From: a virus
Taxonomy: Duplodnaviria > Heunggongvirae > Uroviricota > Caudoviricetes
DNA: 64,000 bases
Reading direction: 5' to 3' (one strand)
Virus record (IMG/VR): IMGVR_UViG_2574180019_000006
Shown: in pieces, positions 1 to 64,000 of the stretch
Position numbering within the stretch: the stretch's first letter is position 1
Layout: the number at the start of each line of letters is the position of its first letter
Position numbers and translations under genes: made by a program
The notes under the pieces: model-generated
What the model was told of the DNA's origin: nothing
What the model saw: the letters and a program-made list of their open reading frames with translations, nothing else
The model's database searches: none

Positions 1-43
1 TTTTTCAAAATCGTTACAAAAAGAAGTCGATCCTGAGCAGTAC

Positions 44-1177
44 TTGGCGCTAAAGAATTTAGATGACAGCTCGGTTCATGCTATTGCCCGTGACGATATC
101 ATCTGCCCCATTTGCAAAGTTGGAGGTGGTTCGTTCGTTAGAGCCACTAGGAATGGTGGCTATCACAAGAAGGCGCATTTCAGATTTACCGGTGAAGATG
201 GTCAAGGCCATCATCCATCATGTGATTTCTATGGAGATAGATTAACATCTGAGGTGAAGCAGCACCTTGTCTCATTCACAAAAGATCGAACAAAGTATTC
301 GCAGGTAATACGAAAGCTGGTCTGTGCCGGCATACAGGAAGGGATATTTACTCAAGAAAAAATGTGGCAGATGAGGGAATGGTTCTTCAATAAGCGAAAG
401 GATTCCACATTTGAAATATGGTTAGAAAGCGAGCATTTAGACTGGCTTTATTATATTAGTGGGTTACGTGATGCATATCTAGCATGGACAACTCCTGATA
501 TTCTACCTTTCGCGCCCATTCAGGTTACTGTCCCTGGTTTTTCTTGGAGGCGTGCGATTGACAAAGAGGTGCTAAGAGTTCACATCAAGACTCTCCAGCA
601 ATTGCGTGAAATTTCAGTCTCACATAGTGACATTGCTGTAATCTTAGAACACATAAACAATAATCGTGACCGCACAATTCTCGATCCATCGCATTTGGAG
701 GACGAGATAAGTAAGACCTATAAGCTTACTAGTTTTGTGATGGGCAATTACATTGAGTTTCAGACAAAAACGGTTAGCGACAGAGCATACGGGGAAGCTA
801 AGTTTCTGGCATTTGCAGCACTTTTGTTGTTCGTGTCAGATTGGGACCTCAACATTGCTATTGGTAAGTTTTCTAAGATTGCCAGAGTGAAGGAGGTTGA
901 TGACATGCTGGCTGGTAATTTCATTGGTCTTAATCCTTACTTCCGATACGACCTGGCTAATGCAGTGAAGAGATTGCAGGATAACTGGCCGATTGAATAC
1001 CAAGAGTTGGAGCATTGGAATGTTGAGAAATCCATGCGTGACGCATATGAAAAGTGGCGTGCGACAGAGCCTGAATTCGCTCCACCCCTATTGCCAGACT
1101 TGTATATTGCCAAACATGAGAAAGAAGTCGCACAAGACGAGCAAGTCAGGCAGTGGATTAAGAACGGGGATGTTTGA
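44..1177 (+). CDS. hypothetical protein, Cys/His-rich N-terminus (CPICK...HHPSCDF); may be 5'-truncated by the window edge
   Basis: Long ORF; track start at 44 is a TTG and the frame is open back to position 2. No motif I can assign. Confidence 0.5.
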   Translation: MALKNLDDSSVHAIARDDIICPICKVGGGSFVRATRNGGYHKKAHFRFTGEDGQGHHPSCDFYGDRLTSEVKQHLVSFTKDRTKYSQVIRKLVCAGIQEGIFTQEKMWQMREWFFNKRKDSTFEIWLESEHLDWLYYISGLRDAYLAWTTPDILPFAPIQVTVPGFSWRRAIDKEVLRVHIKTLQQLREISVSHSDIAVILEHINNNRDRTILDPSHLEDEISKTYKLTSFVMGNYIEFQTKTVSDRAYGEAKFLAFAALLLFVSDWDLNIAIGKFSKIARVKEVDDMLAGNFIGLNPYFRYDLANAVKRLQDNWPIEYQELEHWNVEKSMRDAYEKWRATEPEFAPPLLPDLYIAKHEKEVAQDEQVRQWIKNGDV

Positions 1178-1319
1178 GTGTAATTAGCTTAATCAATCAG
1201 TTGATAATGGCGGTCACAATTTGATTCTTTTCTATAAGAATCCGTTGATCGCCACTACTCCCCTTCCATAGCTGCAATCATACCCTTAAATATCAATAGG
1301 TTATGGTTGTTTATACAAA

Positions 1320-2060
1320 TAAGAAAACAACTAAATAACAGATCAACGAAACGTCAACGCTTTCACCCGATTTGGTCTAAAAAATTGACGTTTTCACACA
1401 TCACTTCTTATACCCGTAACTCTACGCAGCAGACAGCGCCACAGCGTCCAATTTTCACCACAGACGACCCAACACACTACCAACAAAAACACACGCTCAA
1501 AATCGCTCCCGTTGCGTTACACAACCATATAAACAACTTATTTTCAGGCATAACAAAACAACTAAATAACACACATGCCATTCCCAAAAACAACCAACCT
1601 CTTTATGGCAGGCTACCGAAAAGACCCACCTCTTCTCCCCAGGCTACCGGACAACCAACCTAACTTTCACAGGCAATCCGAAAACATTCATACGCGCAAT
1701 ACCCACGACACGCCATTCCCCAAACAGCGAAGAAACACCAGAATCACTGAAACCCCAACGAAGCCTGTAACCGCAAGGATTCTCTCAATCCCAAAAGACA
1801 CGAAACATAACAATCACGGGAAATACCATTACCCAATACACGAATAACTACAAAAGCCTTTCACACACTCCAGACAAACAACTCAAACACAATAACGAAA
1901 GGAATCGCCCACCTGCCATTACTCCATACACGGAGAAGAACAATCACCAAAACGACGAGAACACCCCATAGAAGAACCACCGCAAAACGAACGAAACCAC
2001 ATACACCGACAGAGAGAACAACACACCCAATTCACCAACAGAAATAGTCGCCGTATAGAA
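1320..2060. other. A+C-rich, G- and T-depleted non-coding tract
   Basis: Sampled 60-nt lines contain about 5-9 G each by eye; track ORFs here translate to low-complexity T/P/Q/N/H strings with no RBS. Confidence 0.6.
1590..1695. repeat. three tandem ~30-bp direct repeats (AGGCTACCG...CCACCT family), copy 1
   Basis: Units caggctaccgaaaagacccacct / aggctaccggacaaccaacct / aggcaatccgaaaac; same family recurs at 5119-5207. Confidence 0.6.
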
Positions 2061-2246
2061 CGTTCTGGAAGGAGTGAGCATTAACGCCTATAGAGAGGTT
2101 GAGACAGATAAAAACAACATGTATAGCGAAGAAGCCAGGTATGTATAAGTGGGGAGGGAAGGAGGGGTGTCGCCTCCTTTTTCGTATTTATTCAACTCCT
2201 GATTTTATCCCCCCGTAACACCCCTACGGTCAGCCTTCGGTCCATA

Positions 2247-2390
2247 CAGGGAAAAGGTTGCATCCCGCTACAGAAACGGCTGGGTTGCCTTCGGGGAACG
2301 GCTGGGGATTTTCAGGGAAACGGTCGAGTTGCCTGTGTGGATTTCGGGAAAAGGCTCGATGCCGGTTCAGGAACGGCGGCGTACCGGTAT
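2247..2390. repeat. six tandem ~22-bp iteron-like direct repeats (C[A/G]GGGAAACGGCT family), copy 1
   Basis: Units cagggaaaaggttgc / cagaaacggctggg / cggggaacggctgggg / cagggaaacggtcgag / cgggaaaaggctcg / caggaacggcggcg; related array at 5770-5897. Confidence 0.65.
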
Positions 2391-2711
2391 AGCGAGAGGG
2401 AGAGTTGCGGCTACCCACCTGTAATGTGCGGGAAGAAGAGAGGCGCTCACGTAGGCGGACTTGCTTACCGCTGGATTCCCTCTGAATGCCCAGCTACAGC
2501 GTAATTGTGCCAGACAGCCAACGGGGCACAATCGATTTCAGTAGGTTTTTGGGGAGAGGATTACTCTGCCACCAGCCACTTTCGGCCACTAAATCAGAAT
2601 AATGTAAAAAGTGTACTCGGTACTGAACCTGAAAACTCACTGCCAAAACCACATTCACCGGAATAAAATCCTTTTTCGCCTGTGCGTTATTGCGATAATA
2701 ACACCAACAAG

Positions 2712-2726
2712 TAAACAACATGTTTA
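2712..2726. promoter_or_regulatory. AAACA-N3-TGTTT palindrome (operator-like) upstream of the 2758 gene
   Basis: taaacaacatgttta; member of a recurring motif family. Confidence 0.4.
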
Positions 2727-2757
2727 GACGTTATATAAACGAAGTGAGGATGAAGAG

Positions 2758-2976
2758 ATGATTAAGATGCCTGTGACGGTTGAGGTGTGGGGCGTGGATT
2801 CCCTGGCTGAGTGTCTGGATGCAGTGGGGCCGGAGTTGTACCGCAAGTTGTGGTCGTTCGTCCCGGCAGAAGGGGAATCGCCCAAAGGGAAGGATATCTG
2901 GCACCTGCTGAGTGAAGATGAAAAGCGGGAGCTGGTGGACGCGGTACACAGCGAGTTCCCGGGCGACGAAGATTAA
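2758..2976 (+). CDS. hypothetical small acidic protein
   Basis: ORF with a purine-rich stretch (aagtgaggatgaagag) ahead of the ATG. Confidence 0.45.
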   Translation: MIKMPVTVEVWGVDSLAECLDAVGPELYRKLWSFVPAEGESPKGKDIWHLLSEDEKRELVDAVHSEFPGDED

Positions 2977-3114
2977 GAGTGAGGCCACCAGCACGGTGGC
3001 TTTTGTCGCTATTAACCTCCGGGCAGCGCAGCACCGTAACGATATACTTTGTGGCCGTTTTCTTACTGGTATTATTTACGCAATTCAGAAAACAACATGT
3101 TTAAGGATTGCGTT

Positions 3115-3444
3115 ATGTTTGCAAATATCGACATCAACCAAATCAAGAAAATGACTCAAAAAGAGTTTGACCAGTTTTATGAGTTAGAAGGTTGGTCTTC
3201 CACGCTGATCAATTCGCGCTGGGTGCTTGAGCTGATGACTCGTGATGATGCTCCTGCTTTGATTATTTGCGACCTGGGTGAAGATGCTGACTTTATGGAT
3301 ATGAGCGAATTTTGTGTGGACACATACAACCGCAGCCAGAAGTACTACTTCACATGCGATAGCGAGAATGACGTTATTTCTAAGGTCTATCTTCACCTCG
3401 TCCAGCATTGGGACGTTCAGGAGTTTCTTGAAGTATTCGAGTAA
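3115..3444 (+). CDS. hypothetical protein
   Basis: In-frame ATG at 3115 with AAGGA 7 nt upstream; the track start 3049 lies inside a repeated upstream element. Confidence 0.55.
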   Translation: MFANIDINQIKKMTQKEFDQFYELEGWSSTLINSRWVLELMTRDDAPALIICDLGEDADFMDMSEFCVDTYNRSQKYYFTCDSENDVISKVYLHLVQHWDVQEFLEVFE

Positions 3445-3572
3445 CCCCAACCAAAGCCAGCATTGCTGGCTTAATTTCTCTATAGCCGCAGGGAAGAACC
3501 TGCATATCGCTCATGCGCCTGATCAATATGCTTTGTAGCCGTTTTCTTACTGGTATTATTTACGCCATTGAG

Positions 3573-3587
3573 AAAACAAGTTGTTTA
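3573..3587. promoter_or_regulatory. AAACAA-G-TTGTTT palindrome (operator-like)
   Basis: aaaacaagttgttta, 11 nt ahead of the 3598 start, inside a ~50-bp element duplicated at 3040-3110 and 3530-3597. Confidence 0.45.
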
Positions 3588-3597
3588 CGGAGTTGTA

Positions 3598-3909
3598 ATG
3601 AAAAAATCATTGGTTCTTGGTCTGGACAAAGACCAGAAGAGAAAAGAGAAGCCTGCGCTGGTTGCTCAATTAACTTTGCTGGACATCGTTGCCAATGGAA
3701 CCTCTATTCGTCTGTTCCGTGAAACAGCGGTGTCTTTCGATAAAAACACCTTTACTCGTTATGTAATGAATGTTCGTCGCCAGCGTGGAAAAGGCTGGGT
3801 GGCATTTCAAAGAATGTGGCCGGAACATCAGCTCGAACTGGCTTTGATGGAAGTTAACCGCGTGGCCCAGCAAGAGATTCAGAGAGCATCAGTGATGGCA
3901 ATAGCCTGA
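3598..3909 (+). CDS. hypothetical protein
   Basis: ATG at 3598 preceded by GGAG; track start 3568 is less likely. Confidence 0.55.
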   Translation: MKKSLVLGLDKDQKRKEKPALVAQLTLLDIVANGTSIRLFRETAVSFDKNTFTRYVMNVRRQRGKGWVAFQRMWPEHQLELALMEVNRVAQQEIQRASVMAIA

Positions 3910-3944
3910 TAATGTGCAAGTGGCAATTAGTCGACAGTACGACA

Positions 3945-3972
3945 GCCCCGCCATCCTTACGGGGCTTTTTTG
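3945..3972 (+). terminator. rho-independent terminator
   Basis: gccccg-ccatcctta-cggggc followed by a T run. Confidence 0.6.
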
Positions 3973-3976
3973 TATT

Positions 3977-3992
3977 GTAAGTATATACTTAC
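3977..3992. promoter_or_regulatory. perfect 16-bp palindrome GTAAGTATATACTTAC
   Basis: Identical 16-mer recurs at 24623-24638; about 45 bp ahead of the 4036 start. Confidence 0.5.
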
Positions 3993-4035
3993 GATCATAG
4001 AATATAAAAATAACCAAAACACTACGGAGAGTGAA

Positions 4036-4431
4036 ATGACCGTTAAACGCGAAAAACTGACAGTTGATGTTTACTATGCCTCTGAAACCGCCGAAGGTAA
4101 GAATGTGGCAAAAATTACCGTTGTTACGTACAACACCGAAACTGGTGCCGAAGTCCAGGCCAGTACGATCGTTCGTAAAGGTGATGCCTCCGGCGGCGAG
4201 TACGCGACTCAATACCAGTCCATTCTCGATGCAACTGACCCGCTGCTGCTGAAAATCGAGAACTACTTCCGCCAGGTTGATGAAGAGGTGTTTGAAACCA
4301 TGATGAATATGGTTAACACCGTATTCGCCTCCAGCCTGAATACCAACACTACCTGGATTGGTCAGTACGGCCTGCGCATTACCTCTGGCATTCCTGCCGA
4401 CACCTTAATCCCTGAAAGCGTATTCGCTTAA
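4036..4431 (+). CDS. hypothetical protein
   Basis: ATG at 4036 preceded by GGAGAG; followed by a terminator. Confidence 0.6.
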   Translation: MTVKREKLTVDVYYASETAEGKNVAKITVVTYNTETGAEVQASTIVRKGDASGGEYATQYQSILDATDPLLLKIENYFRQVDEEVFETMMNMVNTVFASSLNTNTTWIGQYGLRITSGIPADTLIPESVFA

Positions 4432-4440
4432 TCCTCTTTA

Positions 4441-4468
4441 AATGGCGCGTAAACCGCGCCATTTTATT
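4441..4468 (+). terminator. rho-independent terminator
   Basis: aatggcgcg-taaa-ccgcgccatt then ttatt. Confidence 0.6.
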
Positions 4469-4548
4469 AAGCCCGATAACAATTTGTTTTCTGCCTTATC
4501 TGATTTGTGAAAATGATTTCACTGAAGCAACTTAATAAGGAAACCATC

Positions 4549-4923
4549 ATGGGACTTGATATCTATATCGAGACACAGCCTAAAAACGATCTGAATAACG
4601 AGGCATCCAGAAAGCAGGTTGCTTACTTCCGTAAGTTCAATGCGCTCGTTGGGTGGATGGAGCGCAACGTAGGTGAAGTCGAAAATTGTGAGCTTTTAGA
4701 ATTAACGATGAATGACATTTGTTTTCTGAAGGCTCATTTGATGCACATAAACGAAAGTAATTGCGAAGAGTACTTGCCTACCCGGGAAGGTTTTTTCTTC
4801 GGCAGTCAGGAGTACGATGAAGGTTACTGGCATGATGTGGGGCAGTTGAAAGAGCTTGTGGAAGATCTGATTAAGAACCACGACTTTCACAATAACAGAC
4901 TGACCTTCTGCGCCTGGTGGTAA
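4549..4923 (+). CDS. hypothetical protein
   Basis: ATG at 4549 preceded by AAGGAAACC; track start 4507 lacks an RBS. Confidence 0.55.
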   Translation: MGLDIYIETQPKNDLNNEASRKQVAYFRKFNALVGWMERNVGEVENCELLELTMNDICFLKAHLMHINESNCEEYLPTREGFFFGSQEYDEGYWHDVGQLKELVEDLIKNHDFHNNRLTFCAWW

Positions 4924-4925
4924 AT

Positions 4926-5069
4926 ATGGGCGATTTCAAGAAACGCCTGAAGGAAAGAGCCGAGATGGTCAGAAAGCAAAACGCCTCTTCTGTCATCAGA
5001 TACGCAAGGCAGTTTAGTCGCAACAACAAATCAGTTGAGGAAAAGATCCTTAGCGTAATCGTGCGATAA
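4926..5069 (+). CDS. hypothetical small basic protein (47 aa)
   Basis: ATG overlapping the upstream stop (taaATGg); translated by hand; below the track length cutoff. Confidence 0.3.
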   Translation: MGDFKKRLKERAEMVRKQNASSVIRYARQFSRNNKSVEEKILSVIVR

Positions 5070-5118
5070 TTATTAAGGCCATCAGCATTGGTGGCCTTAA
5101 ATGACCATCTTGTTTCCC

Positions 5119-5207
5119 GCAGGCTAAAAACACCAACCTCTTACCTCCAGGCAACCGACAAACCCACCTGTTCCCGTCCGGCTACCGCAACTTTCCACTT
5201 TGACGCC
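5119..5207. repeat. three tandem ~30-bp direct repeats (AGGCTACCG...CCACCT family), copy 2
   Basis: caggctaaaaacaccaacct / caggcaaccgacaaacccacct / cggctaccgcaactttccac. Confidence 0.6.
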
Positions 5208-5273
5208 TTATTCGTACAACGATAATTAACACCAACAAGAAAACAATTTGTTATTTACGATAAGGAATTAATC

Positions 5274-5756
5274 ATGAATTTTATCGCTACTGTAAACGCA
5301 CCCGCACATGGCAATATCGCTGTAACGTTCTCTGACATTGAAAAACGAGTACTTGGTGCATGGCGCGACAATGAGACGGTAGAACTGTCAGCACAAGAAA
5401 AATGCATTATTGCACGCGACATCATTGGCAATCGTCGTTACTCGCGGGTATTTGAGAAAGCGTATGTGGTAAATTCTGGATTCGGAACGTTCGTCTTTCC
5501 GGTGCGCTCCGGGCGATTCTGCCAGTCCAAGCTGATTGAGTTCGCTACGCAGATTTCTTTCTGGATTAAAACTCAATCGTCGTTCAAATTTTCCGACGAT
5601 GAAGCAGTATCGCAGGGGATGCGGATCGCCAACAATGCAATTAAATGCAAAAACATTACGTATACCGCTGGCGTTGATACATGGAAACTGTTTTGCGCTA
5701 ACTTTATGCTGAATGTATACGCAAGCAACCGCATCCACATCCTTGATGGCGTGTAA
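5274..5756 (+). CDS. hypothetical protein (160 aa) lying between the two repeat arrays of locus 2
   Basis: ATG with AAGGA RBS; AAACAA-T-TTGTT palindrome 20 nt upstream. Confidence 0.6.
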   Translation: MNFIATVNAPAHGNIAVTFSDIEKRVLGAWRDNETVELSAQEKCIIARDIIGNRRYSRVFEKAYVVNSGFGTFVFPVRSGRFCQSKLIEFATQISFWIKTQSSFKFSDDEAVSQGMRIANNAIKCKNITYTAGVDTWKLFCANFMLNVYASNRIHILDGV

Positions 5757-5769
5757 CTGAGAAGAGGGC

Positions 5770-5897
5770 CAGAAACGGCCCTTTCTCTATAGCCACCAGC
5801 TGCCGCAGGGAAATTTTCAGAAACGGCGAGGAACGTATTCATGAGCCGACGGGGAACGGCCAGGATTTTTTCGGGAAACGGCTGCATTTGCCTTTGT
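5770..5897. repeat. iteron-like direct repeats (GGGAAACGGC family), copy 2
   Basis: cagggaaattttcagaaacggcgagg / cggggaacggccagg / cgggaaacggctgcatttgcc. Confidence 0.55.
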
Positions 5898-6362
5898 GTA
5901 GAAAAAACATCGGGAAGCTGGTGGAATCCAACCAGCGGTTGTCGGACAGGTGAGCGGGGAAAATTATGATGACTTTCGTCACCTGAGACATCCAGATTTC
6001 TTTCGTAGCATAATCACATACGTGATTAAGTGGTGTGATTATGTGAAAAATCACGCGCACATAATACGCGAGCGGATACGGAACAAAACAAAATGCCGAT
6101 CCGCGCCGACAAATAAACGCGGATCATAAAGCAAGACTAAAAGCCAATGATTAACTATGCGCTATAACGCGTTTTAAGCGCGTTAATGTGTTAAGTAATG
6201 GGTATGTACTGGCAAGGATATAAAAGCGCGTCTATGGCGTTATTTTGGCGCTTATTTTTATGTTGTTGGAGTGAGTTAAAGACAATAAAAAACGCGCCAT
6301 CAATGGCGCGTTATTGTGGAAGTATTGGAAACGAAAAAAGCGCCCATAGTGGGCGCTCGATT

Positions 6363-6593
6363 TTATTTGTGTAAACTGATTTTAAATCCCATTTCTACGA
6401 ACGCTTTTAACATTAAAAATATATCAGCGTCGTTCACGTCTGCTTTTTTTCGCTCCTGGTCGCTCAATAAGTCAATTTTGCGCGTCGTTTCATCTATAAG
6501 CTCGACTACACGCCCAGCGTAACCAGCGATCCCAGCGATGCGATTAACATAATATTCATTATGGACGTTAACGCCAGCGATAAGAACAAACAT
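6363..6593 (-). CDS. hypothetical protein
   Basis: ORF in an AT-rich minus-strand block; no motif. Confidence 0.4.
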   Translation of the reverse strand: MFVLIAGVNVHNEYYVNRIAGIAGYAGRVVELIDETTRKIDLLSDQERKKADVNDADIFLMLKAFVEMGFKISLHK

Positions 6594-6614
6594 GATTAAG
6601 CTCCTTAAAAAAAA

Positions 6615-6818
6615 TTAAATAGAATTTTGAAGTTTTCCGATTAATGCGCTTAAGCGTAAGTATTCACGTTTGCGCTTGCAATCTCGCTTGCTGTTAAGCA
6701 AATCAGAAAACGTAAAATTTAATTGGTCGCGTTGCGCGATCAAATCGTCGATTAATTCCAGTTTATAAGCGCGATAATTTGCGCGATATTCTGCGCGGAT
6801 CTTGTCATAGCTGACCAT
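6615..6818 (-). CDS. hypothetical protein
   Basis: ATG at 6818 with AAAGGAG RBS; the track start 6863 would place a hairpin inside the ORF. Confidence 0.45.
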   Translation of the reverse strand: MVSYDKIRAEYRANYRAYKLELIDDLIAQRDQLNFTFSDLLNSKRDCKRKREYLRLSALIGKLQNSI

Positions 6819-6866
6819 CTTTAAAGCTCCTTTAAAGCGCCCATTGTGGGCGCTTGATTCCATTAA

Positions 6867-7526
6867 TTACGCTTTAAAAGCATCAGCTAAATAATTGTAG
6901 AAATCATTCTTGATAAAGCGATATTGCTGTGTACCAGCTTTGGCGCTCCCAGCTCCTTTGACTTTTTCAACAAGTCCGAGACGTTCGCAAAGATTGATCA
7001 ACTGGTTGGCTTGAGTATAGCCAGCGTCCAATTTAATTTCACACGCTTTTTTAGCTTCATTCATTAAATCGAAAACAGCGCCATTGGTGAACGTGTCGAT
7101 CTCGTCGTTAATCATATCGATTAAAGCGAATACACGAGATCCAGACATATCAGCGATGGAATAAATGCATTTACCAGATTTAATTGATTTAACCAGATAA
7201 ACCAGTTTTTCCAGAGAATAACTATTAGTCATTGCATCACGAAAAAATACTTCTGGCGCTTGTTTGCTTGCTTTAATCGCATAGTAGAAAACAGAGCACA
7301 ATTTTTCGTCTTCTACAGCGTTTACAACGTTGTTGATGAAGTAAGCTAGTTTAGTGGTCGCAGCTTGCATATTTGCTTTGTCTGCTTTGGTGTGCGTACC
7401 ATTTTTATAATGTTCGTTATATGTTTGAGTTGCCAGATCTGCTTTTTCGCGCAGCTCGTCGGATACAATAGATGCAGCTTCAATGATGGACTTTTTAGAA
7501 ATGATAATGTTAGCCATGATGGACAT
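6867..7526 (-). CDS. hypothetical protein (219 aa)
   Basis: ORF, AT-rich, no motif. Confidence 0.55.
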   Translation of the reverse strand: MSIMANIIISKKSIIEAASIVSDELREKADLATQTYNEHYKNGTHTKADKANMQAATTKLAYFINNVVNAVEDEKLCSVFYYAIKASKQAPEVFFRDAMTNSYSLEKLVYLVKSIKSGKCIYSIADMSGSRVFALIDMINDEIDTFTNGAVFDLMNEAKKACEIKLDAGYTQANQLINLCERLGLVEKVKGAGSAKAGTQQYRFIKNDFYNYLADAFKA

Positions 7527-7812
7527 CCTTACGAAAAATTAAAATGAATTTATTTTTTACTGTCGTTAGCTAGCTCGCTTTCGACGAGTTCAATTATCGA
7601 TACGTGAAAAAAGATTGCAAGTATTTTTTTTAAATTTTCTGCAGGGATGAAAGTCCTAGAAATAAAAGCGAGATCGTCGAAGGTGTTCCCTAAATAAATA
7701 ATCAATTCGGGCCTTTAACCTTATATATTTATACGGAGTGGCATCGAAAGAGTTTTAAATGAATGGCATGTAAAATAATAACCGGACTTAGCCGGTTATT
7801 ACCCTTATAGAT

Positions 7813-8337
7813 TTAAAATGGAAGGATTCGTTCAACCCAATCGAAGAAAACAAGTATTTTTCTGCCGTCTTCTAACTTAAGAGTGACCTGGCAAGCATCA
7901 ACGCCTCTTGACACCCCTTCTATTTCACGACCGTCTGTCATGTAGACCCTTATAGATTGGTCGTTTTGATAAGCCTTGCGACATATCGCAAAAAAGTCAC
8001 GGCGTGATGGCTGATTGTCAACATAGTCTGGATGTATTGTTAGCCTACCTTTGAACTCGCGAGCAATGTCATCGATTACACCTGATTCAATTGTGCTAAT
8101 GCGCTCAAGTGGGAGTCTTATACGATTTTCTTTATCATATGGAATCGGGCATAAATCTAGCTTATTGCGTGAAGGCATTGTCCCCTGAACGTACATGCAA
8201 AACACCTGACCGTCTTCAAGCGTGACTCTTACAGGAATGTTGTTCTTCCGCCAGAACATAAGTATGTTCTCAGCATGTTCGTAGTCTCGCGGCCAGACTT
8301 CAGCCGGTATGCCGTAGGTGATGTCCAATGTTCTCAT
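7813..8337 (-). CDS. hypothetical protein (174 aa)
   Basis: ORF whose start overlaps the upstream gene end (8334-8337). Confidence 0.55.
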   Translation of the reverse strand: MRTLDITYGIPAEVWPRDYEHAENILMFWRKNNIPVRVTLEDGQVFCMYVQGTMPSRNKLDLCPIPYDKENRIRLPLERISTIESGVIDDIAREFKGRLTIHPDYVDNQPSRRDFFAICRKAYQNDQSIRVYMTDGREIEGVSRGVDACQVTLKLEDGRKILVFFDWVERILPF

Positions 8338-8933
8338 TCTGATACTCTTAGAGGTGTTTTCAGCAATCCAAATTTAAATTCTTTATTACCAACGACCAAG
8401 AAGGGGACTTCAACATAGATTTTTTTATCGACGGATTTAGAGTTCGCTGTTTTCTTGATGTCGCGAACGATACGTTTTGTTGTGTTTTCATCAATAAACA
8501 ATACCTTCCCACTGGTATTCCCTTCAGTCTTAGCATAAGTGACAATAGGTTCTTCATTGCCAACTCTGATGTTCACTTGGCAACCCGTTGTAGCCATTTC
8601 ATCACAATAGAGTGTACCGTCTTGAATTTCTAAAACAATTCCAGATGGCTTCATGGCCTCGTTAGAGCTTACATTAGCGTTTTCTGGTACTGCGGTCCCG
8701 TTAATTTGCAACCGTAATCTTTCTGTTCCTGCATGAAGTATTGTTTCTTCTGCGTTATCTGAGAATCTATACCAGACTGGTTGAATCAGACCTCGTGATT
8801 TGTATTTTAGTACGTCTTCAGAAGTATACATGCTGTACGTTTTTTGCATGTCAGAGACGAAATCTGATAATGCGTTGGCGGAAAACGCCGGGAGGCATAT
8901 ACAAGCAAGGAGTAACGAAAGTTTCATTTTCAT
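8334..8933 (-). CDS. hypothetical secreted protein (signal peptide MKMKLSLLLACICLPAFSANA)
   Basis: N-terminal signal-peptide-like segment; track start 8948 is TTG, so I chose the in-frame ATG at 8933. Confidence 0.55.
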   Translation of the reverse strand: MKMKLSLLLACICLPAFSANALSDFVSDMQKTYSMYTSEDVLKYKSRGLIQPVWYRFSDNAEETILHAGTERLRLQINGTAVPENANVSSNEAMKPSGIVLEIQDGTLYCDEMATTGCQVNIRVGNEEPIVTYAKTEGNTSGKVLFIDENTTKRIVRDIKKTANSKSVDKKIYVEVPFLVVGNKEFKFGLLKTPLRVSE

Positions 8934-8948
8934 ATCATGATAATCCAA

Positions 8949-9437
8949 TTATTTAACATCACACTTTCTAAGTTTTTCTATTTGTTCTAATTTTTCATGA
9001 TCATCATTTAGATTTCCTTTGACTATCTCCGTTTCAAGTTTGCTGATTAGCATGTTAAGTGCGTTGTAGTTATTGCATTTTACTTTGTAGGCGTAGTATG
9101 ACCTTGTCCCTGGTTTTTGTACACCCATATCATTAAAGTTAGAGCTTAAAGTATAACCTTCAAGTTCAACCCCTTTTATTGTTGGAAGAATTATATTTAA
9201 TGGTTCTAATTTAAATGGGTAGATATAAATATGTGATATGAAGTACTCTTCTGAAGAGATTTTCTTCATGTCTTTTGTGATTGAAACTGAATATTTACGG
9301 TCCCGAGCGATATAAAATTTTGTACATTTGTACGGCTCTAAGTTGAATAGATAATATCTGTCTTTAAAAAGAACATCTTTTCCATGTGATATTTTATGTC
9401 GTAAAGAGTTAATTATTTTGTTTATAGAAATACTCAT
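8949..9437 (-). CDS. hypothetical protein (162 aa)
   Basis: ORF, AT-rich. Confidence 0.5.
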   Translation of the reverse strand: MSISINKIINSLRHKISHGKDVLFKDRYYLFNLEPYKCTKFYIARDRKYSVSITKDMKKISSEEYFISHIYIYPFKLEPLNIILPTIKGVELEGYTLSSNFNDMGVQKPGTRSYYAYKVKCNNYNALNMLISKLETEIVKGNLNDDHEKLEQIEKLRKCDVK

Positions 9438-9582
9438 CTACAGTATCCGACCTTAGTTATCAATTGAAAAGCCTACAAATATCGTTCAGCCAATCAAGAA
9501 ATTTTTTCAGCCGGAGGTATGTACTTCAAAAAATGTGATGAATGTCACATGCAGGTGCTCTCATACACCTGCATGTAGACTA

Positions 9583-10149
9583 TTAATCATTCAATAATCT
9601 ATATTTTCTTTTGATTAAATCTTCACCTTTTTTGGTGAACACAAAACCAAATTGCGATTTTTTGTTCAGCCTAAGGACTCTGTTATCCAACGCATCGGTT
9701 GATGGAATCAATGTTTGATCATCTATCCAATTAAGTAGCGTAAGAAAGTTCAGCAGCCTCAACGTTGTTGTGCGAAGCTCTTTCGATATATTTTCAATGC
9801 TGGCAATTCGTCTTTCTTTTTTCTCAGGTGGTACAGATAATTGTTCTTGAGGTTTCGTGGGTAGATAATCAATTTCGTTTGCTGAATCGAATGATATGTG
9901 TGGCGTAATTTTGCTAAAAAAGCCTTTCGCTGACTCACTTGATAATAAACCAGACCTATTCATATCGTTTGTTATTCTGTACAGGAGTGGACTGTGTTTC
10001 ATTTCAGGATAACGTTGATAAAAGTTAAGCAATTCAAAAGCAGCATTAGCACCAACAAGAAAATCAGAAGGATCGCTGACTTTCCAGAAAGAATGATTTT
10101 TCTTAGCGCCAGTGGTGTCAACAAATGATAATTCTTTTAACCAACTCAT
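9583..10149 (-). CDS. hypothetical protein
   Basis: ATG at 10149 with AAAGGAG RBS; the RBS is flanked by an 11-bp perfect inverted repeat. Confidence 0.5.
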   Translation of the reverse strand: MSWLKELSFVDTTGAKKNHSFWKVSDPSDFLVGANAAFELLNFYQRYPEMKHSPLLYRITNDMNRSGLLSSESAKGFFSKITPHISFDSANEIDYLPTKPQEQLSVPPEKKERRIASIENISKELRTTTLRLLNFLTLLNWIDDQTLIPSTDALDNRVLRLNKKSQFGFVFTKKGEDLIKRKYRLLND

Positions 10150-10214
10150 GATGTGCTCCTTTCTAACAAGTGAGCACATCATAGAATTAGTAGATAGGGG
10201 GTAAATATGAAATG

Positions 10215-10493
10215 TTACGGCAACCTGCTCAGTATTTCCTCTAGATCTTTTTTTGTCATATTGGAGTTCTCATAGATGCGCATGATTTTCTCACGCGTCT
10301 TAGCGGAAACCCCAACGGCAGATGTGACTTTGTCAAATTCAGCCATAGTCATCGTCTCCAGAATGGCATTGATAACTTCAGCCTTAGACATCTTGATTTT
10401 TTTCTCTTTGAGTTTTATTTGAAATTTTCCAAGTTTTTCATTGGCCTTATCAGACAATGCCACTTGGCAATAAGTTGTTTTCTTTTCGCTCAT
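10215..10493 (-). CDS. hypothetical small protein (92 aa)
   Basis: ORF immediately upstream of, and co-oriented with, the helicase. Confidence 0.5.
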   Translation of the reverse strand: MSEKKTTYCQVALSDKANEKLGKFQIKLKEKKIKMSKAEVINAILETMTMAEFDKVTSAVGVSAKTREKIMRIYENSNMTKKDLEEILSRLP

Positions 10494-10495
10494 AA

Positions 10496-12055
10496 CTAAT
10501 CTCGTTTCAGAACTCCAAAATCGAATGCGCCATCAACAGGCAATACACCTTCTGCAAAGCCAGGTGTGGTGTCGATGATGTGTTTTCGCTCATAAGAGTG
10601 AGACAACAGGTATTTGTTGCTAATGTCAATGAAATCAGTGATAAAACACACGTTTGCCTGATTCTTCTTGGCTCGTAAGCCACGACCGACACGTTGTCTC
10701 ATTTCAACTTCTGCTTTCCCACCACCAGCAAGAATGACCGCACCAACGCTTGGCACATCAACACCGACATCCAGAATAGTCGAGCCTATTAAAACATCTA
10801 TGTCGCCAGACGCTAAACTGTTCAGCTTTGCTTGCCTTGTCGACTGGTTCGATTCCCCATAAATGAAGTCAACTCTAAGGCCGGACTCTTTCATCATTTC
10901 CATCAGGATTTGCCCGTGGCGTTTAAGACGAACCAGAGTCATACAATTGAGAGAATGTTGCTTATAGAGCAATGCTTCGCGAACAATGGCCTCATTACGT
11001 CCCAAATTATACACGATCCCCAACTGATAAGCCTTTTGGTAGGCAGTGCTCATACCTACTCTAAAATTGAGGTGTTTGTTGGCAAGTTCTGCCTTGATTC
11101 TGGTCTCGTCCGGCTTGTAGGCAACTTTATGATAAAGGAAGTATGGCTTTGCCAGAATGCCTCTATCAATCAGGTACTTTTCCGTGACTTTTATTTCAAT
11201 TCGCCCGGCCACTGCCATCAGACGCATGTTGGCTTCCGTAGAATCCTTCATGAACGGCGTTGCCGTAAGCGCCAGGCGATAGTCTGCGTTCGCACATAAT
11301 CTGGCAATGTCATAGAAATTAGAGCCTGAAGACTCATGCGCCTCTTCCAGAATAAGAAGAGAGACACTTGAAAGGAAGCGTTTCACCAAGTCCCGACGTT
11401 TGAGGTGGTAGCTCTTCTTATCTGGAGTTGCATCGCGTGGTGGTTCTTCAAGGAAACTTGCCAGAGTTTGAACTGTAGCGACGTTGATATGTCGTGATAC
11501 CTGGAACTCACCCGAGCCAATGACTCCAACCTTTTGGTCTTTTAACCACGGTTCGCCATTTTCGGCGCGGTAGTCGATGGATCTCTGGAAGTTTTCGGCC
11601 ATCTGAAACATCAGAACAGAGCGGGTTGTTAAAAATAATGTCATTCGACCGATACGTGCAGCTGCTTTGCAGGCAACATTAGATTTCCCGCCACCAGTAG
11701 CGATCTGCGCAATCATCATTCCCTCTCGAACCAGTGTTTCCACAGTCTGATCCTGATATGCATAATCAGGATTGTATGGGAATGGGTTGACCGCCGGATT
11801 TGGCTTTCCAAGCGCCGGAGCTTTGTCTTTGCGGATATGAACACATTTGATGCCCGCCTTGTTCAAGTTCGCCGCTACAGGCTTGGCAAAGCCAGCAGGG
11901 AACGAGTTTTTACTCCAGTTGAACATCGTGCTTGTGCCCTTCCAGTCGCCAGTCTCGACTTCGTAGCTCAACATCTGTTGCACCAGTTGCTTTACCTTGT
12001 CATCTGCGCCAGAAATAAGTGCATTTACTGCGTTAGATACAATCCGAACAGTCAT
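10496..12055 (-). CDS. superfamily 2 (DEAD/DEAH-type) helicase
   Basis: Walker A ATGGGKS, motif II LILEEAHE, motif VI QRVGRGLR. Confidence 0.8.
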   Translation of the reverse strand: MTVRIVSNAVNALISGADDKVKQLVQQMLSYEVETGDWKGTSTMFNWSKNSFPAGFAKPVAANLNKAGIKCVHIRKDKAPALGKPNPAVNPFPYNPDYAYQDQTVETLVREGMMIAQIATGGGKSNVACKAAARIGRMTLFLTTRSVLMFQMAENFQRSIDYRAENGEPWLKDQKVGVIGSGEFQVSRHINVATVQTLASFLEEPPRDATPDKKSYHLKRRDLVKRFLSSVSLLILEEAHESSGSNFYDIARLCANADYRLALTATPFMKDSTEANMRLMAVAGRIEIKVTEKYLIDRGILAKPYFLYHKVAYKPDETRIKAELANKHLNFRVGMSTAYQKAYQLGIVYNLGRNEAIVREALLYKQHSLNCMTLVRLKRHGQILMEMMKESGLRVDFIYGESNQSTRQAKLNSLASGDIDVLIGSTILDVGVDVPSVGAVILAGGGKAEVEMRQRVGRGLRAKKNQANVCFITDFIDISNKYLLSHSYERKHIIDTTPGFAEGVLPVDGAFDFGVLKRD

Positions 12056-12101
12056 AAACCTCTTTCCTTAGTGCCTTTTGTATGTTATTTGGCTATTATA
12101 A

Positions 12102-12119
12102 TAAGTAAGTGATTACTTA
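12102..12119. promoter_or_regulatory. palindrome TAAGTA-agtgat-TACTTA in a divergent promoter region
   Basis: Sits between the helicase (minus) and ParB-like gene (plus) starts. Confidence 0.45.
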
Positions 12120-12818
12120 ATGGATTGTAGCAATAAAATGGATGTAAAAATCACGATTTTGCAGGTTGATGTTGCCAACCTTCGCCCGAATACCTGGAAC
12201 ACCAATTCGGTTGGTGCGCAGAATTTTGAAAAACTGAAAGGTTCTATCGAAAAATTGGGCTTTTTTAAGCCAATTTTGGCTCGTGAACTTGAAGATGGAT
12301 TTTTTGAAATCCTCGGCGGCGAACATCGCTGGCGTGCCGCTATTGAGCAAGGAATTTCAACGGTTCCGGTGCTTTCTGTGGGCAAAATTAGCGATGTCGT
12401 AGCTAAACAGATGTCACTGGTGGACAACGAGCGATACGGTGAAGACGACCAAATCGCATTGCAACGCTTCATTGAAGAAATTCAGTCAGAGCTTGACTAT
12501 CAACTGTCTGAAATCGCCCCGTATGACGACGAAATCTCGATGGTTTTAGCAAAAGAGGCGGCAATCGACCTTGAAGCACTGGAGGCGTTGTCTCGTGGTA
12601 GTGATGAGCCTGTCGATACCGACAAACGAGAGAAAACCGAACGTGTGGGTGCGGAACATCAGACCATGCGCTTCAAAGTAACTTTCGATGCGTCAGATCG
12701 TGTTGCAGAAACCATAAAAAACATCATCAAAGAGCAGGCTATTAACACCGGTAATGAAATGGAGAACGCTGGTGAGGCTCTGGTGTGGCTGGTTGACTAC
12801 TACAAGGAGCGTATGTAA
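12120..12818 (+). CDS. ParB N-terminal-domain protein
   Basis: ILGGEHRWRAAIEQGISTVPV resembles the ParB/Srx arginine-rich box; start uncertain (12120 or 12138). Confidence 0.65.
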   Translation: MDCSNKMDVKITILQVDVANLRPNTWNTNSVGAQNFEKLKGSIEKLGFFKPILARELEDGFFEILGGEHRWRAAIEQGISTVPVLSVGKISDVVAKQMSLVDNERYGEDDQIALQRFIEEIQSELDYQLSEIAPYDDEISMVLAKEAAIDLEALEALSRGSDEPVDTDKREKTERVGAEHQTMRFKVTFDASDRVAETIKNIIKEQAINTGNEMENAGEALVWLVDYYKERM

Positions 12819-13486
12819 TGACCAAAAAGTTTGAAATCGTATATCGCGACCCGGCAGATCTTATTCCCTATGAGATGAATGCCAAAAAGCATGATGAACA
12901 GCAGATCCGAGATCTAGCCGCAGCCATTAAAAAGCGCGGATTTGACCAGCCAATTACGGTCGATAAGAACGACGTAATTATTACTGGCCACGGCCGCCGT
13001 GAGGCTGCAATTTTTGCTGGACTTGAGCGCGTACCGGTTATTGTTCGCGATGATCTCAGTGATGACGAGGTTCGTGCGAAGCGCCTTGAAGATAACCGAC
13101 TTGCCAGCATTGATTACGATGCAATTAAGCTACAGAAAGAGCTTGAGTCGCTTGTTCTGGACGATATCGAGGTTTTCGGCTTTGAAGAGCGTGAGTTGAA
13201 TGTTCTCGTTGGCAGTATGACAGAAGAAATGGACACCGACTCGCTAGTTATCGATCTTGGCGAAGAAACTAAACGACAGAAGGATGAACACACCGAGATC
13301 AGTCGTGAAGTTGCAGCGGAAGAAGTACGTGTTGTCGACGTATTGGGCTTTAAAACGCTCCCTGCTGGCTCTGCCATTGTTGTTGGTGATTTGCTTGCCC
13401 ACATGGAAGAAATGACGGGAGAAAGCGGGGTAGACGCATTTGTGGCATATGCGGAGAAGATCTCTTCCGGGGAGATGGCTGCATGA
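12818..13486 (+). CDS. ParB N-terminal-domain protein (second copy)
   Basis: ITGHGRREAAIFAGLERVPV; start overlaps the upstream stop. Confidence 0.65.
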   Translation: MTKKFEIVYRDPADLIPYEMNAKKHDEQQIRDLAAAIKKRGFDQPITVDKNDVIITGHGRREAAIFAGLERVPVIVRDDLSDDEVRAKRLEDNRLASIDYDAIKLQKELESLVLDDIEVFGFEERELNVLVGSMTEEMDTDSLVIDLGEETKRQKDEHTEISREVAAEEVRVVDVLGFKTLPAGSAIVVGDLLAHMEEMTGESGVDAFVAYAEKISSGEMAA

Positions 13487-14121
13487 GCAAATACATCATC
13501 AACGTATCGTTTCAGACACGCGTAAATAAAACCACGCGCACGTTGGAAATCGCTGAGTCGTTCGGGCTTGGCCTGGACGAAAAAGAGTGGACGCTTTACG
13601 ACAATCTGGAGCTGGAAGTGAAGCAGGGCGATGTGGTGTACATTACCGGCCAATCCGGTTCCGGCAAATCCGTTGTGCTGCGCGAGCTGCAACACCAGAT
13701 GAAGGATGAAGGGCTATCTGTGGCCTCCATCGATGATTTTACCTTCGATAATGAGGTTAACGTCATTGACCAACTGGGCAAAACTACCAGTGATGCGCTT
13801 GGGTTGTTATCTATGGCTGGTCTGAACGATGCATATCTGTTTGTTCGCAAGCCTTCTGAAATGTCAGACGGTCAGAAATATCGTCTCAAGATTGCCAAAC
13901 TGATTGAGTCAGGCGCTAAAGTGTGGGCTGCTGACGAGTTCGGCGCTGTTCTCGACCGTGTAACCGCTCAGGTTGTGGCATCTAACCTCCAGCGTGCCGC
14001 TCGAAAGGTTGGTGCGACGGTAATGGTGGCGACGACTCACGAAGACCTGAAGAACGCGCTGCGCCCGGATATGCAGATCACCAAGCACTACAAAGAACGC
14101 GTGAAGGTGGAATATGCCTGA
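13483..14121 (+). CDS. small ABC-type ATPase
   Basis: Walker A GQSGSGKSV, signature-like SDGQKYRL, Walker B VWAADEF. Confidence 0.7.
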   Translation: MSKYIINVSFQTRVNKTTRTLEIAESFGLGLDEKEWTLYDNLELEVKQGDVVYITGQSGSGKSVVLRELQHQMKDEGLSVASIDDFTFDNEVNVIDQLGKTTSDALGLLSMAGLNDAYLFVRKPSEMSDGQKYRLKIAKLIESGAKVWAADEFGAVLDRVTAQVVASNLQRAARKVGATVMVATTHEDLKNALRPDMQITKHYKERVKVEYA

Positions 14122-14368
14122 TTTGAAGATCGTAGAGCTGAAGCCATCGAAAGAGACTGATAACAACAACGTGGAAGTCATCCGCCTGCTGGAAGAAGCA
14201 CTTCAGCACGCCAGAGAAGGAAAAAGCCAGAGCCTGGCGCTGTTGATGATCAACAACGACGGCAGTGTTCTTGATTGCTGGCATAACGGCGGGCGCCCGT
14301 ATGTCATGGTAGGGGCGATGGAGTCTCTTCGCCTGGATTTCATCAATGCCAATATCGAGCGCAGGTGA
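14114..14368 (+). CDS. hypothetical protein (84 aa)
   Basis: Start overlaps upstream stop (translational coupling). Confidence 0.5.
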   Translation: MPDLKIVELKPSKETDNNNVEVIRLLEEALQHAREGKSQSLALLMINNDGSVLDCWHNGGRPYVMVGAMESLRLDFINANIERR

Positions 14369-15264
14369 TCGAGATGGCAGATATCATCATCAAACGCTAC
14401 CGCCCTGAAGAGTTTCCGCGTCATCTGGACTTTCTGGAGCGAATGACTGTCACAAAGGGAACTGTAGAGGACTGGCACGCTCTTAAATCGCTTCACTACA
14501 AAACAGACGGCAAACCTTTCGCGCCAACATACTATCGCTGCGAACTGGATGACCGTCTGGTGGGCGTCGTGGTTATGGCTTACCCGAAACTTCTGCTGGC
14601 ACCTCGCCATCGCATGTTTCCTAAGTTGAAACCAACTACCAATACCACCGTGGCTAACCAGTACTGGGGCCGGTACGTGAATAACAACTTTGCGGTGATC
14701 AGCCGCTCAGTTGTGGATACTCAGTACCGTGGCGTAGGCGTCTCTTATCGAATGATTAACCTGGTTAGCAGGATGCATGACCGGCCAATCATTGAGATCC
14801 AGTCATCGATGAGCAAATACAATCCCTTCGCCATGAAAGCAGGGTTTAAGTTCATCCGCCCTGAGCGACCGAAGAGCTATGAAAGTGCACTGCGTGTGTT
14901 CCAGCGCCATTTCCGCTCCGACCCGGGTGATAACGAGGCGATCGTCAAAGAGTTGTTCGCTATGAGCGAGTCTCGTCGTCGCCGTGCACTGCGTGATCTG
15001 GTGGCGGACTACCACAAGAACAGTTCCCTGGCAAAAGCTGGGCGGAATCGTGGCACGACGATTCAGGACATTGCCGACAGTCTGGTGGACGAGGCCAGCA
15101 TTGTGAAGCTGCTCAAGGACATTCACAACCTGAGCTTTACGTCTCCGTTGTATGGTGTGTATCGAAACCCTGACTTTGGTCGTCGACTGCCTGACACGCT
15201 GCCACTGCTGGCATTCGACAAACAACCTTTGGATAAACCGTTAGAAATTGCTTTACCGGCATAA
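14365..15264 (+). CDS. hypothetical protein, possibly GNAT-fold acyltransferase
   Basis: YRGVGVS fits the R/Q-x-x-G-x-G/A acyl-CoA motif; assignment is weak. Confidence 0.4.
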   Translation: MIEMADIIIKRYRPEEFPRHLDFLERMTVTKGTVEDWHALKSLHYKTDGKPFAPTYYRCELDDRLVGVVVMAYPKLLLAPRHRMFPKLKPTTNTTVANQYWGRYVNNNFAVISRSVVDTQYRGVGVSYRMINLVSRMHDRPIIEIQSSMSKYNPFAMKAGFKFIRPERPKSYESALRVFQRHFRSDPGDNEAIVKELFAMSESRRRRALRDLVADYHKNSSLAKAGRNRGTTIQDIADSLVDEASIVKLLKDIHNLSFTSPLYGVYRNPDFGRRLPDTLPLLAFDKQPLDKPLEIALPA

Positions 15265-15273
15265 GGATTTGCC

Positions 15274-15540
15274 ATGACGTTAACCGATAAACAAAAGGAC
15301 ATCATCAAAACGCTCAATCTCGGTTATGAGCGAGGTCATCTACTTGACCTGGACGAATTGCTTGAAGTTTTGCCGTACAAGACAACCAAGCAAAGTATCC
15401 AGTTCTCAATTCGCGCTCTGATAAAAAAGGGGCTGGTGGAGAAAGGGCATACGCGCCAACGCAGTGACAATCGCTATCACCGCCGAACTCTTGGGTTAAC
15501 TACTTTAGGTCGAGCCAAAGCGAAGTTACTGGTGATGTAA
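15274..15540 (+). CDS. small basic protein, possibly winged-helix DNA-binding
   Basis: 88 aa with a helix-turn-like segment (QSIQFSIRALIKKGLVEK) and basic C-terminus. Confidence 0.4.
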   Translation: MTLTDKQKDIIKTLNLGYERGHLLDLDELLEVLPYKTTKQSIQFSIRALIKKGLVEKGHTRQRSDNRYHRRTLGLTTLGRAKAKLLVM

Positions 15541-15564
15541 TCGGTCTGGGAGCTTATTTAAAGA

Positions 15565-15619
15565 CCTGTTTCTGTATATATAAATAATAAGTAACTTATT
15601 AAATATATACGGAAGCAGG
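15565..15619. repeat. 55-bp element, copy 1 (exact duplicate at 51287-51341), containing near-palindrome ATAAGT-A-ACTTAT
   Basis: cctgtttctgtatatataaataataagtaacttattaaatatatacggaagcagg occurs identically at both loci. Confidence 0.7.
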
Positions 15620-15681
15620 CTTCGTAAGACATGCCAGACCTAATTAAACACCCCAGAAAACAAGTTGGTTAGCAGATGCAG

Positions 15682-15697
15682 TAAACAAGTTGTTTTA
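15682..15697. promoter_or_regulatory. AAACAA-G-TTGTTT palindrome upstream of terminase small subunit
   Basis: taaacaagttgtttta, 39 nt ahead of the 15736 ATG. Confidence 0.45.
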
Positions 15698-15735
15698 GAG
15701 CGCATGGACGCGCTCTGTGTGTTTTAGAGGGATCT

Positions 15736-16368
15736 ATGACGGTCGAAAAAGACGAGGTAAAAACTCGCCTGACACCAGCGGAGTGGGCCGAAGCTGAAGC
15801 CAAATGGACGTCAGGCGAATATACACTCTCAAAGCTGGAGGAAGAGTACGGCATTCGTCGTGAAACACTCTCCAGACATTTCAAAAAGCGAGGATTAGAG
15901 AAAGGCGCGGACTCTGTTGGGAAGATGGTTCGTGAGTCTCTTAAATCTGACGCAGAGCTTCGCGCTAAAGCCCGTGCGGAAAAGATAGAAGAACGTCGTA
16001 CACGTTATGACGGCTGGGCGTATGCGTTGGGGCAGATGGTGATGGTCGAAGTCACTACGGCCAAACGTGAGGGTAAGCCTTTAGGGGCGATTGAGGATTC
16101 TCTCAAGAGCTTACAGAGAGCCAGTAATACCCTTGCAAAATGCTTTGAAGTTTCGTCCAAAGCATTGGGCATGGATCATGCGGAAAATGACGAGGAAGAA
16201 ATTCCGAACCTGGTATTTGGTGAGCTTACGCCTTCCCAGGTGGCGAAATTACGTCAGGAAGACGACGAGCCTGAAATCATCGATGACGAATTGCTTGAGA
16301 CGTTGGAAGAAGAAGCTCTAAGCGAATTTGATGCGACAGATGATGGAAGTGAAGGGGAGGACGAATAA
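15736..16368 (+). CDS. terS: terminase small subunit (putative)
   Basis: Directly upstream of the large subunit; N-terminal HTH-like segment and acidic C-terminus. Confidence 0.6.
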   Translation: MTVEKDEVKTRLTPAEWAEAEAKWTSGEYTLSKLEEEYGIRRETLSRHFKKRGLEKGADSVGKMVRESLKSDAELRAKARAEKIEERRTRYDGWAYALGQMVMVEVTTAKREGKPLGAIEDSLKSLQRASNTLAKCFEVSSKALGMDHAENDEEEIPNLVFGELTPSQVAKLRQEDDEPEIIDDELLETLEEEALSEFDATDDGSEGEDE

Positions 16369-17624
16369 TGGCAATCCCGTCCTCGCTCAGTCTTGTGCAA
16401 CTGCATTCTGGACAGATGAAAGTCTTCCAGTCTCCGCATCGATTTAAAGTTGTTTGTGCTGGTCGACGCTGGGGAAAATCCCGGTTGTCGATCTCCACTA
16501 TTATTCGTGCGGCGGCAAAGGAAAAAAAGCAAAGGGTCTGGTATGTCGCTCCTACTTACCAGATGGCTCGCCAGATTTTGTGGGACGATCTACAGGAAGT
16601 TCTGCCTCGTAAGTGGGTTAGGAAAAAGAACGACACCACGATGACAATCGTGTTGAAGAACGGTTCGGAGATCGCCCTCAAAGGTGCTGATAAGCCTGAC
16701 ACTCTGCGCGGCGTAGCGTTGCATTTTGTAGTGCTTGATGAATTTCAGGATATGAAGGCTGACACCTGGTACAAGGTGTTACGACCTACTCTTTCATCGA
16801 CACGCGGCGGTGCACTGATCATTGGTACGCCAAAAGGCTTCTCGGAATTTCACAAACTGTGGACTATAGGCCAGAACGTAGAGCTGCAAAGAAAGGGACA
16901 GTGGAAGAGCTGGCAGTTTGTAACTGCCGATTCTCCGTTTGTGCCTACGGCGGAAATTGAAGCTGCTAAGAACGATATGGACCCCAAATCGTTCGCTCAG
17001 GAGTACCTGGCCAGCTTTGAGAACATGTCCGGGCGCGTTTACTACCCGTTCGATCGTAACGTGCATGTAAAACCGCTTCAGTTCAACCCTCGGTTGCCTA
17101 TATGGGTAGGGCAGGACTTCAACATTGACCCGATGTCTTCAGTAATTTTGCAACCTCAGCCAAATGGTGAGCTATGGGCAATTGATGAATTGGTGCTCTT
17201 TTCCTCTAACACGGCAGAAGTTTGTGATGAGCTTGAGAGACGCTTCTGGCGCTGGAAATCACAGGTAACGGTATTTCCAGATCCGGCAGGTGCTTATCGC
17301 CAACATGCTCGTGGGGAGTCTGACGTAGACATATTCAAAGAGAAGGGATTCTTACGTGTCGATTATTCGAAAAAGCACCCGCCAATTGCGGATCGTGTTA
17401 ATGCTGTTAACCGAATGCTGATGTCCGCATCTGGAGATATCCGGCTGTATATCGATCCGAAGTGCAAGCATTTGATTGATTCACTGGAAAAAGTCATCTA
17501 CAAGCCTGGAACACGAGATATGGATAAGACAGGTGGCATTGAGCATAGTGCAGACGCATTGGGCTATCCAGTACATCGTAGGTATCCAGTCAAAAACCGT
17601 GTTATTCTTGGTGGTTCTCGATAG
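16368..17624 (+). CDS. terL: terminase large subunit
   Basis: Walker A CAGRRWGKS, Walker B HFVVLDEFQDM. Confidence 0.9.
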   Translation: MAIPSSLSLVQLHSGQMKVFQSPHRFKVVCAGRRWGKSRLSISTIIRAAAKEKKQRVWYVAPTYQMARQILWDDLQEVLPRKWVRKKNDTTMTIVLKNGSEIALKGADKPDTLRGVALHFVVLDEFQDMKADTWYKVLRPTLSSTRGGALIIGTPKGFSEFHKLWTIGQNVELQRKGQWKSWQFVTADSPFVPTAEIEAAKNDMDPKSFAQEYLASFENMSGRVYYPFDRNVHVKPLQFNPRLPIWVGQDFNIDPMSSVILQPQPNGELWAIDELVLFSSNTAEVCDELERRFWRWKSQVTVFPDPAGAYRQHARGESDVDIFKEKGFLRVDYSKKHPPIADRVNAVNRMLMSASGDIRLYIDPKCKHLIDSLEKVIYKPGTRDMDKTGGIEHSADALGYPVHRRYPVKNRVILGGSR

Positions 17625-17650
17625 GTAAGTAGTTATCTAAGGTTATTCAA

Positions 17651-19225
17651 ATGGAATTGAACGACAAACAAATTAAGGATCTGGTGGCGCGACGCCACCC
17701 GGAATACGAAAAGAAAAAAGAACATTGGGACTTCCTCGCCAGCACTTACGCTGGCGGGCGTGGTTGGTTTACAGACAATATCTTTCGTTACTTTAAAGAG
17801 GGAGATCAGGAGTTTAAGGAGCGAGTTGAACGTGCTTATCGCTTCAACCACACTCGTGAGGTGGTAAACCTCATCAACAAATATCTCTTTAAAGAAGACA
17901 TTCATAGAAATATCGAAGAGGCACCAGAGCAGATCCGCAATTTCTGGAAACGTGCGACTCGCCAGAATGCCTCTATTGACTCATTTATGGCCGCTATTGA
18001 TTTGCAGTCGTCTATTTACGGTCGCATATGGGTTGTTGTCGATAGCACGATGAGTGGTGATGTTGAGTCAGTAGCTGACGAGAAAAAGAAAGATGCTCGC
18101 GCCTACGCCTACTGGATTTCACCTCAGCAAATGCTGGATGTGGCATGGGACGACGACGGGAATATGTTGTGGGCGTTAATTGTGGAAGTCGCTCGTGATG
18201 ACGCAGATCCTTTTACTTCTACAGGTCAGGAATACCAACGTTATCGTCTGTGGGCACAAAACGAGTGGTATCTGTTCCGTGAGGAAGTGAAGAAGGGCGC
18301 TGGTGGAGCAGGTCGCCGTCAGGCAAAAGTTATTTTAGAGGATAGCGGTGAGCATAATCTCGGCGTAGTTCCTGTGTTTCCTGTTGATTGTATTGGAGAA
18401 AGTGAATCACCGTATTTCAGCCCATCGTTGATCGATGATATCGCTTATCTTGATCGTGCGGTTGCAAACTATCTGTCAAACCTTGATGCCATTATTCAGG
18501 ATCAGACATTTAGCCAGTTGGCTATACCGGTACAGTCGCTTTTACCTGGTGATGAAAACCACACTAAAGTGCTTGAAATGGGCACAAAGCGAGTCTTCAC
18601 CTACGATTCTGAAGGTGGAAACCAGCCGTTTTATCTGTCACCAGACCCGAAACAAGCTCAGATGATCATCACTACGATTAAGACGGTGATTAACGAAATC
18701 TACCATTCAGTTGGTGTAGCTGGTGAGCGAACGAAGCAGGACAACGCACAGGGAATCGATAATTCATCTGGTGCCGCAAAAATGTATGACTTCCAGCGTG
18801 TAAATAGCTTGCTTGTCACAAAAGCAGAGCGTCTGGAAAGGGCTGAACGCCAAATCATGCTACTGGTTGCGAAATGGATGGGGGCAGATCTGGACGAAGA
18901 CCACTCTTTAATTGCGTATCCAGAAAGTTTCGATATTCGTGGCCTTACTGATGAATTTTCTGTTGCCGAGAAACTGTCATTACTTCAGGCACCGGACTCT
19001 GTACGTCGTCACCAGATGGAAATGCTTATTGAGAAGATTTTCCCGAACATTACTGAGGCGATGAAAAAGGAATTTGATAAAGATCTCTTGAATTTTCCTC
19101 CAAAAAATGATCTAAATACCCTTGAAAATAAGTCAGTACTTACTTATGATCGTGGTACAGCCCAAGAAAGCGGGCAAGATCAACCCCGAGGGAATGGGGA
19201 CTCATCTACTCAAGAGAACGAGTGA
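17651..19225 (+). CDS. portal protein
   Basis: 524-aa protein immediately after terL; call by position and size. Confidence 0.75.
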   Translation: MELNDKQIKDLVARRHPEYEKKKEHWDFLASTYAGGRGWFTDNIFRYFKEGDQEFKERVERAYRFNHTREVVNLINKYLFKEDIHRNIEEAPEQIRNFWKRATRQNASIDSFMAAIDLQSSIYGRIWVVVDSTMSGDVESVADEKKKDARAYAYWISPQQMLDVAWDDDGNMLWALIVEVARDDADPFTSTGQEYQRYRLWAQNEWYLFREEVKKGAGGAGRRQAKVILEDSGEHNLGVVPVFPVDCIGESESPYFSPSLIDDIAYLDRAVANYLSNLDAIIQDQTFSQLAIPVQSLLPGDENHTKVLEMGTKRVFTYDSEGGNQPFYLSPDPKQAQMIITTIKTVINEIYHSVGVAGERTKQDNAQGIDNSSGAAKMYDFQRVNSLLVTKAERLERAERQIMLLVAKWMGADLDEDHSLIAYPESFDIRGLTDEFSVAEKLSLLQAPDSVRRHQMEMLIEKIFPNITEAMKKEFDKDLLNFPPKNDLNTLENKSVLTYDRGTAQESGQDQPRGNGDSSTQENE

Positions 19226-19246
19226 TAAGTAACAAAAGGAATTTTT

Positions 19247-20134
19247 ATGAATCTGTGGCAAATGCTTTTGGCCCGTCGTGGTCTGATGGATGTCGCTGAA
19301 GCGCATGAGCGTGGAGGCGCTGGCGGTGTAGCTGCTGATAATGAGCAGAGCACACAAGATCCTGACAAACAGGGTGAACAAAAAGAGCAGCCGAAGGGCG
19401 ATGACGAATACGCTGGCATGACTCAGGAAGAGTTACTGGCCGAACTTCGTAAAACCAAGAAAGCTGGTGCTGAACTGCTGAAGGAGAACATGAAGCGCAA
19501 AGAGAAAGAGCGCACATTGGCCGATCAGCTTGCTCAGTACGGTGATATCGACCCGGCGCGTGCTCGCCAGCTTTTAGAAGCTGAACAGGCCGCAGAAAAT
19601 GCACGTCGTGAGGCGGAGCAAGCTGAACTGGAGCGTCGTGGTGAGTTCGATGCTGTTAAAAAACAGATGATCGAAGCACACCAGGCAGAGCTGGCACAGC
19701 GTGACGAACGTTATACAGCACTGGAAAGTGAAAACGCATCACTGAAATCTCAATTAGTCGAGATGACCGTGGGCGCTTCCTTCAGTAACTCTCTCTTCCT
19801 ACGTGACAAAGTTCTGATGACCCCGGCAAAAGCCCGCGTGATCTACGGTTCTCATTTTGAAGTGGGTGAAGACGGTAGCGTAGTGGGTTATGACAAACCG
19901 GCAGGTCATAAAGAACGAGCTGTTCTGGTTGACGGTGAAGGTAAGCCGTTGCCGTTTGAATCCGCGATTGAACGCATTGTGCGGGCAGATCCGGAAGCTG
20001 ACGCATTGATGCGTAGCGAAGCCAAGCAGGGTGTAGGCTCACATTCCAAATCGACCTACACAATATCCCAACCGAAGAACAAGTCGACTATGGATAAGTT
20101 GGCCTCCGGTCTGGGGAAAATTGGACTTAAGTAA
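19247..20134 (+). CDS. scaffolding protein
   Basis: Charged, Ala/Glu-rich coiled-coil protein between portal and capsid. Confidence 0.65.
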   Translation: MNLWQMLLARRGLMDVAEAHERGGAGGVAADNEQSTQDPDKQGEQKEQPKGDDEYAGMTQEELLAELRKTKKAGAELLKENMKRKEKERTLADQLAQYGDIDPARARQLLEAEQAAENARREAEQAELERRGEFDAVKKQMIEAHQAELAQRDERYTALESENASLKSQLVEMTVGASFSNSLFLRDKVLMTPAKARVIYGSHFEVGEDGSVVGYDKPAGHKERAVLVDGEGKPLPFESAIERIVRADPEADALMRSEAKQGVGSHSKSTYTISQPKNKSTMDKLASGLGKIGLK

Positions 20135-20159
20135 CATCTAAATCAAAGGGAATTGATAG

Positions 20160-21035
20160 ATGCCATTACTGCGTGAAGAAGCTGAAAAGCTGTCTAACAA
20201 CGAACTCGAACAGGGTGTGATCGAAACCATCATTGATCGCGATGACCTGTTTGCCATCCTGCCTTTTATGAAAATTAATTCAAAGGCATATCTGTACAAC
20301 CGTGAAAAAACGCTGAGCGAAGCTACTTTCATTGATGTGAACGACACCATCACCGAAGGTGCAGCAACCTTCGAAGAGAAAGTTGCGAAGCTGCGCATTC
20401 TGGCTGGCGACGTTGACGTCGACAAATTCCTGGCTACCACTATGGCTGATACCAACAACCAGCTGGCTATCCAGGTTCGTCAGAAAGTCAAAGGTCTGGC
20501 TCGTGCCTTCCGTCGCAATCTGATTGTTGGCGACTCCACCACTAACAACAAAGCCTTCGACGGCATTCCACGCCTGATGCACGCAGATCAGAAGATCGAC
20601 ATTGCAGGTGCATCTATGACTTTCTCCATGTTCGACGAACTGGTCGATGCGGTGAAAGATCTTGGTGCTGACTGCATCATGATGCGTTCTGAGCATCTTC
20701 GCGCATATCGTGCGCTGCTGCGAACTGTAAACGTAGGCCCGTCCGAAATCATGATGGAAAACTTCGGTCGACCAATGCTGTGCCATAACGGCGTTCCGTT
20801 TATCGTAAACGACTTCATTCCGACCGATGCTGGCAAAGCAAGCATCTACTGCCTGCATCTGTCAGAAGAGAACGGCGTTACTGGTCTGTATGGCGGCGAC
20901 AACGCAGGTATCGTTGTTGAAAACATTGGTACTGTACAGAACAAAGATGCAGTACGTACCCGTGTGAAGTGGTACTGCTCTCTGGCGAATAAGCACGATA
21001 AGGCTATCGCTGCACTGACCAATGTAAAAATTTAA
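20160..21035 (+). CDS. major capsid protein
   Basis: Position after scaffold and followed by a strong terminator; call by position and size. Confidence 0.7.
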   Translation: MPLLREEAEKLSNNELEQGVIETIIDRDDLFAILPFMKINSKAYLYNREKTLSEATFIDVNDTITEGAATFEEKVAKLRILAGDVDVDKFLATTMADTNNQLAIQVRQKVKGLARAFRRNLIVGDSTTNNKAFDGIPRLMHADQKIDIAGASMTFSMFDELVDAVKDLGADCIMMRSEHLRAYRALLRTVNVGPSEIMMENFGRPMLCHNGVPFIVNDFIPTDAGKASIYCLHLSEENGVTGLYGGDNAGIVVENIGTVQNKDAVRTRVKWYCSLANKHDKAIAALTNVKI

Positions 21036-21069
21036 TCAGTGTTGTAGATAAGTAATTATCTATGTTTAA

Positions 21070-21095
21070 GGGTGGGCTATACGCCCACCCTTTTT
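21070..21095 (+). terminator. rho-independent terminator after the capsid gene
   Basis: gggtgggc-tatac-gcccaccc then ttttt. Confidence 0.65.
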
Positions 21096-21108
21096 GTAGG
21101 AGCAAGAA

Positions 21109-22029
21109 ATGCCAGAACAAAAGATGAAGATTACGGAAGAGGCATTTTCGGATTTTACGGGGCATATGTGCCGCGCCGGATTTACCAATTCTATCTCCGA
21201 TGAACCTTTAACCGAGCGGCAACAAAGTCAGCTATCTGCTTGTTTGCAGGCGGTTCCCTTCTCCCAATCCGTAAACATAACTCCGGCTTCACCATCAGTT
21301 TTGGTTGGGAAAACTGTTCAACTTAGTGCAGGTATTAGTATGGGTAAGAGTGCCAGTTCATTTACCTGGAAGTCAGCCAATGATCAAATTGCAACCGTTA
21401 ACGGCACTGGATTAGTAACTGGCGTAGCCCCAGGCAAAGTAAAAATTACTGCAACTGATCAGGAAACCCAGCTTTCCGCTTCAGTGGAAGTCACCGTAAA
21501 TCCGGTAGCCGTTAAATCCGTAACGGTAACGCCAGACTCAACCTCTGTTGAGAAAGGGAAATCAGTCAGTCTGAAAGCGAATGTTCAGCCGTCAAATGCG
21601 ACGAATAAGGCAGTTACCTGGTCTTCCAAAAATGAAGACAAGGCAACGGTAGACCAGAGCGGGAACGTTACTGGTGTAGAAGTTGGCACTGCGACGATTG
21701 AGATCGTTTCCCAAGATGGCAGCAAAAAGGCAACTGCAACGGTGGAAGTAACTGCGCCTGTTGTGGCTGTTACCGGCGTCGAAATCGACCCAAATAGCAC
21801 AACCGTTGAGGCAAACAAAACTGTTCAGCTGACCGCAAATGTCGAGCCGGCAGGAGCCACAAATAAAACCGTTACTTGGGAATCCAAAAATACCGAGTTT
21901 GCAACGGTGGACAGCGAAACCGGTGTTGTAACTGGTGTTGCGGCTGGTACTGCCACAATCGAGGTTACTACCCAAGATGGTAGCCACAAAGCGACAGCGA
22001 CCGTAGAGGTCACTGCCGCACAGGAATAA
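21109..22029 (+). CDS. Ig-like (BIG2-type) repeat protein, likely head decoration
   Basis: Three tandem ~80-aa repeats (...VTPDSTSVEKGKSVSLKANVQP...ATVDQSGNVTGV...). Confidence 0.75.
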   Translation: MPEQKMKITEEAFSDFTGHMCRAGFTNSISDEPLTERQQSQLSACLQAVPFSQSVNITPASPSVLVGKTVQLSAGISMGKSASSFTWKSANDQIATVNGTGLVTGVAPGKVKITATDQETQLSASVEVTVNPVAVKSVTVTPDSTSVEKGKSVSLKANVQPSNATNKAVTWSSKNEDKATVDQSGNVTGVEVGTATIEIVSQDGSKKATATVEVTAPVVAVTGVEIDPNSTTVEANKTVQLTANVEPAGATNKTVTWESKNTEFATVDSETGVVTGVAAGTATIEVTTQDGSHKATATVEVTAAQE

Positions 22030-22073
22030 CCGATATTGGGCGGCGAAAGCCGCCCAAGAGGAGAGAAAGCGTT

Positions 22074-22508
22074 ATGAAACCAGCAAAAATTGTTTTATTA
22101 GAACCGCAATTTTCCGGTTATTCGGGAATGCTGTGTGGCGTTCAGTTCGAGAACGGGGTATCCGTAGCGGAGTTGCCTTTTATCGATCAGCAAAGGATTT
22201 GTGCCTCAATGCGAGCATCAACAGTCGAGGGCAAAAATGTTTCTCCGTCTGCCGCATACAGTGATCGTGGCGAGTTGACCGCAGACCTGATTACCGAGCC
22301 AGCAGCACCTGGCATTGTGCCAATGAAACGTGGGACACCAGATGAACCGGCCAAACAGATCCAGACTTTCACACGAGAAGAGTTGGAGTCAATTGCAGAC
22401 AATGAAGGCATTGCCGGTCTACGTGTGATTGGTAATCAGGTTGGTGTCAAAGCGAAAGGAATTGTCGAGATGATTGAAGGCATCCTGAAAGCACAAGGCG
22501 GTGAGTAA
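22074..22508 (+). CDS. head-associated hypothetical protein
   Basis: ORF with RBS in the head module. Confidence 0.5.
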   Translation: MKPAKIVLLEPQFSGYSGMLCGVQFENGVSVAELPFIDQQRICASMRASTVEGKNVSPSAAYSDRGELTADLITEPAAPGIVPMKRGTPDEPAKQIQTFTREELESIADNEGIAGLRVIGNQVGVKAKGIVEMIEGILKAQGGE

Positions 22509-23341
22509 TGGCGCAGATCGACTCGTATCGTAGCGGTGAAGCTGTTTCCCTTTCATTTGCCTTCAACGTGCTGGATATCGAATCTGCTACCTACACAGTA
22601 AAGGACAGCACCGGGGCTATTCTCGTTGATGGCGAGCCGCTAGAAATTACCAGCGGTCAAATGTCGATTCCGGTTGTCGTGTCGGCTGAATATAACCAGC
22701 TCTCTGAGAAAGAGCGAGATCTGCGGTACGTCATTGTGAAGGCTGTTGCATCGGGTCTGACGCATGAAGAGCGGCAAATGTATGTTCTGCTGAATAGTTT
22801 TGAACTGTCGATACCAGAACAGTCGTTTGCAACTGTCGCTGATGCTCAAATGCAGGCGATCGATATGCTGAATGGGGACACTTTGCTGTCGGATGGTGAA
22901 GGCTTAATGCGCAAGCGTCTCATTGAGGCTACCAGACGAATTAAAACTTTACCGTTCTCAATCCGCAAAATTCTACGTATCGACTTTGACCGATACGATC
23001 GCCCTCAAAATATGCTGAATGTGTATGACATTCCGTGGGGAGCAGATGGAGCGTACCGGCATGATTTAGTCGATTGGGAAAAGATGACGCAGGAGAAGTT
23101 TGAAGAGTTCCCTGACTACTTCAAAGAAGCGTTGATGCTTGCCGTTGTCAACGAAGCGTGTGAGATCGCAAATGGCAATGATGTAGCCGCAGCACGAGAG
23201 GATGGCATTTTGTCAGAGTCCATCGGTGAAACAACCAACATGTACCGTACCGGTAAAGCTGCAAACGTGCATGTGGCTCGTAGTACCTGGCGCTTGCTGG
23301 TCAGTTACATCAACAACCGTATGATTGTTCGCCGTGCGTAA
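22508..23341 (+). CDS. head completion hypothetical protein
   Basis: ORF coupled to the upstream stop. Confidence 0.5.
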   Translation: MAQIDSYRSGEAVSLSFAFNVLDIESATYTVKDSTGAILVDGEPLEITSGQMSIPVVVSAEYNQLSEKERDLRYVIVKAVASGLTHEERQMYVLLNSFELSIPEQSFATVADAQMQAIDMLNGDTLLSDGEGLMRKRLIEATRRIKTLPFSIRKILRIDFDRYDRPQNMLNVYDIPWGADGAYRHDLVDWEKMTQEKFEEFPDYFKEALMLAVVNEACEIANGNDVAAAREDGILSESIGETTNMYRTGKAANVHVARSTWRLLVSYINNRMIVRRA

Positions 23342-23420
23342 CGCCAGTCGCATTATTTACTTTTGGTCGAAAGGGTTTTTGGCCAGTAATGAGAGCGACC
23401 GACAACAACAGGGAGAGAGC

Positions 23421-23765
23421 ATGAATATTTCATGGCAAACAGAAATTGCGATCTACCGCTTTGGCGCAAAGAACGTTTACGGCGAGGCGCAATTACAATT
23501 CGTCAGGAAGACGAATGTCGGCGTGGTTAAGTTCGAACAGAGTAATGAGAAATCGTCAGTTCGTGCTGATAGCTCTGGTAGTCGTGGTAAGGCGAGTCTG
23601 GAGCTGTTTGATGCTGTGTTAGTTGTCCCTTTAGAAGCGGCTGTACAACTTGATGATGTGCTGATCCTTGAAGGTCAAAAATTAAAGGTGTCCAGTGTTC
23701 ATCGCCGCTGGGGGCTACGAGGAAGACCTGGGCATCTTGAAGTGGGGGCGAATATATGGGTCTGA
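23421..23765 (+). CDS. head-tail connector hypothetical protein
   Basis: ATG at 23421 with GGGAGAG RBS; the longer track ORF from 23325 is less likely. Confidence 0.5.
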   Translation: MNISWQTEIAIYRFGAKNVYGEAQLQFVRKTNVGVVKFEQSNEKSSVRADSSGSRGKASLELFDAVLVVPLEAAVQLDDVLILEGQKLKVSSVHRRWGLRGRPGHLEVGANIWV

Positions 23766-24229
23766 AATACGATGCGCATCAGTTCAAACGTGCGGGGAAT
23801 AGACTCAATAACAGCCAGAAAGCATTTAAGCGATATCTTATTCGGGACATGGAAAAGCTGGCGCGTTTGGTTGAGCGTCTCAGCCGTGCAATGGCCCCGC
23901 TGGAAACCGGATCTCTGGAGACAGCCATCTTTGCCAGGGTGATTAAAGAAGGTTATTCAGGGCTGCGCATTGAGCTTTCTGTGTCTGGAGCAAAACCACG
24001 TCAGGGGCATCCGGGCGTAGAAGTCGGTGACTATGCTAAGTACATGGAGCTGGGTAAATACCGACTCGGTTATCTTTCTCGAATGAAGAACGTGACAAAC
24101 CCACCAATTGCCGGTGTTAAACCTCGTGTTGGGCCACACTTTCTGGAAAGAGCGGTGGAAATTAGCGAGAAGCAGTTCTCAGAAGCGATTCTTGAGGCTG
24201 CAAGAAAAGCCGGTTTTACGAGAGGTTAA
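23756..24229 (+). CDS. head-tail joining hypothetical protein
   Basis: ORF in conserved module position. Confidence 0.5.
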   Translation: MGLKYDAHQFKRAGNRLNNSQKAFKRYLIRDMEKLARLVERLSRAMAPLETGSLETAIFARVIKEGYSGLRIELSVSGAKPRQGHPGVEVGDYAKYMELGKYRLGYLSRMKNVTNPPIAGVKPRVGPHFLERAVEISEKQFSEAILEAARKAGFTRG

Positions 24230-24230
24230 T

Positions 24231-24614
24231 GTGTTTATCGAAGCGTTTGCAAGTTTGATGCAGAAGGCAAAGATTGGCACGGTCGGGACTGACATTTTCT
24301 GTCACTACTTGCCTGCCAATGTGAAATCTGGCGTCCTGCTTATTAACCCAAATACCGGTATCAGCATCGATCATGAGCTACAGGGCTTTTATCACGAATC
24401 ATTCACAATCATTGTGCGTGGTTCGTCAATTACTACGACGGTTGAGAAAGCCAATAAAATCATTGAGATGTTTCCAGTAGAGGAAACGGAATCTGGTGGT
24501 GTTTATTTTCGACTTGTACGACCGATGGCGATGCCAATCATTTATCCCAAAAATGATGGGGCATTAATAGAAGCAGGCATTCCTGTTGAATTTGCTGGCT
24601 ATTTATTGAATTAA
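24231..24614 (+). CDS. tail completion hypothetical protein
   Basis: GTG at 24231 preceded by GAGAGG; the track ATG at 24108 overlaps the upstream gene. Confidence 0.45.
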   Translation: MFIEAFASLMQKAKIGTVGTDIFCHYLPANVKSGVLLINPNTGISIDHELQGFYHESFTIIVRGSSITTTVEKANKIIEMFPVEETESGGVYFRLVRPMAMPIIYPKNDGALIEAGIPVEFAGYLLN

Positions 24615-24622
24615 CTCAATTG

Positions 24623-24638
24623 GTAAGTATATACTTAC
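24623..24638. promoter_or_regulatory. perfect 16-bp palindrome GTAAGTATATACTTAC upstream of the major tail gene
   Basis: Identical to the 3977-3992 copy. Confidence 0.5.
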
Positions 24639-24688
24639 TATTAGCGCAATGAATGCGTAGAATTAACGGAAAAAGGAGTTTTCCATCA

Positions 24689-25435
24689 ATGTCTAATACC
24701 CATGTAAAAAACATCAAACTTGGTGCCTGTAAGGTGTCGTTTGGTGGTGTGGATTTGGGTTACACCAAAGGTGGTGTTCAGGTTGAAATCGCAACCGAAA
24801 CGCTGAAAGTGACCGTAGACCAGCTGGGCCAGACCACGATCTCCGAGCTGATCCAGGGCCGCAACATCACCATTACTGCGCCGCTGGCTGAATCCGTGTT
24901 GAAAAACATGGTCGATCTGATGCCAGGTTCCACGCTGAGTTCTGGCGAAGATACCGTAACCATCACGTCTGCGCAGGGAGTGAACCTGATCGACGTTGCG
25001 AAAGAGTTGGTGCTGACCCCGCAGGATGCGACGGATTATATTCTGACCATCCCTAAAGCAGCAACCGCGGGTAACTTCACCATGACCTACCAGTCTGACG
25101 ACGTTCGCGTGTTCTCAGTTGAGTTTTCCGCTTACCCGGACGACGCTGGCGTGTTGGGGAAAATGAGCCTCCCAAAGCCGGTTGAGAGCGTCACGCTGAC
25201 CCCGTCTTCACCGACCGTAAAAGTGGGCACTAAAGTTCAATTGAGCGCAACCTTCACCCCGGCCGATGCAACCAATAAGACTGGCGTGTGGAGCTCTGAT
25301 GCGACTGATAAAGCGACCGTAGATCAGAACGGACTGGTAACTGGTAAAGCTGTCGGTTCAGCCAATATCACCTTCACAACTAATGACGGTGCCAAGAAGG
25401 CGACCAAAGCCGTCTCTGTAACTGCCGCAAGCTAA
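24689..25435 (+). CDS. major tail protein (lambda V-like) with C-terminal Ig-like domain
   Basis: ATG at 24689 with AAAGGAG RBS; C-terminal BIG2-like segment; sits before the chaperone/tape-measure genes. Confidence 0.75.
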   Translation: MSNTHVKNIKLGACKVSFGGVDLGYTKGGVQVEIATETLKVTVDQLGQTTISELIQGRNITITAPLAESVLKNMVDLMPGSTLSSGEDTVTITSAQGVNLIDVAKELVLTPQDATDYILTIPKAATAGNFTMTYQSDDVRVFSVEFSAYPDDAGVLGKMSLPKPVESVTLTPSSPTVKVGTKVQLSATFTPADATNKTGVWSSDATDKATVDQNGLVTGKAVGSANITFTTNDGAKKATKAVSVTAAS

Positions 25436-25496
25436 ATTGTGATAACCCAAGAGGCCCATGGATGGGCCTCTGTATGAGTTTAAAAGGATTTAAACC

Positions 25497-25814
25497 ATGA
25501 CCAAATTACTCGATCTCGACTCCATTCTGCCGCCGAAAAAAAGCATCAAATTTGGTGGCAAAGAATATCCCATCGTTGAAATGACCGTCGGCCTCTTTGT
25601 TTCCATCAAGCAGATGGAAGGCAAAGATCTCATGAACATGTCTCCTGTTGAGCAAGTGACAGCTTATGCAGATCTGGTTCGTAAGGTTATCCCTTCAGTA
25701 CCTGACGAAGTTCTTGAAAAACTGACTGTTCCGCAACTCCAGCAGATCTTCACCTTCGCTATGGAAGTGATTGATGAAGAAAACGAAAAAGCGGCTGGCG
25801 AAGGGGCAAAGTAA
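25497..25814 (+). CDS. tail assembly chaperone (lambda G-like)
   Basis: Small acidic protein directly upstream of the tape measure. Confidence 0.6.
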   Translation: MTKLLDLDSILPPKKSIKFGGKEYPIVEMTVGLFVSIKQMEGKDLMNMSPVEQVTAYADLVRKVIPSVPDEVLEKLTVPQLQQIFTFAMEVIDEENEKAAGEGAK

Positions 25815-26164
25815 TTTCCCGCGATGAATCCGGGACAAGGACCGTCTCAATAGATCTCGGATTCTATTTCAGTCGTGTAGTTGCTCACTACGCCGTGTCG
25901 CCATTAGAGCTACTGAACGTTCCTCTCACGATGTTCTGGATGCTCAGTCGCAATATAGACCGTCTGCGTGCGGAAGAGGATGTCCGCAACTTACAAGTCG
26001 CTCGTGCGTCCCAGGCGGATGGCGAGGCTGTGAAGGCGTTCATGGAGGGTTTGCAACTCAGGATTGGAAGACCAGTCGTAACAGATAAAGTCTACGATCC
26101 AAGCCAGGATAAGGCAGACCCTGACGCCAAAGAGCAACTGATGCAAATATTTGGCAGAGGATGA
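25778..26164 (+). CDS. candidate frameshift extension of the tail chaperone (lambda GT-like)
   Basis: The -1 frame is open from 25778 to 26164, overlaps the G-like 3' end and stops just before the tape measure start; no slippery site confirmed. Confidence 0.45.
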   Translation, partial: RKRKSGWRRGKVISRDESGTRTVSIDLGFYFSRVVAHYAVSPLELLNVPLTMFWMLSRNIDRLRAEEDVRNLQVARASQADGEAVKAFMEGLQLRIGRPVVTDKVYDPSQDKADPDAKEQLMQIFGRG

Positions 26165-26171
26165 CAAGGGA

Positions 26172-29100
26172 ATGTCACAAAACGTAGAGTTTATCCTGTC
26201 GCTGGAAGACAAACAGTTTACAGCGTCAATCGATCGTGCGGGGAAACTGCTTACTCGATTTGGTGAGCAGGTAACAAAGCCTGCTCAAAAAATCCAAACC
26301 TTTGAACGCTCTTTGGGTTCGGTCGCCCGTATCATTGGCGTTCTGGAAAGCAAGCTCGATTCTACGGCAGATAAACTACAGGATGTAGCTGCCGGTTTTG
26401 AGCTTGCTTCAGATGCTACGCGTAAAATGCGTGGCAACATCACCAGCCTCAATTCTGGTCTTAAAGCCCTGATTGAGCGCGTCGATACGACAACTTCTTC
26501 AGTAGATAAACTCACCGCGTCATTACGTAAAGTGCAATCAGAGCTAAATGATTTCTCTGATTGGGCGACCTATGCAAGCAAAAGCGCAAGCCGCTTTGGT
26601 ACGGAGGTCAAAGAAGCCTCTGCGTCCGTGAGTGGCATGAATACGCGCCTTAATACCACGACGAAGCGACTCAGTAATTGGGGTGTCACAACGAGTCAGG
26701 CTGCCGAGGGACTGAAAAAGGTTCGTGAGCAGATGGACGAAGTTATCGGACGTCAGCAACTGATTAGCAAGCCGGTACGCGTTCGTACATCTGGAAGTGG
26801 CGATGGTGGTAGCGGGCGGCGTAGCGGCGCTTCTGGCCATAGCGGTAAAAGTAACGAAGGAGGTATGTTCTCTGGCCTTCGTGGCAACATTTTCCTGCTT
26901 GGCGAGATCGGAGATGCAGCCAGAACGGTTACTGACATCATGTTTGGGTGGCAGAAGCCTATTGTTGAAGCTGCGGCCGAAATGGAACGTATGCGGGTGA
27001 TGCTTCGAGGGTTGAATAAGGAGAAGTCCAACCCTGGCCAGGCTGCCGCCGATGACATGAAGTACATCGTAGACATGGCTCAAAATGCGCCGTTCGCGAT
27101 GCAGGCGTTAACAGATTCCTTCGTGAAGTTTCGTTCTGCTGGCTTAGATCCAACCGATGGTTCTCTGAAGGCGCTGGTGGACTCCGTTGCTCGTTTTGGT
27201 GGTGATAGTGAGCTGTTGAAACGTGCGGCTGTGGCCGTTCAGCAGATGTCCGGTAAGGGCGTTGTGTCAATGGAAGAGCTACGTCAGCAATTAGGTGAAG
27301 CCGTTCCTAACGCGATGCAGGCAATGGCAGACGCCGCAGGCATCACTATGGGGGAACTGACTAAAGCCGTTGCCAGCGGTACGGTTGAGGCAAAACAGGC
27401 GTTGTCTCTGATGTTTGTTGGTCTGCGTGCGGAGAATGAGAACGCAGCGAAAGACATGATGCAAACCTACACAGGTGCGCTGGCGCAACTTCAGACGTCA
27501 TTCACGTTATTTGCTGATCGGGTTGGTCAGGCCGGATATCTGGATTCTCTATCGAAGGGGATGAAAGAACTGGCTTCAATCATGAATAGCGCCGAAGGGA
27601 TTTCGTTTGCCAATTCTTTAGGTTCGGGGTTAACAACGGCAATCGATGGGTTGCGTCAGCTTGCTCAATGGTTAGCAAAGAACCAAGAGCTGGTAATTAA
27701 TCTCGGTAAGATCGTGGCCGCGATGGTTGCGTTCAAACTGATGCGAGCAGGGATCATGGGGGTAGTTGGCGCTGGGAGCCAGATGGTTAGCACCTTTGCC
27801 ACGATGGCGACCGCCATACAGACTCCATTTAACCTCGGCGCTACAGCAGTAACTCGATTCAATCGTGCGGCACGTATGGGGCTGGCTCCGATCCCCTCTC
27901 TTATTTTCGCCATCCGTGGGGCGATTACGGGGCTTAAAGGCGCTTTTGCTGGATTAACGGCGTTCATTGCAGCAAACCCTATAGGGGCAGCATTTACAGT
28001 TGCCACAGTAGCTGTTGCTGGCCTAATCACGTACATGACCATGCTCCGCAGCGAAACTTCAAAGGTCGTTGACGAGATTAGGAAAATACCAGAGGCGATG
28101 ACGGCGGCCAAACGTGCACAGATGGCGGAGTATAAAGCGCGTCTTGAGCAACAAATCACGCAAAAGGAACAAGAGTTAAAATCTGGCGAAAAGGTGGTTT
28201 ATGGGCCGGGTATGGCCGGAACTACAGTAAAGATTAATCAGGATGAACGTAAGCGTATAGAAAATGAGCTAAATGACCTTCGTAAGAAACGCGATAAAAC
28301 TACTGGGGCAATTGAACGCGGAGACATTGCCGTAGCCAAACGTCTTGCAAAAGATGCGGCAGAATCACAGATAGAGAAAATACGGGAAGAGAATAGAGAC
28401 TTTGCGGCAACATTCGCTAAAGCTCGTCAAGAGGCTCTGGAGAAGATCCAAAAAATCAATGATGACGATTCACTTTCTGATGACGAAAAGAACAAGCTAT
28501 TGGCACCGTTACGTGAAACGGTAAACAAAAGCTATCTGGAGCCTGCGCAAAAACTGGTTGATTCACTTTCTTCTCGTAAGAATGCGACCGAGAAGCAAAT
28601 TGCGACTCTTAATGATCAGCTTGAAAAAGCCAAAAAGGATGGAAATACCGAGCAGATCCAGAAACTGCAAGGCAGTATTCGTGGTTATCAGGAGCATTTG
28701 GAAGCCGTTGCTCAGGAGCTGACTCAGGCAGAGTTCGAGAGAGATAACGCGGCCAAAACTGGTAAGGGCGTAATGTCAAACCAGGGGACTGTTCTTGGGT
28801 TAGGTACAACTGATAAAGCTGCTCAGAAGGCGTTGGCGCAATATATGCGAAACCAGATGGATTCTGCGACTTATCAGCGTACTTTGCCTGACGGCACTCC
28901 GATGATGGACTTCGAAGGTAAGCCGATTATTGGGCCTAAACAACTCAAGACGCAGCTTAATTTGCAGAAAGCATCCAGTGCCAGCTCTCTGGAGAAAATG
29001 AGCGATGAAGAGCGTGCCGCAGCCATTGCTGCACTGACTAAAGCTCGTGAACAGGATGCAGCAGCTGCCGAGAAAGCAGCCCAACGATCAGCTAACGCCT

Positions 29101-30749
29101 CGCAGCGTGCGGCCAAGAAGGAACAGGCAGCGCAACAGAAACTGGCAGCCGGATACCAGAAGGCTCTGGACAAAGCCGATCAGCTTATGGGGCAAATGGG
29201 TGAAAGCTCTAAGGCTACGGTATCGTTTGATCAGTCTCTTCGTGATACAACGAAATCGCTGACAGATTTGGCTAATGCGGTTCCTAACGAGTTCATCACT
29301 CAAGAGATGATCGACAAGGCGAAAAAACGTCTTGAAGACCTCAAAAATGCGACACCTGAATATCGCGAGATGTTTAATCGCCGCAATGTTGAGCAGATGA
29401 TCTCCACTTGGGCACCGGAGGCGGATTCCATTATTAGTGCTGGCTATACGCCGTCTCGCGAAGAGAAAGTTGCTGATTTCGAAGACACCTACAACCGCAA
29501 TCTCAAAGCGTTGATAGAACTTCGTGATAAGGCGTCTGATCCTAAAGTTGTGGCGCTTTATACAAAGAAAATCAATCAACTGATTGCTGCTGGCAATACC
29601 GCGCTTATTAAAGAGACGGGGACTGCGACGCAGAAGTTGGCACTGGAATACGAAAACCTGGCAGAGCAGATCGAAAGCACCTGGACTGATTTGTTTAGTG
29701 GCTTAACTGATGTCCTGACTGATTTCGTTATTAACGGGAAGATGAGCTTCTCCAGCCTATCTCAGTCCATTTTGAAAGATATCACCAATATGGTCGTGAA
29801 GTCGCAGATCACGCTGCCTCTAATGAACATGTTGGGGATGGGAACCACCGCAGCTGGTAGTTCACAGAGTGGTAATTTGCTGACCGGGGTTGCTTCCGCC
29901 GTTGCCAATCAAGGGGTACGAATGGGCAACACTGTTAACGGCGACAAGTCGGTAGGAGAAGCCACGAAGGAGACGTCCAGTTCGGTAACTGGATTGGGGC
30001 AAACAACACAGCAGACCACCAGCGCAATTGGCACAGCAACAAATGCGATTGGTAGCTGGGTATCGGGGCTATTTGATAGCACCGAAGCCAAAGATGCTGA
30101 GACAAAAGCCGTGAAGGACTCCATCTTCTCGATGCAGAACCTCAGCTCTGTTACCGGCGCGCTGTCTGCCGCGTTTGCAATGCTTGGAGCTAATGCTTCC
30201 GGCTCTGGTAATAAGTGGTTGAGTTTTGGAGCAACGGTTGCATCTGGTCTTGTTTCAGCTTGGGCTGGCGGTGGATTCGATGGATTGATGTCCGGTTCTT
30301 CTGGCTCAACTTCCGGGTTCAACAATCTGACCAGTTCTGCTGCCGATGGCACGAATGGTATTCCTGCAATTCCGAAGTTTGCAAATGGTGGCATATTCGG
30401 AAAAGACGGCGTGATCCCGCTCCGGGCATACCAGAAAGGCGGTATTGCTAACTCGCCTCAATTAGCGTTGTTTGGGGAAGGTTCTATGAATGAGGCGTAT
30501 GTTCCATTGCCTGATGGCCGAACAATCCCTGTAACGCTCAGTACCGATGGTATGAGTGGAGGCGGAAATGTTCTTTCTCCTGTATCAATTGAGATCAACG
30601 TCCATAGTGACGGTAGCACGACAGAATCCGGCGATACAGAAAGCATATGGAACAATGCCGCTCAACGGATGAAAGCAATCGCGCTTGAGACTATCGCTCA
30701 AGAGAAACGCCCTGGCGGATCACTCAACCCAAACACTCAACGTAACTAA
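26172..30749 (+). CDS. tail tape measure protein
   Basis: About 1525 aa, long helical Ala/Gln/Lys-rich regions; ATG at 26172 with AAGGGA RBS. Confidence 0.9.
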   Translation: MSQNVEFILSLEDKQFTASIDRAGKLLTRFGEQVTKPAQKIQTFERSLGSVARIIGVLESKLDSTADKLQDVAAGFELASDATRKMRGNITSLNSGLKALIERVDTTTSSVDKLTASLRKVQSELNDFSDWATYASKSASRFGTEVKEASASVSGMNTRLNTTTKRLSNWGVTTSQAAEGLKKVREQMDEVIGRQQLISKPVRVRTSGSGDGGSGRRSGASGHSGKSNEGGMFSGLRGNIFLLGEIGDAARTVTDIMFGWQKPIVEAAAEMERMRVMLRGLNKEKSNPGQAAADDMKYIVDMAQNAPFAMQALTDSFVKFRSAGLDPTDGSLKALVDSVARFGGDSELLKRAAVAVQQMSGKGVVSMEELRQQLGEAVPNAMQAMADAAGITMGELTKAVASGTVEAKQALSLMFVGLRAENENAAKDMMQTYTGALAQLQTSFTLFADRVGQAGYLDSLSKGMKELASIMNSAEGISFANSLGSGLTTAIDGLRQLAQWLAKNQELVINLGKIVAAMVAFKLMRAGIMGVVGAGSQMVSTFATMATAIQTPFNLGATAVTRFNRAARMGLAPIPSLIFAIRGAITGLKGAFAGLTAFIAANPIGAAFTVATVAVAGLITYMTMLRSETSKVVDEIRKIPEAMTAAKRAQMAEYKARLEQQITQKEQELKSGEKVVYGPGMAGTTVKINQDERKRIENELNDLRKKRDKTTGAIERGDIAVAKRLAKDAAESQIEKIREENRDFAATFAKARQEALEKIQKINDDDSLSDDEKNKLLAPLRETVNKSYLEPAQKLVDSLSSRKNATEKQIATLNDQLEKAKKDGNTEQIQKLQGSIRGYQEHLEAVAQELTQAEFERDNAAKTGKGVMSNQGTVLGLGTTDKAAQKALAQYMRNQMDSATYQRTLPDGTPMMDFEGKPIIGPKQLKTQLNLQKASSASSLEKMSDEERAAAIAALTKAREQDAAAAEKAAQRSANASQRAAKKEQAAQQKLAAGYQKALDKADQLMGQMGESSKATVSFDQSLRDTTKSLTDLANAVPNEFITQEMIDKAKKRLEDLKNATPEYREMFNRRNVEQMISTWAPEADSIISAGYTPSREEKVADFEDTYNRNLKALIELRDKASDPKVVALYTKKINQLIAAGNTALIKETGTATQKLALEYENLAEQIESTWTDLFSGLTDVLTDFVINGKMSFSSLSQSILKDITNMVVKSQITLPLMNMLGMGTTAAGSSQSGNLLTGVASAVANQGVRMGNTVNGDKSVGEATKETSSSVTGLGQTTQQTTSAIGTATNAIGSWVSGLFDSTEAKDAETKAVKDSIFSMQNLSSVTGALSAAFAMLGANASGSGNKWLSFGATVASGLVSAWAGGGFDGLMSGSSGSTSGFNNLTSSAADGTNGIPAIPKFANGGIFGKDGVIPLRAYQKGGIANSPQLALFGEGSMNEAYVPLPDGRTIPVTLSTDGMSGGGNVLSPVSIEINVHSDGSTTESGDTESIWNNAAQRMKAIALETIAQEKRPGGSLNPNTQRN

Positions 30750-30791
30750 CTATCGACTGCCCCGACCGGGGCGGTCTCACAAGGATGTGAG

Positions 30792-31127
30792 ATGGAAAGA
30801 CAAACGTTTAATTGGTATCCAGATTACGAATCTGAAAAGAGCGTAAAACCGAATGTAACGGTACTTAATTTTGGTGATGACTACGAGCAGCGACAGGCTC
30901 AAGGTCTTAATCGTATTAAAGAAGAATGGTCGTTAACCTTTACCAGATCATACAACGAAATTAATGCAATCGATGACTTCCTGACTGAGCGAGCAGGCGT
31001 TGAGTCGTTCTATTGGGTTAATCCAAGAGGAAAACGGATTGTAGTTGTATGTGACAGTCATACGGTCAAGCGATATCAGGGGTACTGTGTCTTAACTGCT
31101 ACATTCAGACAAGTATTTGAGGCTTAA
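30792..31127 (+). CDS. minor tail protein (lambda M-like)
   Basis: 111 aa, immediately after the tape measure. Confidence 0.6.
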   Translation: MERQTFNWYPDYESEKSVKPNVTVLNFGDDYEQRQAQGLNRIKEEWSLTFTRSYNEINAIDDFLTERAGVESFYWVNPRGKRIVVVCDSHTVKRYQGYCVLTATFRQVFEA

Positions 31128-31176
31128 GCATCTGGATAAGTAAGTACTAATTTACTATCATTGTGGCGTTGACAGG

Positions 31177-31908
31177 ATGTTAGCGCCTACTTATTTCAAG
31201 GATGAAACAATGGGAATTAAAGCTGATATTCAGAGCTTATCTCCCTCTGCACTCATTGAGTTGTTCGTACTGGATATGTCGAACACAACTTCAGGGGGGA
31301 AGCTATTCTTCCACGCCGGAACAAACGAACTGATGCAACCGGTCGTCTGGCAAGGAGTGACATACGAGCCGTGGCCAATCAAAGCATCAGGCTTTGACAA
31401 AACTGGCCAGGGAACGTTGCCACGTCCAAAAATTCAGGTATCGAACTTTGCCGGAACCGTCTCTGCGGAAGTTCAGGCGAACGACGATCTTGTTGGCTGC
31501 CGCATTATTCGCAAGATGACGCTGGCTCGCTTCCTCGATGCCGTTAATTTTAAAGACGGTAATCCAACAGCAGATCCAAACCAACATTTCCCGGATGAAA
31601 TGTGGTTTATCGAACAGAAAACGCTCGAAACTCATCAGGTTGTCGAGTTTGAGTTGTCCAGTGTGTTCGATTTGATGGGGGTGCAACTGCCGTATCGTCA
31701 GATCATTAAAAACACCTGCCCGTGGAAATACCGAGGGCCAGAATGCGGCTATACCGGTCCATATTTCGACAAAAATAACCAGCAGACGTCTATGTCTGGT
31801 GCTGATTACTGCACAAAACGTTATGACGCCTGTAATGCGCGTCGGAATTATTTTGCCAACGGAGTGATCCATTTTGGCGGGTTTATTGGAGCTACGCGAT
31901 ATGGGTAA
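31177..31908 (+). CDS. minor tail protein (lambda L-like)
   Basis: C-terminal cysteine cluster (CPWKYRGPECGY...C...C), as in the lambda L Fe-S motif. Confidence 0.65.
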   Translation: MLAPTYFKDETMGIKADIQSLSPSALIELFVLDMSNTTSGGKLFFHAGTNELMQPVVWQGVTYEPWPIKASGFDKTGQGTLPRPKIQVSNFAGTVSAEVQANDDLVGCRIIRKMTLARFLDAVNFKDGNPTADPNQHFPDEMWFIEQKTLETHQVVEFELSSVFDLMGVQLPYRQIIKNTCPWKYRGPECGYTGPYFDKNNQQTSMSGADYCTKRYDACNARRNYFANGVIHFGGFIGATRYG

Positions 31909-32698
31909 TAAAGCAATCCCTGAGCTTGGCTCTGATGTTATGCAGCAAATCTATCTCTGCGCCATAAATCGCTACCCTAATGAAGCGTGTGGCTTTCTGG
32001 TGAGAACTAATGGCGACAAATATCGCTTTATGGAAGCGCGAAATGTTTCGGAGAACCCGCAGAACACTTTTGTAATGCACGTTGACGACATTATGGCGGC
32101 AGAGGATGCGGGTGATGTTATCGCAATCTGGCATTCACATACTGATGAATCAGCAGAAGCATCTGATGCCGATCGTGCAGGCTGTGAAGCGACGGAAGTT
32201 CCGTGGATGATTCTGGCTATTCGCAAGAATGTTGAGGGAGATGCCCCTTTCCATTTTAGCGAGATGAATGTGATCACACCTGATGGTTTCGAAATGCCAT
32301 ACCTGGGTAGACCGTATGTATTTGGCGTATTCGATTGCTGGATGTTGTGTCGGGACTATTTGAAGCGTGAGTTTAACGTCGAACTGAACCCGAACGCACA
32401 CCTGCATATTCCATCGTGGTACACCGGCGATAACGACATTCTCGACCAGAACTACCGAAACGAAGGATTGGTACGGCTTGCGCCTGGAACAGAACCTCAA
32501 CGTGGGGACGTCTTCTTTATCCAATACGGAAAAATGCCTGACCACTGTGCGGTTTATATCGGCGATGGAATGATTCTTCATCACCAGATCGACCGCCTTA
32601 GTTGTCGTGCTTATTACGGCGGGATGTATCAGAAACATACGACGCATCACTTGCGTCACAGAGACTTGCTCAAGGGAGATGAGACGTGTCTGAGTTAG
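31901..32698 (+). CDS. tail assembly protein (lambda K-like; MPN/JAB plus NlpC/P60 domains)
   Basis: JAMM-like HSHTDES...S..D and NlpC/P60-like Cys (FDCW) and His; ATG at 31901. Confidence 0.7.
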   Translation: MGNKAIPELGSDVMQQIYLCAINRYPNEACGFLVRTNGDKYRFMEARNVSENPQNTFVMHVDDIMAAEDAGDVIAIWHSHTDESAEASDADRAGCEATEVPWMILAIRKNVEGDAPFHFSEMNVITPDGFEMPYLGRPYVFGVFDCWMLCRDYLKREFNVELNPNAHLHIPSWYTGDNDILDQNYRNEGLVRLAPGTEPQRGDVFFIQYGKMPDHCAVYIGDGMILHHQIDRLSCRAYYGGMYQKHTTHHLRHRDLLKGDETCLS

Positions 32699-33279
32699 TT
32701 CATGTGCAGCTTGGCGGCCCTATGGCCAAACATTTTGGCCGCCACTGGCATCTAAAGGTGCGCAATACAAAACAGGCTCTGGATTTAATTGAGGCCAACA
32801 AGCCTGGGTTTAAAGCATGGATGAAGCGCAACATCAAAACCTATGACAGATACCACATCCAGATCACCAATAAACAGGGCCACAAGTGGTCTGTGGACGA
32901 GAGTGAATATCAGATGATGGGGCAGTCTGACAACATAGCCAAAATCCGCATTACCCCTGTTCCGCGAGGAAGCGGCGGTTCTGCTTTTGGGTGGTTTCAG
33001 ACGGTAGTAGGAGCCGCTTTGTTGGTTGTATCGGCGGTAATGATGCCCGCTCTTGCGCCTCTCGGTTTGTCACTGATGATGGGCGGTATAGCGCAAATCA
33101 TATCTCCGCAAGCCACTAACGAAAGTGTGAGGCAGGCGGATAACTCGAACTCTTATTACTTTGATGGACCTCAAAACACAACAAACCAGGGGAACCCTGT
33201 ACAGCTTATCTATGGCGAGGAAATTTTAGTTGGCTCACAGGTCGTGAGTTCTTCTATCACCATCGACCAGCTTATGTAA
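32686..33279 (+). CDS. tail assembly protein (lambda I-like)
   Basis: C-terminal hydrophobic segment; position between K and J homologues. Confidence 0.65.
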   Translation: MSELVHVQLGGPMAKHFGRHWHLKVRNTKQALDLIEANKPGFKAWMKRNIKTYDRYHIQITNKQGHKWSVDESEYQMMGQSDNIAKIRITPVPRGSGGSAFGWFQTVVGAALLVVSAVMMPALAPLGLSLMMGGIAQIISPQATNESVRQADNSNSYYFDGPQNTTNQGNPVQLIYGEEILVGSQVVSSSITIDQLM

Positions 33280-33296
33280 TCAAGGATTTTTTGGAC

Positions 33297-36200
33297 ATGG
33301 AACAGTTCAAGAAGAAAAAATTACCGCTTCTTATTGCCGGTGCTGGAGGCAAGAAAAGTAAAAGCTCCAGCCGTACCCCGGTTGAAGCTGATGATACTGT
33401 CAATTCTCGTGCTATGGCAGCCATCCTCGACCTTCTTGGCGAGGGGGTTATCGGTGGCCTGGTAAATGGCGCAAAGTCGATCTTCATCGACGATTTACCG
33501 ATCTTGAATGAAGATGGCTCTTCCAACTTCAGCGGTATTACATGGGATTTTCGTGACGGCTCACAAGACCAGACGCCAATGGCTGGTTTTGATTTTGTCG
33601 AAACGCCTAAGTCCGTAAATATTCAGCTTAAAAAAACACACGACGTTACGGTTTCAATCGATAACGATGAAGCTGATCGCGTTCGTGTCATCATGAAATT
33701 CCCCTCTTTACGTAGCGTTGATAAAAGCTCTGGCGATACAAATGGCACTACGGTGAAGTACAAATTCCAGATCGCCAACGGAGACGCAACATTTTCTGAT
33801 GTAGTGGCAGAAGGTGAGAAAAGCGTTGATATCACGCTAACGGCAAAGAAAACCGGCGTGTATTACCGTAGCTATGAGCTGAAACTGCCTAAACCTGGCC
33901 GTGCATACAAGGTTCGGGTGATTCGTCTTACGGATGATAACAGTAGCCAGTACCTCTACAACGATACCTGGGTTGATTCCATCGGTGAGATTGTAGATAC
34001 CCCCATGAACTACCCTAACTCTGCACTTGTTGGCTTAAAGGTCAATTCAGAGCAGTTTGGTAGCACAATGCCTTCCCGTTCGTATTTGGTGCGCGGTATC
34101 AAAATTCGAGTGCCGTCAAACTACAACGAATACACCAATACTTATGTCGGCGTATGGGACGGTACTTTTAAGCTGTTGTCTTCTTCAAACCCTGCGTGGA
34201 TTCTCTACGATTTGCTTACCAATACTCGGTATGGTCTTGGGCAATTTGTGTCGGAATCCATGATTGACCTCGGCCAGCTCTACCAGATTGGTCGATATTG
34301 TGACGAAGAGGTCGATGATGGCTTTGGGGGTAAAGAGAAACGCTTTGCAATCAATACGCAGATCACCAGTCGACAAGACGCATACCGATTAATTCAGGAT
34401 ATTGCCGGTGCATTCCGCGGCATGGTGTTTTGGGCTGGTGGCATGGTTAACATCATGCAGGATAGCCCATCAGATCCGGTAATGATGTTTACCAACTCCA
34501 ACGTCAAAGATGGACTGTTTACCTATAAAGGTTCTGCGCGTAAAGATCGCCCATCCGTTGCGCTCGTAACCTACAACAACAAGGAGGACGGTTATAAGCA
34601 AAACATCGAGTACGTTGAAGATCAGGACGCAATGCGCCGTTATGGTGAGCGTAAAACAGAAGTCGTAGCATTTGGATGTACAAGCCGAGGCCAGGCTCAC
34701 CGAGTTGGTTTGTGGCTTTTGTATACCGCCAGAATGGAGTCGGATGTAATTACATTTACTGCCGGCTTAGACGCCTCATTTCTGATGCCCGGTGAAACCG
34801 TTCTGATTCAGAACAAATATCGTGCAGGTAAACGTAACTCCGGTCGAATTGTGGAGTTTACCAAAAACAGCATCACTCTCGATGCGCCTGTGTCGTTAGC
34901 TAAAAGCGGCAGCTTTATTCGGATATTGAATCAGGAAGGCAAAATCGTTGAACGCGATGTTCTTGAAACTGGCGAAAACATAACAAAGGTTACGTTTTCA
35001 AAAGCCCTGTCGTCAGCGGAAACGCCTGTTTTGAACGGTGTCTGGACAATTACAGAACCAGATCTCGAACCTATGCGCGTTCGCATCGTTAACATCGCAC
35101 AGGGGGAAACGTCGGGTAGCTTTGACATCACCGCTGTTGAGAACAATCCGTCTAAATATGAGGCAATCGACAATGGTGCAACGCTGATCCCGCAGAATAC
35201 GACGGTATTGGACCCAACTTACTCCAAGCCATCTAATCTGCAAATCACTGAAGGGACTTATCTCTCAAGCCCGGGCAACCTGTCAGTAAAACTGACTGCA
35301 ACATGGGAAGGGAAATCTCCAGAGTATTGGATCAGTTGGCGACGTTCTGATGAAAACAATGTATCGAACTGGCAATCGGCGCGTGTAACCGAAGAGCAAT
35401 ACGAAATCGTTAATGTCGCGGAGAATGGACGCTACGACTTCCAGCTGTATGCGGTTTCATTCAACGGTAAAAAAACAGAGATTATCAGTACCGTTTATCA
35501 GGTGTTGGGCACAATGACACCGCCTGATGCCCCAACGTCATTAACGGCCGTTGGAGACTATCGTAATGTGATACTGAATTGGGTTAATCCAGATTCGGTA
35601 GACCTTGATCACATTAATGTTTACGCATCCCAGACCAACAATCTGGATACGGCGAAACTGATCGCAGAGTCTGCAAGCACCACCTTTACACATGCTGGTC
35701 TTGGGGATAGCGAAACGTGGTATTACTGGGTTCGAGCATCGAACAAGCGAGGTATGTTAAGTCCTCCGAACTCAAACTTGGGTACAGAGGCGACAACTCG
35801 CGATGTACTGTCGTTCCTGACTGGCAAAATTACATCTTCCGAGCTTGGTCAGGCTCTGCTTGAAGACATCAACAGCAAAGTCTCTCAAGAAGCAGTTGAC
35901 GAGTTAAATGAGCATATCAACCAGAGCGTCGAATCTTTAGAGGGGGCGGTAAACGACGTTAAGGAAGATATAGCTGAATTAGATAAGCAGTTCAGCGATA
36001 ACCTCGCGGGTTTTGAAATAAAATTCAACGAGCGTAGCGATGCTTTGGAGAACGCACAAACCGAGCTTAAAGGTGAGGTTTCGGCAACGATTGACAAGGT
36101 CAATGAAGCGTTTGAAAAAATTGATGCTACTGATGCTGCAATTGTTGAAATCGAAAACACCGTATCTGAACACGATAAAGCTCTCGCTAATACAGTCGAG

Positions 36201-38021
36201 GCAATAAAGGCTGCAAGAGATGAAGCGGCGGCTCTTATTGCTAAGGAAAGCGAGGCTCGTGTTGAAGGCGATGCTGCAAACGCTAAACAACTGGAAGTGT
36301 TGCAGTCAACGGTAGAGGAAAGTTCCGCAGCCGTTGAAGAAATGAAAAAGACGGTTGCAGAGGTCGATCGTGCCAGTGCAGAACTGACTACGAACATTGA
36401 AGCGTTAGCTAAAACAAATATTGACCTGGCTCTTCGTCAAGATGAAGACCAGCACAAGCAGATGGTCAATAACGCGAAGATCGCAACAACACAGAAAACC
36501 TTTGCTGATGATATGTCTGCAATGGCCACGAAGGTTGAGGAAATTCGCGTAGAAATTGGCGAAGACATTAAGGCCAGTATTCTGGAAGAGTCCACCGCTC
36601 GTGCCGATGGCGATGAAGCGTTGGCAAAGCGTGTCACTCAGCTGCAATCTAAGTTTGAAGGAGATATCAGCGCGGCGATTAGTACAGAACAGGAGGCTCG
36701 TACATCTGCCGATGAAGCTTTGACGAAACAAATAACTCAGCTTGAGTCGAAAGTAAGCAACGATATTGTCGCAGCCATTAAGGAAGAGCAAGAAGCCCGA
36801 GCAACGGAAGATTCGGCTCTGGCAAGCCAGATCACCCAACTTCAGGCAAAAGTTGATGATGATATTTCTGCTGCAATACGCAGTGAGCAGGAGGCCCGAG
36901 CAAGCGGGGACTCTGCGTTAGCCAAACAAATAAACCAGCTTCAGTCAAAGGTTGACGGTGATATATCCGCTGCCATCACTCAGGAGCAGGAGGCCAGAGC
37001 AAGTGCTGACCAGGCGCTCTCACGAGAAATTAACAGCCTGCGAGCACAAACCGGAACTGATATTGCCGCAGCGGTTGCTGTAGAGACAAAAGCAAGGACT
37101 GATGCCGATAGTGCATTGTCTACCCAGATTACGTCTCTTACAGCAAAAGCTAATGATCTCAAGGCGTCTCTTGCCAGAGAAACAACGGCTCGTGCAGATG
37201 GTGATACCGCTTTAACAAAAGAGGTTTCAAGTTTAAAAGCACAGACAGCGAAAGATATTAGTGCGGCCGTTGCAGTTGAAACGCAGGCTCGAACTGATGC
37301 TGACTCGGCGTTGTCGTCTCAGATCACCAAGCTGACCTCTCAATACAAAGAGGATATTAAAGCGGCTGTAGTAACCGAAACGAAAACGCGTACAGAGCAA
37401 GATGCTGCATTGGCGACTCAAATCACAAACTTAGAGTCTCAAACGGCAGCCAACATTTCCGCGGCGGTCACAACTGAAACGACAGCGAGAACGCGGGCAG
37501 ATAATGCTCTGAGTGGGCGAATCGATACTCTGAAAGCAGAGGTGAATGGAAATACCGCGACAATTCAACAGCAGGCAACAGCTATTGCTGATACCAACAA
37601 AAAAGTGTCAACCGCGTGGACGTTGAAAATGGAGACTTCAACGAGCGGAGGGCAGAAGTATGTTGCCGGTATTGCGCTTGGTATTGACACCACTGGGCTA
37701 TCTCAGTTTTTGGTTCAGGCGGACAGGTTTGGTTTGGTCAACTCTGTTAACGGGAAGATCACAACGCCATTTGTTATCGAAAACAGTATCGCCTATATGA
37801 ATGGAGCGTATATCAAGGATGGCACAATCACCAATGCAAAAGTAGGCGATCTGCAATCTACCAATTTTGTTAGCGGTAGATCTGGATGGCGATTCGGCAA
37901 AAATGGAACGCTTGAGATCAACGGTAATAGCGGCGGCAATGGGCGATTGGTTATAAATGGTCAGCGGATTGACGTTTATGACGATAACAACGTCCTACGA
38001 GTAAGAATTGGCCGTCTGTGA
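33297..38021 (+). CDS. central tail fibre / host specificity protein (lambda J-like) with internal coiled-coil repeat insertion
   Basis: Segments recalled from lambda J (YPNSALVG..SEQFGS, AFGCTSRGQAHRVGLWL, GKITSSELG); ATG at 33297. Confidence 0.9.
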   Translation: MEQFKKKKLPLLIAGAGGKKSKSSSRTPVEADDTVNSRAMAAILDLLGEGVIGGLVNGAKSIFIDDLPILNEDGSSNFSGITWDFRDGSQDQTPMAGFDFVETPKSVNIQLKKTHDVTVSIDNDEADRVRVIMKFPSLRSVDKSSGDTNGTTVKYKFQIANGDATFSDVVAEGEKSVDITLTAKKTGVYYRSYELKLPKPGRAYKVRVIRLTDDNSSQYLYNDTWVDSIGEIVDTPMNYPNSALVGLKVNSEQFGSTMPSRSYLVRGIKIRVPSNYNEYTNTYVGVWDGTFKLLSSSNPAWILYDLLTNTRYGLGQFVSESMIDLGQLYQIGRYCDEEVDDGFGGKEKRFAINTQITSRQDAYRLIQDIAGAFRGMVFWAGGMVNIMQDSPSDPVMMFTNSNVKDGLFTYKGSARKDRPSVALVTYNNKEDGYKQNIEYVEDQDAMRRYGERKTEVVAFGCTSRGQAHRVGLWLLYTARMESDVITFTAGLDASFLMPGETVLIQNKYRAGKRNSGRIVEFTKNSITLDAPVSLAKSGSFIRILNQEGKIVERDVLETGENITKVTFSKALSSAETPVLNGVWTITEPDLEPMRVRIVNIAQGETSGSFDITAVENNPSKYEAIDNGATLIPQNTTVLDPTYSKPSNLQITEGTYLSSPGNLSVKLTATWEGKSPEYWISWRRSDENNVSNWQSARVTEEQYEIVNVAENGRYDFQLYAVSFNGKKTEIISTVYQVLGTMTPPDAPTSLTAVGDYRNVILNWVNPDSVDLDHINVYASQTNNLDTAKLIAESASTTFTHAGLGDSETWYYWVRASNKRGMLSPPNSNLGTEATTRDVLSFLTGKITSSELGQALLEDINSKVSQEAVDELNEHINQSVESLEGAVNDVKEDIAELDKQFSDNLAGFEIKFNERSDALENAQTELKGEVSATIDKVNEAFEKIDATDAAIVEIENTVSEHDKALANTVEAIKAARDEAAALIAKESEARVEGDAANAKQLEVLQSTVEESSAAVEEMKKTVAEVDRASAELTTNIEALAKTNIDLALRQDEDQHKQMVNNAKIATTQKTFADDMSAMATKVEEIRVEIGEDIKASILEESTARADGDEALAKRVTQLQSKFEGDISAAISTEQEARTSADEALTKQITQLESKVSNDIVAAIKEEQEARATEDSALASQITQLQAKVDDDISAAIRSEQEARASGDSALAKQINQLQSKVDGDISAAITQEQEARASADQALSREINSLRAQTGTDIAAAVAVETKARTDADSALSTQITSLTAKANDLKASLARETTARADGDTALTKEVSSLKAQTAKDISAAVAVETQARTDADSALSSQITKLTSQYKEDIKAAVVTETKTRTEQDAALATQITNLESQTAANISAAVTTETTARTRADNALSGRIDTLKAEVNGNTATIQQQATAIADTNKKVSTAWTLKMETSTSGGQKYVAGIALGIDTTGLSQFLVQADRFGLVNSVNGKITTPFVIENSIAYMNGAYIKDGTITNAKVGDLQSTNFVSGRSGWRFGKNGTLEINGNSGGNGRLVINGQRIDVYDDNNVLRVRIGRL

Positions 38022-38114
38022 TGGTGGAAAAAAAATTTTATATCGGTAAAAATAGGTAGGTATATACTTAATGGCGGGCAAGGATAGCCCGCCAAATCAA
38101 GGAGCATATTCAAC

Positions 38115-41100
38115 ATGTGGTACAGGGAAGGTACTATCACATTTACACAGGGCAGCAATACTCTGGTTGGGGCAGGGACAGCCTGGAACGTAACAGCTAA
38201 TGGTGTGTTGCCGGGGATGATCGTCATTGGCCCCGACAATAAGCTGTATGAGATCAAGCGCGTAACCAGTGATACGAACATTGTTCTCTCAGAACCTTAT
38301 ACCGGCGAAACTCAGTCTGAAGTTCCGTGCCGAATCATTACGACCTATGAAGGCGACTTAACACAGTTTAGCGCGCGCTTTACTGCGCTAATGTCGCGTA
38401 TGTCGGCTGATTCCAAGTCCATACGCAGTTGGTTGACTGCGCTGGATGAGGTGACAATCGAGCGTGAAGACGGTACAGAAGTGACCGTTAAGCCGCTAAT
38501 GCAGATCGTCAACGAGCACAACGAAAACGTTGAGTGGTATAAAAATAACACTGACGCGATTGATGCTGCTGGCGACAAAGCTCGTGAGGCGGCGGCCAGT
38601 GCTGCCGCAGCAGCAAAAAGCGCCAATGCCGCTGGAGAAAAAGCCTCTCAAGCGTCTCAAAGTGCATCCGCTGCGGCATCCTCACAAAGTGCCGCAAGTG
38701 CGAGTGCAACTGCTGCGAAAAAATCTGAAACGAATGCCGCAGCATCACAAAAATCTGCGGCCACTTCTGCATCCACCGCGACCACGAAAGCGTCAGAAGC
38801 TGCCACCTCAGCCCGGGATGCGTCGGCTTCAAAAGTGGCGGCAAAATCATCAGAAACGAGCGCAGCCTCGAGCGCCGGCAGTGCAGCTTCCTCGGCAACG
38901 GCGGCAGGAAATTCCGCGAAGGCCGCAAAAACGTCTGAGACGAATGCGGATAACAGCGCACAGGCGGCAGCAGACTCACAAACTGCATCGGCAAATTCCG
39001 CGACAGCAGCCAAAAAATCAGAAACCAACGCGAAAAATAGTGAGTCAGCAGCAAAGGTCAGCGAAACCAACGCTAAAGCGTCAGAGAACAAGGCGAAAGA
39101 ATATCTCGACAAGGTCGGGGGACTCGTCAGCCCGATGACGCAATACGATTGGCCCGTTGTTACTGGTAATGAGTCTTTTTACATCAAGATCGCGAAACTT
39201 TCCGATCCCGGAAGCAACAATTGCCATGTAACGCTAATGGTTACTAATGCCGGTAACTACGGCTCCACTTACGGAAACATTGACTTTATCGAGATCTCGG
39301 CGCGCGGTCTACCTTCTTCGCTTACTGCTGATAATGTATCCCGTTACCTGAGTATACGCCGTTTAGGGGCAACCGGGCTGACCGATGACAACCAGATGCG
39401 TTACGGCCTGGTTAAAGGTGATGGCTTTATTGAGGTTTGGGCCCTCCAGCGTGCATTTATCAACGGCGCAAAGGTTGCGGTACTGGCGCAGACGGCACGC
39501 ACGGAATTATACATTCCAGACGGATTTGTTAAGCAAACCGCCGCGCCTTCTGGATATGTTGAAGGCAACGTTGTAAGGATTTACGACCAGGTAAACAAGC
39601 CGACTAAAGCAGATTTGGGTCTTTCTAATGCTATGCTTACAGGCGCTTTCGGTCTTGGCGGTAGCGGGATAGCAACAACCGGCAAGATGAGCGATGTAGA
39701 GATCTTAAAAGCTCTGCGTGACAAAGGTGGTCATTTCTGGCGCGGTGATAAGCCGACCGGAAGTACGGCGACCATTTATAGCCACGGTTCTGGTATATTC
39801 TCGCGGTGCGGCGATACGTGGTCAGCGATCAATATCGACTACTCAAGCGGGAATGTTAAGGTATACGCTGGAAATGATAGAGGTCTTGACGGCGGGACTT
39901 TTAAAGTTAATCAGCTATACGGCTCGGCAAACAAGCCGTCGAAATCGGATGTTGGACTTGGCAACGTAACGAACGATGCGCAGGTAAAAAAAACCGGCGA
40001 TACAATGACCGGTGGGCTTACTTTTGCAAACGACTCAATCCTTGCCTGGATTCGGAATACTGACTGGGCGAAGATTGGATTTAAAAATGATGCCGATGGT
40101 GACACTGATTCATACATGTGGTTTGAAACAGGCGACAACGGCAATGAATATTTCAAATGGAGAAGCCGCCAGAGCACCACAACAAAAGACCTGATGAATC
40201 TTAAATGGGATGCTTTGTCTGTTCTTGTTAAAGCCCTTTTCAGCAGTGAAGTAAAAATATCGACAGTCAATGCACTGAGGATTTTTAATTCATCCTTTGG
40301 TGCTATTTTTCGCCGTTCTGAAGAAAGCCTGTATATCATCCCTACACGAGAAAATGAGGGTGAAAATGGAGATATTGGGCCATTAAGGCCATTCAACATC
40401 AACTTAAGAACAGGAGTTGTGTCTGTTGGTCATGGACTAAATGTTACTGGTGGCGTTAATGGTAGTTTGAACGGTAATGCTTCAACAGCTACGAAGTTGC
40501 AGACTGCGCGTACTATTAATGGGGTGTCGTTTGACGGTTCTAAAAACATTGAGCTAACTCCAAGGTCTATAGGAACGATCAACTCAGCAACAATGTCTTT
40601 TAGTGGTGGTGCCGGATGGTTCAAGCTGGCAACTGTAACCATGCCACAGGCCAGTTCCGTGGTTTACATAAGCCTGATTGGTGGTGCAGGGTATAACGTT
40701 GGCTCCCCGCAGCAAGCAGGCATCTCTGAGCTGGTTCTGCGTGCCGGAAATGGAAATCCAAAGGGTATTACTGGTGCATTATGGCGACGGACATCGGTTG
40801 GATTTACTAATTTTGCATGGGTGAATACATCCGGTGATACCTATGACATTTATGTAGAAATAGGTAATTACGCCACAGGTGTTAATATCCAGTGGGATTA
40901 TACAAAGGATGCAACTGTACAAATTCATACATCACCAACTTATACAGCGAATAAACCAACTGGTCTTACTGATGGAACGGTATATGTCATTTACAGTTCG
41001 CACATTAAACCGACCGCCACGGATGTCGGCGCATTACCAATAACCGGAGGAAATCTCAACGGCGGTTTAACGGCTACTGGTGAGATCATTTCAAAATCGG

Positions 41101-42473
41101 CGAATGGTCTGCGCATTGCCTACGGAAACTACGGATTCTTTATCCGAAACGATGGTTCAAACACATACTTCATGTTGACCGATTCGGGTAACAGCCTGGG
41201 AACCTATAATAGGTTAAGGCCGCTTATCATTAACAATGCCAATGGTGCTGTTACGATCGGTAATGGACTCAATGTTACTGGCGGCATCAATGGTAGTTTG
41301 AACGGTAATGCTGCAACTGCAACAAAACTGCAAACAGCACGCACAATAGGCGGCGTGTCATTCGATGGCTCCGCCAATATCAACCTGCCGGGTGTAAACA
41401 TTGCTGGTAACCAGAACACAACCGGTAATGCAGCGACAGCGACCAAGTTACAAACTGCTAGAACTATAAATGGGGTGTCGTTTGATGGTTCTAAAAATAT
41501 TGAGCTAACGGCGGAAGATTTAAATCTTGAGCAAACTGTAGAATTAGCCGCAGGAGCATTGCAGAAAAACCAGAACGGCGCAGATATACCGGGAAAAGAT
41601 ACCTTCACAAAAAATATTGGTGCATGTCGCGCTTTTCACAGTGCTATTAGTACAGGGGCAGGGAACTGGACAACGGCACAATTGATTGAATGGCTGGATT
41701 CTCAAGGGGCATTCAATCACCCATACTGGATGTGCAAATGTTCATGGTCATACGGCAATAATAAAATTATTACCGATACTGGCTGTGGAACTATTCATCT
41801 TGCAGGTTGCGTTATTGAGGTTATGGGTAATAAAGGTGCCATGACCATCCGTGTAACCACCCCGAGCACTTCCAGCGGTGGCGGAACTACTAATGCACAA
41901 TTCACTTATATTAATCATGGTGATGCTTATGCTCCTGGCTGGCGACGAGACTACAACACGAAAAACCAGCAGCCTGCATTTGCTTTAGGGAAAACAGGAG
42001 GCACTGTCGGAAATGATAAAGCTGTTGGCTGGAACTGGAATAGCGGGGTCTATAACGCAAATATTGGTGGCGCAACGACATTAATCCTCCATTTCAATAT
42101 GAGCGAGGGGAGTTGCCCTGCCGTACAGTTCCGTGTGAATTATAAGAACGGCGGTATTTTTTATCGTTCAGCACGTGATGGTTATGGCTTTGAAGCTAAC
42201 TGGTCAGAGTTTTACACCACAACACGCAAACCCTCTGCGGGAGATGTTGGTGCATATACGCAGGCAGAATGTAACTCAAGGTTTATTACAGGTATTCGCC
42301 TTGGCGGTCTGTCATCTGTTCAGACATGGAATGGTCCTGGCTGGTCTGACAGGTCAGGTTATGTCGTTACAGGTTCAGTTAACGGAAACCGTGATGAATT
42401 AATTGATACAACTCAGGCAAGGCCAATTCAGTATTGCATTAATGGAACGTGGTATAACGCGGGGAGTATTTAA
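38115..42473 (+). CDS. side tail fibre protein
   Basis: N-terminal Ala/Ser/Thr repeats (KKSETNA...), internally duplicated Ig-like segments, followed by an assembly-chaperone gene. Confidence 0.85.
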
Positions 42474-42475
42474 TT

Positions 42476-43003
42476 ATGATGCACTTAAAAAATATTACTG
42501 CTGGCAACCCTAAAACAAAAGAGCAATACCAGCTAACGAAACGATTTAACATCAAATGGCTTTATACAGAGGATGGGAAGAACTGGTATGAGGAACAAAA
42601 GAACTTTCAGCCTGATACGTTGAAAATGGTATATGACCACAACGACGTTATTATTTGTATTGAAAAGGATGTTTCAGCAATTAATCCAGAAGGCGCAAGC
42701 GTCGTTGAATTACCTGATATTACAGCAAATCGCCGGGCTGATATTTCGGGTAAATGGATGTTCAAGGACGGAGCTGTGGTTAAACGGATTTATACGGCAG
42801 ACGAGCAACAACAACAGGCCGAATCACAAAAGGCCGCGTTGCTTTCTGAAGCTGAAAGCGTTATTCAGCCACTGGAACGCGCTGTCAGGCTGAATATGGC
42901 GACGGATGAGGAGCGTACACGACTGGAGTCATGGGAACGCTACAGCGTTCTGGTCAACCGTGTGGATACAGCAAAGCCCGAATGGCCACAAAAGCCTGAA
43001 TAA
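42476..43003 (+). CDS. tail fibre assembly protein
   Basis: About 175 aa immediately downstream of the fibre gene. Confidence 0.7.
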
Positions 43004-43165
43004 AAATTAAGGCCCGCTATCGGGCCTTGTCTCATTCATCATATTCAGCAATTGACCAAAAGGGTTGAGGAGCTTGAAACGAAGTTAAATTCACCTAAAG
43101 AATAAACAACTTCAATCGGGGCTGGAGCTAAACCAGCCCCTGCTTAAAAGTATAAGGATATATTT

Positions 43166-43420
43166 ATGAGCTATGGTGCACAGGTTTGGTCGCCATCAAG
43201 ACAGGAGATGGTCAATGCGTTGGCCCCTGTTTATTACCTCGATTATTTTACTCCCTCTGGTTCAGGAAGTAGAACATATGAGGTTGAGGCGGGATTGGGA
43301 ATCGACTATTACATAATGGACGTAACCAATGGAAAATACACAAGTCTTACGGTTTCTGGAAATACCATTTCGTGGTCTGGAGCTAGTGGCAATTTAAACA
43401 TATTGGTTTTTCAAAAATAA
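43166..43420 (+). CDS. hypothetical protein
   Basis: ORF after two terminator-like hairpins. Confidence 0.45.
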   Translation: MSYGAQVWSPSRQEMVNALAPVYYLDYFTPSGSGSRTYEVEAGLGIDYYIMDVTNGKYTSLTVSGNTISWSGASGNLNILVFQK

Positions 43421-44028
43421 TGTACGGAAGCAAGATATATCGATCTGACGGGAAGGTCTGGATGTCTCCTTCTTTGTCTCCTATCGTTTTTCAGAGAAAG
43501 CAGGTTGTTTCTTTGTCTGGCGGGACAGAGTTTAACACCCAAATATCTCCAGATCGTTCACCGATGATTTTTGTTGCCTATTCGAAAGCTGTTTCATTAA
43601 TAGCCAACAGAATAGTGCGTAATAACCAGGTGATTTACAGTTTCGGAGGTCGGGGTAGCGACTCTAGTGCCACGATATACGTATTTTCGAAAGGTATAGC
43701 CAAAAAAGAAACTTGGGGCATGAGTTTTTTCAATGCACAAGGGGAGGAAATCTATAATACGGCAAATATCCCACTTTCATTTACCTTTCTTAATAATACG
43801 GAGTGGAACAGCTCTGGAGGGCATGTTTTTGATTACCCTCCAGCGATAATCCCAACATATGCGAATGTGTCCGCTGTTCCAGTACCGGGCGGAGCCATGA
43901 CAATGGTTTATGGATATGCGGCATATGGAAATACTGTTAGCTCGATATTCGTAAACCAACTTAATGGCGGCCATAGTTTTAGCGTAAATGGCAGAGTACC
44001 GGTAATAAATAGAAATCTGTATAACTGA
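43420..44028 (+). CDS. hypothetical protein (202 aa, Gly/Ser/Asn-rich)
   Basis: ORF coupled to the upstream stop. Confidence 0.5.
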   Translation: MYGSKIYRSDGKVWMSPSLSPIVFQRKQVVSLSGGTEFNTQISPDRSPMIFVAYSKAVSLIANRIVRNNQVIYSFGGRGSDSSATIYVFSKGIAKKETWGMSFFNAQGEEIYNTANIPLSFTFLNNTEWNSSGGHVFDYPPAIIPTYANVSAVPVPGGAMTMVYGYAAYGNTVSSIFVNQLNGGHSFSVNGRVPVINRNLYN

Positions 44029-44035
44029 TGAGTAA

Positions 44036-44269
44036 ATGATGAAAAGATTATTTCTAACAATAGCTGTTGTTCTCTCTCTTACTGGCTGCCAGAAATTGCC
44101 GACACCTATATGTTACGGTGAGGCTATCATTGGTGGACAGGAGACAGTCATACCCATATATGCTGTTAAAAAAGTGAACAACTATACCTTATACAAAGCG
44201 GGTAGCATCTATAACTGGCGATGGGTAGGAGTAGGTGCTTTCTCATCAGTCCGTTGCAATGCTGAATGA
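44036..44269 (+). CDS. putative lipoprotein
   Basis: Signal peptide with lipobox LTGC. Confidence 0.5.
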   Translation: MMKRLFLTIAVVLSLTGCQKLPTPICYGEAIIGGQETVIPIYAVKKVNNYTLYKAGSIYNWRWVGVGAFSSVRCNAE

Positions 44270-44350
44270 TAGGTAAGTACACACCTACAACAAAAGGGTG
44301 AAATGTGATATAAATCCGCCATCCCGATTTGACTTTTCATGGAGGAAAAC

Positions 44351-44674
44351 ATGTCGAACGAGATGGCGGGCGTTACAACAGAGCAAGTTGAGCGTATTGC
44401 CGCGATCGTTGCTCGGGAGGTTGTTGGCAAATTAGGTAAAGAGCTACGTGAAGAAATTGGCCAGGAGGTCAACGATCAGCTGAAAACCTACTTTGGTGAT
44501 ATGACCCCGGCGCAACATAGTATTCAACACTCCAACCTGGACAAACTCCTTAACCGGTTAGATTCCATCTCAAGTGGGTTCTTTGGCGGCATTGTTTCTA
44601 AAATAACGTCGTTCATTATTACCGCACTGCTTTTGGGGTTAGCCGCGTATGGCGTAAAAAATGGACTGCAATAA
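44351..44674 (+). CDS. putative holin-like membrane protein
   Basis: ATG at 44351 with GGAGGA RBS; C-terminal transmembrane segment; sits before lysis genes. Confidence 0.4.
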   Translation: MSNEMAGVTTEQVERIAAIVAREVVGKLGKELREEIGQEVNDQLKTYFGDMTPAQHSIQHSNLDKLLNRLDSISSGFFGGIVSKITSFIITALLLGLAAYGVKNGLQ

Positions 44675-44687
44675 CAGGAGATCAAGG

Positions 44688-45380
44688 ATGAAGACTCCGA
44701 GAGGTATTCGTAATAATAACCCCGGTAATCTTGATAAAGGATCACCGTGGCAAGGTCTGGTTGCGAATCCAGACGAACCGCGCTTTTGCACGTTTAAAGA
44801 CCCTGTTTGGGGGATTCGTGCACTGGCGGTGACTCTAATTACCTACCACGACAAGCGTCGCGCAAAAGACGGCTCAAGTATCGATACCATTCGTGAAGTT
44901 ATTGAACGTTGGGCACCGCCGAATGAAAACAATACTGACGCCTACATTAATGAGGTGTCTAAAGCCGTTGGTGTAACCGCAGACATGATTATCGATCTGC
45001 ATGATTACGACATTCTTCGACCTTTGGTTGAGGCAATCATTCGCCATGAGAATGGGCGAGGTCCGCTAAAAACGCTGAACACCTGGTATGCGGCAGAAGT
45101 TATTGAGGAAGGTCTGCGTCGAGCTGGCGTTGTTAAGCCGGTGAAAACCGTGAAGGCTGTTCCTGTAACTAAAGAAACCGCAGGCGCAACTGTTACAGCA
45201 GGTATTGGTCTGGCGCAGCTGGCCGATGTTATGCCGCAGGTTTCCGCTGCTATGGATAAAGCACAAGGTCATATCTCTAGCGGGGATACAGTACGCATCA
45301 TCTTCGGTATTGCCACTATTGTTGTGGCAGGATTCATTGCCTGGTCGCAGGTAAGAAAACACCAGAAAGGGATGGTCTAA
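44688..45380 (+). CDS. putative lysis protein with C-terminal membrane anchor (possible peptidoglycan hydrolase)
   Basis: ATG at 44688 with AGGAG RBS; followed by a spanin pair; enzymatic class not assignable by eye. Confidence 0.4.
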   Translation: MKTPRGIRNNNPGNLDKGSPWQGLVANPDEPRFCTFKDPVWGIRALAVTLITYHDKRRAKDGSSIDTIREVIERWAPPNENNTDAYINEVSKAVGVTADMIIDLHDYDILRPLVEAIIRHENGRGPLKTLNTWYAAEVIEEGLRRAGVVKPVKTVKAVPVTKETAGATVTAGIGLAQLADVMPQVSAAMDKAQGHISSGDTVRIIFGIATIVVAGFIAWSQVRKHQKGMV

Positions 45381-45381
45381 T

Positions 45382-45633
45382 ATGCTAGGCAGCCTGATGA
45401 CAAAGCTAAAAGTTGCTTTGATTACGCTGGCTGCCGTTCTTTTCGTTCTTGTCGGCGCTTACACGATGGGCGGGAATGCGGCGCGACGAGCAATGGAAGA
45501 GAAGGCAAAACAGGAAGACAGAAAACGACTTCAAAGCACAGTGGAAGTGGTGAATGAGACGAGCAATAAAATACGTCAGAAAGATGCTTCTGCCGTTCAT
45601 CGTGAGTTGTATGATAAGTGGGTGCGTCATTAA
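45382..45633 (+). CDS. inner-membrane spanin component (Rz-like)
   Basis: N-terminal TM segment then charged coiled coil; overlapped by a lipoprotein ORF in another frame. Confidence 0.6.
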   Translation: MLGSLMTKLKVALITLAAVLFVLVGAYTMGGNAARRAMEEKAKQEDRKRLQSTVEVVNETSNKIRQKDASAVHRELYDKWVRH

Positions 45634-45769
45634 ACCACAAACCGCCAGCGTATTGTTCTGCGATGGAGCTGGGCCTATCTATATCAGCAATAATGATGTG
45701 ATGACCGAAGAAACCGAACGCCAAATCCTTTTTCACAATACGATGGGAGAGAGAGTTTGCGGTTGGTGA
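45554..45769 (+). CDS. outer-membrane spanin component (Rz1-like lipoprotein)
   Basis: Signal peptide with lipobox (MISGC); overlaps the 3' end of the Rz-like gene. Confidence 0.55.
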   Translation: MRRAIKYVRKMLLPFIVSCMISGCVIKPQTASVLFCDGAGPIYISNNDVMTEETERQILFHNTMGERVCGW

Positions 45770-45800
45770 TGCGAAGTTCCCCTCACTTGAGGGGAGTACA

Positions 45801-46322
45801 TTATTCTTCGAACAATTTTTCGATAGATTTTGTAGGATAGAACAAAGAACGCTCGTTGTTACCAACCAGCTGGATAAAGTCTAAACTTTTATAAAACGCC
45901 TTGGCTTTGTCATTTAACGCCTCAACGAAAAGTCCATGAATGCCTACAGCAAGAGATGCATTGTACACAACGCGCATTGCATGTGTTACAAGCATTGAGC
46001 CAAATCCTTGACCTTGAAGGGACTTGTCCAAAGCCAGCCTACCCAAAGTAACACTTGGAACATTCCGATAAGGTACCTTCTTTTGCTGGCTTCTTGAAGG
46101 TAAGGACTCCTTTTCAAAGCAGCTACCTGACAAAGTGTAATACCCTAACACTTTTGGTCTGCCTTCTTTCGTGCAAAGCACATAAGCGCGAAGAATTTTT
46201 CCCTCATGCTGCCTTTTTAAGTGGTTGGTTAAAAAGGCATTTAGTGATTCTTCACCGCAATCAAAACCATTCAAATCATAATGTTTCTCTCCAGAGAAAA
46301 TTTCTATCTTTATATTATCCAC
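45801..46322 (-). CDS. GNAT-family toxin of a type II toxin-antitoxin pair (TacT/KacT-like)
   Basis: FDCGEE, HLKRQ, GYYTLS, VTLGRLA, LQGQGFG, GLFVEALNDKA, LFYPTKSIE match the TacT/KacT family as I recall it. Confidence 0.8.
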   Translation of the reverse strand: MDNIKIEIFSGEKHYDLNGFDCGEESLNAFLTNHLKRQHEGKILRAYVLCTKEGRPKVLGYYTLSGSCFEKESLPSRSQQKKVPYRNVPSVTLGRLALDKSLQGQGFGSMLVTHAMRVVYNASLAVGIHGLFVEALNDKAKAFYKSLDFIQLVGNNERSLFYPTKSIEKLFEE

Positions 46323-46329
46323 GAGTAAA

Positions 46330-46599
46330 CTACTCCATGCTTTTCAGACGATCAGCAGCTCGTTTCAGCTTGTCGTTCGGTGCCGGAGGATTGCTTATAG
46401 CGTCCATAACCAGATTCCAGGATTCTTCATTCAGAACTAGTCTACGGTGTTGCTCTATAACTTTCACGGCACGTTCAGATGCACTGCTAACCATAAACTG
46501 AGTAATGCTCTGGTTAGACATTGCGGCAGCTTCCTCGATGATGCTTTTATCGTCATCGGTTAATCTCAAATCGATGCGCTGCTTTTTTAGTGCTGACAT
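46330..46599 (-). CDS. DUF1778-type antitoxin (TacA/KacA-like)
   Basis: ATG at 46599 with AGGAGGA RBS; directly upstream of and co-oriented with the GNAT toxin. Confidence 0.7.
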   Translation of the reverse strand: MSALKKQRIDLRLTDDDKSIIEEAAAMSNQSITQFMVSSASERAVKVIEQHRRLVLNEESWNLVMDAISNPPAPNDKLKRAADRLKSME

Positions 46600-46867
46600 G
46601 TATTCCTCCTGATGGCCGTGATGTAGGAAGGCCATCAATCTCCTCTGTTCAAACTGAGTTTTCGACTCAAAAATTACTTTAAAAGGCTATAGCCCATTAC
46701 GTGTGCATTATCAAATTGTGTACGGCATATCACCGTACTTGTAATATAGATGTCATTGTTACTTTTTTCAACAGACAAATACAAGCTATGTTTGCCAATT
46801 GTTAATCACAACCTACCATTTAACCTTTACACCGCAGCCGTAGGCATTTAGGCTATATCACATATAA

Positions 46868-46883
46868 GAAAACAAGTTGTTTC
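46868..46883. promoter_or_regulatory. AAACAA-G-TTGTTT palindrome upstream of parA
   Basis: gaaaacaagttgtttc, 35 nt ahead of the parA ATG. Confidence 0.45.
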
Positions 46884-46917
46884 AGACGATAATTATATAC
46901 GCAAAGGGAACTCTCCA

Positions 46918-47586
46918 ATGACCAAGATCTTTGTGGTTGGCGGCACAAAGGGCGGGCCTGGCAAATCCACCGTTGCCCAGCAAATTGCCGTTTGCCTGAA
47001 AGTCAAAAAGAAGAAGAAGGTTTATATTACCGATATAGATATTCAGCGCACGACAACGAGCTGGTGTGAAGACCGTCGACAGAACGAAGACCTTGAGCTG
47101 ATTCCTTTTGCATACGTTCAGGATGACATCATTAAGCATCTAAAATCGCTTCAGGGTAGAGCTGAGTTTGTAGTGGTAGATGCTGGTGGCTTCGACTCCG
47201 AAATTCAGCGACAAGCGATGCTGATGGCTGACGTTATCATTATCCCGCTGCGTCCTAAGCGTCGTGATTTGAAATCTTTACGTGACATCGATCCTATTAT
47301 CGACAATGTTCGCAATGTAAACGATAAAGTGAAGGTCCGCGCGGTCATGAACCAGTGCCCGGCTTTGCCATCACAAGTGTCTCGCATTCTGGCGGCTAAA
47401 GAGATTGTTGAGACGTTTGGAATCGAGTCTGCGCCAGTCAATCTATATAACCGCAACGTCTATGATGATGCGGAAGAGTCTGGTCGTTCTATCTTTGAAA
47501 TGACCGGTAGCGAGCGCGACAAAAAGGCGGAAGCCGAGTTTGAAGAATTTGTAGATTATCTGTTGAGTCTGGAGGAAGAAGAATAA
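46918..47586 (+). CDS. parA: ParA-family partition ATPase
   Basis: Deviant Walker A GGTKGGPGKST; small ParF/SopA-like size. Confidence 0.85.
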   Translation: MTKIFVVGGTKGGPGKSTVAQQIAVCLKVKKKKKVYITDIDIQRTTTSWCEDRRQNEDLELIPFAYVQDDIIKHLKSLQGRAEFVVVDAGGFDSEIQRQAMLMADVIIIPLRPKRRDLKSLRDIDPIIDNVRNVNDKVKVRAVMNQCPALPSQVSRILAAKEIVETFGIESAPVNLYNRNVYDDAEESGRSIFEMTGSERDKKAEAEFEEFVDYLLSLEEEE

Positions 47587-47945
47587 TGTCCATGAAAATG
47601 GGTGACCTAGCAAAGCGCAAAGAGCCTGATGCACCGGCTAAGAACACAACTCCTTTGCGCCAACCAGTCAGACCACAGGGACGCCCGACTCGTGGCAAAG
47701 AGAAAATTAAAAGCCGCACAATGTCACTGGAGGACGAATACTTCGAACTGCTGGAGATGATGAAGTTCATCCCTCGCTTCGAGAAGTTCACTCGTTCTGA
47801 CGTGATTCGAGCAGCCATTTTCCATCTGGCAGAGAAGTCACCGCAGGAAATCGAGGACATCGTGAAATTGAATGAGGCGATCACCGCTGCCGATGTCACG
47901 ATGCGTACCGATGAAATCAAACGAGAGTTGATGAAGAAAGGTTAA
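47586..47945 (+). CDS. partition centromere-binding protein (ParG/ParB-like, small)
   Basis: Basic disordered N-terminus and helical C-terminus; coupled to parA. Confidence 0.55.
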   Translation: MSMKMGDLAKRKEPDAPAKNTTPLRQPVRPQGRPTRGKEKIKSRTMSLEDEYFELLEMMKFIPRFEKFTRSDVIRAAIFHLAEKSPQEIEDIVKLNEAITAADVTMRTDEIKRELMKKG

Positions 47946-47950
47946 AAATC

Positions 47951-47981
47951 ATGCATTGGCGCGTACATTGCGCCAATGCAT
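47951..47981. promoter_or_regulatory. 31-bp palindrome (12-bp arms ATGCATTGGCGC / GCGCCAATGCAT)
   Basis: Immediately after the partition operon; no T run follows. Confidence 0.5.
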
Positions 47982-48075
47982 AACTACAGTGTCAGCTTTA
48001 TGCCGCGCTAACACTATGTTCAGTCCTAACCACCCCAACCTTCACAAAAGGGCTACCGTAGCTTGGTGGCTTCTT

Positions 48076-50655
<2,580 letters not shown>

Positions 50656-50701
50656 TAGCGGAAACGGAATGGGGAAACTCATTCCGTTTTTGTTTATCGC
50701 C

Positions 50702-51046
50702 TTAGACGGCAAAAGTGCTGTCGCCCACCTGCGCTTGCGCATACCAGGCCATAAGCTCCGTGGTTCCTGGTTCTCCTTCCGCTGGAGCCCAGTGCGCATA
50801 GTCATCGGCAGCCACGGGTTGATAGCCACCGTGTTTTACTTCAAAAATTATGCCACCGGTATCCAGCGACAGCACGGCATGCCAGGTTCCTGCGGCCATC
50901 TCCAGCACCGTACAGGTTTCCCCCAATATCGCCCGATGGGTGACGGTACCCCGATCGTCAAAATTCAGCACCACGAAACGACCCCTTAATGGCAACAGTA
51001 GCTCGAAGGTGTGAGGGTGTCGGTGCGGGCGCACGTAGGTCCCAGG
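50702..51046 (-). CDS. orf477 fragment (cupin-like), 5'-truncated at the unit boundary
   Basis: Minus-strand frame stays open up to 51046, where the unit ends. Confidence 0.75.
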   Translation of the reverse strand, partial: PGTYVRPHRHPHTFELLLPLRGRFVVLNFDDRGTVTHRAILGETCTVLEMAAGTWHAVLSLDTGGIIFEVKHGGYQPVAADDYAHWAPAEGEPGTTELMAWYAQAQVGDSTFAV

Positions 51047-51286
51047 TCATATTCCTTCCGGCGTCCGGCATTTTACCGCCAGACAGCTCGGGATTCGTGA
51101 TATCACCGTTCTTGCAGAATACGGTTAGTATTTAGCCTTATCCAATGATCTCGCGTATACCGATAAATCGTCCATTATTGCATCTCTTTGCTACTGACTA
51201 ATGCGTTCTATTTTACACATAAGTTTTTAATCAATTTAACAGGCTCAAAGTGTAGAGCTTCTGGGCGTCTAAGACGACAAGTTATG

Positions 51287-51341
51287 CCTGTTTCTGTATA
51301 TATAAATAATAAGTAACTTATTAAATATATACGGAAGCAGG
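51287..51341. repeat. 55-bp element, copy 2 (exact duplicate of 15565-15619)
   Basis: Identical sequence upstream of the 51458 gene. Confidence 0.7.
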
Positions 51342-51457
51342 TCTTTTAAAAGACACCACCAGAACAACTCCCTTCCGTTTCCACTTCCAAAAACTGCCAC
51401 CAGTCGCTATCATCCGCTCATTGTGATAAGTAAGTAACTACCTACCAGGTGAGCCAC

Positions 51458-52198
51458 ATGAGCCAAATCTTTTTCGATACCATCGACAACGACCAGTACG
51501 ACTTCATGACAGAGTGGAATACCGCTGTTATGGACAAGTGGGTCGCTGAAAACATTGGTTTGTCGCGCTGTAAAGACGAGGCTGAACTCTTCGAGACGAA
51601 GTGGTTTGATTACCGCGACATGCATCCTCTCATGGCCACCTGTCTTTTTACGGAGGCATACAAACGTCAGTACTCAAATATCATGCTGACGCACGGTCGC
51701 GAACACTTTGAAACAGCTCCGTTCACCACCGGGTTAAAACGCCTGCCTTATCAGGAGTTGTCGACTGCCAATAAAACGTCGCTATGGAAAGCACGCCAGT
51801 TTGCGGATCGCTATTGCTGCTCATACGACTACTTTATCTCCACCGTTCTTTCCGCAGCTGCACGACGGCTGTGGGACAAGCTGCCGCGCCCACAGCATTT
51901 GTGGCAGCCAGAACTGATTGAGATATTTGAAGAGAAATTAGCCAGACGCGCAACAACCCGTCTGGATGACTCTCTGGTTAGCTTTAAGCATATGGGAGAC
52001 ATGCAGTTCAACCCGATTCAGGAAAGCTATTTTGAGTGGATTCTGGAGCGTTTGCGCACCATCCCTCGCAGCAAGCGCATACGCGCAATTTTCTCCGCTA
52101 TCTGGCTAATGGAAATCGTTCCAGAGCGCCTTATTTCCGCCCACTTTCCAGAAGAACTGGAAGAAGCACGGCGGTTTATTGATCCCCTATCTAATTAA
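51458..52198 (+). CDS. hypothetical protein (about 246 aa)
   Basis: ATG at 51458 after AGGTGA; track start 51449 is GTG. Confidence 0.55.
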   Translation: MSQIFFDTIDNDQYDFMTEWNTAVMDKWVAENIGLSRCKDEAELFETKWFDYRDMHPLMATCLFTEAYKRQYSNIMLTHGREHFETAPFTTGLKRLPYQELSTANKTSLWKARQFADRYCCSYDYFISTVLSAAARRLWDKLPRPQHLWQPELIEIFEEKLARRATTRLDDSLVSFKHMGDMQFNPIQESYFEWILERLRTIPRSKRIRAIFSAIWLMEIVPERLISAHFPEELEEARRFIDPLSN

Positions 52199-52207
52199 CT
52201 AATACTA

Positions 52208-52224
52208 GAAAACAATTTGTTTAA
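52208..52224. promoter_or_regulatory. AAACAA-T-TTGTTT palindrome upstream of the replicative helicase
   Basis: gaaaacaatttgtttaa, 28 nt ahead of the 52242 ATG. Confidence 0.45.
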
Positions 52225-52241
52225 AAAACAAAGGAAAGCAC

Positions 52242-53582
52242 ATGACCGAACTTTGCCATACAGGACGCGGGCTGTCCGAAGAGTTTGATGAAGATTTCCA
52301 GAACAGACTGACGGCATATTTTTGTCGTGATCACGAGTTTCTTACTCGTGCGGGAGATCTGGTTGTGCCTAGCCAGTTTGCCAATGCGGCCAATGCCATA
52401 TTGGTTAATATGGTTTCGGGCTATTACCGTATGTACAAGAGCGCGCCCTCTTCATCTGCAATTCTGGATATGCTTAAGCGTGCGAAACGCGATAAGACTA
52501 TCCGTGAGGAACTATTCGCCGATGTTGTTGCTGCGTTTAAGCGCATTCTTGCAGAAAAATTGTCTGATACCTCGTACATGGTTGACCAGGTATCCACATT
52601 CGCAAAAAGTGTAGCGTTTGATGATGCTCTGATTAAAGCTGCTGAACTGAAAGAGAAGGGCGACTTTCAGGGGGCGATGGCAATCATGGCCAAGGTTCAG
52701 CAGATAGGCTCGAACGAAGCGACCGGAATCTATGACTACTACACCTCCGCAAGTGAGCGATTGAAAGCGCGTGAATATGAGGCTTCAGAGGAGTATGTAC
52801 CAAACAGTATTACAACTGGACTCCCTCTTCTCGATAGGTTGCTGTACCAAAAAGGCTGGGCAAAGCGCGAAATGGTGCTCTTCATGGGGTTCGCTAAATC
52901 CGGTAAATCGACCGCAATGGGTGAGTTTTCCATAAACGCAACGCTTGCTGGCTACAATGTTCTGTATCTCTCGCTGGAGGTTCACACCACCATTTTATCC
53001 GACCGTTTTGATGCAAGATTGTCGGAGACAGAAATGTCCAAGCTGGTGGAACGGCGCGATGAGGTTCATCGTAAGTTGGCAGAGTTGGGAGCCACGAAGG
53101 GGATTGGTAGTTTGTGGGTGGTTGAGCGTCCGTCAGGAAGTATGTCACCGGCAGATCTGGACCGTATGCTTAACAGCATGAAAGCCAACGGCATGGTACC
53201 TGACATGGTTGTTGTCGACTACGCAGATTTGATGCGTGCCAGTTATGACCTTCGTGATGATCGCGCCAACATTCGTAGTATCTACACCGATTTACGTGCT
53301 CTTTATGACAAGCATAACGTTGCTGGGATCACGGCATCGCAGACAAACCGTGAAGGTGGCGCGTCAGAAGTTGCCACAATGATGCACGCTGCCGACAACA
53401 TCGAAAAAGTACGTATTGCTGACCTGGTAATAACGATCAACAAAACCGAAGAAGAAGAAGCGAAAGGAGAGGCTCGTCTCTACTTTGCCGGTTCACGTAA
53501 CCAGCAGGGAGGGATCAGCATTCGCGTTAAACAAAACCTCGAACAAATGCGCTTCATTGAGCGAATCTTAGACGTTACCTAA
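52242..53582 (+). CDS. DnaB-like replicative helicase
   Basis: RecA-fold C-terminal domain with Walker A GFAKSGKST. Confidence 0.75.
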   Translation: MTELCHTGRGLSEEFDEDFQNRLTAYFCRDHEFLTRAGDLVVPSQFANAANAILVNMVSGYYRMYKSAPSSSAILDMLKRAKRDKTIREELFADVVAAFKRILAEKLSDTSYMVDQVSTFAKSVAFDDALIKAAELKEKGDFQGAMAIMAKVQQIGSNEATGIYDYYTSASERLKAREYEASEEYVPNSITTGLPLLDRLLYQKGWAKREMVLFMGFAKSGKSTAMGEFSINATLAGYNVLYLSLEVHTTILSDRFDARLSETEMSKLVERRDEVHRKLAELGATKGIGSLWVVERPSGSMSPADLDRMLNSMKANGMVPDMVVVDYADLMRASYDLRDDRANIRSIYTDLRALYDKHNVAGITASQTNREGGASEVATMMHAADNIEKVRIADLVITINKTEEEEAKGEARLYFAGSRNQQGGISIRVKQNLEQMRFIERILDVT

Positions 53583-53663
53583 AAAATAAGCGTGGAGAAC
53601 ACCTCCACGCTTGATTCATTGGTGAAACAACTTTTCTTTTGCCAAACCACAAAAGAAAAACAC

Positions 53664-54842
53664 ATGAGCCTTTATGTTATATCAACATTTAGGTTGGTCA
53701 CAATATTGCCTGTTAAAAGTGGAATTATCGTGAGCGAGCTGAAAGAGCTAATTACCGAATTAGATTTTGAACAATGGTTGGATACTGAAGGTATCGTTTA
53801 TCGACGTGGAGGCGTGAGTACTCGCGGTCGTGAAGTGAATATCAAGGAGTGTCCGGTATGTGGCAGCTCCAACTGGAAGGTATATTTCAATCTGACCAGT
53901 GGCGTCGGTAAATGCTTCGCTGGTGATCATCCCGAAGAGATTCAGTTCAATAAGCTGGTCTTCCTCAAGCACTACAGCGGCAAATCACGACGACAGTTCG
54001 AGGAATATGTGCAGAACGCCCTTCTTTCCCAGGGGTGGGCACCAAAGAAAGAAGAGCTAGTGCTTGCAAGCACAGTCGAGTTAGAGGGGCCAGTTGCACT
54101 CCCTCGTCATTACGAGCTTCCTATAGATGGTCGTCTTCCAGACTATCTGGTTGAACGAAACATATCGCCTGAAATGGCAAAGTATTTTGACCTACGATAC
54201 TGCGTCGAAGGCAAGCACGCCTATGTAGATCCGTATACAGATCAGGTTAAAGGACAGATATTCGATATGCGAATACTGATACCGGTTTACGATCTGGATG
54301 GGGTAATGAAGACATTTCAGGGACGAGACATTACCGGTACAGCAGAACGCCGCTACCTCTTTCCTATGCAACTTCCAGCTTCAGGTAAGTTTCTCTACAA
54401 CGGCCATAATGCAGTCGGCAAACAGACTGTAGTTGTCTGTGAGGGGGCGTTCGATGTTATGGGGGTTAAACGAGCTATTTTTGACGAAGAAACATTACGT
54501 GATTACGTGGAACCAATAGGAACGTTCGGGATGCATCTATCTGGTAACACCACTCAGGATGCAGAAGATCAGTTAGGCGCGTTCCTGACGCTCAAGGCGC
54601 GTGGATTACGTAATGTGATCATGATGTGGGATAGTGAAAAGCAAGCTATACGCAACACGATGGCCGCAGCCAGGCGACTGACCAGTATTGGTCTTAATGT
54701 CAAAGTGGCGTGTTTGGGCGAGGAAGGACTCGACCCGGGCGATGCAACGCCAGAGCAAATCATCAAAGCCTATTATCGGGCAAAACCGTATACCAAGCAG
54801 TTGGAGTTACAAAGCAAGGTTTTGGGCATTAAGGCTCTATGA
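53664..54842 (+). CDS. DNA primase (zinc finger plus Toprim-like)
   Basis: CPVCGSSNW...GKCFAGDH zinc ribbon and acidic VVVCEGAFDVMG; start uncertain (53664 or GTG 53730). Confidence 0.7.
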   Translation: MSLYVISTFRLVTILPVKSGIIVSELKELITELDFEQWLDTEGIVYRRGGVSTRGREVNIKECPVCGSSNWKVYFNLTSGVGKCFAGDHPEEIQFNKLVFLKHYSGKSRRQFEEYVQNALLSQGWAPKKEELVLASTVELEGPVALPRHYELPIDGRLPDYLVERNISPEMAKYFDLRYCVEGKHAYVDPYTDQVKGQIFDMRILIPVYDLDGVMKTFQGRDITGTAERRYLFPMQLPASGKFLYNGHNAVGKQTVVVCEGAFDVMGVKRAIFDEETLRDYVEPIGTFGMHLSGNTTQDAEDQLGAFLTLKARGLRNVIMMWDSEKQAIRNTMAAARRLTSIGLNVKVACLGEEGLDPGDATPEQIIKAYYRAKPYTKQLELQSKVLGIKAL

Positions 54843-54859
54843 TAACTATCACCTTTAAA

Positions 54860-54879
54860 ATAAGTAGATGATTACTTAT
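54860..54879. promoter_or_regulatory. palindrome ATAAGTA-gatgat-TACTTAT
   Basis: Same family as the 12102-12119 motif. Confidence 0.45.
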
Positions 54880-54920
54880 CTTTCTGTGAGAATACTTTCA
54901 TCTGTTAGCTAGGAGTTGGT

Positions 54921-55697
54921 ATGAAAGACGAAATTCAGAAATTAGCCTGCGACATCATTGATAAAACTGGTTTAGAAATCAGCGAGAGCAATCGGCTAGA
55001 CATCATTGAAAAAGCCGTAAAAACAGCAATGGATCATATCGCCACTCGTTTGGTCGAGATCCCGCTACCGGGGCTACCTTATCTGAAGGTTAAGTTACAC
55101 GTATGGGGTGAACCTTCTTGTGCACGACGTTCTGCATTAGTTGTTTTTATTAGCAAAGAAAACCCGCTCAGTCTTAAAGTGCAGGTTGGAGCATGGCTTG
55201 ATGGCAGAGTGATCTACACAAATACCGTTTTTTGTCTTTCAAACGACGAAACTATTGAAGCGGCCATTCAAGAAGCAGTTCTAGCAATGCGCAGCAGCGG
55301 TTTGATGAAGAATAACTACGAAGAGTACTTGCGTTCGATAAGTGGTGAAAAGACATTATCTCTGAAAGCAGATTTCGTTACCCCGAAAAATCTGTTGGAA
55401 GTCTTGCTTAATAAAGGGGCTAATGATGCCGTAAATGTAATCAGAGAGAGTGAGTATGCGTCTCTTTGCGACATGTGCAAAAGCCAGTTGGATCTGGTGC
55501 ATATCGTTATTGATGCTGGGAAGGCATGTGATGGCGTAATGGCGGAGTTTGCTGGGAAGATGGTCAGGATTGCTAATGAATTACCGATGATAGAGCAAGA
55601 GGCTAAATCATACGCCACCAATCATGTCACAGAGCTTCTTGTCCCCTATCGCTTAGAAAGCGATCAGCGCAAGATGATTAGCTGGGGAAGTTGGTAA
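54921..55697 (+). CDS. hypothetical protein (258 aa)
   Basis: ORF with RBS; no motif. Confidence 0.5.
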   Translation: MKDEIQKLACDIIDKTGLEISESNRLDIIEKAVKTAMDHIATRLVEIPLPGLPYLKVKLHVWGEPSCARRSALVVFISKENPLSLKVQVGAWLDGRVIYTNTVFCLSNDETIEAAIQEAVLAMRSSGLMKNNYEEYLRSISGEKTLSLKADFVTPKNLLEVLLNKGANDAVNVIRESEYASLCDMCKSQLDLVHIVIDAGKACDGVMAEFAGKMVRIANELPMIEQEAKSYATNHVTELLVPYRLESDQRKMISWGSW

Positions 55698-55752
55698 GCT
55701 CTCAGTGTGTCGTTTTTTACGCAAATAATGATAGGTAAGCACAAGATTATTT

Positions 55753-56235
55753 TTGGCGGTAATTGTGAAAGCTGATTTGTCAAAAATCCCCTCTATTTCA
55801 GGAAATAATGGTTATTCACTTCGTTGTGAGGAAGTAAAGATAAACGGTGAGTCGGCATATTGCAGCTACTCCGTTTGCCAGCACACCATTCTTGCCTTCA
55901 AAGAAAACCGTCTTCCTCGAACTTCATTCCAGTCGTGCGCAACCGCTATCAAAGCAGGCAAATGCAAGGCGTTAAAAATGATGGTTGAAGAGATTCGTAA
56001 AGGAGAATCTCTGTATTTCGAAGATATGACCGCGCTCATTAAGGAGGTTGAAGAACGGAATAAACAAGCCAGAACTTTAAAACGAAAACGTGACAGTGTA
56101 ACGATTAATAGCATGGTTAAGAAGAGCACCACATCACAAACAGCGATCACTGACGTGTATGCGGCGTTGCTTGAAGAAACAACAAAAGAAACACATGGGC
56201 AAATCGATCAACATATGGAGGTAAAACAACAATGA
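55753..56235 (+). CDS. hypothetical protein
   Basis: ORF; start uncertain (TTG 55753 or GTG 55756). Confidence 0.45.
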   Translation: MAVIVKADLSKIPSISGNNGYSLRCEEVKINGESAYCSYSVCQHTILAFKENRLPRTSFQSCATAIKAGKCKALKMMVEEIRKGESLYFEDMTALIKEVEERNKQARTLKRKRDSVTINSMVKKSTTSQTAITDVYAALLEETTKETHGQIDQHMEVKQQ

Positions 56236-57554
56236 AAAAGTTGATCGCACTTAAACATAAGCTGGACGAAATGAAAGCTATGGGAACCAATGCAAAAAAA
56301 GAGGCATTGGCCAACATGGATGACTTTGAACAAAGCATGGTTTCATTGATGCTCAACCCTTTCATCCGTTTTGGGGTAAAGAAATACAAAGTGGCAGAGC
56401 CGCTTAGTGAGTCCATCCCAAGTGACGAAAAAGCCATTGATGTACTGAATAAGCTGGCCTCTCGCGAGCTAACGGGGAACGCAGCAATAACAGCTGTTGA
56501 GTCTATCGTGGCGTCAATGTGCGCCGATGGGCAGGACGTGTTCCGTCGTTTCCTCTTAAAAGACCCGAAAGCAGGTGTTGGGATTAGCCTATGCAACAAG
56601 GTTTTTGAAAATCCCATTCCGAAATTCGAGGTGCAGCTGGCGTCACCGTATAAAGAAAAAGGCGACAAATACCCCTTCAAGCCAAATCCTAAAGCAAAAT
56701 GGCCGATGATTGGCAGTCTTAAGCTCGATGGTTTGCGAGTAATTTGCGAGGTTATTGTTGACGAGGAAGAGGTTAACTTCCTTTCTCGTACTGGTAATCC
56801 AATCACGTCTCTCGATCACCTAAAGCCAGCAATGCTCGAATTAGGCAAACTTTCAGGCCACAAACACATCTTCTTCGATGGTGAAGGAACTGCCGGTTCA
56901 TTTAACCAGTCCGTATCTGCATTGCGCAAAAAGAACGTGCAGGCAATTGGCGCTATTTATCATGTTTTCGACTTCTTCCTACCGGAATGGCGAGCACAGG
57001 CTAAATCCAAAGAGTATGCAAAGACAGGTATGAAGCTGAAAGAGCGCCTGGCTATTCTCGTGGCGTTGTTCAAAAACGATCGCAGTGAAGGCTACACACA
57101 AGACATTCACCTGCATCCGTTCTATATCATCCATAGCCACGAAGACTTCATCGAACGCTTCATGAAACGCCTGGACGATAACGAAGAAGGGGAGATGGGC
57201 AAAGATCCGAACTCTGTTTACGAGTTTAAACGTACCCGCAGCTGGTGGAAGTTAAAAGACGAAGATTCAGAAGATGGTGAAATTATCGACTTTGAGCCGG
57301 GCGACCCGGACTCTGGTTTTGCCAACACACTTGGAAAAATTGTTATTCGTCTTGAAAACGGCGTCATCGTTCGTGCGAGCGGCATTAAGCATAAATATCT
57401 GGATGAGATCTGGAACAACAAAGAGAAGTACCGTGGTCGTATTGTCGAGGTTCATTGTCACGAGAAAACACCGGACGGCAGCTTACGCCACCCACGACTG
57501 AAATGGCCGCGTTGCTTACGCGATACAGAAGATCGAATCGGAGATAAAGAATGA
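56232..57554 (+). CDS. ATP-dependent DNA ligase
   Basis: Motif I KxDG (SLKLDGLR). Confidence 0.7.
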   Translation: MKKLIALKHKLDEMKAMGTNAKKEALANMDDFEQSMVSLMLNPFIRFGVKKYKVAEPLSESIPSDEKAIDVLNKLASRELTGNAAITAVESIVASMCADGQDVFRRFLLKDPKAGVGISLCNKVFENPIPKFEVQLASPYKEKGDKYPFKPNPKAKWPMIGSLKLDGLRVICEVIVDEEEVNFLSRTGNPITSLDHLKPAMLELGKLSGHKHIFFDGEGTAGSFNQSVSALRKKNVQAIGAIYHVFDFFLPEWRAQAKSKEYAKTGMKLKERLAILVALFKNDRSEGYTQDIHLHPFYIIHSHEDFIERFMKRLDDNEEGEMGKDPNSVYEFKRTRSWWKLKDEDSEDGEIIDFEPGDPDSGFANTLGKIVIRLENGVIVRASGIKHKYLDEIWNNKEKYRGRIVEVHCHEKTPDGSLRHPRLKWPRCLRDTEDRIGDKE

Positions 57555-57730
57555 TGCTCGGCTGGATGATTGCATTTTTAGCAGTTGGTTTTTTCATAGG
57601 TATTGTGGTGATGTCCAGTTGCATCAATGACTACATTAAAAGCGGTGTTATAGAAAGACGCGGTCGTATTTATCGCATTGTAGAAATAACCAACACCCTG
57701 AAGGAGATTAAGGATGATCGTATTAAGTAA
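57551..57730 (+). CDS. small membrane protein (59 aa)
   Basis: Hand-translated; ATG overlaps the ligase stop; TM helix then GRIYRIVEIT. Confidence 0.35.
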   Translation: MMLGWMIAFLAVGFFIGIVVMSSCINDYIKSGVIERRGRIYRIVEITNTLKEIKDDRIK

Positions 57731-57929
57731 ACGGGAGAAGGAAACGCTTCATGAAATCAGTAAGTGGCCGGAGTTCCCTGAGTACTGGAAGCCTAAAACG
57801 CGAGCTAAGTTAGAGCGTTTAGGGTTGGTTGCAAACGTTTCTGAAACGTGGTGTTCGGCCAACTACCAGTTAACTGATAAAGGGAAAGTATTGCTACAGC
57901 AATTAGTAGAATCAGGAGCGTTAAAATGA
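57714..57929 (+). CDS. hypothetical protein (71 aa)
   Basis: ATG with AAGGAG RBS. Confidence 0.45.
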   Translation: MIVLSKREKETLHEISKWPEFPEYWKPKTRAKLERLGLVANVSETWCSANYQLTDKGKVLLQQLVESGALK

Positions 57930-58078
57930 TTCCATACATCTCATTAGCTTTTATGGGTGGCTTCCTTATCGGCTTCGGCATCTGTCGTGATTTAATTAAG
58001 CAGGAACTTAAAACCAAAACACTGTGCATCGGAAAGCGTGTGTATCGGGTAGTTCATGAAACAAAGGTGAAAAAATGA
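57926..58078 (+). CDS. small membrane protein (50 aa), paralogous to 57551-57730
   Basis: Hand-translated; TM helix then KRVYRVVHET. Confidence 0.35.
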   Translation: MIPYISLAFMGGFLIGFGICRDLIKQELKTKTLCIGKRVYRVVHETKVKK

Positions 58079-58365
58079 GCAATTTAACTTCTTGGGAATG
58101 GTGGTTGGCCACCTATTTCTTAGCGGCCGGAGTCGCATTCGCCTTTTACGTAGGTCAGTTAGTCGTAAAACTGTTGCTGATTAAATTTGCTAGTCATAAA
58201 CGTATCGATGATGGTCTGTGGCGTCTTGGCACCCTGGTGGAAACTCGCTACGGGCAACTTAAGGAGAACGAAACCATTACTATCCAAGCGAAACGATTCA
58301 CTGCCACCATTACAAGAACACCTAGTCGTAGAGTGGCCTTGATCAAAAAAGTCACAACCGAATAA
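58075..58365 (+). CDS. membrane protein (96 aa)
   Basis: ATG overlapping the upstream stop; N-terminal TM helix. Confidence 0.45.
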   Translation: MSNLTSWEWWLATYFLAAGVAFAFYVGQLVVKLLLIKFASHKRIDDGLWRLGTLVETRYGQLKENETITIQAKRFTATITRTPSRRVALIKKVTTE

Positions 58366-59141
58366 AAACATATTGATAAGTATTTACTTACTTATCTTTT
58401 GTGTATAAGATGACTTTGTTTTCGTTGAGACGCGACTGTTTGAACTTAAATACAAGTGCAAACGAAGAAGTCTATCTGGCAGTAGCCTAATAAGCCAAAC
58501 ACCAGCGAGGTCAGTTTCCAGCCTCGTTACCGAAATGGGACACACTGAGCGAGTGTGATTGCAGAACGCAGGAGGGAACATGAATGTTCCCTCCGATGAA
58601 GTAACAGAATGGGCGGTTGGTATATTTTCAACTCCATATGACTCCCGGATTCTTAGCCACTGACCGCCCATCCTGTTACGTCATTTTGTTCAATTATGTC
58701 GTTTATACTGGGTTAAAAAGCGGCGACGTAGCCCGGCTGGTATGGTTAGCCAGCACACAACGTTGAGGCCATTACATTTTTATCAATTCTAAGGTTCTAT
58801 TCACAGAGATACCGGCGAGCGTTGATATGTAACATGTTGGGCAAACATTCAATCGGAGTAGTGGCCTCAACGTTGTGAAGACAGGATTGTTGTGTAGGTT
58901 TAACCACTGTTGCCATTGGTGCCTGTTTTCACAACAAATGATTCCATACATCACATTGTATAAATTACAAAGTAGGTGCTGTCCTCAGAAACATCATCTA
59001 CTTAAAGATTTAGCCTTCTATTGAGCGAAGTCGAAAACGTCTGGCACTAACGAAAAGTGCAAGTAGCGGTGCGTTTCCTGGCAGAAACTAACACCGCCGC
59101 GATTGGCACTGTTGAGTAATAAATACTGTCAGTGCTGAATT

Positions 59142-59216
59142 GATGGTGTAGCTCAGCGGTAGAGCAGTTGGCTGTTAACCAACTGGTCGGTGGTTCGAAT
59201 CCACCCACCATCGCCA
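59142..59216 (+). tRNA. tRNA-Asn (anticodon GTT)
   Basis: Cloverleaf folded by hand: 7-bp acceptor GATGGTG/CACCATC, anticodon loop CTGTTAA, T loop TTCGAAT, encoded CCA. Confidence 0.85.
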
Positions 59217-59218
59217 AT

Positions 59219-59294
59219 GCCGGTTTAGCTCAGTTGGTAGAGCGCCTGCCTTGTAAGCAGGATGTCAGCGGTTCGATCCCGTTAACCGGCACCA
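59219..59294 (+). tRNA. tRNA-Thr (anticodon TGT)
   Basis: Acceptor GCCGGTT/AACCGGC, anticodon stem CCTGC/GCAGG with loop CTTGTAA, T loop TTCGATC, encoded CCA. Confidence 0.85.
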
Positions 59295-59614
59295 ACACAA
59301 CAGGTAAGAGCATTGGGCGAATCGGCGATACTGACCCACAAGGCCGTAAATCGATAGAGTCAGACCAGTGCTCTTACCGTTGTGAGGAAGTGCAGCTCTT
59401 TGAAGCAACCAGAAGATAAGCATCTGGCTTCACAACACAACGATAAGATCATTACGGTTAATCGTCGTTCATGTGCACAATGACTGGTCGAAAGGTAGTG
59501 ATCTTACCGTTGTGATGAATGCACAGGCTGATGTGCCGCAACTACAGTAGTGCGCGCTTTGCGGGGCTTGCTACAACCCTGTGTCGGAGTTCAGCACCGA
59601 CCATCACAATAGCT

Positions 59615-59701
59615 GGAGAGTAGGGAGCATGGTGCTCAAGCGGTCTTGAAAACCGTCCCATTGCGCAAGCGATGATGGTTCGATTCCATTACTCTCCGCC
59701 A
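59615..59701 (+). tRNA. tRNA-Ser (anticodon TGA), class II with long variable arm
   Basis: Acceptor GGAGAGT/ACTCTCC, anticodon arm CGGT-CTTGAAA-ACCG close to the E. coli tRNA-Ser arm I recall, T loop TTCGATT; D-arm is irregular. Confidence 0.6.
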
Positions 59702-59850
59702 GACACAGCGTTGAGCGGTTTGGCCTTTTAATCAACTCGATTAAGACTCCGCTAACATAAACCAGACCGCTCAACGCTGTGATAGACAATTACGGCAGAC
59801 GTTCTTAACCATAGCTTGCTAACATCCTAGCAACACTTTTTTCAGCGCAA

Positions 59851-59878
59851 AATCCAAAGGGGCTTCGGCCCCTTTTTT
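59851..59878. terminator. terminator hairpin flanked by A and T runs
   Basis: aaaggggc-ttcg-gcccctttttt at the 3' end of the minus-strand gene 59881-60771. Confidence 0.6.
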
Positions 59879-59880
59879 GG

Positions 59881-60771
59881 TTACTGATTATCTAGGTATG
59901 CTGTTAACTCATTTTTAATGATCAGTGAATATTCTAAAATCTCACCTAGTAAATACTCTGCTTTTTTAAAATGCCACCCCATAGAGCCTAATTTTTCTGA
60001 AGGTCTTTCTAACAACATTATAATATCGCTGTCTTGCTCTTTGGCAATGTATTGTCTTATTTCTCTCTCCCAATTATTTCTTGTCTTTCCACTTATTGAT
60101 GATTCATCCAAAACTTTGTTTATAAACTTTTCCGTGTCGGCGAACTTTCCTGCATTATGCACAATTGTATGTCTTAGCAACTCAATTAGAGTGATCTCGA
60201 AACGATAGTTTTTACCTATCTTGTTATTTATTTCTACGTCTCTGAAATTGGGTAATTTTCTTCTAAATACTTTCAGGAATGTTTTTAGTGATTTATTTTT
60301 TATCGCCTCGTAATAGGTTTCCATAGCTCCATTTTTATCAATCTGAACCTTTGGAAATTCACTAGGTGACCAAAAATGGTAATGTATGCTCACTGTATGG
60401 GCATATATTTTCTTAATATAATCTTCAAACAATTCAAAAGCTTCAGTTATAACCCATTGATATTGTTTGTTTTTTAACGCTTCGCATAATTTTATCTTCT
60501 CTGAGATATCTATTGTGCTATGCCCAATTCCAAATGTTGAACCTGTATATGGATTTGAGCATGTATGGTTTGTTAACGTTGTCCCGCATGTTATTGGGGG
60601 GGTATTATTAGCATCTAGAGTTTGTGCGTTTTCAAGTGTATGCTTAAATCGCTTTATGTTGTCTTTCGTTGTAACATTTATATGACCTAACAAGTCACAA
60701 CGCAAAATTATTTCGTTTCTTAATTCAGTGAATATGTTTTCAACAAAAGAACCTAGCGGGTTTTCAATCAT
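59881..60771 (-). CDS. hypothetical protein (296 aa), possibly HEPN-like
   Basis: AT-rich compared with flanking DNA; single Rx4H motif (LLRHTIVHNAG); no recombinase motifs. Confidence 0.5.
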   Translation of the reverse strand: MIENPLGSFVENIFTELRNEIILRCDLLGHINVTTKDNIKRFKHTLENAQTLDANNTPPITCGTTLTNHTCSNPYTGSTFGIGHSTIDISEKIKLCEALKNKQYQWVITEAFELFEDYIKKIYAHTVSIHYHFWSPSEFPKVQIDKNGAMETYYEAIKNKSLKTFLKVFRRKLPNFRDVEINNKIGKNYRFEITLIELLRHTIVHNAGKFADTEKFINKVLDESSISGKTRNNWEREIRQYIAKEQDSDIIMLLERPSEKLGSMGWHFKKAEYLLGEILEYSLIIKNELTAYLDNQ

Positions 60772-60946
60772 CTAAACCTCAACGAAAATCTTACCTATAA
60801 GACAGTCCTTAATGTAATCTATTTTCTCCACTACTTCAAATTACCTCACAATCTACCGATAGGTGACTACCTACTTACATACAAAGTTGATTTATAGTAT
60901 AGTCCCTCTGTTGCGTATTAGTATTTTTAAAGGCATTTGTTAAGTT

Positions 60947-61192
60947 ATGACGATCACTATCTACGGACGAGATAACTGCTCATACTGCAAACGTGCGGTC
61001 GAGCTGGCGAAGCAACTAAAGGGACATGGCTACGGTGATTATGAGTACATCGACATCACCACTGCCGGTATCGACAAGGAAAAACTAAGTGAAATTGTTG
61101 GTAAACCGGTAGAGACTATCCCCCAGGTGCTGATCGATGGCCAGCCGATTGGCGGATACACAGAACTGGCTGCATACGTCAGCACCCTCTGA
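60947..61192 (+). CDS. glutaredoxin
   Basis: CSYC active site in an 81-aa thioredoxin-fold-sized protein. Confidence 0.8.
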   Translation: MTITIYGRDNCSYCKRAVELAKQLKGHGYGDYEYIDITTAGIDKEKLSEIVGKPVETIPQVLIDGQPIGGYTELAAYVSTL

Positions 61193-61195
61193 TTT

Positions 61196-61225
61196 TAACG
61201 GCTCACAGGAGCCGTTTTTATTCCC
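61196..61225 (+). terminator. rho-independent terminator
   Basis: acggctc-acag-gagccgt then ttttatt. Confidence 0.55.
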
Positions 61226-61402
61226 ACCAAACTCACTCCCATTTCCCTTAAAATTCAAAAAACAACGTCAAAATGATTCCATACCTACTATGTATGGAAT
61301 CATTGCTGAAAATGAGTTACTTTTACTCTTGATCCTATAAGAATCTATGCCTAATATACTGTTTACTTATACAGTACATCGGCGTAACTCGGTGATTGTC
61401 AT

Positions 61403-62506
61403 ATGAAAAATAGCTTTGACAGAGCACGCGCTGCGGAGAACACCTCAAAAGAGGCGATAGAGTATCTCGAAAGAGCATCTCAAATGCAGGCCGTTATGAT
61501 CTCGCAGGTTAGCAATGACATGAGATTCTCGGACGCATTCATGTTATTCACTCGCTTATCTCTGCTGATAACCAGACGTCGGCCAGAGATCGCTGTTCAT
61601 TGTATTTTGATACATGTTTTGCCGCACATTGCCGATGTAAAAGTAAGTGACATTAATAGGTTCATGGTGAACCAACTGGTCAACCCACTAATACTGGATG
61701 GCAAAATTGTTATGGGCCGCCGCGTTTTCTCTCTGATGAAGCAGTTCCTTAGCTGGTGCGCCTTCCAGGGGATGATAGACGTGTCACCGTTAAACGATAT
61801 GTCACTTAACAAAGTTGCCGGTGGCGCAAAGCCCACACCTCGCGAGCGGAAGCTGACCGACGCAGAGGTATGGGTGTTCTGGAATATATGGGACTACTTC
61901 AATGTGTGCGCTGGTACAAAATGGGCGGCCAGGCTGTGTCTTGTATCAGCAAGACGACCTGACGAAGTACTGCGGGCTAAAAAAAGTGAGTTCAATCTTA
62001 AGCGTGGAGTTTGGAATCAAGGCAAGAGAAACAAGTCAGCACGTGAGCATTCGCTGCCTTTAAGCACATTAATGCGCACATGTATTGAAGAGTTGTTCGA
62101 ATACGGTAAAGGCAGCCAGTGGCTCGTGCCTTCGAATAAAAAAATCGGGAAAGACCTTCCTATGTCTAAAGTGGCAATAGCCCAGGCATTACGTCGTATT
62201 CTGGAACGACCAGAACTGATGGAGCTTGAGCCATTTACACCCCGAGACTTGCGCCGTACTGCGCGTAGTTACTTCCCAGCTTTAGGCATAAGCCAGGAGG
62301 TATCACGCAAAATCATGAACCACAGTCTTGAGGGGATAGATCGAGTCTACGACCGGCACGATTATATGGACGAGATGCGAGACGCCTTAGAAAGTTTCTC
62401 GACGTACATCGCATCAATCGTAGAGCAACCGGATTTAGACGAAATTGACCACAAATTCAAGGGAGATCGTCTATCAACAGAGCTTATTCGTGTAAATTTT
62501 TCATAG
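61403..62506 (+). CDS. tyrosine site-specific recombinase
   Basis: C-terminal RDLRRT...NHSLEG...VYDRHDY fits the R..HxxR..Y catalytic pattern. Confidence 0.7.
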   Translation: MKNSFDRARAAENTSKEAIEYLERASQMQAVMISQVSNDMRFSDAFMLFTRLSLLITRRRPEIAVHCILIHVLPHIADVKVSDINRFMVNQLVNPLILDGKIVMGRRVFSLMKQFLSWCAFQGMIDVSPLNDMSLNKVAGGAKPTPRERKLTDAEVWVFWNIWDYFNVCAGTKWAARLCLVSARRPDEVLRAKKSEFNLKRGVWNQGKRNKSAREHSLPLSTLMRTCIEELFEYGKGSQWLVPSNKKIGKDLPMSKVAIAQALRRILERPELMELEPFTPRDLRRTARSYFPALGISQEVSRKIMNHSLEGIDRVYDRHDYMDEMRDALESFSTYIASIVEQPDLDEIDHKFKGDRLSTELIRVNFS

Positions 62507-62887
62507 AGACTTTATGGCCTCAACAACCTTTTGTGATGCGCCTTTCTCTTTACCGAATCGCTCGTTATATGCAGCAAGAACCTGTTTTTCGTCCTCGTTA
62601 AGAGGAGCGGTGCCTTCTTTGTATAAAAATGCTGCGAGTTCAGGTTGGCGTTCTTCCAGCACCATCATCATAAGACGACTTGGCTCAATACCCAGCGCCA
62701 GCGCCAACGGACGAACCTTATCGATAGGCAAAGGAATTTTGCCACTTTTAATTAAAGAAAGGTTGTTGGCATTTTTATAACCAATAAGTCTGGCTATTTG
62801 GGCCTGACTCATAGGTGAGGATTCAATCAGCCCTGCGATAAAAGCAGCATAGCGACTTTCTATAAATTCAATCTTGTTGTCAGACAT
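62501..62887 (-). CDS. XRE-family helix-turn-helix regulator
   Basis: HTH segment SQAQIARLIGYKNANNLSLIKSG. Confidence 0.7.
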   Translation of the reverse strand: MSDNKIEFIESRYAAFIAGLIESSPMSQAQIARLIGYKNANNLSLIKSGKIPLPIDKVRPLALALGIEPSRLMMMVLEERQPELAAFLYKEGTAPLNEDEKQVLAAYNERFGKEKGASQKVVEAIKSL

Positions 62888-63137
62888 TGTTACAACCTTT
62901 GCGCGTTCAATTCTCTCTGGTAAGTGCTTACCGATATTACATCAAAGGTTAGGGTTGTAAAGCTATTATCATTTTTTCGATAGGCACTTAAAAGACCGGT
63001 TAAAGGCCATTGCACGGAGAAAAATTAGCCCAAAACAGGTAAGAAAATTAACTTGCATATGATATGAATGTATTCAGTATTGATATAAATTTTAGTAGTA
63101 TTCCTTACCATAGTATAAGTTAGAATGGATTGATTGA

Positions 63138-63350
63138 ATGAACACCACTATTTCCAGCCTAATCGCTCTTGAGATCGGACACGTACAGAAATTAGCTGAT
63201 GAGTGTGTAGCTGACATCCTCACCGATCTACCGAATGAGCAGATTCAGGTTGGTGTGAATGACACAACTGGCTTTATATTCGAACTTAACAACAAACGCT
63301 TCACGCTTCTCAATATCGGCTCCGGGTCTTTAGCCGTCAGAATCTGTTAA
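63138..63350 (+). CDS. hypothetical small protein
   Basis: ORF divergent from the XRE regulator. Confidence 0.4.
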   Translation: MNTTISSLIALEIGHVQKLADECVADILTDLPNEQIQVGVNDTTGFIFELNNKRFTLLNIGSGSLAVRIC

Positions 63351-63449
63351 CCCCTCTTCTCCCTGCGCGAATGGCTTAGTTCCCTGTTCGCGCAGTGCTA
63401 CATTAAACACACTAGTAAATAATTTGTTTTCATAACAAAGGATTAGCCA

Positions 63450-64000
63450 TGTCTAAAAAACGTTCCATCAAAGAGGTTCAGGACTTCCGTGACAGTGTAA
63501 AACGAGTAGTCGCTCTCCTTTCAGGTAAAAACATCCCTGTTGCAGAACGAGGGGACGACGCTTATGTACGCTATAACGATGATGGAGAGCCAATTCTCGT
63601 AAACATCCCATCAATCCCGGATAACGCAACACCGGCATTGATGAATGCTGTGCGCGGATTTCTCGATCATGAGGTTGCTCACATTTTGTTTACCGATATT
63701 CGTGTGTCCAACAAAATGAGAGAAAAAGGACGCGTTCCTTCCTGGTCGCTATGGAATGCCTTAGAAGACGTGTTCATCGAGCGAAAAATGGGTCAGGTCT
63801 TTAACGGAACAAGACGTAATCTGATGGCAACTCAGCGCCTTATAATCGAAAAAGTCTTTAAACCAAAGGCTTCAGAGGCTATTGCTTATTGTGGCAAAGA
63901 TCAGCGCGCGCTTTTTCTAAACTTCTTTCTCTGTCCGGTTGTAAGAGCCTGGGATGGCCAAGCACCGTTCGTAGATTTCATGGATGAACATTGGCCTGTC
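63450..64000 (+). CDS. hypothetical protein, 3'-partial at window edge (contains HEVAH)
   Basis: ATG at 63450 after aaaggattagcc; frame open to the window end. Confidence 0.5.

Follow-up and report, generated by a model that had tools for sequence, protein, structure and literature searches.

The described systems that most closely resemble the region reported here are the iteron origins with a second cis site, namely P4 ori/crr, SPP1 oriL/oriR, and R6K alpha/beta/gamma, the likeness residing in same-orientation repeats approximately 22 bp apart, in two loci a few kilobases from each other which share repeat families, and in the possession of a helicase and primase. These systems differ in having one repeat family, where the present locus has three, and in lacking any counterpart of its 650-bp strand-asymmetric tract. 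A second set comprises the transcription-activated or RNA-primed origins, namely lambda pR-ori, P1 P53-oriL, T4 oriF/oriG, ColE1 RNA II, and mitochondrial LSP-CSB, which it resembles in that several hundred bp separate a regulated promoter from a downstream block of G-runs, which lies on the non-template strand. The element also carries RNase HI and a UvsW-like helicase, enzymes which act on R-loops; however, direct repeats are not part of such origins, ColE1 RNA II is highly structured whereas the leader at our locus is unstructured and C-rich, and hybrid formation here would be hypothetical. The literature on SSU5/pHCM2 elements, searched for work on origins, sRNAs, and TraDIS, contained nothing on this region, and the papers searched describe neither a mapped lytic origin nor a mapped partition site for elements of this type.

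The window, a stretch of 64,000 nucleotides, belongs to an SSU5/pHCM2-type phage-plasmid of E. coli. It includes a class A beta-lactamase gene adjoined by an ISEcp1-type transposase. Locus 1 (approximately 1200-2700) is a putative control region, 1.5 kb long and gene-free, and the largest stretch without genes or RNA genes, the other large gap being the site of three tRNAs. It was found in 839 PLSDB plasmids, phage-plasmids of this type from gut bacteria, and in 243 of 5,426 complete E. coli genomes (4.5%), where it was plasmid-borne in every case. Most records listed by the searches carry no annotation at this position; PGAP made no call there in most sampled plasmid records, nor in any of the 15 sampled E. 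coli records. The left edge, at 1200, is an exact border between variable cargo and conserved backbone, and the locus as a whole lies between variable cargo genes expressed in the lysogen and a row of monocistronic promoter-operator-gene-terminator cassettes. An FljA-like regulator with a weak Hfq-like match is encoded nearby.

Locus 1 possesses three families of direct repeats, all in the same orientation. Family A (1593-1678) consists of three units of the form ACCMACCTC - 8-9 nt - CAGGCWAYC, spaced 31 and 30 bp, the cores of which lie at 1593-1617, 1624-1648, and 1654-1678. The pattern ACCMACCT-N10-GGCWAYC has five exact matches in the 64 kb, all within loci 1 and 2, and 11 further matches with 1-3 mismatches, compared with 5.5 expected at three mismatches or fewer. 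Family B (2248-2388) is made up of six 22-bp units with the core GGGAAACGG(C), starting at 2248, 2270, 2292, 2314, 2345, and 2367, and thus spaced 22/22/22/31/22 bp. Motif counts and unit mapping confirm that these two families, placed at 1590-1695 and 2247-2390 in the preliminary description, are real; that account missed the third family, a promoter/operator block at 1320-1571, and a G-run block at 2138-2183. Family C, GCCATTACCC, begins at 1577, 1712, 1825, and 1915 (1577-1924) with a GCCATTACYC core that extends to as many as 28 nt in relatives; all four units are on the + strand and are confined to locus 1. Inspection by eye revealed no convincing match of the C units to an alternative sigma or phage RNA polymerase promoter. 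Families A and B are not inverted or direct copies of a single repeat (alignment z of approximately 1, not significant). The family A units recall the anti-Shine-Dalgarno sequence, but neither mimicry of the 16S rRNA 3′-end nor pairing with it was significant.

The arrays are neither absent nor unconserved in relatives, cores and spacing being kept in 27 of them. In alignments, family A scores 0.9-1.0 in the core versus 0-0.3 in the spacer, and family B 0.7-1.0 versus 0.2-0.6. Across the 27 relatives, family A units are spaced 29-31 bp only, family B units 21-23 or 31 bp, and family C is present in 4-6 copies. This persistence of cores while spacers drift extends to relatives whose flanking proteins are 31-55% identical, among them L041, in which the motifs are nearly unchanged; the C copies of that genome are spaced 138/111/99 bp, compared with 135/113/90 bp here, and the sequence between them has diverged. 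The earlier label "iteron-like" is apt, given conserved cores, free spacers, and spacings of approximately two or three helical turns in the 27 distinct relatives. Direct repeats with conserved cores and helical phasing, as expected of a theta-type iteron origin, are present. The phasing does not hold in every genome, since the B units of the distant relative L015 are spaced 28/24/34 bp. When IMG/VR was scanned for paired GGGAAACGG, dozens of contigs kept the 22-bp-spaced pair; apart from unrelated chance or simple-repeat matches, everything returned was either an SSU5-like element or a member of one deeper clade of that family, and no other phage family in which the motif has a known function was among them.

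The A...B pair is duplicated 3.5 kb away, at locus 2, with the same order, orientation, and distance (approximately 650-700 bp). Local alignment of the two A arrays gives z = 15.5 against shuffles, and that of the two B arrays z = 11.7. At locus 2, family A (5118-5186, + strand) comprises a half unit and two full units (5132-5156 and 5162-5186) with the upstream gene's hairpin on one side and, on the other, the promoter of a gene for a 160-aa protein. The transcription unit (5198-5756, + strand) contains a promoter/operator at 5198-5252 and the gene itself at 5274-5756 (PHROG 1641). The 3′ part (5766-5895, + strand) begins with a terminator hairpin (5766-5788) and continues with the B units CAGGGAAA (5806), CAGAAACGG (5818), GGGGAACGG (5851), and GGGAAACGG (5873). 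The recurrence of both arrays, as first described, stands, with B at 5806-5895, except that the sequence at 5771, taken for the first B unit, forms the loop of the hairpin that terminates the 160-aa gene. Since A lies upstream of the promoter and B downstream of the terminator, the arrays are outside the transcription unit and act there as DNA. In Y. pestis pMT1, family A of locus 2 is intact and the 22-bp-spaced GGGAAACGG pair is also kept.

A small gene between two arrays in a phage-plasmid recalls the P1/RepFIB layout (iterons - rep gene - iterons). The flanking arrays at locus 2 belong, however, to different families, and the 160-aa protein is not Rep-like: it has no Pfam match, no known fold, a PHROG family without assigned function, and no similarity to Rep proteins. 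Pfam and PHROG likewise gave no grounds for regarding it as a recognizable DNA binder or initiator. By analogy with P4 ori/crr or SPP1 oriL/oriR, locus 2 would provide the same protein-binding arrays a second time.

The first conserved block of locus 1 (1200-1255, + strand; alignment conservation 0.8-0.86) contains an invariant TTTCTATAAG with lineage-specific inverted repeats around it and GTTGAY repeats. TTTCTATAAG is kept in the distant relatives L015 and L041, in which the flanking palindromes differ. Next comes an operator-like AT-rich stretch with a putative promoter (1320-1416, + strand), including AAGAAAACAAC at approximately 1321-1331, the inverted repeat AACGTCAA/TTGACGTT, and sigma70-like hexamers (TTGACG at 1385-1390 and TTATAC at 1408-1413, separated by 17 nt) directed into the tract. 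A simple consensus promoter scan did not list this promoter; every relative, L015 and L041 among them, retains its hexamers and 17-nt spacing, the spacer sequence having diverged. A further conserved block (1494-1571, + strand), which is AT-rich and directly upstream of array A, carries ATCGCTCCCGTTGCGTTA and the palindrome AAACA-N3-TGTTT at 1531, with a half-site at 1553. This palindrome is a genome-wide operator, copies of which precede the terS, dnaB-like, and parA-like operons. Conserved stretches of at least 70% AT occur only at the promoter/operator blocks (1295-1365, 1515-1590, and 2661-2745).

Downstream of the promoter lies a non-coding A+C-rich tract of approximately 650 bp (1420-2050, + strand), poor in G and T, almost devoid of NTG start triplets, and without self-complementarity. 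The G depletion noted earlier is borne out: G amounts to 8-16% and GC skew to -0.4 to -0.58 over approximately 1400-2000, where T is also depleted and A+C reaches approximately 75%. The C/G ratio is 1.5-2.7, and NTG triplets number 3-10 where approximately 34 are expected, a depletion of 3- to 10-fold. The core of the tract (1900-2050) is very conserved, and nowhere in the 106-kb pHCM2 are GC and keto skew more extreme than in the corresponding 1-kb bin. A strand-pure tract of this length without folding, translation, or palindromes is a curiosity in itself.

That the gap between the arrays is non-coding, as the preliminary description held, is upheld by comparison with four diverged relatives, in which substitutions are spread evenly over the three codon positions and no frame is conserved. 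A protein-coding gene was rejected on these grounds, there being no codon periodicity, no third-position excess, and no conserved frame or start codon. It is highly improbable that the region instead serves packaging (pac), recombination, or cargo capture, or that it is a protein-coding gene, decayed or unrecognized. In favor of some such function, the edge at 1200 falls exactly where variable cargo meets backbone, hypothetical ORFs are annotated at the locus in two phage records, and indels between clades are often multiples of three; yet codon periodicity, a conserved frame, and a start codon are lacking, PGAP mostly calls nothing, and the terminase and integrase genes are 14 kb and 55 kb away, respectively.

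Structured RNA fared no better. The covariance models of Rfam 15 gave no match in positions 1-6000 even at E<=5; RNAalifold covariation terms of +0.32 and +0.16 kcal/mol for the B array and the whole unit lend no support, so that covariation was sought and not found in family B; and folding compared with shuffles gave z values of -0.4 and +1.5, neither strand being better. A long-range helix between the A1 spacer and approximately 1966-1976 shows a single compensatory pair, which was not counted as evidence. A-tract curvature was rejected since no 10-11 bp periodicity is present.

The tract is followed by a G-run block (2138-2196, + strand) composed of GTATAAGTGGGGAGGGAAGGAGGGG, with G-runs at 2138-2183, a hairpin with a T-run at 2156-2183, and a conserved CGTATTTATTCAAC. 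The bin 2101-2400 has the most G-runs in the window (10 versus a mean of 2.2). A G-quadruplex was rejected, as there is no canonical four-run motif and only a relaxed one at 2150-2166. The hairpin was found by a scan as a terminator-like site and is convincing only in the E. coli clade, with weaker pairing elsewhere. Nowhere else in the genome does GC skew change sign locally as sharply as across the tract and this block.

RNA-seq data for the LF82 lysogen (GSE154648) fall from 57 in CYRAN_102 to the floor value in CYRAN_103 (window 1307-1663), the published table covering annotated + strand ORFs only and perhaps sense reads only. In the Cyrano sequence of that lysogen, OV696614, the region spans positions 94,270-95,800. 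There are no reads over the 5′ third of the locus 1 unit, which has no bearing on the lytic cycle. Locus 1 thus appears silent in this one lysogen, an apparent lack of transcripts that may concern the sense strand only.

The earlier suggestion of a regulatory array is plausible and can be framed in two ways. According to the first, which we regard as rather unlikely, locus 1 encodes a long trans-acting non-coding RNA, approximately 600-750 nt in length and made in the lytic cycle only, which would start at the promoter (1385-1413) or the operator block and end at the hairpin (2156-2183). Free of structure and start codons, it would offer an RNA-binding protein (Rho, S1, and the FljA-like regulator are examples) a sponge or platform through its repeated protein-binding motifs, the A and C units. 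A single-stranded stage best explains a strand asymmetry that persists for 650 nt, and the scarcity of NTG, the C/G ratio, and folding no better than that of shuffles all fit such a molecule. So do the conserved promoter and operators, the terminator-like hairpin that ends the tract in the E. coli clade, the number and spacing of C motifs kept in L041, and the proximity of the FljA-like regulator with its weak Hfq-like match. Against it, there is no Rfam family and no covariation, Hfq-type ARN repeats and CsrA-type GGA motifs are no more frequent than composition predicts, lysogen reads are absent over the 5′ third (which is silent on the lytic cycle), the A and B arrays of locus 2 are untranscribed DNA, and the hairpin is weak outside the E. 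coli clade. CsrB/RsmZ and CrcZ are comparable as long non-coding units with several copies of short conserved motifs, and CrcZ is also A/C-rich; they differ in that locus 1 has no GGA or ARN enrichment, no motif-presenting hairpins, and a transcript that is putative only. A sponge for Hfq (ARN) or CsrA (GGA) was accordingly rejected. The arrangement of a type III toxin-antitoxin system (ToxIN-like), with tandem RNA repeats and a terminator directly before a ToxN/AbiQ-fold toxin gene, was not found.

The second framing, which seems to us similarly doubtful, is that loci 1 and 2 form a transcriptional control module in which A and B are regulator sites bracketing, and perhaps looping, a unit of approximately 650 bp, while the C-rich leader of locus 1 is a Rho-loading zone gating transcription, from the promoter at 1385-1413 or from the upstream cargo, towards the early-gene cassettes. 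The tract does have the computational hallmarks of Rho utilization, being untranslated, unstructured (folding z -0.4), and richer in C than in G (C/G 1.5-2.7). Like rut regions such as that of lambda tR1, it would yield a C-rich, G-poor RNA of this kind after an early promoter. It also lies exactly between the lysogen-expressed cargo and the monocistronic cassettes, and arrays flank a transcription unit in both loci. However, since expression in the LF82 lysogen is at the floor by CYRAN_103, read-through from the cargo already stops before the tract, and each downstream gene has its own promoter. The tract, approximately eight times as long as a usual rut region, has conserved motifs repeated within it and DNA repeat arrays at either side; a terminator would need far less than 650 nt and three conserved repeat families, and a candidate antiterminator is not known.

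A role in RepA-driven plasmid replication is contradicted by several findings. The iteron origin first proposed fails as a plasmid replicon: the RepA iterons of pHCM2, CTACTCTCTACAGTGGTTA, occur in 17 copies (<=2 mismatches), all at 7.5-9.6 kb and none in loci 1 or 2, are unrelated to A, B, and C, and serve a repA gene 29 kb from locus 1. By comparison with P1/RepFIB, too, the real RepA has its own unrelated 19-bp iterons at that distance. The RepA replicon is shared by 63 Yersinia (pMT1) plasmids, and Yersinia does not figure in the list of genera with locus 1; the single pFra record inspected has lost the locus through an IS1541-associated deletion. Because pMT1 keeps the replicon without it, locus 1 is independent of, and dispensable for, RepA-driven plasmid life.

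Partition or copy control, with the arrays as centromere-like repeats for either the ParA-like ATPase (46918-47586) and its 119-aa partner or the two ParB_N proteins, and with two copies as in N15 or pB171, we consider quite improbable. Type Ib and type II centromeres typically consist of iterated, helically phased repeats, such as are present here; no repeat array adjoins the ParA-like operon, either in this element or in pHCM2, and the ParA-like gene and locus 1 are distributed alike among genera. The resemblance to R1 parC, pB171 parC1/parC2, F sopC, and the dispersed sites of N15 extends to the occurrence of more than one site on a replicon and to the setting in a phage-plasmid. The differences are that locus 1 is not adjacent to a par operon (the ATPase and its partner occupy 46918-47945, with the arrays 41-45 kb off), and that its units are of three kinds and longer, at 22-30 bp with cores of 9-16 bp, than typical type Ib repeats. 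A 650-bp strand-asymmetric tract and a promoter are not needed by centromeres, and pMT1 is stably inherited without locus 1, albeit with its own P1-type par system and with locus 2 kept. As for the centromere for two ParB-like proteins suggested in the preliminary description, the proteins exist, but the 16-bp palindromic parS (TGTTNCACGTGAAACA-like) has no match at <=3 mismatches in the whole window and the two ParB_N genes stand beside the terminase genes; a centromere role is conceivable, though nothing points to it. The ParA-like ATPase with its 119-aa partner is likelier to be the partition system than is the ParB_N pair.

Tentatively, then, we favor locus 1 as a DNA region which acts in cis to control the phage functions of the element and not its plasmid maintenance, possibly, and in preference to the alternatives, a transcription-gated origin or replication-control region of the lytic cycle. 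In keeping with this, three same-orientation families with conserved cores, free spacers, and two- or three-turn spacing suggest protein binding, and a conserved promoter with shared operator copies appears, on sequence grounds, to be aimed into the tract. The duplication of the A...B pair and the position of the locus 2 arrays outside their transcription unit point the same way. The element encodes its own DnaB-like helicase, primase, DnaE, ligase, RNase HI, and UvsW-like helicase, without a known lytic origin; locus 1 is its largest gene-free stretch, contains the local skew change, and is dispensable for RepA-driven plasmid life, and five of the 14 Chi sites of the window fall between loci 1 and 2.

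Other observations argue against an origin, the first three of them also setting the locus apart from those of P4, SPP1, and R6K. DnaA boxes (TTWTNCACA) are absent from 1100-5900, and no conserved AT-rich unwinding element adjoins array B, the one conserved AT-rich block at an array abutting A. No recognizable initiator gene is adjacent, there is no genome-wide GC-skew switch at locus 1, and the promoter scan revealed no clear leftward promoter. Rightward transcripts would be C-rich and G-poor, so R-loops over the tract itself are disfavored. An identical 55-bp AT-rich palindrome preceding the helicase/primase module (51287-51341) is a candidate alternative origin. Comparison with PDB and PHROG gave no function for the 249-aa protein encoded upstream of the helicase.

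If the favored reading of a transcription-gated lytic origin or control region is correct, the operator-controlled promoter at 1385-1413 would be off in the lysogen and, upon induction, would fire rightwards through some 650 nt that can be neither translated nor folded, before transcription reached the G-run block and the B array. One or more phage or host proteins would load arrays A, C, and B, the sites of which would lie on one face of the helix, and transcription and the nucleoprotein complex might jointly open the DNA and so admit the DnaB-like helicase, primase, and DnaE which the element encodes.

Clinical Enterobacteriaceae commonly harbor SSU5/pHCM2-type phage-plasmids, which carry resistance genes and of which locus 1 is the largest conserved non-coding element. 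Its motifs are clear-cut enough to offer a testable handle on copy-number control and induction, that is, on the passage from low-copy plasmid to lytic replication. There is a modest chance that locus 1 represents a new kind of phage origin or control element, in which an operator-gated promoter, a structure-free, untranslatable 650-nt tract, and a G-run zone, set between binding-site arrays, either initiate lytic replication or produce long unstructured regulatory RNAs of a new class. In that case the switch would be common to over 800 sequenced phage-plasmids, S. Typhi pHCM2 and ESBL-carrying elements of E. coli and Klebsiella among them.

Nucleotides 1200-2700 of the window (locus 1), a gene-free region, match Escherichia phages CMS-2020a, Cyrano, and PhiR41_1 at 91-98% identity and, by sensitive blastn, 839 plasmids of Klebsiella, Escherichia, Enterobacter, Salmonella (pHCM2), Citrobacter, and Cronobacter at 65-99%. 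Of 5,426 complete E. coli genomes, 243 have the region, which is plasmid-borne every time. The window encodes terminase, capsid, and tail proteins, a DnaB-like helicase, primase, ligase, integrase, and a ParA-like ATPase, together with three tRNAs. On the basis of these sequence matches and this gene content, the window is an SSU5/pHCM2-type phage-plasmid. An insertion just 3′ of the ParA-like operon (48262-50655) consists of an ISEcp1-like DDE transposase followed by a class A β-lactamase, meaning that this phage-plasmid carries a resistance gene. No description of locus 1 was found in the literature searched.

The two direct-repeat families noted in the preliminary description are real, and both recur in locus 2 (5118-5895), where they surround a gene for a 160-aa protein (5274-5756). 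Family A comprises three units in locus 1, whose cores are at 1593, 1624, and 1654, plus two in locus 2 (5132 and 5162); its exact pattern occurs five times in the 64 kb, every copy lying in one of the two loci. Family B has six units in locus 1, starting at 2248, 2270, 2292, 2314, 2345, and 2367, and is found again at 5806-5895. Alignment against shuffles gave z = 15.5 for the two A arrays and z = 11.7 for the two B arrays; the same approach revealed A and B to be unrelated, and a kinship between them, including an inverted-repeat relation, was rejected. The G-depleted tract described between A and B (~1420-2050) was likewise confirmed, with G at 8-16%; it is also T-poor, with A+C at ~75%.

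The anatomy of locus 1 was refined by alignment of nine relatives and two deeper ones. A conserved block (1200-1255) possessing the invariant sequence TTTCTATAAG, with lineage-specific inverted repeats on its sides, lies exactly where the variable cargo ends. Upstream of 1200, content differs between the window, which has a 377-aa protein, and relatives L001-L009 (metG, apbC, defense genes, and IS elements), while the conserved backbone has its exact start at GTTGAYATTGGCGGTCAC, which makes the left edge of locus 1 a boundary for cargo insertion. Next come an operator-like AT-rich stretch, the inverted repeat AACGTCAA/TTGACGTT, and TTGACG-17 nt-TTATAC (1320-1416). Every lineage retains both hexamers and the 17-nt spacing but not the spacer sequence, which drifts; this is the usual promoter signature, missed by a simple promoter scan because the final T is lacking in the -10 hexamer. 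A further conserved block (1494-1571), containing copies of the 13-bp palindrome AAACA-N3-TGTTT, is followed by a third family, C (GCCATTACCC, up to 28 nt), found in locus 1 only, with + strand units at 1577, 1712, 1825, and 1915; array A comes next. Within the A+C-rich tract is a very conserved core (1900-2050), beyond which are a G-run block with a hairpin (2138-2183) and, at the right end, array B. Window-wide, G-runs peak in the 2101-2400 bin and C-runs in the 1501-1800 bin. The left two thirds of locus 1, from block 1 through the C repeats, also occur at 7000-7900 of K. variicola pX39-1, a 213-kb IncFIB/IncR plasmid; truncated by foreign sequence and flanked by IS903B/ISKpn26 copies, this piece looks like a recombination remnant from a phage-plasmid.

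Across clades, conservation is 0.7-1.0 in the B core GGGAAACGG versus 0.2-0.6 in its spacer, and 0.9-1.0 in the A cores versus 0-0.3 in theirs. Among 27 distinct copies, A spacing is 29-31 bp only and B spacing 21-23 or 31 bp (a value of 44 represents a unit skipped by the strict pattern); C units number 4-6, A and B lie 627-725 bp apart, and A+C makes up 66-76% of the tract. In the distant relative L041, whose neighboring proteins are just 31-55% identical, the motif cores are nearly unchanged, as are the count and spacing of the C units (138/111/99 vs 135/113/90 in the window). L015, also distant, shows drifted motifs and a B spacing of 28/24/34 bp, from which it follows that phasing is not universal.

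Locus 1 is non-coding between its arrays, as had been proposed. Comparison with four diverged relatives revealed substitutions spread evenly over the three codon positions in every sub-region; stop-free frames differ among relatives, and no conserved starts were found. With neither periodicity, frame, nor start conserved, a protein-coding reading was rejected. For most plasmid records sampled from the ranking, and for 15 of 15 sampled E. coli records, the NCBI pipeline calls no gene here, and the ORFs annotated in Cyrano and PhiR41_1 are most likely spurious. In RNA-seq of the Cyrano lysogen LF82 in LB (PMC9928086, table S1), CYRAN_103 (window 1307-1663) is at the floor value and CYRAN_104 (~2150-2555) is low, compared with 57 for the upstream cargo gene CYRAN_102 and ~25 for CYRAN_111, the 160-aa gene; these counts are per annotated + strand ORF, may be sense-only, and describe lysogeny rather than the lytic cycle. 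Locus 1 thus appears silent in lysogeny, and cargo transcription ends before the tract. A module for regulation or looping, with a leader that loads Rho, is a minority possibility, weakened by this termination of read-through upstream of the tract. In the same data set, by far the highest Cyrano expression (~7,000 vs a background of ~7) is that of CYRAN_43, a hypothetical gene adjoining the integrase and repressor.

In locus 2, array A lies between the hairpin of the upstream gene and the promoter, and array B lies 3′ of the terminator hairpin (5766-5788); at this locus, at least, the two arrays are DNA that is not transcribed. No covariation was detected in the B array as RNA, nor, for the whole locus 1 unit, was there a conserved fold, an excess of folding on either strand, or an Rfam match. 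The tract strand, almost purely A and C, cannot hold palindromes, hairpins, or start codons, and contains 3-10 NTG triplets where ~34 are expected; this composition suggests that the tract passes through a single-stranded RNA or DNA stage. A long unstructured RNA synthesized during the lytic cycle would fit such a stage, and we regard it as a minority possibility. In the 106-kb pHCM2 genome, GC and keto skew are most extreme in the 1-kb bin of the tract, with no genome-wide skew switch at that bin. Hfq or CsrA sponge models, 16S mimicry, and DNA curvature were tested and rejected.

The suggestion of an iteron origin did not hold for the plasmid replicon: repA of pHCM2 is 29 kb away and is bordered by its own 19-bp iterons (CTACTCTCTACAGTGGTTA), seventeen copies of which all fall within 7.5-9.6 kb. 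This replicon is common to 63 Yersinia plasmids at ~96% identity. In the Y. pestis pFra record examined (6856-8700), an IS1541 copy marks the junction of a ~25-kb deletion (pMT1/pFra) that takes out nrd, thyA, dam, rnhA, and cargo genes together with locus 1 and the majority of the small genes; the 160-aa gene is retained, and its A and B arrays are intact. Since pFra keeps the replicon and has lost locus 1, the latter is, judged from these sequences, dispensable for RepA-driven plasmid life. A centromere was also proposed, and the window does have two ParB_N genes, which adjoin the terminase genes; it has no canonical parS and no repeat array beside the ParA-like operon. This role for the arrays is left unsupported and is given a low probability. 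No DnaA boxes occur in 1100-5900, and the only conserved AT-rich stretches of the locus region are promoter/operator blocks.

The palindrome AAACA-N3-TGTTT recurs at 2712, 3089, 3573, 5240, 15658/15683, 46869, and 52209, with degenerate copies at 1322, 1531, and 1553. In front of the terS, parA-like, and dnaB-like operons, and likewise of every small early gene, it is placed with a -10-like hexamer on one side and the ribosome-binding site on the other; it looks like a putative genome-wide operator, its dispersal resembling that of P1 C1 operators or N15 SopB sites. About six small genes of unassigned function stand in a row at 2680-5100 (PHROGs 6757, 7645, 5125, 2473, and 7971); each has its own homologous promoter/operator and terminator hairpin, indicating monocistronic cassettes, the number of which differs among relatives. 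Chi (GCTGGTGG) occurs 14 times in 64 kb versus 1.4 expected (0/100 shuffles), approximately E. coli chromosome density; five copies cluster between loci 1 and 2 (2569-5924), those at 2569 and 5793 being conserved in relatives. Inverted repeats on TAATCAC/GTGATTA (e.g., AATCACATACGTGATT) at 5940-6130, 3′ of locus 2, where gene orientation flips, may be another operator region. At 7813-8337 (-) is a 174-aa FljA-family regulator (PF03614, E = 3e-80) with a weak Hfq-like C-terminal match. Salmonella FljA represses fliC at the mRNA level; by analogy, this protein might have RNA as its target, perhaps where 5′ leaders contain the palindromic operator.

The reading ranked first, albeit tentatively, is that locus 1 serves as an origin for the lytic cycle or as a region controlling replication. 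The element encodes a replisome of its own without a known lytic origin, locus 1 is its largest feature-free region, and the arrays resemble protein-loading sites. The operator-controlled promoter would act as the gate of locus 1, and locus 2 would supply a second set of arrays, a layout which recalls P4 ori/crr and transcription-activated origins. Against this, no initiator gene or unwinding element was found at locus 1, a rightward transcript over the tract would be C-rich, and there is a competing candidate ahead of the helicase module, a 55-bp AT-rich palindrome (CCTGTTTCTGTATATATAAATAATAAGTAACTTATTAAATATATACGGAAGCAGG). Of its two identical copies, one (15565-15619) precedes terS and the other (51287-51341) the 249-aa/helicase/primase module; it could be a shared promoter/activator site or an alternative origin. 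Locus 1 is best described as putative iterated protein-binding arrays around a regulated non-coding unit, and we infer from the deep conservation of these arrays that their partner, whether from phage or host, is itself very conserved.

Follow-up and report, generated by a model that had tools for sequence, protein, structure and literature searches.

A long, conserved A+C-rich non-coding tract of SSU5/pHCM2-type phage-plasmids as a putative insulator ahead of the early genes

Analysis of a 64-kb window (the whole stretch of DNA that was studied), which originates from an SSU5/pHCM2-like phage-plasmid, revealed an A+C-rich tract that most likely stops transcription running into the phage early genes, a function that is putative. 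The tract forms the centre of an approximately 1.5-kb region free of genes (1178-2757), the largest conserved non-coding element seen in the stretch examined. Its composition, its lack of structure and of coding, its conservation and position and the loss of RNA signal were observed. The element is real, widespread and selected, and the likeliest mechanism is a familiar one. Tentatively, and at somewhat less than an even chance, the tract is regarded as a Rho-type termination or insulator leader that shields operator-controlled early genes and contains embedded factor sites.

The anatomy of the region was read from an alignment of 13 lineages, and the following features could be distinguished from left to right.

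1203-1255, + strand: left boundary block GTTGAyATTGGCGGTCACAAATTGA..TTTCTATAAGA..CGTTGATCGCC, near-invariant in 13 lineages
1305-1340, + strand: promoter/operator-like unit 1, with AAGAAAACAAC, the left arm of the dispersed operator
1349-1393, unstranded: 9-bp inverted repeat, AAACGTCAA (1349-1357) and TTGACGTTT (1385-1393), read from the sequence
1420-2060, + strand: core A+C-rich, G/T-poor tract, non-coding, with unstructured + strand RNA and C/G >= 2
1517-1571, + strand: promoter/operator-like unit 2, a tandem operator found by operator search
1588-1680, + strand: type-A repeats, three tandem 31-nt units ACCcACCTCTT..CAGGCTACCG, found by repeat search
1709-1946, + strand: type-B repeats, GCCATTACyCmATAyrCGGAGAAGAAC, found by repeat search
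2047-2065, + strand: conserved block TCGCCGTATAGAaCGTT, which closes the A+C-rich tract (13-lineage alignment)
2095-2126, + strand: insertion unique to the window sequence among the 13 aligned, filling alignment columns 1001-1030, with an operator-like site at 2112-2124
2150-2190, + strand: conserved hairpin, a stem followed by TTTTTCGTATTT, terminator-like in this lineage (terminator scan)
2249-2400, + strand: GGGAAAaGG / GAAACGG, G-rich repeats placed about every 22 nt, immediately beyond the tract (repeat search)
2690-2757, + strand: promoter/operator of the first small early gene, with GATAAT, then AAACAACATGTTT (2713-2725), a Shine-Dalgarno sequence and ATG at 2758; right end of the non-coding region

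The left side is a cargo slot: a gene that varies from element to element ends just left of the 1203-1255 block. Conserved small + strand genes are situated on the right side. The region thus follows the last + strand cargo gene and precedes promoter/operator-controlled genes, in a replicon whose genes are nearly all co-directional. The Klebsiella lineages instead have a divergent, - strand gene on the left.

An A+C-rich, G- and T-depleted composition had been reported for positions 1320-2060 in an earlier note made from the sequence, and base counting bore this out. The tract contains A 0.404, C 0.320, G 0.121 and T 0.155 (40, 32, 12 and 16%), compared to A 0.285, C 0.216, G 0.243 and T 0.256 for the whole window. 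Among all 700-nt windows (mean A+C 50.1%, sd 3.1) the peak of 72.7% was found at 1345-2044, approximately 7 SD from the mean, and the runner-up reached 59.3%. The asymmetry, which had been called unusual, is therefore real and exceptional for this replicon, and it lies in non-coding DNA. Between 1301 and 2000 the GC skew ranged from -0.41 to -0.58 and the AT skew from +0.26 to +0.61. C-richness sets in at about 1250 and ends near 2060, and a cut-off of A+C >= 64% in a 300-nt window delimits a zone of 1230-2180, slightly wider than the limits first proposed. When base skew was followed around the replicon of a complete relative, as had been suggested, GC skew was positive along the entire replicon on the same strand; since G exceeds C all round, the tract, which opposes this bias, forms an island of opposite skew sign. 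The skew is kept in 13/13 lineages, with A at 0.34-0.38, C at 0.28-0.31 and G at 0.14-0.19.

The earlier statement that no credible ORF is present also holds. ORFs on both strands vary in frame, start and length among the 13 lineages, a period-3 pattern at variable alignment columns was absent both in the tract and in the G-rich part, and PGAP annotates nothing in the region in most relatives' records. An unrecognised protein gene, either rich in Thr, Pro, Asn, Gln and His on the + strand or encoding small hydrophobic peptides on the - strand, is consequently rejected as extremely improbable, as neither a conserved reading frame nor a codon-position pattern was found in any segment. Open frames do occur: ORFs of 90-186 aa are present on the + strand, where stop codons are rare, which accounts for their appearance, and some records annotate them (CYRAN_103, SSU5_108). 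A - strand ORF of 45-71 aa over 1944-2081 is open in 9 of 13 lineages, but lacks a Shine-Dalgarno sequence.

The region is 95-99% identical in the Escherichia phages Cyrano, PhiR41_1 and CMS-2020a and in approximately 190 E. coli plasmids. A sensitive search gave full-length alignments at about 68% to 839 plasmids and 12 phages belonging to the SSU5/pHCM2 phage-plasmid family, with Klebsiella, Escherichia, Enterobacter, Salmonella (including pHCM2 and SSU5 itself), Citrobacter, Cronobacter and Buttiauxella as hosts. The proposed BLASTN check of conservation was thereby strongly positive: the region is kept by all SSU5/pHCM2-type phage-plasmids of enterobacteria, and it is syntenic across its plasmid and phage carriers. 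Searches of GTDB representatives, IMG/VR and the phage collection returned no carriers outside this family, nor more distant relatives for testing the skew at deeper divergence; the family of the 131-aa neighbour protein is too narrow to reach deeper relatives. No Rfam family and no searchable paper on SSU5, pHCM2 or phage-plasmids describes the region.

In the tract the window matches the SSU5 lineage at 68% of positions; for the adjacent genes the identity is 60-66% overall and drops to 36-46% at third codon positions. An identity of about 29% would be expected from composition alone (hand calculation). Because 68% stands against about 40% at third positions and about 29% by composition, the sequence itself and not just the base content is constrained, and on this comparison the tract is under purifying selection. 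The region likewise evolves more slowly than the adjacent genes. Several blocks are invariant across six genera, and between two E. coli lineages the tract is 83% identical versus 72-75% elsewhere in the non-coding region. Transitions and transversions in the tract number 120:126, with A<->C as the commonest class, compared to 61:38 in the neighbouring G-rich part. Identity among close relatives is strongly mosaic.

These figures also bear on a functionless relic, in which decaying tandem duplications of an A/C-rich promoter-leader would seem conserved owing to frequent recombination between phage-plasmids. Such an origin would suit the internal repeats, the partial paralogy with promoter regions, the variation in repeat copy number from lineage to lineage and the mosaic identity. 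It is nevertheless quite improbable given the excess of identity over the synonymous-type sites of the flanking genes, the invariant blocks, the skew held in all lineages, a substitution pattern in which transitions do not exceed transversions and the position of the tract as the best conserved part of the non-coding region between the two E. coli lineages. The proposal of a decayed paralogue of a gene, made in the earlier note, is not supported, given the absence of a coding signal and purifying selection in place of decay. Real paralogy is limited to the 31-nt array shared with 5115-5190 and to the two promoter/operator-like units at the 5' side.

Both of these units belong to a set that is dispersed over the window. 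The operator AGAAAACAAnnTGTTT occurs 16 times at <=1 mismatch, in most cases between a -10 hexamer, at a distance of 13-14 nt, and the Shine-Dalgarno sequence. An nhmmer profile built from 8 promoter/operator units of the window scored unit 1 at 8.1 bits (E 0.0016), where the best of 100 shuffles reached 4.9; unit 2 scored only 1.3 bits. In unit 2 a full operator (1531-1543) is followed by a left half (1556-1568) at a spacing of 25 nt, and it is kept as AAACAAGTTGTTTTCAGG..AAGAAAACAAG in other lineages. The same spacing recurs at 15658/15683, ahead of a terminase-like ORF. A 22-nt direct repeat is shared between unit 1 and positions 1550-1571. The most conserved block of the region, 1305-1415, has a mean pairwise identity of 0.93-0.94 over 1330-1389, and TTGACG-N18-TATACC within 1349-1393 is a weak rightward promoter candidate that is not called by the standard promoter scan. 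Two derivations of the tract from such sites were considered and rejected. As a decayed array of operator half-sites it is not supported, AGAAAACAA-like sites being no more frequent than in dinucleotide shuffles; as a series of promoter/operator paralogues it is matched by the profile only at 1305-1332 and weakly at 1517-1543 and 1857-1881.

A candidate reader of the dispersed operators is encoded further to the right.

7813-8334, - strand: FljA-family regulator (Pfam Flag1_repress), full length, E 2.9e-80

The 12 SSU5-like phage records with this gene are those in which the non-coding region was found; a link of the gene to the tract is conjecture. FljA has been reported to block translation of fliC mRNA (PMC2652032). 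As the operators lie in transcribed leaders, the FljA-family protein may read them on RNA. The type-B repeats were also considered as a mimic of the fliC leader, the FljA target, and this was rejected: the 9-mer ACCCAATAC shared with the E. coli leader is at chance level, 31-36% of shuffled leaders doing equally well. The arrangement resembles the P1 C1 operators and the RK2 KorB sites in that one operator is found at 10 or more promoters, with two sites in this region. It differs from them in that operator-like sites are no commoner than by chance in most of the tract, and in that the operator is situated in the transcribed leader and so may act on RNA.

The repeats within the tract are far above chance. 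The type-A motif CAGGCTAC is found three times against 0.01 expected in the Salmonella lineage. The type-B motif, GCCATTAC..GGAGAAGAAC, is present in 4-6 copies per lineage, all co-oriented and spaced at roughly 45-nt multiples; GCCATTAC occurs five times against 0.017 expected. In the window the copies are located at 1709-1739, 1823-1854 and 1912-1946, with a weak one at 1574-1591, and the copy at 1914-1945 is invariant in 13 lineages. A type-B profile gave no matches in the 64-kb window beyond the copies in the tract. Downstream, the G-rich repeats at 2249-2400 are kept in all lineages and show neither covariation nor a coding signal; outside the region just one 9-mer was found, at 5873.

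For the hairpin at 2150-2190, RNAalifold predicted 10 pairs, two of which show G-C to A-U double changes (in 4 and 3 sequences). One further pair is G-U in 9/13 sequences, compatible with the + strand only. Because these G-U pairs work on that strand alone, + strand RNA through the region would seem to matter. The T-run behind the stem is present in the window and in Cyrano and partial in Klebsiella and Buttiauxella, and is replaced by CCGTAGAAATTC in the Salmonella and Enterobacter lineages.

A structured RNA had been among the roles suggested for the tract, and the folding results do not support it. The + strand RNA of 1420-2060 folds at -0.120 kcal/nt, compared to -0.288 +/- 0.042 for other 640-nt windows, and the consensus fold across lineages is approximately 0 kcal over 1540-2080. 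No covariation-supported helix was found in 1420-2080 on either strand; only the hairpin (2150-2185), which is outside the tract, covaries. Rfam 15 gave no gathering-score match in 1-58000, with best scores of 14-19 bits in 1100-2800 against cut-offs of 40-70. Complementarity to an antisense partner elsewhere on the replicon was not beyond chance, and the tract contains zero 6-bp palindromes. Rut sites are characterized by C-rich, G-poor, unstructured and untranslated RNA, for which composition rather than sequence is needed. C/G was >= 2 in 83% of the 78-nt windows in 1240-2060, compared to 2.5% window-wide, and the longest such runs are 1375-1798 and 1761-1959. YC dimers occur at 14.2 versus 9.6 per 100 nt, and NTG triplets are depleted 11-fold, with three in 641 nt (0.47 vs 5.32 per 100 nt). 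In its C/G, YC, NTG and low-structure values the tract looks like a Rho loading zone.

Expression data were available for E. coli LF82 carrying Cyrano (PMC9928086, S1 Table; log2(FPKM+5), ten samples). CYRAN_102, located just upstream of the tract, had values of 5.6-9.2, equal to 59-585 FPKM. CYRAN_103, which covers the first half of the tract, was at the floor of 2.32 (zero reads) in LB and at <=4.27 elsewhere, i.e. 0-14 FPKM in all ten LF82 samples and <=14 in the macrophage samples. In those macrophage samples in which CYRAN_103 stays low, the downstream early gene CYRAN_105 reached 7.5-7.8. No intrinsic terminator (hairpin plus T-run) was found between CYRAN_102 and the tract. With CYRAN_102 high and CYRAN_103 near zero, transcription entering from the left appears to die where the region begins, and the tract is silent in lysogens. 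The drop from 59-585 to about 0-14 FPKM at the junction consists of per-gene values of unspecified strandedness from one strain and records absence of RNA, not Rho dependence.

A termination leader of the Rho type could operate as follows. RNA polymerase entering rightwards would produce a C-rich, G-poor and structure-free RNA with almost no start codons or Shine-Dalgarno sequences; ribosomes would be absent from it, Rho would load, and transcription would end inside the tract. The early genes would thereby remain under the promoter/operator units that belong to them. Both repeat types, A and B, are co-oriented and seem to be selected site by site; they are probably binding sites for a factor of the phage or the host, by which termination would be tuned or overridden. 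Read-through would be a real hazard, since nearly all genes are co-directional and the adjacent cargo is expressed in lysogens. Apart from the RNA properties, this reading is supported by the absence of translation, the position between cargo and controlled genes, the skew kept in every lineage, the drop between CYRAN_102 and CYRAN_103 without an intrinsic terminator and the + strand-specific G-U pairs of the 3' hairpin. That Rho takes part, in which direction the relevant transcription runs and whether any factor binds are inferences from these results.

A further argument is provided by a second copy of the type-A array.

5115-5190, + strand: second type-A array, found by blastn, between a hairpin and the promoter of a 160-aa gene (5274-5756)

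It aligns locally to the array in the tract with z = 10-12, it is the sole other type-A copy in the window, and it forms the third-longest run with C/G >= 2. The array is kept in 6 lineages, always beside this promoter, including those with an additional gene on the upstream side. In every lineage it is again an element with C>G that has a hairpin on one side and the following promoter on the other, which supports the Rho-type reading. Of the internal hints that these sequences deal with upstream transcription, the strongest is that a C>G repeat element twice directly precedes a regulated promoter.

The tract resembles the known rut sites (lambda tR1 rutA/rutB and the rho and tna leaders) in its C-rich, G-poor, unstructured and untranslated RNA, in its location where transcription must stop before regulated genes and in the apparent loss of RNA without an intrinsic terminator. 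It differs from them in being approximately 10x longer, conserved in sequence across genera, also A-rich and built of specific repeats. As a Rho-type insulator it would be a form of a familiar mechanism that is unusually long, conserved in sequence and built of repeats. A length of 700 nt far exceeds what Rho needs, which argues against this reading. Termination alone is also insufficient, because rut activity needs composition only, yet the tract is conserved in sequence and carries specific repeats. Neither is read-through from the left universal: with the divergent left neighbour of the Klebsiella lineages, only transcripts from internal promoters would be affected there. Length, site-specific conservation and the Klebsiella lineages are thus left unexplained by Rho termination.

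A cis-acting DNA site for the lytic cycle, a possible reading that is on balance unlikely, would also fit the conservation seen site by site in over 1 kb of non-coding DNA. Such a site could be a zone of replication initiation, R-loop formation or helicase loading, in which the displaced A+C-rich strand would be unable to fold, or a protein-binding array of G-rich 22-nt iterons and type-A/B binding sites. Silence in lysogens is as expected of a DNA site. The region has four kinds of co-oriented direct repeats, including the G-rich units at about 22-bp spacing, and for the type-A array situated between hairpin and promoter, binding at the DNA level is plausible. The top strand has minimal structure and is devoid of 6-bp palindromes. 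The replicon encodes a helicase, a primase, DnaE, a ligase, RNase HI and a UvsW-like helicase of its own; these enzymes fit R-loop-dependent initiation as in T4. Against this stand the absence of an adjacent initiator gene, the neighbours being small proteins without replication domains, and the location of the replication genes tens of kb away. There is no skew switch at the tract, the 45-nt spacing of the type-B repeats is out of helical phase, and such a strong strand asymmetry is not needed for double-strand binding sites.

Two specific forms of a replication site were rejected. The plasmid oriV, consisting of repA and GTATGCTGTCAGCGGT iterons, is located about 39 kb away in a complete relative; its iterons are unrelated to the repeats of this region, from which GTATGCTGTCAGCGGT is absent, and this also weighs against a DNA site. 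A skew switch or replication terminus is not compatible with a cumulative GC skew that is monotonic round the replicon. In comparison with R-loop origins (ColE1 RNA II, T4 oriF/oriG) and iteron origins (lambda ori, P1 oriR), the region shares a promoter-proximal, asymmetric non-coding zone, adjacent direct repeats of about 22 bp and an element that encodes RNase HI and a UvsW-like helicase. It differs from these origins in that the tract has no adjacent initiator or skew switch and the RepA iterons are elsewhere and unrelated.

A doubtful alternative is that the region encodes a non-coding RNA of approximately 650-870 nt, made only upon infection or induction, running from the units at 1305-1340 and 1517-1571 to the hairpin at 2150-2190. 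This unstructured RNA would use its repeats to titrate or scaffold the FljA-family regulator, Hfq, Rho or GU-rich sRNAs such as GcvB. The anatomy is that of a transcription unit, with promoter/operator-like units upstream and a 3' hairpin that shows compensatory changes as well as G-U pairs possible on the + strand only. Lack of structure is conserved along with the sequence, as for a single-stranded binding platform, the 4-6 type-B motifs are co-oriented, and a FljA homologue is encoded by every family member. Phage-encoded anti-sRNAs that mimic C/A-rich GcvB targets exist (AgvB). Opposed to this is the expression record, which shows no abundant transcript in the lysogen samples: CYRAN_103 stays at about 0 FPKM in LB and at <=14 in macrophages, also where CYRAN_105 is at 7.5-7.8. 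A constitutively expressed sponge is argued against by this silence in lysogens. In addition, the operator half-site is not enriched in the tract and the promoter/operator profile misses its bulk, type-B resembles the E. coli fliC leader no more than by chance, the frequency of GGA motifs is close to that predicted from composition (hand estimate), and an Rfam match is lacking.

Known sponge RNAs, namely CsrB/RsmZ (CsrA), CrcZ (Hfq/Crc) and AgvB, are similarly long and non-coding with several co-oriented short motifs, and the C/A-rich composition is shared with CrcZ motifs and GcvB targets. The tract differs from CsrB/RsmZ, CrcZ and AgvB in being unexpressed in the data available and in having no GGA hairpins or Rfam match. 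It is conceivable, though unlikely, that the tract forms the body of an undescribed class of phage-plasmid non-coding RNA (or a single-stranded DNA zone), structure-free, A+C-only, approximately 650-870 nt long and made during infection or induction. Its motifs would then capture the FljA-family repressor, Hfq or Rho and flip the switch between plasmid maintenance and the lytic cycle.

Resistance genes are carried by SSU5/pHCM2-type phage-plasmids, which occur commonly in Klebsiella, E. coli, Salmonella and Enterobacter. To our knowledge, their switch between plasmid life and lysis is almost unstudied. The region is situated exactly between the cargo hotspot and the early genes. A true insulator at this place would explain how lysogen-expressed cargo can be inserted upstream without triggering the lytic programme, and it would be useful as a modular terminator. 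A true lytic origin or sponge RNA, readings that are more novel than a Rho-type insulator, would open a new way to study replication or the life-cycle decision.

A partial copy of the region was also observed in Klebsiella IncFIB/HI1B plasmids, beside a DUF262 gene and a type I restriction system. As the same neighbours are found in Klebsiella phage-plasmids, this copy is read as a recombination remnant and not as an independent module.

The dispersed operator AGAAAACAAnnTGTTT points to a global regulon, P1-like or KorB-like, as judged from the sequence. As in the P1 and KorB systems, one operator is dispersed here over many promoters, and at many small genes it is placed in the order -10 hexamer, 13-14 nt, operator, Shine-Dalgarno sequence. 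The related 14-mer AAACAACATGTTTA gave 9 matches against 0.87 expected when up to 2 mismatches were allowed. The regulon possibly acts on the 5' UTR. The sites and the genes discussed with them are located in the window as follows:

2713, 3090, 3574, 4477, 5241, 15658, 15683, 46870, 52210 and 63417, also 1531 and 2112: dispersed operator AGAAAACAAnnTGTTT
7813-8334, - strand: full-length FljA-family protein gene (Pfam Flag1_repress, E 2.9e-80)
15640-15735: double operator with 25-nt spacing, then a hairpin and T-run (GAGCGCATGGACGCGCTC TGTGTGTTTT)
15736-16368: terminase-small-subunit-like ORF, immediately 3' of the double operator and hairpin/T-run

For the late operon, antitermination is a possible mode of control. 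The FljA-family protein was kept in all 12 SSU5-like phage records (12/12), at 67-99%, and its residues 122-164 gave a sub-threshold Hfq/Sm-like match. Host flagellin may be the repression target of this protein; alternatively, it may read the dispersed operators of the element, on RNA.

Two repeat modules were identified near the early genes, the small + strand genes starting at 2758:

2249-2400: six or seven G-rich units (GGGAAAaGG / GAAACGG), ~22-nt spacing
5068-5200: hairpin, type-A repeat array (31-nt unit), promoter of a 160-aa gene

The G-rich units are conserved and non-coding, and a search for covariation within them found none. Elsewhere in the window their motif occurs only as a single 9-mer at 5873, and by their sequence they look like iterons. 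The second module was kept as a single unit in all lineages, and in relatives a Chi sequence (GGCCACCnATGCTGGTGGCC) lies within the stem of its hairpin.

Comparison of 2758-5756 with four close relatives (L001, L002, L003 and L006) revealed abrupt shifts of identity from gene to gene, successive genes showing 99, 97, 73, 66 and 96% towards L006; the early region is a recombination mosaic. In the rows considered of the PMC9928086 RNA-seq table for E. coli LF82, which carries the Cyrano phage-plasmid, early genes rose moderately in macrophage samples and the A+C-rich tract (1420-2060) remained silent. The strongest induction among these Cyrano rows, log2(FPKM+5) 11.3-12.3, was that of CYRAN_98, an S24/UmuD-like peptidase gene located a few kb upstream of the non-coding region (PMC9928086).

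The gene directly left of the non-coding region (1178-2757) is a cargo hotspot, at 44-1177 in the window and in the equivalent slot of the related stretches L001-L017. Its occupants include:

Window, 44-1177: 377-aa protein, phrog_12525
Cyrano: coiled-coil protein
Salmonella, Citrobacter and one Enterobacter plasmid: GIY-YIG nuclease and 172-aa protein
Klebsiella: DUF262 and type I restriction-modification, divergent

A truncated copy of the non-coding region, consisting of the left boundary and about 780 nt of the A+C-rich tract, was found in non-phage Klebsiella IncFIB/IncHI1B plasmids of 190-257 kb (L004 5000-5780; L005). Its neighbours are DUF262 and type I restriction-modification genes, and IS remnants mark where it ends. 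Such copies indicate that phage-plasmids have recombined with virulence or resistance plasmids.

The window also carries three tRNA genes, of which Rfam at the gathering threshold reported Asn(GTT) and Thr(TGT) alone, not Ser(TGA). The replicon lies outside the window, in the complete relative NZ_CP103696.1:

Window 59142-59701: tRNA genes Asn(GTT), Thr(TGT) and Ser(TGA)
NZ_CP103696.1 (L020 1-1650 and L019 26880-27013): RepA, 364 aa, flanked by iterons

This repA is absent from the PLSDB gene table. At least 16 copies of the iteron GTATGCTGTCAGCGGT surround it, and RepA and the iterons are the plasmid replicon of NZ_CP103696.1.

Follow-up and report, generated by a model that had tools for sequence, protein, structure and literature searches.

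Why should two families of short repeats stand on either side of a small gene in a phage-plasmid, and why should the same two families recur together about 3.5 kb away? The question arises from a gene at 5274-5756 (locus 2) and from a second stretch further to the left (locus 1), both found in a 64,000-nucleotide stretch of DNA that we call the window. The original prediction held that locus 2 is a paralogue of locus 1 and that duplication of the whole arrangement argues for arrays that act together with what lies between them. The window is an SSU5/pHCM2-type phage-plasmid; elements of the SSU5/pHCM2/pMT1 type are common among clinical Enterobacteriaceae, and the copy in the window bears a transposase-linked beta-lactamase gene. 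To our knowledge, the plasmid replicon of SSU5-type elements is known and their lytic origin, their early-gene control, and most of their small-gene functions are not. We found no earlier description of the two repeat-bracketed loci in the searchable literature, and they rank among the most constrained non-coding sequences of this phage-plasmid family. Knowing what binds the arrays would give a handle on the switch between plasmid and phage life, or on the start of lytic replication.

Two loci and their repeat arrays

At locus 2, repeat search and the alignment of relatives place a family A array of three C-rich units on the + strand at 5104-5187 (A1 5104-5127, A2 5132-5157, A3 5162-5187), each unit joining a left half, ACCnnCCT, to a right half, CnGGCnAnC, with a period of 28-30 nt measured from right half to right half. 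Since A1 starts at 5104, the array begins about 15 nt to the left of the boundary first proposed, at 5119. Downstream of the gene lies the family B array (5806-5882, + strand), made up of four G-rich units with the core GGGAAACGG (B1 5806-5813, B2 5818-5827, B3 5850-5860, B4 5871-5882); the units follow the consensus TTTyCrGGGAAAmGGC, hold T-tract/A-tract pairs in phase, and are followed by a conserved tail that extends to about 5905. The B cores are spaced 33-34 and 22 nt apart, and one extra copy of the core sits within the terminator loop (5772). Locus 1 carries, also on the + strand, three A units at 1593-1678 (1593-1617, 1624-1648, and 1654-1678) and six B units at 2249-2380, downstream of a terminator at 2156-2183, with B cores at 2251, 2273, 2295, 2317, 2348, and 2370; the resulting spacing of 22, 22, 22, 31, and 22 nt is identical in the window and in Salmonella phage SSU5. 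The distance from A to B is about 600 bp in each locus. Every array unit is co-oriented with transcription, the B arrays always come after a terminator, and across the 64 kb of the window the B core motif clusters solely in the two loci, occurring elsewhere as scattered singles. Tandem Repeats Finder detected no arrays in the window, where the units are too diverged for it, and on one relative (L127) it reported a homogenized A array of 3.8 copies of 36 nt at 92% identity.

That the same two families bracket both loci in equal order and orientation is borne out by a dot-plot of 1250-2500 against 5050-5950 (13 matches in 16), the check that had been suggested at the outset: it gave 16 forward segments and no reverse ones, far above shuffled sequences (mean 2.2 segments, maximum 5). 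These segments form two co-linear blocks, one at the A arrays (1585-1644 with 5124-5175) and one at the B arrays (2244-2381 with 5816-5888). The interiors are unrelated: local alignment gave a score of 20 (null mean 19.6), and when locus 1 of six lineages was translated in all six frames, a profile of the 160-aa protein encoded at locus 2 found no match there. The DNA alignment and the protein-profile search together rule out a decayed copy of the gene as the interior of locus 1. The term paralogue therefore fits the brackets only, and the proposed duplication of a whole locus is wrong. Because the locus 1 arrays enclose an ORF-free, A/C-rich stretch, arrays of this kind need not enclose the 160-aa gene; this counts against the idea that they act together with the enclosed part, but at locus 2 the arrays do track the gene family down to about 30% protein identity.

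The 3' halves of the two loci are alike over a longer stretch than first noticed, each running from a G-rich, purine-rich block through a terminator hairpin to the B array, and the block stands right before the hairpin in both loci in all lineages examined. At locus 1 of the window it reads GGGGAGGGAAGGAGGGG (2151-2167), and at locus 2 of relatives GAGGGGAGGGG comes after the stop codon of the 160-aa gene. Locus 1 also has a conserved promoter-like element (TTGACG, 18-nt spacer, TATACC) near 1385-1415. From this element to the terminator the segment measures 766-882 nt in six lineages, and its composition is kept though its sequence diverges, the first ~78% being 64-76% A+C and the last ~22% being 61-82% A+G, and T making up 7-21% of the segment. 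The segment has no conserved ORF in these six lineages, and its indels follow no multiple-of-three pattern.

The 160-aa gene and its control elements

The gene at 5274-5756 (+ strand, phrog_1641) is, as predicted, a real ORF conserved in relatives, and it encodes an orphan protein of 160 aa found in merely 21 clusters among 1.84 billion representative proteins. Neither profile searches nor a fold search with its AlphaFold2 model (pLDDT 88.6) returned a match, and the protein resembles neither a winged-helix initiator nor the ToxN/CptN/TenpN fold. The proposed structure and profile check thus gave nothing that points to DNA binding, which leaves that activity unsupported for the 160-aa protein. 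In lysogens of the close relative Cyrano, its orthologue CYRAN_111 shows modest expression (about 25, with the floor at 5) between neighbors at the floor (CYRAN_110, 7; CYRAN_112, 5); CYRAN_102 stands at 57 and CYRAN_103, the A/C-rich region of locus 1, at the floor of 5 (PMC9928086, supplementary table). The arrays coincide with these expression boundaries (102/103 and 110/111/112).

To the left of the A array, a stem-loop on the + strand (AAGGCCATCAGCATTGGTGGCCTT, 5077-5100), recognized in the sequence and in the alignment of relatives, closes the upstream 47-aa gene, and in relatives its stem carries Chi (GCTGGTGG). Between the array and the 160-aa gene lies a putative sigma-70-type promoter on the + strand (TTTGAC, 16-nt spacer, GATAAT; 5199-5226), recognized as a member of repeat family D2 and homologous to the small-gene promoters at 3047-3101 and 3531-3585. 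A simple promoter scan did not list it; its GCGATAAT is invariant in all lineages. The next element, a 13-bp palindromic operator, AAACAA-N-TTGTTT (AAACAATTTGTTA, 5241-5253, without strand), had been noticed as a feature of the locus. The palindrome is real, but it is one of 11 sites in the window with at most one mismatch (0.17 expected), every one of them between a -10 element and a ribosome-binding site and some before the genes for TerS (15683), ParA (46870), and a helicase (52210). Its recurrence upstream of many genes makes it a genome-wide operator, with nothing particular to locus 2.

The hairpin reported downstream of the gene holds up as an intrinsic terminator on the + strand (5764-5788; stem 5764-5770/5777-5783, loop AGAAAC, T-rich tail). 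Covariation supports it: across 22 diverse sequences 94.8% of cells are paired and three of the seven pairs change on both sides, and the stem contains many G-U pairs, so that it can be read on the + strand only, as RNA. Directly before the B array, in most lineages, stands a Chi site on the - strand (5793-5800), which forms an inverted pair around the array with a + strand Chi at 5917-5924.

A repeat array upstream of a small gene is also the layout of type III toxin-antitoxin loci such as ToxIN, CptIN, and TenpIN, and the A array and 160-aa gene could be such a pair or an abortive-infection pair. As in those loci, tandem repeats of 30-38 nt, in two to four copies (3.8 copies of 36 nt in L127), lie just upstream of a gene in the size range of about 160-170 aa on a mobile element, here a plasmid-phage element whose gene is expressed in lysogens. 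However, the gap between repeats and gene holds a promoter and operator where the known loci have a terminator hairpin, the 160-aa protein is unrelated to their toxins in sequence and fold, and the A units are G-poor, which makes pseudoknots unlikely. The repeats also occur without a gene, at locus 1, and a second repeat family stands downstream, where a toxin-antitoxin function would leave it unexplained. We give this explanation very little credence.

Conservation and genomic setting

Over 5000-6100 the window shares 98-99% identity with the Escherichia phages CMS-2020a, Cyrano (pLF82), and PhiR41_1; for Klebsiella phage-plasmids the figure is about 79%. Salmonella phage SSU5 also carries locus 1 (1200-2700), at 68% identity. 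Annotated relatives label all genes in this stretch hypothetical. Among plasmid records, 769 contain locus 2 and 839 contain locus 1; 55 Yersinia records (pMT1-type) match locus 2, and none of the 839 locus 1 records comes from Yersinia. A partial locus 1 in large Klebsiella IncFIB/IncR plasmids proved to be a truncated remnant beside IS elements. The order of genes is conserved: a 377-aa gene is followed by locus 1, by small rightward genes that form a variable run, and by locus 2, and then by convergent leftward genes of 76, 82, and 219 aa and an FljA-family gene. Beyond these lie genes for a UvsW-like helicase, for two ParB-N proteins, and for the terminase.

Both arrays are kept in hundreds of related plasmids, and from genome and viral contigs we gathered 66 copies of locus 2, with 57 unique downstream flanks. 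When the window is compared with SSU5, Yersinia, and Buttiauxella, array identity is 67-77%, compared with 47-48% at third codon positions of the 160-aa gene and about 80% at positions 1 and 2, which argues for purifying selection on the arrays roughly as strong as that on the protein. In three distant lineages whose protein is only 30-50% identical (L035/L095/L117, L127, and L128), the full succession of A array, promoter, operator, gene, terminator, and B array is retained, and at least L035 and L127 have a locus-1-like region. The B-core spacing (33-34 and 22 nt) recurs in 49 of the 57 unique sequences though the spacers change, and the final two units of the B array (CCGAAGGGAAACGG and TTTTCGGGAAACGGC) hardly vary. 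The A period is 28-31 nt in most lineages and 36-38 nt in L127 and L128, and one lineage (L042) is short of exactly one 31-nt A unit; such gain, loss, and homogenization of units fit functional repeat arrays. When viral contigs were scanned with the motifs, the A pattern returned one contig and the B pattern 111 stretches (112 loci analyzed). Of these stretches, 64 adjoin the 160-aa gene and L021, L053, L084, and L108 are truncated or locus-1 copies of the same module, while the remaining B-pattern matches are unrelated coincidences, so the arrays are confined to this phage-plasmid group. The two-locus, two-family repeat architecture is conserved and specific to SSU5-type phage-plasmids, and its arrays are putative control sites, previously undescribed and under selection.

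Some features of this region would also be expected if the repeats were linkers for homologous swapping of small early genes and bound no factor, a model for which is provided by the promoter/stem-loop cassettes of T4-type phages. Gene content between the loci varies among close relatives, with an additional gene ahead of locus 2 in Cyrano and an inserted reverse gene at A1 in SSU5 and Buttiauxella; the promoter-operator modules are repeated with 84-91% identity; Chi is clustered, with 5 of the 14 sites of the window falling within 2569-5924, some in gene-end hairpins; and the Klebsiella match to locus 2 begins and ends at the arrays. Yet the conservation of the core motifs, and of the distances between them, far exceeds that of synonymous sites and extends down to 30% protein identity, which linkers for homologous exchange would not need, and the arrays occupy two fixed positions only rather than lying between all cassettes. 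We regard exchange linkers as quite improbable.

What the arrays may bind, and known parallels

The explanation that we prefer, as plausible though short of probable, is that the arrays are phased binding sites on DNA, which mark the two loci for the same element-encoded factor. Spacings of 22 and 33-34 nt correspond to about two and three helical turns, and their maintenance while the spacers diverge favors sites on duplex DNA, as do the in-phase T- and A-tracts of the B units and the position of the locus 2 A array upstream of the promoter. The preferred explanation also draws on the recurrence of both families at two loci, on the constraint that keeps the arrays conserved, and on the expression boundaries at which they lie in Cyrano lysogens. 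RNA folding of 5757-5905 was no better than that of shuffled sequences (z = -0.39), candidate hairpins in the B array rest on invariant pairs, the consensus fold yields the terminator alone, and Rfam returned no match at gathering thresholds or at E <= 5. A structured RNA in the B region finds no support, as the region shows no excess stability, and the lack of both excess folding and informative covariation within the B array likewise favors duplex DNA. As direct repeats of 17-22 bp in helical register the B arrays fit and the A arrays fit in part, since the period of 36-38 nt in L127 and L128 means that helical phasing fails for family A.

From such features we infer the target of the arrays, their binder, and their role as follows. 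Locus 2 would be one of two copies of a conserved cis-acting module in SSU5-type phage-plasmids, each module being a short transcription unit between two arrays of sequence-specific recognition sites; at locus 2 the unit would consist of the orphan gene with its own promoter, operator, and terminator, with array A on its 5' side and array B just 3' of the terminator. The arrays may serve as iteron-like duplex-DNA sites for one or two element-encoded proteins, whose loading in register would mark out the two loci for one and the same factor. The best candidate for such a binder may be the 219-aa protein (phrog_1513) encoded on the - strand at 6867-7526, a conserved convergent neighbor with a predicted C-terminal winged helix. 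The likeliest role would be that of a nucleoprotein complex which sets a boundary, or regulates, where the variable block of small early genes begins and where it ends; pairing or looping between A and B, about 600 bp apart, may be involved.

Within the DNA reading, the main alternative would be an origin-like role in lytic replication. A separate explanation makes the two loci R-loop-type lytic origins, like T4 oriF/oriG or ColE1 RNA II: a transcript ending in the G/purine-rich block would leave a persistent RNA-DNA hybrid, the B array would recruit a replisome organizer, and the two copies would parallel P4 ori/crr or SPP1 oriL/oriR. Consistent with this, the purine-rich block precedes the hairpin at both loci with an iteron-like B array adjoining it, locus 1 is silent in lysogens and missing from the non-phage pMT1-type plasmids of Yersinia pestis, and the element encodes a T4-type replication and recombination set that includes the UvsW-like helicase (10496-12055), RNase H, UvsY, a gp32-like protein, a DnaB-like helicase, and a primase. 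However, no AT-rich unwinding element or DnaA box lies near the arrays, no 60-nt window reaching 78% AT before 8941 and the sole DnaA box match in 1-9000 being at 6042 on the - strand. Expression of the 160-aa gene in lysogens means that its transcript would have to be kept from priming. A search for an origin by GC skew gave no signal; the cumulative skew is uninformative because it follows gene orientation. We consider R-loop origins unlikely.

Alternatively, the A and B motifs could be recognition sites in transcripts, a possibility that we hold as real if doubtful. At locus 1, A would be carried in a lytic non-coding RNA of about 0.8 kb with little G and U, and at locus 2 in read-through from the upstream gene, whereas B would be carried in terminator read-through or 3' UTRs; candidate binders would be the FljA-like protein (7813-8337) or the host proteins Rho, Hfq, and CsrA. 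All units are oriented with transcription, the terminators are hairpins of + strand RNA, and the placement of the B arrays after a terminator also suits read-through RNA. The A/C-rich, T-poor composition of the locus 1 segment, kept at a stable length with no conserved ORF and no sequence conservation, suggests that one strand is constrained, as RNA or as single-stranded DNA, and argues against duplex sites, and the A period of L127 and L128, which is not a whole number of helical turns, also favors a single-stranded reading, as RNA. On the other side, the A/C-rich region stays at the floor of expression in lysogens, the locus 2 promoter lies downstream of the A array, neither folding nor Rfam gives a signal, and intervals of 22 and 33-34 nt make no obvious sense for RNA. 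Compared with CsrB/RsmZ-type RNAs, the B regions do have a high GGA density (4.0-5.3 per 100 nt against 1.4 for the window). As to GGA displayed in the hairpin loops of a stable RNA, the folding score was z = -0.39, candidate stems rest on invariant pairs, and Rfam gave no match at E <= 5. A CsrA-type GGA site would leave the invariant AAACGG of the B unit unexplained.

The FljA-like gene (PF03614, E = 3e-80; weak hit to Hfq) sits 2 kb from locus 2 and is syntenic in several lineages, and literature cited in PMC2652032 describes the FljA-family protein as an RNA-binding protein that represses flagellin mRNA. Between the E. coli fliC 5' UTR and the entire window a single 12-mer is shared, and it falls in the B array (5842-5853). 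However, the similarity to the fliC leader is significant in the E. coli lineage only (p = 0.006, against p > 0.17 in other lineages), which makes it a weak lead, and the 12-mer is lineage-specific rather than conserved wherever the FljA-like gene is, so we rejected the fliC leader as the model for an FljA target. No FljA-like gene was found in the 13.9-kb locus of the L035 lineage, which ends about 1.1 kb past the 219-aa gene. A further possibility, also unlikely in our estimation, is that locus 1 produces an unstructured lytic non-coding RNA of about 0.8 kb, A/C-rich and then purine-rich with little U or G, which carries platforms of repeated protein-binding sites and acts as a sponge or decoy for Rho, Hfq, CsrA, or the FljA-like protein, with platforms of the same kind flanking the mRNA of the 160-aa gene.

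Several known systems offer comparisons. Centromere arrays that flank a partition operon (pB171 parC1/parC2) and TubR-tubC differ in that no partition NTPase lies at the locus, the ParA gene being 41 kb away (46918), and in that Yersinia pMT1-type plasmids are without locus 1. The P1 C1 repressor controls a dispersed, many-operator regulon of a plasmid prophage, and here the likeness concerns the palindrome only, as one short operator repeated before many operons genome-wide; unlike the C1 operators, it is a 13-bp palindrome between the -10 element and the ribosome-binding site. In the P1 oriR-repA-incA and F ori2-repE-incC regions, iteron arrays stand on both sides of a plasmid rep gene, and locus 2 is like them in having, in a low-copy plasmid prophage, a small gene flanked on each side by direct repeats of about 22-bp period, and a unit copy number that varies between relatives. 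It differs from them in that the two arrays belong to different sequence families, that the enclosed protein is not Rep-like, and that DnaA boxes and an AT-rich element are lacking; the arrays are not RepA iterons, which in Cyrano belong to the ATCCACTATAGAGAG type, bear no relation to A or B, and flank repA 33 kb away. The split phage origins P4 ori and crr and SPP1 oriL and oriR have duplicated repeat sets, and although the loci described here combine two repeat families, each fixed relative to a transcription unit, they share with these origins the same repeat families at two loci a few kilobases apart in one genome, one locus in or next to a gene and the other in non-coding DNA.

The ORF-free segment of locus 1

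At locus 1, a segment of about 0.8 kb without an ORF (1385-2195) runs from a promoter-like element to a terminator at 2156-2183. The promoter-like element at its 5' end is conserved (TTGACG, an 18-nt spacer, and TATACC) and has the inverted repeats GAAACGTCAA and TTGACGTTTTC on its flanks. The initial three quarters of the segment are A/C-rich (12% G and 14% T) and the final quarter is purine-rich; this base composition and the size of the segment are kept in six lineages, although the sequence itself is not. A third repeat family, with four to five copies similar to GCCATTACCCAATACACGGAGAAGAACA at 1709-1950, is confined to locus 1 within the window, and is found as well in the phage-plasmid SSU5 and in two distant lineages (L035 and L127).

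Operator-like palindromes, Chi sites, and gene turnover

The 13-bp palindrome AAACAA-N-TTGTTT occurs 11 times in the window (at 1531, 2713, 3090, 3574, 4477, 5241, 15658, 15683, 46870, 52210, and 63417) compared to 0.17 copies expected. In many operons, including those of the terminase, ParA, and the helicase, it is placed after the -10 element and ahead of the ribosome-binding site, and it has the look of a genome-wide operator. A 77-nt promoter-operator module is present twice between loci 1 and 2 (3031-3107 and 3515-3591; copies 84% identical), ahead of two consecutive small genes. Close relatives differ in gene content between the two loci, which suggests that this block of small genes undergoes cassette-like turnover.

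Chi (GCTGGTGG) is also over-represented, with 14 sites in the window against 2 expected, 5 of them inside one stretch of 3.4 kb (2569, 2931, 2985, 5793, and 5917). The last two form an inverted pair flanking the family B repeat array of locus 2, and in relatives Chi is located in hairpin stems at gene ends. Yersinia pestis pMT1-type plasmids (compared sequences L008 and L010; plasmid-collection matches H54 and H55) keep locus 2 and its neighbours without locus 1, and large Klebsiella IncFIB/IncR plasmids carry the left part of locus 1 in truncated form (positions 5001-5740 of L126, Klebsiella variicola pX39-1). This truncated copy, whose neighbours are IS903B/ISKpn26 and a type I restriction-modification system, was evidently left behind by recombination.

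Neighbouring genes and cargo

A gene of the FljA family (PF03614, the phase-1 flagellin repressor; 7813-8337, minus strand), which also has a weak Hfq-like match, is kept even in Klebsiella phage-plasmids. Since Klebsiella is not known to be flagellate, this suggests that the target of the protein lies inside the phage-plasmid itself. The family B array of locus 2 shares the 12-mer TGAGCCGACGGG (5842-5853) with the Escherichia coli fliC 5' leader (positions 239-250 of compared sequence L125); this is the sole 12-mer match of the leader in the window, and the similarity is limited to the E. coli lineage.

Farther away, the ParA gene is separated from the helicase module by an insertion (48262-50655) that consists of a DDE transposase (PF13701) and, after it, a gene for a class A beta-lactamase, so that resistance is part of the cargo of this phage-plasmid. 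The tRNA genes at 59142-59701 form a cluster of three (Asn, Thr, and Ser).

Beyond locus 2, a 219-aa protein (phrog_1513; 6867-7526, minus strand), with a predicted N-terminal helical domain and C-terminal winged helix, is found only in SSU5-type elements, always convergent to locus 2. Upstream of locus 1, a 377-aa protein (phrog_12525; 44-1177) has no match in Pfam and contains a cysteine/histidine motif, CPIC...HHPSC, which we take to resemble the zinc finger of CoiA-type nucleases.

Follow-up and report, generated by a model that had tools for sequence, protein, structure and literature searches.

A run of four co-oriented minus-strand genes next to a helicase in a tailed-phage sequence raises the questions of whether the genes form one unit and what they do for the element that carries them. 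The window, which is the whole 64,000-nucleotide stretch of DNA that was analyzed, is an SSU5/pHCM2-type phage-plasmid of Escherichia coli. It is 100% identical to E. coli plasmid NZ_CP070135.1, 95-97% identical to phages CMS-2020a, Cyrano, and PhiR41_1, and 79% identical to SSU5. The phage-plasmid carries blaCTX-M, and elements of the SSU5/pHCM2 type are common in clinical E. coli, Shigella, Klebsiella, Salmonella Typhi, and Yersinia pestis. A preliminary description of the sequence had treated the four genes as a single module of horizontally acquired cargo, AT-rich and free of assignable motifs, with possible roles in superinfection exclusion, defense, or anti-defense. The four ORFs were recovered as described and are referred to here as gene A (7813-8337, 174 aa), gene B (8334-8933, 199 aa), gene C (8949-9437, 162 aa), and gene D (9583-10149, 188 aa), all on the minus strand.

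The minus-strand unit is headed by a core gene for a 519-residue SF2 helicase (10496-12055, minus strand; Pfam ResIII, DEAD, and Helicase_C; phrog_16) with a dN/dS of 0.018. The SF2 assignment stands, but motif II of the helicase, which had been called DEAH, reads EEAH. The 92-residue ORF beside it, also correctly placed, is gene E (10215-10493, minus strand; phrog_1466), a core gene present in 790 PLSDB plasmids and marking the left edge of a recombination hotspot. ParB-like partition genes adjoin the four-gene region. The order helicase, E, variable genes, A is kept in 75 of 80 IMG/VR loci. The interval between E and A in the 80 related loci spans 116 to 2944 bp and holds zero to four genes in at least 10 architectures, several of which occur among backbones with 98-99% identical helicases. 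A survey of PLSDB, of the presence/absence kind that the preliminary description had proposed, located A in 835 plasmids, D in 179, B in 65, and C in 23. The three inner genes thus show the presence/absence polymorphism among close elements that characterizes morons (23-179 plasmids versus 790-835 for the flanking core genes). The position of the exported protein is taken by three unrelated families, namely B (phrog_18942), c0 (phrog_890, annotated 'lipoprotein'), and c8/c11 (phrog_2320), and combinations short of the full set include B-A, D-B-A, and D-c8-A. Alleles of A and E are also reshuffled, as in locus L009 with B at 99% and A at 79%. These data show that the interval is the variable slot of the phage-plasmid, flanked by the helicase-E operon on one side and gene A on the other, both of them core features, and that the slot here holds three independently exchangeable accessory genes in the fixed order D, C, B. 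A single four-gene cargo unit does not fit these loci; A is a core gene of ordinary composition and B, C, and D combine differently among elements.

The SSU5_121/SSU5_122 locus (annotated 'transcriptional repressor' and 'lipoprotein') has the same layout of helicase, 92-residue ORF, exported protein, and FljA-like gene, and its architecture is the commonest in the family (34 of 80 loci). SSU5 lacks D and C, unlike the window, and a kinship of B with the SSU5 lipoprotein (phrog_890, with a weak DUF2846 match) was rejected, the two being unrelated. Searches of Pfam, PHROGs, PADLOC, and NCBIfam with all nine local proteins gave names to A and the helicase only, and no paper in the literature searched connects fljA with SSU5 or pHCM2 elements or treats this slot. 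As it stands, the slot is an ordinary accessory hotspot of hypothetical proteins.

Base composition separates A from the other three genes. The window has a mean G+C of 45.8%, and the estimate of about one third G+C for the module is borne out by C (29.4%; the window has no 500-nt stretch with a lower value) and by D (35.6%); B has 39.5%, and the estimate fails for A, which at 44.2% is ordinary (30th percentile). The deviant AT-rich composition typical of morons is found in C, D, and B and not in A. The AT-rich tract itself extends over about 6000-10500, core genes included. Of the cargo interpretation, an accessory status with a patchy distribution in a hotspot is upheld for B and C, and less so for D, as is a deviant composition for C and D; neither applies to A. 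The preliminary description had named conserved components of ordinary composition as the outcome that would overturn it, and A alone of the four is such a component.

All four genes are under purifying selection, with dN/dS values of 0.12 to 0.33 against an orthologous module that is about 80% identical (A, 0.24; C, 0.33; D, 0.12). These values bear on the reading of B, C, and D as degenerating or spurious ORFs within an AT-rich spacer. In favor of it, none of the three proteins has a family match, the Shine-Dalgarno sequence of C is poor, and the PGAP call for C is only 106 aa. However, full-length orthologs occur at 40-57% identity in other genera, and B has an invariant cysteine pair and a conserved signal peptide. 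The Salmonella copy of C, one of the 23 in PLSDB, is 53.5% identical over residues 1-159, which favors the 162-residue frame over the PGAP call. A spurious origin is hardly credible, and the dN/dS range effectively refutes it.

The claim that the module carries no motif fails for A, which is unambiguously a member of the FljA family (repressor of phase-1 flagellin). Residues 5-171 align with positions 1-170 of the 170-position Pfam profile PF03614 with E = 3e-80 and 268 bits, well over the curated cutoff of 24, and A also matches phrog_1444 'transcriptional repressor' (E = 4e-98). The 835 plasmids identified by tblastn come from Klebsiella, Escherichia, Enterobacter, Yersinia, and Salmonella, and A is a core gene across the SSU5/pHCM2/pMT1 supergroup. 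It occurs in 243 of 5426 complete E. coli genomes, always plasmid-borne, and blastn detected no chromosomal copy in these genomes. The C-terminus of A gave weak Hfq/LSM matches (E = 6e-4) that lie under the gathering cutoff. An internal Sm-like repeat suggested by eye was not significant (hhalign probability 3.5%).

Bona fide FljA-type proteins block translation of the fliC mRNA, and plasmid-borne fljA makes E. coli non-motile (PMC2652032). The fljA(z66) gene of pBSSB1 resembles A in residing on an extrachromosomal element (PMC2652032). The Salmonella fljBA operon has a similar arrangement: FljA, whose family profile A matches over its full length, is encoded at the end of a small operon behind an exported-protein gene, as is A. 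The upstream genes differ. Flagellin precedes fljA, whereas A is not directly downstream of a flagellin gene; it is preceded by B, which has no flagellin match, or in sister elements by an unrelated lipoprotein. A further difference is that A belongs to the core of a phage-plasmid family whose hosts include non-motile bacteria. Klebsiella, Yersinia pestis, and Shigella lack motility, and A is equally well conserved in plasmids from such hosts, at 67-78% identity. This conservation means that flagellin repression cannot be the general role of A, and it suggests, at the level of sequence, that the RNA target of A may be wider or different. A would act as an RNA-binding translational repressor like FljA that turns flagellin off in motile hosts and has another target in non-motile ones.

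Gene B encodes a predicted periplasmic β-sandwich protein exported by the Sec pathway and processed by SPase I, consistent with its earlier description as secreted. The signal peptide (MKMKLSLLLACICLPAFSANA, with cleavage before LSD) has an n-h-c layout, a hydropathy peak of 2.23 at residue 5 (KD, window of 15), and an A-x-A site shared across the family. Family members retain the FSANALSD cleavage region but not the cysteine, so B is not a lipoprotein. Two other features are an invariant pair of cysteines in the family and the lack of a membrane anchor. The stop codon of B overlaps the start codon of A (ATGA) in the window and in the Klebsiella loci, from which we infer that the two genes are translationally coupled. 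No match to B was detected in Pfam at E ≤ 1, in NCBIfam, in PADLOC, or in the PDB by sequence, and none to an annotated PHROG; its structural neighbors are uncharacterized proteins or generic β-sandwiches. The IalB family (PF06776) was rejected on the Pfam result, and the comparison with IalB itself (invasion-associated locus B, PDB 3dtd) gave 10% identity and a Foldseek similarity that is generic and Ig-like only.

The T5 Llp and Cor lipoproteins are examples of superinfection-exclusion envelope proteins and prophage morons. The slot resembles such systems in holding small exported proteins within a variable AT-rich segment of a temperate element, in ending with a terminator-type hairpin of its own, and in varying in presence among near-identical backbones. 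B differs from Llp and Cor in having an SPase I signal peptide and no lipobox. No homology of B to known exclusion proteins was found, and the comparison with characterized members revealed similarity in neither sequence nor fold. The envelope export signal expected of an exclusion protein is predicted in B from sequence features. By analogy, superinfection exclusion by the slot genes is plausible, and an exported periplasmic protein would suit exclusion at the envelope better than defense or anti-defense. B would act in the periplasm or envelope, as would the unrelated lipoproteins and secreted proteins found in its place in sister elements, and would most likely work against superinfecting phages by blocking a receptor or the entry of DNA.

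Gene C encodes a basic (pI 9.3) cytoplasmic protein that is an ORFan by sequence. It matched nothing in Pfam, NCBIfam, PADLOC, or the PDB by sequence, a C-superfamily profile gave the same result against the PDB, and an exhaustive HMMER search of 1.84e9 representatives returned only its own cluster. Profile comparison connects C to two other hotspot families, c12 (hhalign probability 95.6%, E = 1e-8) and c13 (83.5%), and cross-matches among PHROGs back this link, which defines a divergent family whose members are about 20% identical to one another. Locus L022 has a 377-residue protein with an HNH domain (PF01844, E = 3e-6) in the C position. Its N-terminus matches the c13 PHROG at E = 2e-4, and its hhalign match to the C-like domain is weak (probability 10-46%). 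This protein resembles McrA-like nucleases, which join a sensor domain to HNH; C itself has no nuclease domain, and its relation to the HNH protein is weak. C may carry a domain that weak statistics also place in a fusion with an HNH nuclease, and a nucleic acid-binding role is possible.

These features raise the alternative that C and B, and possibly D, form a new multigene anti-phage defense or abortive-infection system carried as cargo. The genes are AT-rich, variable, and located in a hotspot. C was seen only alongside D and B in all loci, including the version at about 50% identity in L068, and the L022 protein has weak PADLOC matches to HNH and type IV restriction models. Against this stand the PADLOC-DB 2.0 results, in which A, B, C, and E had no match, D had one chance-level match (SspC, E = 0.028, 10 bits), and the core helicase matched generic helicase models only. 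Above chance level, no defense model matched any of the four proteins for which defense or anti-defense had been suggested. B, C, and D have no enzymatic motif, B and D are each found without the others, and B is periplasmic with no membrane anchor. The defense systems known from SSU5-type elements belong to named families (10.1101/2025.09.12.675607), none of which occupies the slot in the 80 loci. We consider a new defense system improbable.

Gene D encodes a basic cytoplasmic protein that is semi-conserved in the family. The 179 plasmids that carry it (78 at ≥95% identity and 100 at about 40%) belong to Escherichia, Klebsiella, Enterobacter, and Cronobacter and make up about 22% of the phage-plasmid family, leaving about 78% without the gene; among phages, D was found only in SSU5-like ones. 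A positional ortholog at 40% identity occurs in the Klebsiella loci. A word-index search of 5.8e9 proteins returned close Enterobacteriaceae relatives only, hypothetical or unnamed, and missed the 40% orthologs later recovered by tblastn. The D sequence matched nothing in the PDB, its family profile found nothing in Pfam or the PDB (best E = 0.34, an unrelated protein), and an AF2 model built on a shallow alignment was unusable (pLDDT 42). A KilAC/ANT-type winged helix at the C-terminus, proposed by eye, was dropped after 12 family members gave no relevant Pfam match and the PDB profile search gave the same outcome.

Two structured RNA elements bracket D, and the inverted repeats noted in the preliminary description at these places are genuine and far above chance. 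The 5′ hairpin (10140-10191, minus strand; -28.5 kcal/mol, z = -7.5) base-pairs the entire Shine-Dalgarno sequence (AAGGAG) of D together with its AUG. Where D is only 40% identical, this hairpin persists; one G:C pair is swapped to C:G and the outer stem co-varies. The hairpin 3′ of D (9547-9576, minus strand; 12-bp stem, z = -5.7), which is kept in those relatives too, precedes a small hairpin and a T-run and is a probable terminator or transcript-end element. Its 12 distinct sequences have 98.5% of cells paired, with compensatory changes in 8 of 11 pairs; none of 500 shuffles reached this level, and slid controls were 17-47% paired. An Rfam scan of the region gave no match, and a generic repeat search yielded short chance repeats only.

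D is tied to the helicase-E transcription unit, and we propose that helicase-E-D forms one transcript with its 3′ end at the covarying hairpin and T-run past D. The hairpin over the Shine-Dalgarno sequence and AUG of D would keep translation silent until it is opened or cleaved, which would make D a tightly gated regulator-type protein. C-B-A would form a second unit ending at a terminator-type hairpin past A (7772-7805, minus strand; -15.3 kcal/mol, z = -2.8) with a 14-bp stem (AAUAACCGG..CCGGUUAUU) and a following AUUUUA, so that hairpins of this type follow both D and A. A piece of about 45 nt containing this hairpin is the sole part of 7700-10250 that is >95% identical in most E. coli SSU5-like plasmids. 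The region between D and C (9438-9546, minus strand) contains the T-run after the hairpins and a motif, CCTCCGGCTGAAAAAA..TCTTGAT, that is conserved across clades differing in their downstream genes. A σ70 scan detected no consensus promoter upstream of C (8 hits in the region versus 10.1 expected from shuffles), so a weak C-B-A promoter here is a candidate only.

The proposed gating of D bears on two further alternatives. One is that the genes regulate the element itself, with D as a gated regulator of the helicase and partition region, A as a post-transcriptional regulator of phage-plasmid genes such as those of a lysis-lysogeny or copy-number decision, and B and C as ancillary. The core status of A and its conservation in plasmids of non-motile hosts, its weak Hfq/LSM matches, the orientation of D with helicase-E between conserved structured RNAs, and the adjoining ParB-like genes are consistent with this scheme. 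However, about 78% of the family lacks D, and B and C are each missing from >90%, so these three cannot be essential regulators, and an exported protein is unlikely to regulate plasmid functions. Self-regulation is possible but unlikely. The other is that C and D act as anti-defense inhibitors of host immunity, with early expression from the helicase side. Both are small, basic, fast-evolving, and lineage-restricted, they lie beside early or replication genes, and the diversification of the C family is of the kind seen in an arms race, but no functionally annotated PHROG resembles either protein and a hairpin block on D translation would be odd for an early counter-defense protein. We regard this alternative as very improbable.

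The best overall explanation is a variable slot with two transcript units that serves as a lysogenic-conversion, surface-remodeling locus, to which we assign a probability of roughly 0.5; confidence in the lysogenic-conversion and surface-remodeling role is low. The locus combines a core FljA-type regulator that is expected to silence flagellin in motile hosts, yet is retained in non-motile ones, with a slot that exchanges exported proteins between otherwise identical backbones and two covarying RNA hairpins that are proposed to gate an accessory gene. If the exported proteins are exclusion factors, the slot would help to explain the incompatibility and host range of these elements. A more ambitious version is a long shot: a host-surface control operon of a new kind, in which an Sm/Hfq-like core repressor of the FljA family with targets beyond flagellin would be coupled to swappable exported effectors (B, c0, c8/c11) and a diversifying C-like nucleic acid-binding module to exclude rival phages and plasmids, with D as an RNA-gated switch.

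The 5′ hairpin of D, with its TGTGCTC..GAGCACA arms, is also found after E in three loci without D (L052, L042, and L056). A DNA operator is a less likely identity for this hairpin; its loop length varies (13-16 nt) and its stems covary. The invariant TGTGCTC/GAGCACA core leaves room for sequence-specific recognition of the hairpin.

The 7.5 kb around the four minus-strand genes A, B, C, and D matches E. coli plasmid NZ_CP070135.1 at 100% identity, the Escherichia phages CMS-2020a, Cyrano, and PhiR41_1 at 95-97%, and Salmonella phage SSU5 at ~79%. These identities indicate that the window is an SSU5/pHCM2-type phage-plasmid. The genes A (7813-8337, 174 aa), B (8334-8933, 199 aa), C (8949-9437, 162 aa), and D (9583-10149, 188 aa) lie beside the 92-aa ORF E (10215-10493, minus strand) and a 519-aa SF2 helicase (10496-12055, minus strand), all placed as in the preliminary description. 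RefSeq labels the four genes as a 'transcriptional regulator' and three hypothetical proteins. Comparison with the ~80%-identical module in the sister locus L004 gave dN/dS values of 0.12 for both B and D, 0.24 for A, and 0.33 for C (helicase, 0.018), and the range of 0.12-0.33 indicates that all four are real genes. Motif II of the helicase, which had been described as DEAH, reads LEEAH and is of the DExH type. The helicase also has moderate PADLOC matches to PbeA (E 3e-23), which probably reflect generic SF2 similarity.

The four genes had been grouped as an AT-rich module. This holds for C (29.4% G+C), which is the most AT-rich 500-nt stretch in the 64 kb, but not for A, whose 44.2% is ordinary against the window mean of 45.8% and falls in the 30th percentile; B and D are at 39.5% and 35.6%. 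The low-G+C tract (~6000-10500) takes in core genes too, so composition alone is no marker of cargo.

The helicase was used to fetch 80 IMG/VR loci, which were typed by tblastn and ORF clustering. Of these, 75 keep the order helicase-E-[variable]-A; the remaining five either have a contig that stops before A or have no detected E. E and A lie 116 to 2944 bp apart. Gene families in this slot were counted over 80 loci, namely the 75 syntenic loci plus L004-L008, which were fetched by B and C homologues. The families are c0, an SSU5_122-type 140-aa lipoprotein (38 loci), D (25), B (17), C (8), the 266-aa lipoprotein c8, which is encoded on the opposite strand (7-8), the secreted 118-aa protein c11 (7), c12 (6), c13 (4), and an HNH endonuclease (1). 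Slot architectures include empty, c0-A, B-A, D-B-A, D-C-B-A, D-c12-c11-A, c13-c0-A, c8(-)-A, D-c8(-)-A, and D-HNH-c8(-)-A, and several of these are found on backbones with 98-99% identical helicase. Alleles of A and E are reshuffled as well (in L009, B is 99% and A 79% identical). The order D, C-like gene, exported protein, A is constant, and locus L068 carries a divergent D-C-B-A set (43-67% identity); the arrangement is therefore old. Every sampled locus with C also had D and B, whereas D and B are each found where C is missing and where the other is missing. Gene content across the typed loci shows that core genes here flank a recombination hotspot, whose accessory genes assort independently. 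The locus is in kind a phage accessory hotspot.

The A protein had been counted among the genes of no assignable function, a view that does not survive its match to the entire Pfam PF03614 profile ('repressor of phase-1 flagellin', FljA; E 3e-80). FljA-type proteins block translation of fliC mRNA, and E. coli with an fljA-carrying plasmid is non-motile (PMC2652032). A tblastn search of PLSDB recovered A from 835 plasmids (345 in Klebsiella, 229 in Escherichia, 92 in Enterobacter, 62 in Yersinia, 60 in Salmonella), with at least 80% of A covered by the match in 826 of them, and E is present in 790. Both are core genes of the SSU5/pHCM2/pMT1 supergroup, and A is not cargo. Of 5426 complete E. 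coli genomes, 243 carry A, plasmid-borne every time, and only 36 have the entire 7700-10250 interval. Many hosts of these elements, among them Klebsiella, Y. pestis, and Shigella, are non-motile, and the conservation of A in plasmids of such hosts suggests that it has an additional or different RNA target and does not act on flagellin mRNA alone. Weak Hfq/LSM matches at the A C terminus (E 6e-4) are under the cutoff, and an internal repeat sought in A was not significant. A terminator-type hairpin lies 3′ of A (7772-7805). The region around it (7769-7815), a possible recombination boundary, is 96-98% identical across most E. coli SSU5-like plasmids, even those whose A is only ~78% identical; no other part of the interval is so widely shared.

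The stop codon of B overlaps the start of A (ATGA), and Klebsiella orthologues also have an overlap here. The B family alignment conserves an SPase I signal peptide (FSANA|LSD) and two invariant cysteines; the h-region Cys is not conserved, so B is not a lipoprotein. AF2 gave a confident β-sandwich plus one helix for residues 70-195, with the conserved 45 N-terminal residues of the mature protein outside the model. B is found in 65 PLSDB plasmids, in 27 of them at 51-57% identity. The Cyrano-type c8 and Klebsiella-type c11 proteins share a domain, phrog_2320, with the motif LLDPDS..F...N.YGAYTG (L022:10870-11670(-) and L083:7061-7411, for example).

The C protein has only two close clusters among 5.8e9 proteins, and an exhaustive profile search of 1.84e9 representatives recovered only its own cluster. 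RefSeq/PGAP reads 8949-9437 as just 106 aa starting at M57. The 162-aa frame is favored because a Salmonella plasmid copy is 53.5% identical across residues 1-159 and the matching PHROG has 162 positions. In profile-profile comparison, C is linked with 95.6% probability to c12 (E 1e-8) and with 83.5% to c13, by way of a core of ~80 residues (IxIYPF..L......G..L....LSSNF ... YGYS.K ... L..LI..L), and PHROG cross-matches independently confirm the relation. At L022 (IMG/VR contig 3300015177_000008), a 377-aa HNH endonuclease (9614-10744; Pfam HNH E 3e-6) occupies the C position; its matches in PADLOC (HNH and type IV restriction) are weak, and its N-terminal half is weakly C/c13-like. Residues 18-183 match the c13 PHROG (E 2e-4), and the direct hhalign link to the C-like family is weak. 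With this variant, the C-like domain may have a nucleic-acid-directed role.

By tblastn, D occurs in 179 plasmids as two clades (at least 95% and ~40% identity) from Escherichia, Klebsiella, Enterobacter, and Cronobacter, directly after E every time. Searches of Pfam, PDB, and PADLOC gave no match, even with a 12-member profile, and the AF2 model was unusable. Folding bears out both inverted repeats flanking D. The 3′ hairpin (9547-9576; 12-bp stem, z -5.7) keeps 98.5% pairing with double changes in 8 of 11 pairs; 0 of 500 shuffles reach this level, and slid controls are 17-47% paired. The 5′ hairpin (10140-10191; -28.5 kcal/mol, z -7.5) pairs the whole AAGGAG and AUG. Its inner stem (TGTGCTC/GAGCACA) is mostly invariant with two compensatory pairs, and its outer stem covaries with codons 2-4 of D. 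The TGTGCTC..GAGCACA hairpin also stands directly 3′ of E in L052, L042, and L056, which lack D and whose slot is empty or carries other cargo; in other lineages, another GC-rich hairpin takes this place. Because it follows E in loci without D, the 5′ hairpin belongs to the helicase-E unit as its end, and the start of D has been built into it. The 188-aa start of D is favored over an upstream in-frame ATG that would give a 199-aa form, since the Klebsiella clade does not conserve that ATG.

The slot swaps unrelated exported proteins and couples them to an FljA-type repressor, and we therefore favor a lysogenic-conversion locus that would alter the cell surface. By analogy, its most likely payoff would be exclusion of superinfecting phages. 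We consider a dedicated defence system less probable, since the parts assort independently and have no PADLOC match. The serious rival is that A and D act in element-internal regulation. Hundreds of public plasmids already contain these genes without annotation, and no paper in the searched library treats this locus. Modest details that are new are hairpins that covary, a family of C-like genes, and an FljA homologue that is core in non-motile hosts.

Elsewhere in the window, the annotation of the identical RefSeq plasmid (coordinates converted) places an IS200/IS605-family tnpA (IS200C) at ~4121-4579. An IS1380-family (ISEcp1-like) insertion sequence makes up the AT-rich island at 47.9-49.9 kb; its 420-aa transposase is followed directly by a 291-aa CTX-M family extended-spectrum β-lactamase (48262-50655, plus strand; NCBIfam blaCTX-M 627 bits, cutoff 570). 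A second AT-rich island (59881-62887) contains a 296-aa ORF (59881-60771, minus strand) with no match in NCBIfam or PADLOC. Beside it are a 367-aa ORF (61403-62506) that is weakly integrase-like and one of 128 aa that weakly matches a 'control protein'.
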